Both the position numbers and the translations under genes were made by a program. A stretch of DNA of 15,364 nt from Candidatus Heimdallarchaeota archaeon (lineage in GTDB: Archaea; Asgardarchaeota; Heimdallarchaeia; Heimdallarchaeales; Kariarchaeaceae): the NCBI GenBank assembly GCA_015523565.1, contig WAKA01000077.1, forward strand, positions 1 through 15,364, in the 5' to 3' direction. The stretch's first letter is position 1; each line of letters begins with the position of its first letter. The notes below the pieces were generated by a model. It searched no databases and was not told the DNA's origin. It saw nothing but the letters and a program-made list of their open reading frames with translations. This document shows, piece by piece, positions 1 through 15,364 of this stretch.

Positions 1-13
1 ATCATAATTTGAA

Positions 14-364
14 ATGGTTAAACCCAATATTCATGGAAATGCTGACAGCATATTAATCAAATGGAAAATTGATGACACTGACTATAAAGCAGGAGAGATT
101 TTGATATTGATTTTTGTTTCCATATTTTACATTTTGACCATTGCAACCTTGTTTGGGCATTTTCCCTTTTTTCTATTGATTTTTGTACCACCAGTTTCCA
201 GATTGAATGTGGATTGGAAGCAATCATTGCCAATTTTTGGGGAGATTGCTGATGCAATCAAGTCATTTGAATGGAACAGTTCTTCTTCTTTTGCACTCAT
301 AGTTGTTTTATTCATTGCCGCTTTTGAAATATCATTTTTGGTTTTCTTGATTTACCTGATTTGA
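14..364 (+). CDS. Hypothetical small membrane protein (116 aa, about 2 hydrophobic segments)
   Basis: ORF bounded by an in-frame TAA at 5-7; hydrophobic stretches ILILIFVSIFYILTIATLFGHFPFFLLIFV and FALIVVLFIAAFEISFLVFLIYLI; no family motif recognised. Confidence 0.5.
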   Translation: MVKPNIHGNADSILIKWKIDDTDYKAGEILILIFVSIFYILTIATLFGHFPFFLLIFVPPVSRLNVDWKQSLPIFGEIADAIKSFEWNSSSSFALIVVLFIAAFEISFLVFLIYLI

Positions 365-367
365 GGG

Positions 368-375
368 TTTTATAT
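368..375 (+). promoter_or_regulatory. Putative archaeal TATA box for the DUF423 gene
   Basis: TTTTATAT lies 23-30 nt upstream of ATG 398, preceded by purine-rich GAGGG; spacing fits a leaderless archaeal transcript. AT-rich background limits confidence. Confidence 0.35.
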
Positions 376-397
376 TCTCAATTATTTAAACAGATTT

Positions 398-757
398 ATG
401 TGGATAATTGTTGGTGCTGTTTTAGCGGCTTTAGGTGTAATTTCTGGAGCTTTCGGAGCACATATCCTGAAAGGAACATTGACTCCTGAATTAATGGAAA
501 CTTATGAAACAGCAGTGCGTTATCAAATGTATCATTCACTTGGTTTGATTTTAATTGGAATATTGGAAAGAATACAGGCATCCTCAAACATTCACAATTC
601 AGGTTGGCTATTGTTTTTGGGAACAATTTTCTTTTCTGGAAGTCTTTATGTTTTAGTATTCACTAATTTGAAATTTTTTGGTGCAATTACACCCATTGGT
701 GGCTTACTTATGATATCTGGATGGATTTTGCTTGCATATGGTGTCTACAGACTTTAA
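398..757 (+). CDS. DUF423 (YgdD/TMEM256-like) small membrane protein
   Basis: Family motifs GAFGAH, TAVRYQMYH, FSGSLY and GAITPIGG; four hydrophobic segments in 119 aa. Confidence 0.92.
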   Translation: MWIIVGAVLAALGVISGAFGAHILKGTLTPELMETYETAVRYQMYHSLGLILIGILERIQASSNIHNSGWLLFLGTIFFSGSLYVLVFTNLKFFGAITPIGGLLMISGWILLAYGVYRL

Positions 758-1927
758 TTAGAATTCAAGATCACGGATTCTTTGTGCCGCTTCCCGTAAT
801 TTTTCTTCTGAGGCACTACCAAAACTAATTCTGAAGTGATCCTTTCTGCTGTTTCCAAATTCCGAACCGGGAACTGTGACTACTTTTGCTTCTGAAAACA
901 CTTTTTCTGACCAGAATTCACCGGGATTTTCTGCCTCTATATTTTTGACTTTCGGGAATGCATAAAATGATCCTTCAACCTTAGGAACTTCCAATCCATC
1001 TATTTTATTGAATTCATCTTGTGCAACCTTTGCACGTGTCTCCATAGTCTTTCGTAAATGATCCCTGAATTCCCTGTCTTCGTTTGTGCCTATGAATTCT
1101 GCCAAAGCCCACTGCGGAAGGCTTGGTGAATTTGCCATTATAAAAGGATGAAGTTTGGCAATTGGTTCCATAAGTCTTGCTTCACCAATTCCATAGCCTA
1201 ATCTCCAACCAGGGATGCAGTAGGTTTTGCTGAATGAGTTTAGAGTAACTGTGTTTTCAGGCGCATATCTTGCCACTGGTTCGTGTTTCTGTCCATTAAA
1301 GACCATAAATTCATATACTTCATCAGAGAGAATGATGATGTCGTTATCAATGGCGATTTCAGCAATACCTTTCAAAACTTCTTTCTTTTGGATTGATCCA
1401 GTTGGGTTACTTGGACTGTTCATGATTATCATTTTTGTCTTGTCTGTTACAGCTTCATTCACTTTATCAGGAGACATCTGGAAATTGTCATCTAGAGAAA
1501 TATGTATGGGGTTTGCTCCCATGATTAACGGAATTGTAGGATAATACACAAATCCAGGATCTGGAATAATGATTTCGTCACCAGGATCTGTCATTGCCAT
1601 GATAGAGGTAAACATCAGTTGCGTACCTCCAGCAGTAACGACCACCCCATCTGTATTGAAATCTAAATCATAAAGTTCCTTATATTGATTGATTAATTTT
1701 TCCCTAAGCTGTGGAATGCCTGAATTCAGTACATATGAACTTGTCTTCTGTCCAGCAATTTTTGCCATTATCTCCAACAACTTTTCAGGTGGAGGAATAT
1801 CGGGGGCACCGATACCCAATGAAATAACTCCTTCCAATCCTTGAGCCCTCGCAAACATTTTTCTAATTCCAGAAGGAACAATTTGATCAAGTCGATGTGA
1901 TTGCTGATAAATCTTCCTCTCAGTCAC
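758..1927 (-). CDS. Pyridoxal-phosphate-dependent aminotransferase, class I/II (aspartate/aromatic aminotransferase-like)
   Basis: NSPSNPTG, SDEVY, SFSKTYCIPGWRLGY (PLP-binding Lys), GSFYAFP and VPGSEFG...FRISF; 389 aa, GTG start. Substrate cannot be assigned from sequence. Confidence 0.95.
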   Translation of the reverse strand: MTERKIYQQSHRLDQIVPSGIRKMFARAQGLEGVISLGIGAPDIPPPEKLLEIMAKIAGQKTSSYVLNSGIPQLREKLINQYKELYDLDFNTDGVVVTAGGTQLMFTSIMAMTDPGDEIIIPDPGFVYYPTIPLIMGANPIHISLDDNFQMSPDKVNEAVTDKTKMIIMNSPSNPTGSIQKKEVLKGIAEIAIDNDIIILSDEVYEFMVFNGQKHEPVARYAPENTVTLNSFSKTYCIPGWRLGYGIGEARLMEPIAKLHPFIMANSPSLPQWALAEFIGTNEDREFRDHLRKTMETRAKVAQDEFNKIDGLEVPKVEGSFYAFPKVKNIEAENPGEFWSEKVFSEAKVVTVPGSEFGNSRKDHFRISFGSASEEKLREAAQRIRDLEF

Positions 1928-1946
1928 AAGTAAACATGGTCAGGAA

Positions 1947-1955
1947 TTTAAAAAA
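1947..1955 (-). promoter_or_regulatory. Putative TATA box for the aminotransferase gene
   Basis: Minus strand reads TTTTTTAAA, 20-28 nt upstream of the GTG at 1927. Confidence 0.3.
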
Positions 1956-2022
1956 CAAAAAGAAATTCTAGTCAGAGAATGCTTAATTTCTCCATAATTT
2001 TTAACAAATTTTTTTCTTGATT

Positions 2023-2038
2023 CAGAAATATCATAAAA
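2023..2038 (+). promoter_or_regulatory. Putative BRE-TATA promoter for the macrodomain gene
   Basis: CAGAAA (BRE-like) followed by TCATAAAA, 22-29 nt upstream of GTG 2060. Confidence 0.3.
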
Positions 2039-2059
2039 TCTCATTGAATAACATCGCAT

Positions 2060-2602
2060 GTGATTACAAGACATGTTTTTCAAACTGATTTGACACTCAA
2101 AAAAGGGGACATTACTGAGGAAAGCACAGATGCGATAGTAAATGCAGCCAATGAGCACTTGATGCACGGAGGAGGAGTTGCATATGCCATAGCAAAAAAG
2201 GCAGGTTCAATTTTGGAAGAAGAATCAAGAGGAATCGGTTATGTCCCTACAGGATCTGCTGCAATCACCTCTGGTGGAAATCTTCCTGCAAAATACGTGA
2301 TCCATGCGGTTGGACCAGTATGGAGAGGTGGAAAATCCAATGAGCCCCAACTTCTTAGATCCGCAATTCGCTCAAGCTTGGAATTGGCAAAAAAGCATGA
2401 ACTAAAGTCAATAAGTTTTCCTGCCATTTCAACAGGAATTTTTGGTTATCCCTTAAAAAATGCGGCAAGGGAAATGCTGTCAGAAACATTACAATTTTTG
2501 AGGGAAAACCCTGGTGAGCTGAAACTGGTACAATTTGTCCTGTTTACGGATCTTGACTTTGAGACATTTAAACAAGAATTAGTACAACTGATTCCGGAAT
2601 GA
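2060..2602 (+). CDS. Macro domain protein (MacroD/YmdB-like ADP-ribose glycohydrolase / O-acetyl-ADP-ribose deacetylase)
   Basis: GDIT, DAIVNAAN, HGGGVAYAI, VIHAVGP and SISFPAISTGIFGYP are canonical MacroD-type motifs. Confidence 0.95.
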   Translation: MITRHVFQTDLTLKKGDITEESTDAIVNAANEHLMHGGGVAYAIAKKAGSILEEESRGIGYVPTGSAAITSGGNLPAKYVIHAVGPVWRGGKSNEPQLLRSAIRSSLELAKKHELKSISFPAISTGIFGYPLKNAAREMLSETLQFLRENPGELKLVQFVLFTDLDFETFKQELVQLIPE

Positions 2603-2643
2603 CTTGTATATTTACTTTAAAATTGAAACTTTATTGTTTAAAT

Positions 2644-3627
2644 ATGGTAGATCTCAATGCTATCTTTCCATTCATTACAACAACTGTCTCACTCATGTTT
2701 TTCATTGGGGTTTTAGAACAGTACAAAAGGAAAAGGAAAATCCACCAACTAATATGGGCAATTGCCATGTTGCTGTTCTTTTTGACAGCAGGGGCAGAAG
2801 CTCTTGCTATTGCCATTAAATCTTGGAATCCAACCATATTCAAGATATATTATGTTTTGGCGGCTATTCAAGTTCCTTTTATGGGAGGAGGAGTTCTTTA
2901 TCTATTTGCAGAAAGAAATGTCATCAATTCACGGAATTCATGGAAGGCATTTTTGATATTCAGTTTCTTCTGGGGACTTTTTGGGTTTTTATTCAGTACA
3001 AGGGATCCAATTTTCAATACTTTTTTCATTATTGCAATTTTGCTGTCTGCATTGTCAATAATTTATGCAATTTCCCCATCAAAAACTGCTTTCAAACAAT
3101 GGTGGCAAGAAACTTTTGATGGATGGATGTTTGCCCATGTATTTATGGCTGTTTCCCTTCTTGCCTTCATATTGATGGCATACTATGCATTGATAACCCC
3201 TGTCAACCTAGAAATTCTGAAACATGGCGGTGAAGTCTCTGGATTGCCATGGCAAAGCAATCCAAGTGACTTAAGTGAACCAAGGGCTGTCGTAAGATTA
3301 TTTTCTCCTCTTCAAACAGTCCCAGGAGGTGTTGCCTTGATTGGTGGCGGTTTTTACTCATATATTGCATGGCAGAGGTCAATAAAACAAAACACAGGAA
3401 AATACCAGTGGAAAACAGGAATCTATAATATTTATATAGCACTAGGTGCGCTTGTTCTTGCTCAAGGTGCATTTTTTTCGGGATTTGGATTGGGTACACT
3501 GTATATCAGTGAAACAATTTCAGTTACGTTAATGTATTTTGGATTTTTGGAATCCGATAAAATTACAAAGGAACTTCTGCTCAGACCCTTTAAATGGAGA
3601 AAAAATATTACAGCCAGTTCACCCTGA
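2644..3627 (+). CDS. Uncharacterised polytopic membrane protein (about 9 TM segments)
   Basis: ORF is open from 2599; ATG 2644 (MVDLNAIF) is preferred because a TTTAAAA box lies about 22-28 nt upstream. About 9 hydrophobic segments by eye, with a basic loop QYKRKRKIHQ after the first. Confidence 0.8.
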   Translation: MVDLNAIFPFITTTVSLMFFIGVLEQYKRKRKIHQLIWAIAMLLFFLTAGAEALAIAIKSWNPTIFKIYYVLAAIQVPFMGGGVLYLFAERNVINSRNSWKAFLIFSFFWGLFGFLFSTRDPIFNTFFIIAILLSALSIIYAISPSKTAFKQWWQETFDGWMFAHVFMAVSLLAFILMAYYALITPVNLEILKHGGEVSGLPWQSNPSDLSEPRAVVRLFSPLQTVPGGVALIGGGFYSYIAWQRSIKQNTGKYQWKTGIYNIYIALGALVLAQGAFFSGFGLGTLYISETISVTLMYFGFLESDKITKELLLRPFKWRKNITASSP

Positions 3628-4422
3628 ACTATTCCATAATTGTTCAAATAACCAATCAAATTGCTTGACCAACCAAATATTGGTTGAACGAATAATTACG
3701 GAATCCAATGTTGCAGTTTCACCTGAAAGGATTATGTAGAGTATATTATCTAATATGACGAAAGGAACTTCCAGATTTGCATTGAAATTTATATTGAACT
3801 TGATATCACCAGAGAAAAAGAGATCCAACTTTTTGCGCAGGTTCTGTGCAACATGCTCAGTCTTTACCAAATACTTGACTTCAACTTTTTTCCTGAAAAT
3901 ATCGCCCAAAAGTTTTCCACTTTTGCTCCAATCTATCACTGTTTTTCGGGAAGCGGCGGCAATCAAGACTCTCTCATTGACTTGTCTTATATCTTCCAAA
4001 AAATTTTCCTCCCCCACTTCAAATGTTGTAATCATCAAATCCCCAGTTTGACTGCTTGAAAGAGTGTTCTGCCATTTCTTGCTCAGAATTGTCCCCAATT
4101 CAGACATTTTTTCGATTTTTTGTGCAGACCTTACTTGTTCTTTTTCTATAAGAGATTCAATAACCTGCCGTGGATGAATGACCCTATAGGATTTGGGAAG
4201 GTTGCCCCTTTTTTGGTGTTCAATCAACCCATCTAGCTCCATGTTTTTCAAAATTTCATAAATTCTCGACAATGGAATATGGCATGTCTGCTGTAATTGT
4301 TTTACATCCATTTCACCATTTGAAAGCAATGCAGAATAAATTTTCGCGGCATTTTTTGATAGACCCAAAACATGAGACAAGCCTTCCTCTATGGACACAA
4401 GATCAATGACTATTCTCTTCAA
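3619..4422 (-). CDS. TrmB-family transcriptional regulator (N-terminal winged HTH, C-terminal effector-binding domain)
   Basis: LGLSKNAAKIYSALL...IPLSRIYEILKNMELDGLIE...PKSYRVIHP matches the TrmB HTH pattern, followed by a coiled-coil linker and a C-terminal domain ending FEQLWN. The TTG start is uncertain; it lies 2 bp after the PHP stop. Confidence 0.88.
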   Translation of the reverse strand: MKRIVIDLVSIEEGLSHVLGLSKNAAKIYSALLSNGEMDVKQLQQTCHIPLSRIYEILKNMELDGLIEHQKRGNLPKSYRVIHPRQVIESLIEKEQVRSAQKIEKMSELGTILSKKWQNTLSSSQTGDLMITTFEVGEENFLEDIRQVNERVLIAAASRKTVIDWSKSGKLLGDIFRKKVEVKYLVKTEHVAQNLRKKLDLFFSGDIKFNINFNANLEVPFVILDNILYIILSGETATLDSVIIRSTNIWLVKQFDWLFEQLWNSSG

Positions 4423-4424
4423 GA

Positions 4425-5336
4425 TTAAGATTTTGGAAGTATCTGCACTTGAATTCCCACTTTTTCAAAAAATTTCTGGACATGTTCCAAAGGAATTTCC
4501 ATTCCTAAAACACCAACATCCCCATGAAAATCACCCCCTGCTGTAATAACAAGATCCTTATTTCTCTTTGCAATTTCCCAAAGAAATGTACTGCCTTCTT
4601 TTTCAAAGTCAGGGGAAATCTTGTATTTTTGGGTATAATCATAGTATAATTCAAACCCGTCAATCCCATATTTGCGTAAATAACCAGTCACTTCTTTCAA
4701 AGCACTCATGTCTTTCCTTGCATGCAGGGGGTGTGCCCATATGATGATTCCACCAATCCTATGAATTAAATCAATCCATTCTGAAAATTTCAAAGTGAAC
4801 CTTTCAACTGCTAATGGTTTTCCGTCAGCCAAGTAATTGTCAAATGCCTCCTTTAGGTCTTGAACATATCCTTTTTTCACAAGAACCCTTCCTAAATGTG
4901 GTCGTGAGATTACATCCGTTGGCTGTTCATTGTTGTCCCCTGATGCTTCCTTTAGCACCTCTTCAAACGTTACTTCAAATCCAAATTGATTAGCCCTCTC
5001 AATCATTTTCTTCATTCGATAATATCTAGAATTCTGAATTTTATCCAAAACGGAAATCAAATCAGGATGTTGTGCAGTTTGTATGTCTGGAAAAAATGCA
5101 AGCAGGTGTACCTTTTGCCCCAATACCTTTGTGGAAATTTCCATTCCTGCAATCAAGATACCTTCAAACAAGTTATTGGATGAATTCAACTGAAATGCCT
5201 CGACACTTCCTTTCAAATTGTCATGATCCGTAATGGAAAGAATCTTGATGCCTTTCTCATTTGCTTTCCTCAATATTTCCTCAACAGTCCATGTCCCATC
5301 AGAATTTGTGGAATGACAATGTAAATCAATTAACAC
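4425..5336 (-). CDS. PHP-domain metal-dependent phosphoesterase (TrpH/YciV-like)
   Basis: DLHCHSTNSDG, ITDHD, GMEIST, VHLL, RPHLGRVLV, AHP, GIDGFELYY and TAGGDFHG motifs; probably co-transcribed with the TrmB-family gene. Confidence 0.93.
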   Translation of the reverse strand: MLIDLHCHSTNSDGTWTVEEILRKANEKGIKILSITDHDNLKGSVEAFQLNSSNNLFEGILIAGMEISTKVLGQKVHLLAFFPDIQTAQHPDLISVLDKIQNSRYYRMKKMIERANQFGFEVTFEEVLKEASGDNNEQPTDVISRPHLGRVLVKKGYVQDLKEAFDNYLADGKPLAVERFTLKFSEWIDLIHRIGGIIIWAHPLHARKDMSALKEVTGYLRKYGIDGFELYYDYTQKYKISPDFEKEGSTFLWEIAKRNKDLVITAGGDFHGDVGVLGMEIPLEHVQKFFEKVGIQVQILPKS

Positions 5337-5430
5337 ATGATTTGGTAAGAAGTAAACTTTATGAAAAATTCTGTAAGAACACTTGCCAAAGAAAAATTAT
5401 ATTAAAATACTAATCTTTCAAATAATTACT

Positions 5431-5796
5431 GTGGAAATAATCAAAAATTACAATGAAGTCAAATGGATTTCAGAAAAAGACCCTGAAGTTATGCAAAAAA
5501 CAATAATTGGAATGGATATCTGCAAGTCCAGCAATATAAGAATCATAAAAATGAGACCTGGAAGAAAAGCCATCCCGCATGGTCATGAGCAACTTCAAGT
5601 CTATTACATTCTACAAGGCAAGGCAAAAGTAAGAATCGAATCAAATATTTATGATGTTGAAGAAAATTTTCGGATAATTATCAAACCGAATCAAATTCAC
5701 TCTGTTGAGGCAATTGGTGATAAAGAACTCATTCTTTTAATTTTTGATGAATTTGACCTTTGTCTAGATTTCAATTCACCCTATGTTGACTATTAA
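5431..5796 (+). CDS. Cupin-domain protein
   Basis: Cupin motif 1 G-x5-HGH-x3-Q-x6-G and motif 2 KPNQIHSV. ORF is open from TTG 5383, but GTG 5431 is a plausible start; the start is uncertain. Confidence 0.8.
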   Translation: MEIIKNYNEVKWISEKDPEVMQKTIIGMDICKSSNIRIIKMRPGRKAIPHGHEQLQVYYILQGKAKVRIESNIYDVEENFRIIIKPNQIHSVEAIGDKELILLIFDEFDLCLDFNSPYVDY

Positions 5797-6731
5797 TTGG
5801 TAATCGTCCCAACCTCATGGACATAAGACATCCGATAATCAAATGCATCTAGTTTTATTAGTTGGGATATTGCAAGAACAATTATTTCTTCCTCCAATTC
5901 ACTGTAATTCAATATTTCATCCTCCAAAATTTCCTGAATGTCTGCCATTGTAAACTTGTCATATTCCTTCAGCTTTTTGGCAATTCTTTTAATGTCATTT
6001 GTATCCAATCCAGGGACTTTCAGATTTGCCTTGCTGTTGATGATTATGTCCATTGACGGCTTATAGGGTATCAATACAGAGGATTTGTCTAAAAGTACCG
6101 CCAATATGTCTTCTTCAGTCTTTGTCAATGGTGAATAACAATTCAAATCAATATATCGCAACACCTCAGGAACCAAATCCACATGTAAATCCGAGGCAAG
6201 TTCCATCGATTTTACAAATGCCTGTATCCAATTCACCATATTTGCAATCAATATTTCATTTTCTTCAGGACTTGATGCGGGCGTCACTTTACATACAATT
6301 GTGTCCAATGGACTTTCAATAGTTATTTGGGTATTGTTCTCAGATGATTCAGCCCTATTCTCCAAAACAAATTTCAATTTGTTTCCCTTTGATTCCAATT
6401 CCAGTCTCGACCATGAATTCCATTTGTGCCTAGTGTTCAATTCCTTGATTTTTCTTGTCGGAATTGGCAAGGCAAAACCTGTAGACTTTTTCTTTTCGAT
6501 ATTTATCACATCATTGGTACGCACATGAAAATTATGGTCAACATAAATTTTGACCCCATGTAAGTCATGTTTATCCTCCCCTGATGTGTGGGTGTCTATA
6601 TAAGAGGCAAGACCATTTGATCCGAGCTCATGTCGATTCAAATGGACTTCTCGATCAATATATACCCTTCTTTTTCTTTTACAATAACCACAAAGGTAAT
6701 GGATTTCTTGTAAGGAGGAGGTATTCATCAT
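5793..6731 (-). CDS. Hypothetical protein with an N-terminal CxxC...H...H putative zinc-binding module and a possible C-terminal helical/winged-helix region
   Basis: 312-aa ORF of normal composition; CGYC...YIDTH...LHGVKIYVDHNFHVR; has its own TATA-like box at 6751-6757. Confidence 0.8.
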   Translation of the reverse strand: MMNTSSLQEIHYLCGYCKRKRRVYIDREVHLNRHELGSNGLASYIDTHTSGEDKHDLHGVKIYVDHNFHVRTNDVINIEKKKSTGFALPIPTRKIKELNTRHKWNSWSRLELESKGNKLKFVLENRAESSENNTQITIESPLDTIVCKVTPASSPEENEILIANMVNWIQAFVKSMELASDLHVDLVPEVLRYIDLNCYSPLTKTEEDILAVLLDKSSVLIPYKPSMDIIINSKANLKVPGLDTNDIKRIAKKLKEYDKFTMADIQEILEDEILNYSELEEEIIVLAISQLIKLDAFDYRMSYVHEVGTITN

Positions 6732-6750
6732 AATAGAATTGAAAAAAACA

Positions 6751-6757
6751 ATATAAA
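6751..6757 (-). promoter_or_regulatory. Putative TATA box for the 312-aa CxxC gene
   Basis: Minus strand reads TTTATAT, 20-26 nt upstream of ATG 6731 and 23-29 nt upstream of the second ATG at 6728. Confidence 0.4.
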
Positions 6758-6855
6758 TGGATTTGTTTTTGAATGAAATTTGGCATAGTCTTGTGGAAAT
6801 TTTATTTGAAAAGATGATTTTGCAAACAAGAGTTTTGAATTAAAATGTATCGAGA

Positions 6856-7466
6856 TTGATGTATGGTGCATTAGTGCATGGTGCATTGATGCATGGTGTA
6901 TGGTGCATTGGTGTATGATGTATTGAAGTATGGTGTATTGGTGGATGGTGTATGGTGTATTGATGCATGGTGTATGGTGCATTGGTGTATTAGTGCATGA
7001 TGTATTGATGCATATGTGTATGAGGTATTGATGCTTGGTGTATGGTACATTGGTGTATTAGTGCATGATGTATTGATGCATATGTGTATGAGGTATTGAT
7101 GCTTGGTGTATGGTACATTGGTGTATTAGTGCATGATGTATGGTGTATTGGTGTATGATGTATTGAAGTATGGTGTATTGGTGGATGGTGTATGGCGTAT
7201 GGTGCATTGATGTGTTGATGCATGGTGCATGATGCATTGGTGCATGGTACATTGACGTATTAGTGTATGGCGTATGGTGCATTGATGTATGGCATATGGT
7301 GCATGATGCATTGGTGTATGGCGTATGGTGCATTGATGTATTGATACATGGTGCATGGTGCATTGGTGCATGGTGCATTGGTGTATTAGTGTATGATGTA
7401 TGGCATATGGTGCATGATGCATTGAAGTATTAGTGTATGGTGCATGGTGCATTGACGTATGGTGTA
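6856..7466. repeat. Intergenic degenerate tandem satellite: 82 contiguous 7/8-bp units, consensus (T)TGGTGYA, with higher-order duplications
   Basis: Manual parse tiles all 611 bp without gaps into 45 heptamers and 37 octamers. An exact 68-bp block occurs at 6982-7049 and 7050-7117 (partial third copy to 7140), and an exact 48-bp block at 6908-6955 and 7148-7195. Confidence 0.97.
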
Positions 7467-7578
7467 TAAGTGCTTAATCAGTGGTCTATGAAATAGAACC
7501 GTTAAATTATTTGTCAAATGTAAAATAATTCTTTAATCTTAGTACATAGTTTGTTTTTGTATACAATTGATTACAAAT

Positions 7579-10500
7579 TCATTCCATTTTTTTTCCTGAT
7601 GTTTTACCATTGATTACTTTCCTTCTGTGGAATGATAGAAGCAGTATTGTAAATGCAAAAGCCATAATCATAATGATATGTTCAATAGGTGAGATTCGTT
7701 TGTTTGAATTTGTTGAAGATGTCTGATCGTCATTATTTTCAGTTGTTGATTCTGTTTTTCCTGAAACGGTTTTTGTAGTTGTCTTGGTTAATGTTATTAT
7801 AGAACTTGATGTGTTTTGCTCTTTTGGAATTTGAATTTGAACTTCATCAGATGGAGATCCTTCACCGAATTCATTTACTGCCCTGACAACATAAAAGTAA
7901 ATATTTCCTGGTTTTACACTTGTATCAACAAAATTTGTTGTGGTAGAAAAGCCGATATAGACATATCCATTTCCTAAAGATCTGTAGACATGATATTCCA
8001 TGATTCCCGATTTTCCTGTAGATAATGGTTCTTCCCATGTTAATACAGCAAATGAATGTTCAATGGAGGTCTCAACATTGATTGGTTTGCTTGGGGTTTT
8101 TGTTTCGTGTGTTTCTGTTTGATTCAATCCAGCATCAATAATTATCCAATTGTATGTTTCAATGATGTATTGTTTATTGAATTGGTTAAATGCAGAAAAA
8201 GTAGTGTTTCCAGCGTCGAATGTTACATTGAATTGAAGGGTTAGGCGGGACCATGTCCATAGCATATAATCATAAAATCGGGTTGACAAAGTCACATATG
8301 AGAACATTCCTTTCATATTGCTTACTGAGCTTATTTTCCAAGAACCAATGGGTTGATTAAATTTTGTAGCATTATAGAACATATATGACATATTTTGAAC
8401 ACTTGACACATTCCAGAAGTTAAGTGGTTGATTGAATGATTTCGCATTATAGAACATATGGGACATATCCTGAACACTTGACACATCCCATGAATTGAGA
8501 GGCTGGTTGAACAAAGTAGCATTTTCAAACATATGGGACATGTTTTTAACAGAGGAAACATCCCATGCATTAATATTTACATTGAAAAGTTGTGTTCCTG
8601 CAAACATGCCAGCCATATTTATAACAAATGATACATTCCATCCACTTATGTCTGAATTAAAAACAGGATTGTTTGCAAACATCCAATCCATTGTTAGAAC
8701 ATAATGAACATTCCAATTGCCAACATCTTGTTGAAATGCAATTGCGCTTTCGAACATGTGATCCATATAATTTACTGAGGAGACATTCCATGATGCTAAT
8801 GGCTGGTTAAATGAGACTGCATTTTGAAACATATAAGACATATCTGTTACAGAAGACACGTCCCATGATGCTAATGGTTGATTAAATGAGACTGCATTTT
8901 GGAACATATACGACATATCTGTCACAGAAGACACGTCCCATGATCCTATATACTGATTGAATGAGGTTGCATTGGCAAACATTGCACCCATTCTGATTAC
9001 AGAAGACACGTCCCATGATGCTAATGGTTGATTAAATGCGATTGCGTTTTGGAACATTTTATCCATATAAACTACAGAAGACACGTCCCATGATCCTATA
9101 GGCTGATTGAATGAGGTTGCATTGGCAAACATTGCATCCATTCTGATTACAGAAGACACATCCCATGACCAAATGGGTTGGTTAAATGAGATTGCGTTTT
9201 GGAACATTTTATCCATATAAACTACAGAAGACACATTCCAAGATCCAATAGGCTGGTTGAATGAAACTGCACCAGCAAACATCTCTCCCATATGAACTAC
9301 AGATGATACATCCCAAGCCCAAATAAGTTGATTGAATGAGATTGCACCTTGAAACATATGTGCCATATTTGTTACTGAAGATACATCCCATATTATGAGG
9401 GATTGGTTGAACGAAACAGCATTTTGAAACATTCCAACCATATTAATTACAGATGAAACCTTCCATCCTCCAATGTGTTGGTTGAACATAGTTGCATTAA
9501 AAAACATTTGAGACATATCTGTTACAGAAGACGTATCCCAAGACCCAATAGGTTGGTTGAATGACTTTGCATTAAAGAACATTGCGTACATGTTGGTTAC
9601 AGAAGACGTATCCCAAGATCCAATAGGTTGGTTGAATGAAGTTGCACCAAAGAACATGGAAGACATATCTGTTACAGAAGATACATCCCATGAACCAATG
9701 GACTGGTTGAAGGAGGTAGCATATTGAAACATATAACTCATATCCGTGACAGAGGATACATCCCACGAGCTTATGTCTTGGTTGAAAGATTTTGCTCCTG
9801 CAAACATAGACGACATATCTGTCACAGAAGATACATCCCATGAACTAATTGATAGATTGAAAGATTTTGCTCCTGCAAACATGGAAGACATGTCAGTTAC
9901 AGATGATACATCCCAAGATTCTATATTTCCTTGATTTCCCCAATTTTTTACATTTCTAAACATGCCTGATAAATCTGTTGTTCCATTAAGATCCAAGGGG
10001 TCAGTTGCAGTAATAATAAGGTTTTCTGCATTTTCAAAATAATGTCCACGATTCCCCAACTTTAAGTTTCCCCATTGCGATATTTCAATAATTTTAAGAG
10101 AACTTGAAAACCCATAATTACTATAAAAAAAGTTCCATCCAATAATTGTACCTGTAATAACAAGTGTATAAATTCCTGGAGAAGCATATGTATGTGAAAT
10201 TTCACGGGAGTTGTATGTTGTAATTGTAGAACTTGTACCATCGCCCCAATCAACAACAAAGTTATATGTTCCATCAGAGACTAAGGGCAGTTTAATATTG
10301 TTTTCACCCAAGTGAAATCTGTTTCTAACAAAACTTGTGTTCCAAGTAGAAACAAATGCCCCTGCTGGATATGTGACAACAGTTTTCTGGTTTTTATTTT
10401 TCTGTTCCTGTCTCTTTACTAATTCTTTTGTGGTTTCTTTTGTATGGCTCCTTGAATTCAAAATATTTTCTTTTGAATGTGAATGCTCAAAATTCAGATT

Positions 10501-10677
10501 GTGAATGACAGAGTTCCTTTCAACGAAAGAGGAACTTTGTTCTGAAAATGAAAGATGCCGCTTATCTGAAGATTGAAAATTCAATTTATATTCAGCTTGG
10601 TTATTTATCGGTCTACTATGTAATGGAAATATAAGTAGACCAATAGTCAAAATCAAAATTAATTTGTTCATGCCCAT
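7579..10677 (-). CDS. BspA/DUF285-type repeat surface protein: signal peptide, PKD-like domain, 25-aa repeats, fibronectin type III domain, Ser/Thr linker, C-terminal membrane anchor
   Basis: N-terminal [16 protein letters not shown]; [10 protein letters not shown]...HTYASPGIY (PKD-like); [25 protein letters not shown] repeats; LTWEEP...YHVYR...[14 protein letters not shown] (FN3); hydrophobic tail followed by HRRK. The second ATG (10671) may be the true start. Confidence 0.93.
8341..9915 (-). repeat. Intragenic coding tandem repeat, 21 x 75 bp (25 aa), plus a partial 22nd unit
   Basis: Trp codons recur at a 75-bp period from 9915 to 8340; all 21 units are 25 aa, with no indels. Confidence 0.95.
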
Positions 10678-10866
10678 TAATTGAACAATGTTTAAATAAA
10701 TATTTTGATTTCAGATTAAAAATAATTAAAAATGGTCAATAATTTCTACAAAAATAATAATGAACCATACAATAACTTTAATAAAAATAGTTGTTTTGTA
10801 TTTTCATTTATGTATATTTGTCCATGCATTAAAAAACCAAATATTATGCATTTTTTCAATTTCTCC

Positions 10867-11421
10867 CTAAAAATCCATTTCAATTATTTGGACATGCTCA
10901 GCAAGTTGAGAAAAATCTAATTCTTTCATTGAATGTTTTCTTTTGTCATATCCAAAAAATTCTTTTGCTGCTTTTGGATATTTCATTGTATATTCCTTGA
11001 ATATCTTTATTTTTGTATTGATATCATTAACGATCTTGAATCTTGGTTTTTTCCAAAAAAAGTGGTGTTTGACCATGAATTCGTCAGGGTATGCAAGTAT
11101 GTTTTTGAACCAATGAGCTTTTTTGCCCCTTGCCGCGAAGATATAATACTTCCCGTCAAATTTTCTGTATTCAAGTGGTGTATACCTGATTTTTCCACTT
11201 TTTCTTCCTTTTGTCCTTATTAGGACAAAGAAAAATCCCATTCCAAAAATTGGAAGTATATTTAGACGGAATAAAGGGACGACAAAATATTTGTTCATTT
11301 TTTTGAAAAGTGAAATTTTCTTGTTTCCCGATTGGTTGTTGTGCATGATTTGATAAATAAGGCTTCCTTTGGTTGGTAATTTTATTGTCTCTTTCTTTTC
11401 GTTGTCTTTAATTTCATTCAT
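10867..11421 (-). CDS. Deazaflavin (F420)-dependent nitroreductase-family oxidoreductase (Ddn/DUF385-like)
   Basis: LIRTKGRKSGKIRYTPL and AARG...HWFKNILAYP match the TxGRKSGxxRxTPL and WxxNLxAxP motifs of this family. Confidence 0.85.
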   Translation of the reverse strand: MNEIKDNEKKETIKLPTKGSLIYQIMHNNQSGNKKISLFKKMNKYFVVPLFRLNILPIFGMGFFFVLIRTKGRKSGKIRYTPLEYRKFDGKYYIFAARGKKAHWFKNILAYPDEFMVKHHFFWKKPRFKIVNDINTKIKIFKEYTMKYPKAAKEFFGYDKRKHSMKELDFSQLAEHVQIIEMDF

Positions 11422-11528
11422 GCTTAATTATTTGTTTAAATCATTCATTTGTTTATCTGATTAAAACTGAATTTTTGTTGTCAGTAGTTACTCTTTACTG
11501 AGTTTCTAAATTTGACATAATTTAGGTA

Positions 11529-14500
11529 TCAGAAATTTATTTTCCTTTTTCTTTTTTTGACAAAAAAGATTTGTATGGACAATATCAATACGACAGAGAA
11601 AGTTGGGAAATATCCATCGTCTTTATTGGTTGTTTCACTTGAAGATGATGAAATTGTTGTAGATGAAGTAGTTATTGGGGATGATATGCTGGAAGTGGTG
11701 GTTGTTTCACCGAAGGAATTGAAAACAGTAAATGTTCCATCAGTTATGTCTTCTGCTGTCAGTCCATTCCCGTCATCAGCCACGATTTTCAGAATGTATT
11801 GACCATTGTCAATAATTTCTGTGTTCCATAAGTAACTTGTTCCAGTCAATCCAGAAACTATCAAGTTCCAGGTGGATCCATTGTTATTTGAAAGATATAA
11901 GGAATAAGTAACGGAATGTCCTAAACTGTCCAGAGAAGCCTGCCATAAAACAGTCACTTTGGAAGACAGGTTTTCACCTCCGTTTGGTGAGACAATTATT
12001 GGTACAGAAAGGGTATGGAGGTTTGCTTGCCCTTCGTTATAGATATTGAAGACATTTGAGATGAATTCAGATGTCAGAGTTCCGTCTGTTGCAACAATTT
12101 TCAATCTATATTGACCATTTGGAAGGCTTGTTGTATCCCAATCATAAGTTTGGCTTGAAATACCAGATACAATTTGTGTATATGTTTTGCCGTTATCTGT
12201 CGAATAGGAGATTGTATAGGTTACAGGATCGTATTTTGTATCAAAAGCCCTTCTCCAACCAAGTGTATAAACACTGCTGACATTTGAAATGGGAGGAAAT
12301 GATACAAAAGGTGCTTCTAAAAGAAAATGATCCATATAGCTTAATGTTGGGGGAATGAGTAAAGGGGAATTGTCCTTTGTTTTTGCGCTGCCCGCTCCTT
12401 CATATGGGATATCTCCAACTTGATTGCTGTCTGCATCCTTGTTGAATGGAACTGCATCATCCCAATAATTTGAGGAAAAAGTGTTGTTGGATCCGTCATC
12501 CTTGAATTGTGATGTATATAGTAAGCTATTGACTGTAAAAATATTGTTGGTGAATAAGTTCCCATTTGCACCTGCGACTATTTCAACTGCATAAACATTA
12601 TTGTGATGGTAGATCAGATTGCTTTCAAAGTTGTTTGCAGTTGTTGAAGTTCCATTTAATACAATTCCTGCCATAGCATTGTCAGAAATCATGTTATATG
12701 AGACATAATTTTTCATGCTTTTGTAGAGATGAATTCCAAAGATGTTTGTTTTGGAAATTTTATTGGATGAGATGATAACTGATTGAACTTCATTTAATTG
12801 CAATCCATATTCTCCACCCAAGATTTCGTTCATGTAGATTACAGAATTGTTTCTGCCTTCAACATTCTGCAGATAAAATCCTTCCTCAATGGAATTCAAA
12901 ATTTTATTTGCACTAATCTCTGAGTTGACTAGAACTGTGTAAAATAGGACAATCCCACTTTTTGCACTATAAATTTCATTTGATGAAACATTGGCATTTT
13001 CAATGATATCTTCAATGAAGATACCTGTTTCTTCTGCTTTGAATATTATATTATCTATAACATCAGTAAAATTGACAAAATTCAGGTAAATCCCTGTAGG
13101 TGCATCCATTTTTGATGATTGGGTAATGGTTACATTATTCTTGGCTACATTTATGAATCTTGAGTTTTCCATGGAAATTCCATAAAATCCCGAAATAATG
13201 GCATTTGAGTTGACAGTTACATTGTCACTTCCGATAATGTTGATGGCTTCATATGTCGTATCAATGGCATTGTCTTTAATCAGAATTTTTTTCGATTTGG
13301 AAAGGTGAACGAAACTTGAAAATTCTGCCTGGGTTTTTGACTTTTCCTCATTGTTTGTGATATTGAGCATTTCAGATTGAATACTATAAATGCCCGTTAG
13401 GTTATTGTCTTCAAAATAGGAATTTGTTATAGTCGTATTGTAAGCCCATTCAACTTTTGTTCCATTGGTGTTTCTTTCAACAAATGCATTTTTTATTATA
13501 TTTGCAAGTCCATAAGTATACAACACATGAAGACCCAATTCCAAGTTGTCTAAAAATGATGAAAAATATATTGTATTATTGTCTCCTGCATAAATTACCA
13601 TTCCTATCCTATTTTCAGATGCAATAACCTGGGATGCAGTTAGATTATGGGTATATCTCAAGTAAAATCCGGTATCAAGATTTCCATTTGCTTCCAACAA
13701 GGACAAATAAATATTGTTTACAAACGATAGGTAAAAGCCATGAAGCGAATTGTTATTTGCATACGTTGTCATGATCGTATTGTTGTCTGACCTCAAATAT
13801 ATTCCATATTCTTTGTTGAAATTAGCGGAATTTGAATAGAGGTTGTTTTGCACACTATTTGCATAAGTATGGTCTCTGATATAAATTCCAGATTTGACAT
13901 TGTTGTTTGCAGCATTGCCATAAATTTCACTTTTTTGTATGCCACGTAAGTACAGGCCATATTCTCCATTGTTGTTGAAATTATTGAGTGCAATTTCCAA
14001 TGAGATCATATATTCTGCATACAAACCACTTTGGGTGTTTTTTTCGACAGTGTTTTCTGTAATGGATATATTGACGGGAGTTTTGACAAAAGAGGAATAG
14101 AAATAAAGATAAATTCCACTTCCACCATTCTCTTGAATGACATTTTGGCTTATATTGCTATTAACCATGCTTGCAAATGCATAAATTCCATGTCCAATAT
14201 TATTGTAAATTGAATTCCTTGTCAAATTTGCTGGTGAATAGTCTGTTGAATAAAGTCCTTTAGTGACAAGAATGCCAGACCCTTGGTTATGGGCAATTGT
14301 ATTGTTGTTGACAATGGTATATCCAGCGTTTCCATGGGGAACACCTTCATTGTCCAGTAATATTCCCGTTCCAAGATTATAGGCGATAGTATTGTCTGAA
14401 ATAGTTATGTTTGAATGTGTATTTTCAACAACAATTCTTCCTTCATCGCCGATTGAAAGGGTGTTGTTTGCCATGTAATTGCCTATAACAGAACTATTAG

Positions 14501-15364
14501 ATGTACCACTTAGCATGACAGCCCGTTTTGTATTCCCTTTCGTCATGTTGTTGTCCTTGATTATGAGAAATTTGGAATACTCATCATAGATGTCGGAACT
14601 ATAGGAATCATATAAGTTTTGATCAGAATATGCAAGTCCAGTTCTTCTCATCACATTCTTTTCAATCAAAATGTTTCTAGAATTTGATATTTTGAAATTG
14701 GCATATTCTGTATAATCAAAAGTATTTTGCATGAAGCTGAGATTGTAACTTGAGATTATTTCAATGGCAAATCCTTTGGTATTGTTGAATACATTGTAGT
14801 CAAACACTATGTTGCTGACATTTTCAAGCCATACCGCACTGCTAAAGCTTCCAGTGAAATTTATTATGTCATTTGCGGAAAACATGACATAAAGGTTTGA
14901 ATTTTTAAGATAAATTGGTCTATGCGTTGCATTTTCAGAAATTGCATATGATGAAATAACTATTGGATCTGTTTTGGTTCCTGTACCTAACCAACCGAAT
15001 TTTGATTGCAATTTCAGCAATTCATCATTTGATGTCCAAGCAATTGGGTCAGAAGTAATGGCATTAAGGCTTGGAGTTGAAGATTCATGATTTTTCATAG
15101 TCTCCAATCTTTTTAGCGCCCAGTCACTGATTTGTTTTGGATTTTCAAGTTCTTGACGTTTCAAAGAAATGTCAATTGACCTTGAAGAAGTTGTGGCTTT
15201 CTTTTGTAATTGGTCATCTTTATTATCTTTCTTATGAAACGAAGTTTCACTTCCAATTCCGATATTTTCGTTCCCATTGTCTTGTAAGTTGACAGGAATT
15301 GCCAAATTTTGATTTAGTGAAGAAAATACAATTATTAAAACAAGGAATGAAAATAATATGTACC
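11529..15364 (-). CDS. Large cell-surface protein with right-handed parallel beta-helix (NosD/CASH-like) repeats, two tandem Ig/FN3-like domains, Ser/Thr linker and C-terminal anchor; 5' end lies outside the window
   Basis: The frame stays open past the listed TTG 15305 to the window edge (..YILFSFLVLIIVFSSLNQNLAIPV, a signal-peptide-like core). GTGTKTDPIVI motif; many N-x-I-x-x-N...GIxL coils; NYWDD...DADSNQVGDIPY...DNSPL cap; tail FSVVLILSIQIFFVKKRKRK. Confidence 0.92.
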   Translation of the reverse strand, partial: YILFSFLVLIIVFSSLNQNLAIPVNLQDNGNENIGIGSETSFHKKDNKDDQLQKKATTSSRSIDISLKRQELENPKQISDWALKRLETMKNHESSTPSLNAITSDPIAWTSNDELLKLQSKFGWLGTGTKTDPIVISSYAISENATHRPIYLKNSNLYVMFSANDIINFTGSFSSAVWLENVSNIVFDYNVFNNTKGFAIEIISSYNLSFMQNTFDYTEYANFKISNSRNILIEKNVMRRTGLAYSDQNLYDSYSSDIYDEYSKFLIIKDNNMTKGNTKRAVMLSGTSNSSVIGNYMANNTLSIGDEGRIVVENTHSNITISDNTIAYNLGTGILLDNEGVPHGNAGYTIVNNNTIAHNQGSGILVTKGLYSTDYSPANLTRNSIYNNIGHGIYAFASMVNSNISQNVIQENGGSGIYLYFYSSFVKTPVNISITENTVEKNTQSGLYAEYMISLEIALNNFNNNGEYGLYLRGIQKSEIYGNAANNNVKSGIYIRDHTYANSVQNNLYSNSANFNKEYGIYLRSDNNTIMTTYANNNSLHGFYLSFVNNIYLSLLEANGNLDTGFYLRYTHNLTASQVIASENRIGMVIYAGDNNTIYFSSFLDNLELGLHVLYTYGLANIIKNAFVERNTNGTKVEWAYNTTITNSYFEDNNLTGIYSIQSEMLNITNNEEKSKTQAEFSSFVHLSKSKKILIKDNAIDTTYEAINIIGSDNVTVNSNAIISGFYGISMENSRFINVAKNNVTITQSSKMDAPTGIYLNFVNFTDVIDNIIFKAEETGIFIEDIIENANVSSNEIYSAKSGIVLFYTVLVNSEISANKILNSIEEGFYLQNVEGRNNSVIYMNEILGGEYGLQLNEVQSVIISSNKISKTNIFGIHLYKSMKNYVSYNMISDNAMAGIVLNGTSTTANNFESNLIYHHNNVYAVEIVAGANGNLFTNNIFTVNSLLYTSQFKDDGSNNTFSSNYWDDAVPFNKDADSNQVGDIPYEGAGSAKTKDNSPLLIPPTLSYMDHFLLEAPFVSFPPISNVSSVYTLGWRRAFDTKYDPVTYTISYSTDNGKTYTQIVSGISSQTYDWDTTSLPNGQYRLKIVATDGTLTSEFISNVFNIYNEGQANLHTLSVPIIVSPNGGENLSSKVTVLWQASLDSLGHSVTYSLYLSNNNGSTWNLIVSGLTGTSYLWNTEIIDNGQYILKIVADDGNGLTAEDITDGTFTVFNSFGETTTTSSISSPITTSSTTISSSSSETTNKDDGYFPTFSVVLILSIQIFFVKKRKRKINF

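Follow-up and report, generated by a model that had tools for sequence, protein, structure and literature searches.

Arrays of heptamer repeats are a long-standing and unexplained feature of some bacteria. In the summary given by PMC4679880, Mrazek et al. (2007) observed that repeats with heptanucleotide units are the most frequent long simple-sequence repeats in prokaryotes, and linked this to polymerase slippage. Described examples include the cyanobacterial STRR repeats with the unit GGGGA(T/C)T and the GGGAATC repeats of Xanthomonas (PMC4692102), and the TAACTGA repeats of Beggiatoaceae (PMC4679880). These LSSR/STRR arrays occur at tens to hundreds of dispersed loci, with 2–30 units, and in two related species of Xanthomonas the long arrays do not lie beside the same genes (PMC4692102). 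The best-studied case in which contiguous 7-bp units, direct or inverted, serve for protein loading is the parS/operator of pSM19035, whose heptads are bound by the ribbon-helix-helix protein omega (ParB) (PMC9499535, PMC2441792). Its arrays consist of 7–10 heptads with the sequence WATCACW, tolerate no gaps, and lie beside the genes for the binding protein and a ParA ATPase. In archaea, most of the satellites reported by Subirana and Messeguer (2019; PMC6749651) are from the Methanosarcina class, and many are coding repeats. Non-coding tandem arrays like the one described here do occur in archaeal chromosomes in their survey, most of them short, but the survey was made on complete reference genomes and left out Asgard archaea. 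The paper on circular Heimdallarchaeum genomes reports as tandem repeats only CRISPR and intragenic ones, and the literature that we searched describes no Asgard array of the present kind.

The DNA that we analyzed (the window, 15,364 bp) is the entire contig C77 of a 3.57-Mb, 233-contig Asgard MAG of the Heimdall group (G000) that is about 90% complete. An initial annotation, made from the letters alone, had judged the genome to be probably archaeal, and both this placement and the gene content of the contig (a TrmB-family regulator at 3619–4422, F420H2-dependent reductase-like, NosD/beta-helix and DUF285 surface-type proteins) bear this out. It had also placed a satellite array in the largest intergenic gap of the window, and that gap (6732–7578) is indeed 847 bp long, the runners-up being 189 and 107 bp. 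The features of the locus are as follows:

5793–6731, minus strand: gene for a 312-aa protein, the first gene of a conserved block, with its start 124 bp beyond the array.

6750–6765, minus strand: likely BRE/TATA promoter element of the 312-aa gene, CAAATCCATTTATATT, about 20–35 nt before the ATG.

6856–7466, no strand assigned: satellite array, with plus-strand consensus TGGTGYA / TTGRTGYA, reading TRCAYYA(A) on the minus strand.

6982–7140, no strand assigned: exact 68-bp (nine-unit) tandem duplication, 6982–7049 being identical to 7050–7117, after which a third copy begins and breaks off after 23 bp (7118–7140).

7186–7403, no strand assigned: 126-bp higher-order repeat, in which 7186–7277 and 7312–7403 are 91% identical.

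7579–10677, minus strand: gene for a 1032-aa surface-type protein with DUF285 and fn3 repeats, whose stop codon is 112 bp from the array.

The minus strand is thus the strand of both genes that adjoin the array, and the array ends approximately 90 bp upstream of the putative BRE/TATA element. Dynamic-programming tiling reproduced exactly the structure that had been annotated: 82 head-to-tail units, 45 of them 7 bp and 37 of them 8 bp long, fill positions 6856–7466 (611 bp) with sharp borders, although the exact copy number is insecure because it comes from short-read assemblies only. There are never more than two octamers in a row, and the longest run of heptamers is four. The units abut without spacers, so we rejected a CRISPR array. 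Each unit contains an R-T-G-Y-A-T hexamer with TGCA or TGTA at its center, followed by one or two spacer bases, and the purine/pyrimidine pattern YRRYRYR is retained in 71 of the 82 units. The most frequent unit types are TGGTGCA (15 copies), TGGTGTA (11), TTGGTGTA (7), TGATGTA (6) and TTGATGCA (5). The plus strand is G/T-rich and C-poor, as annotated (A125 C42 G208 T236), with GC skew reaching +0.73. Nor is the array a chance feature, given 82 units over 611 bp and the absence of any match to a reversed control pattern in the genome.

The description of the two unit lengths as irregularly mixed holds for the mixing but not for a random order. Heptamers and octamers alternate more than in shuffled orders (more runs, P ~0.003), and the absence of three successive octamers is also improbable among shuffles (P ~0.0006), both values being inflated by duplications of blocks within the array. 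Tandem Repeats Finder (TRF) detects periods of 15, 22, 37 and 126 bp, so an alternation of 7 and 8 bp with higher-order blocks fits the array better than a random mixture does. We regard the 68-bp duplication as a recent block amplification.

The array is present in three independent assemblies of this species, two of which we found by exact look-up of the 312-aa protein. The first of these (L285) is 99.96% identical to the window over 5.2 kb, and its contig starts inside the array. The second (L286) spans the array, which in this assembly is 668 bp long and has 90 units (52 of 7 bp and 38 of 8 bp) between flanks that are 98.5% identical to those in the window. Relative to the window, L286 has an insertion of 17 units, which includes unit variants absent from the window, and lacks nine other units, while the remaining 73 units are identical; these block differences, too, rest on short-read assemblies. 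From L285 and L286 we conclude that independent assemblies recover the array and that the differences between them come in blocks.

An assembly artefact or a coding repeat would be a very improbable account of these data. Short-read assemblies do handle repeats badly, and contigs break at the array (in practical terms, it fragments short-read assemblies of these MAGs), but arrays occur at this locus in three assemblies of this species and in three other lineages, and six independent assemblies show one. Similarly, the minus strand has open frames of 77–108 aa across the array, but these exist only because the C/A-rich strand has no stop codons, and the mixture of 7- and 8-bp units shifts the frame. 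In the other assemblies, the listed gene calls leave the array free of genes, in agreement with the initial annotation that it is non-coding.

In several respects the array resembles the LSSR/STRR arrays of bacteria. It consists of head-to-tail, strand-asymmetric 7-bp units with heterogeneous variants; a unit in the 5–11 nt range is repeated far beyond chance expectation; and its position is intergenic and non-coding, with length variation in the form of arrangement differences at the strain level (82 versus 90 units). It differs from them in being archaeal, in having higher-order repeats and an alternation of 7 and 8 bp, in its 82–90 units, in being retained at one position across four lineages (see below), and in occupying one locus per genome, whereas in Nostoc, Xanthomonas, Beggiatoaceae and Bacteroidales many arrays of the same motif are dispersed. 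We found no second array in the 3.57-Mb assembly by a motif scan, by genome-wide TRF or by a scan of 6-mer vocabulary. In the related genomes G001 and G002 there is also a single array locus, although the three genomes are 82–90% complete and could have unassembled copies.

The only other stretches in G000 that are even loosely related in vocabulary are on contigs C36 (1–470) and C59 (about 3750–4203, minus strand), which rank next after the satellite in shared 6-mers. Both are non-coding, G/T-rich, C-poor and full of TGTATTG-type words. Over their first 130 bp they share 86% identity, and one of the two is at a contig end. A small dispersed element is one possible explanation for them, decayed repeat DNA another. 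Directly after the stretch on C36 there is a tandem array (475–685) with 8.6 copies of a 25-bp unit, ATAGTGCATGTGCAAGAGGGATGCA, which includes the words GTGCAT and GATGCA of the satellite.

We searched for relatives of the array with a three-unit pattern of TRCAYNA, allowing optional single-base gaps, in 47 genomes of the order and 400 genomes of the phylum. Clustered matches were found in three genomes only (G000, G001 and G002), all from one genus. Among the 400 Asgard genomes, 11 others have one or two isolated matches each, which is the level seen with the reversed-pattern control; we inspected one of these matches, and its surroundings are densely packed, apparently coding, and free of any array. 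Arrays were seen in none of about 396 further Asgard genomes. At the locus of the 312-aa gene, the other members of the genus have the following arrangements:

G001 species: the contig begins within the array, and the array ends 203 bp before the ortholog (68% identical).

L289, a second assembly of the G001 species: at least 225 bp, with 32 contiguous pure heptamers of TGCACAA/TACACAA, cut by the contig end.

G002: a patchy and decayed array of approximately 330 bp with the heptamers TGCACAA, TGCATGA and TGCATAA, separated from the ortholog by 2.4 kb.

L287 and L288, Logan contigs (protein 66% identical): two decayed patches in a 990-bp spacer, approximately 354 bp before the ATG.

G003, the fifth congener (10 contigs, 93% complete): rearranged local gene order around the ortholog, and no array up to 30 kb from it.

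G003 also has no match to the pattern anywhere in its genome. A maximum-likelihood tree made from the 312-aa protein as a single gene unites the four array-bearing lineages in a clade (support 86/93) that excludes G003. The protein is 58–69% identical between these lineages, and the block from the 312-aa gene to the aminotransferase (in the order 312-aa, cupin, PHP, TrmB, 342-aa, Macro, aminotransferase) is conserved in all four. On the distal side of the array the neighbor is different in each of them: DUF285, an acetyl-CoA synthetase, or SDR, queuosine-synthesis and PALP enzymes. In G002, the SDR and queuosine-synthesis-like genes lie between the array and the ortholog, with the PALP enzyme beyond. 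In L287/L288 the spacer is shared with a divergent acetyl-CoA synthetase gene, and the first of the two patches has the inverted orientation with respect to the gene. Depending on the lineage, 124, 203, about 354 or about 2400 bp separate the array from the ATG of the 312-aa gene. Between the spacers of different lineages only two things can be aligned: the arrays, and a promoter-like sequence, CAAATC[CA]ATTTATA, about 20–35 nt before the ATG. The motif in the relatives (TGCACAA type) differs from that in this species, and a TGCA/TRCA core every 7–8 bp is common to all the array lineages. The initial annotation had held that a single, non-conserved locus would speak against a functional element; the locus is single in each genome, yet arrays are present at it in three relatives.

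In another genus of the family there is a C/A-rich non-coding stretch at a contig end (G007, contig C48, 60–440; L002), with scattered TACACCA/ATACACCAC words beside a type-2 IPP isomerase-like gene. We rejected it as a counterpart of the array because it is at a different locus, and the orthologous site in G000 has no such stretch.

On balance we favor, with moderate confidence, the interpretation that the element is non-coding satellite DNA of the prokaryotic heptanucleotide repeat kind, kept mainly by slippage and unequal recombination. Our best reading is that it is an archaeal variant of these known repeats, confined to a single locus, unusually long and positionally persistent. The 68-bp duplication, the 126-bp repeat, the variable distance to the promoter and the differing distal genes are all consistent with slippage and unequal recombination in a spacer that is prone to rearrangement, and we infer that these are the mechanisms by which the array changes. 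A TGCA-centered heptamer array was probably present in the common ancestor of the four lineages, at the boundary of the conserved block, and slippage and unequal recombination would then have expanded, homogenized, shuffled, inverted and eroded it. Under this scheme, the sixth position of the unit would have changed, so that it is R in three lineages and Y in this species; about half of the units in this species would have gained an extra base, giving the alternation of 7 and 8 bp; and blocks of 9–17 units would have been duplicated or lost. The copy in one lineage would have been inverted, those in two lineages would have been eroded into patches, and the distance between array and promoter would have drifted from 124 bp to 2.4 kb. 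The array would persist mainly by regrowing where it does little harm, not through any need for it by a protein or an RNA, and any effect on the cell may be indirect–for example, by acting as a spacer or insulator for the 312-aa gene's promoter, or by making the intergenic region liable to rearrange. The proposal in the initial annotation that the array is a functional element rather than the outcome of neutral slippage is thus not supported, since block insertions, deletions and duplications, decay in two lineages, inversion in one and a variable promoter distance are the behavior of a satellite. With one locus per genome that can be traced through four lineages, and with growth, motif replacement, inversion and decay all visible, the situation is simpler than in the bacterial cases and offers a clean natural series in which to study the origin and persistence of satellite DNA within a compact prokaryotic genome.

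Three points favor something more than neutral turnover: the persistence of the array at one locus, the presence of one array per genome, and the retention of the TRCA core. The array has kept its place while the neighboring protein diverged to 58–69% identity and alignment was lost over the rest of the spacer; in genomes with a deletion bias, a purely neutral repeat might be expected to disappear sooner. The presence of exactly one array in each genome is equally what one would expect of a dedicated chromosomal site. Because the arrays of Xanthomonas are not at shared genes (PMC4692102), the positional conservation seen here is unusual for the class.

These points would be explained if the array were a protein-loading site, in which a dimeric protein coats the TGCA-centered cores, making it an upstream regulatory or insulating element of the conserved gene block or a single centromere-like or chromatin-organizing landmark on the chromosome. 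We consider this rather unlikely overall. In its favor, the TRCA core has been retained while other positions changed, and the inverted patch in L287 would present the same sites because the core is palindromic. By analogy with parS of pSM19035, contiguous 7-bp heptads are a proven geometry for protein binding (PMC9499535), but that system needs at least four heptads without gaps, and our array has irregular 7/8 spacing with at most four heptamers in a row, a different motif and 82 units (the G001 species has 32 contiguous heptamers). Similarly, decay into patches in two lineages and a promoter distance of anything from 124 to 2400 bp speak against a loading site, and in the remainder of the genome the core words occur at ordinary frequency. 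Genes for ParA, SegAB, SMC or reverse transcriptase, for which the initial annotation had advised a search, and for RHH proteins are absent from the 15-kb contig in Pfam searches with the ten main ORFs, so that no binding-protein gene with a ParA-type ATPase gene lies beside the array as it does in pSM19035; NCBIfam scans covered four ORFs, two of which are among those ten.

A candidate binding protein encoded next to the array is the 312-aa protein, whose structural model has moderate confidence (pLDDT 77). In this model, residues 218–303 at the C-terminus weakly resemble a winged helix, but at Z 5–6 the resemblance is below the tool's own noise level. The protein matches no Pfam or NCBIfam family and no PDB structure in a Foldseek search. 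With a sub-threshold resemblance and no family match, we do not assign it the role of a DNA-binding partner of the array. In its narrowest form, as a dedicated single-copy site of this Heimdall-group genus where a dimeric protein on TGCA cores spaced every 7–8 bp forms a centromere-like or chromatin-organizing landmark, the protein-loading proposal is decidedly improbable. If it were true, sequence would turn over fast at the landmark while position and repeat architecture persist, as in eukaryotic centromeric satellites. Discovery of a binding protein or of a transcript would turn the locus into a candidate landmark of an archaeal chromosome that evolves in the manner of a satellite; as the evidence stands, the array is more likely to be a by-product of slippage. 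We also considered a restriction-site decoy or avoidance of the words of the array and rejected it, because the core hexamers occur at 0.90–1.10 of expectation genome-wide.

The 312-aa protein belongs to a family without a name, with several paralogs per genome in the order. The protein has an N-terminal beta-rich domain, in which His, Asn and Asp residues are invariant, then a disordered linker (residues 79–101) and the winged-helix-like C-terminus. In three genomes (G004 contig C40, G005 contig C357 and G006 contig C283), the matches, which comprise orthologs and a paralog of the 312-aa gene, each have a single TAG in frame, for which a sequencing or frameshift problem, two separate genes or a read-through codon are possible explanations.

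With a conserved promoter element approximately 90 bp downstream of it and a gene for a surface-type protein ending 112 bp upstream, the array brings to mind a contingency element, whose length, altered by slippage, would change transcription of the 312-aa gene or read-through from the DUF285 gene and so create heritable variation in expression. In bacteria, simple-sequence repeats near promoters drive phase variation (PMC4679880, PMC4692102), and the length and block content of our array do vary between assemblies of the species. However, the array is far longer than known phase-variation tracts, its differences are blocks of 60–130 bp and not single units, it lies outside the core promoter and any reading frame, and in G002 it is 2.4 kb from the gene. 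We think that there is little chance that it acts in this way. The DUF285 gene has a tandem repeat of its own: approximately 15 copies of a 75-bp (25-aa) coding unit at 8772–9919 of the window (also at 8351–8541), in a protein for which Pfam reports ten DUF285 stretches and an fn3 domain.

Folding predictions raise another possibility, namely that the G/U-rich plus strand is transcribed into a non-coding RNA whose long wobble-paired hairpins would let it act as a protein sponge or in the manner of a structured or antisense RNA. The plus strand is predicted to fold at −244 kcal/mol (z = −10.8 relative to shuffles) while the C/A strand is predicted to be unstructured (z = +1.4), and the array of the G001 species shows a like asymmetry (z = −6.3 and +3.4). 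Variation among units consists mostly of transitions, which preserve G-U or A-U pairing: counted by cells, deviations from TGGTGTA comprise 84 transitions and 13 transversions. Counted by distinct unit type, by hand from the unit list, the ratio is about 23:6, which is not clearly beyond an ordinary 2:1 mutation bias. Folding is moreover automatic for a TGCA-centered unit with flanking G/T, we saw no covariation, and the A at the fifth position of the unit faces C in four of six units. The orientation of the array relative to its neighboring genes flips in L287, and there is no conserved promoter for the plus strand. Rfam has no match at the gathering score in the window, which also has no tRNA or tmRNA, and scans for sigma-70-type promoters and intrinsic terminators gave only chance-level results. 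An RNA function is therefore improbable in our judgment. Single-stranded DNA hairpins were rejected as a driver of slippage, since neither strand, as DNA, folds better than its shuffles.

The initial annotation had also drawn an analogy between this irregular G/T-strand repeat and telomeres, and had raised templated repeat addition, in which a reverse transcriptase would add units one by one. We reject this reading, which has almost no probability left, because unique sequence (archaeal genes) flanks the array on both sides in two assemblies, the window and L286. An internal array that changes by blocks of 9–17 units, with an exact 68-bp duplication and higher-order repeats, is not what terminal addition would produce, and the contig has no reverse transcriptase. 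The heptamers of TGGTGTA type do grade into TTTAGGG arrays in environmental contigs, but the resemblance of our array to TTTAGGG is 5/7 after rotation, which is not significant, and we do not accept homology to eukaryotic telomere repeats on that basis. The array does share with eukaryotic satellite or subtelomeric heptamer arrays its higher-order repeats, concerted change of units between lineages and block indels. It differs from them in being 0.6 kb long, internal and flanked by archaeal genes, and the likeness is one of sequence style only.

Units almost identical to those of the array are frequent in unrelated organisms. A scan with one genome per species found at least 120 such loci in unrelated bacteria, with arrays of 30–216 bp; among the 80 loci listed, most are from Bacteroidales, Nitrospirae, Chloroflexi and Clostridia, and the units GCACAAT, TAATGCA and GGTGCAT occur in these groups and in Histophilus among the matches listed. 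Because such units are frequent in unrelated bacteria and in environmental contigs, we conclude that these motifs arise repeatedly and independently, and similarity of units is no sign of homology.

Some of these matches merit individual mention. Histophilus somni DSM 23850 (L052; NZ_JACHGQ010000004.1, 820–883) has nine perfect copies of GGTGCAT, which is the commonest unit of our array; in this host-adapted bacterium it may be a phase-variation tract. In the environmental contig L176 (Ga0075108_10013261, 200–700), there is a gradient from TTTAGGG, the plant-type telomere unit, through TTTATGG to TGTATGG/TGCATGG. Its source is probably a eukaryotic alga, and contigs with such gradients look like eukaryotic subtelomeres; this one illustrates how units of TGGTGTA type can derive from telomere repeats. 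Lastly, two contigs that, to judge by their record names, come from termite gut samples have arrays of 0.9–2 kb made of TACACCA/TGCACCA/TGTACCA units: L173 (JGI20166J26741_11661541, 1332–3375) and L226 (Ga0268261_10016408, 4149–5066), the latter 72% identical to the satellite by BLAST.
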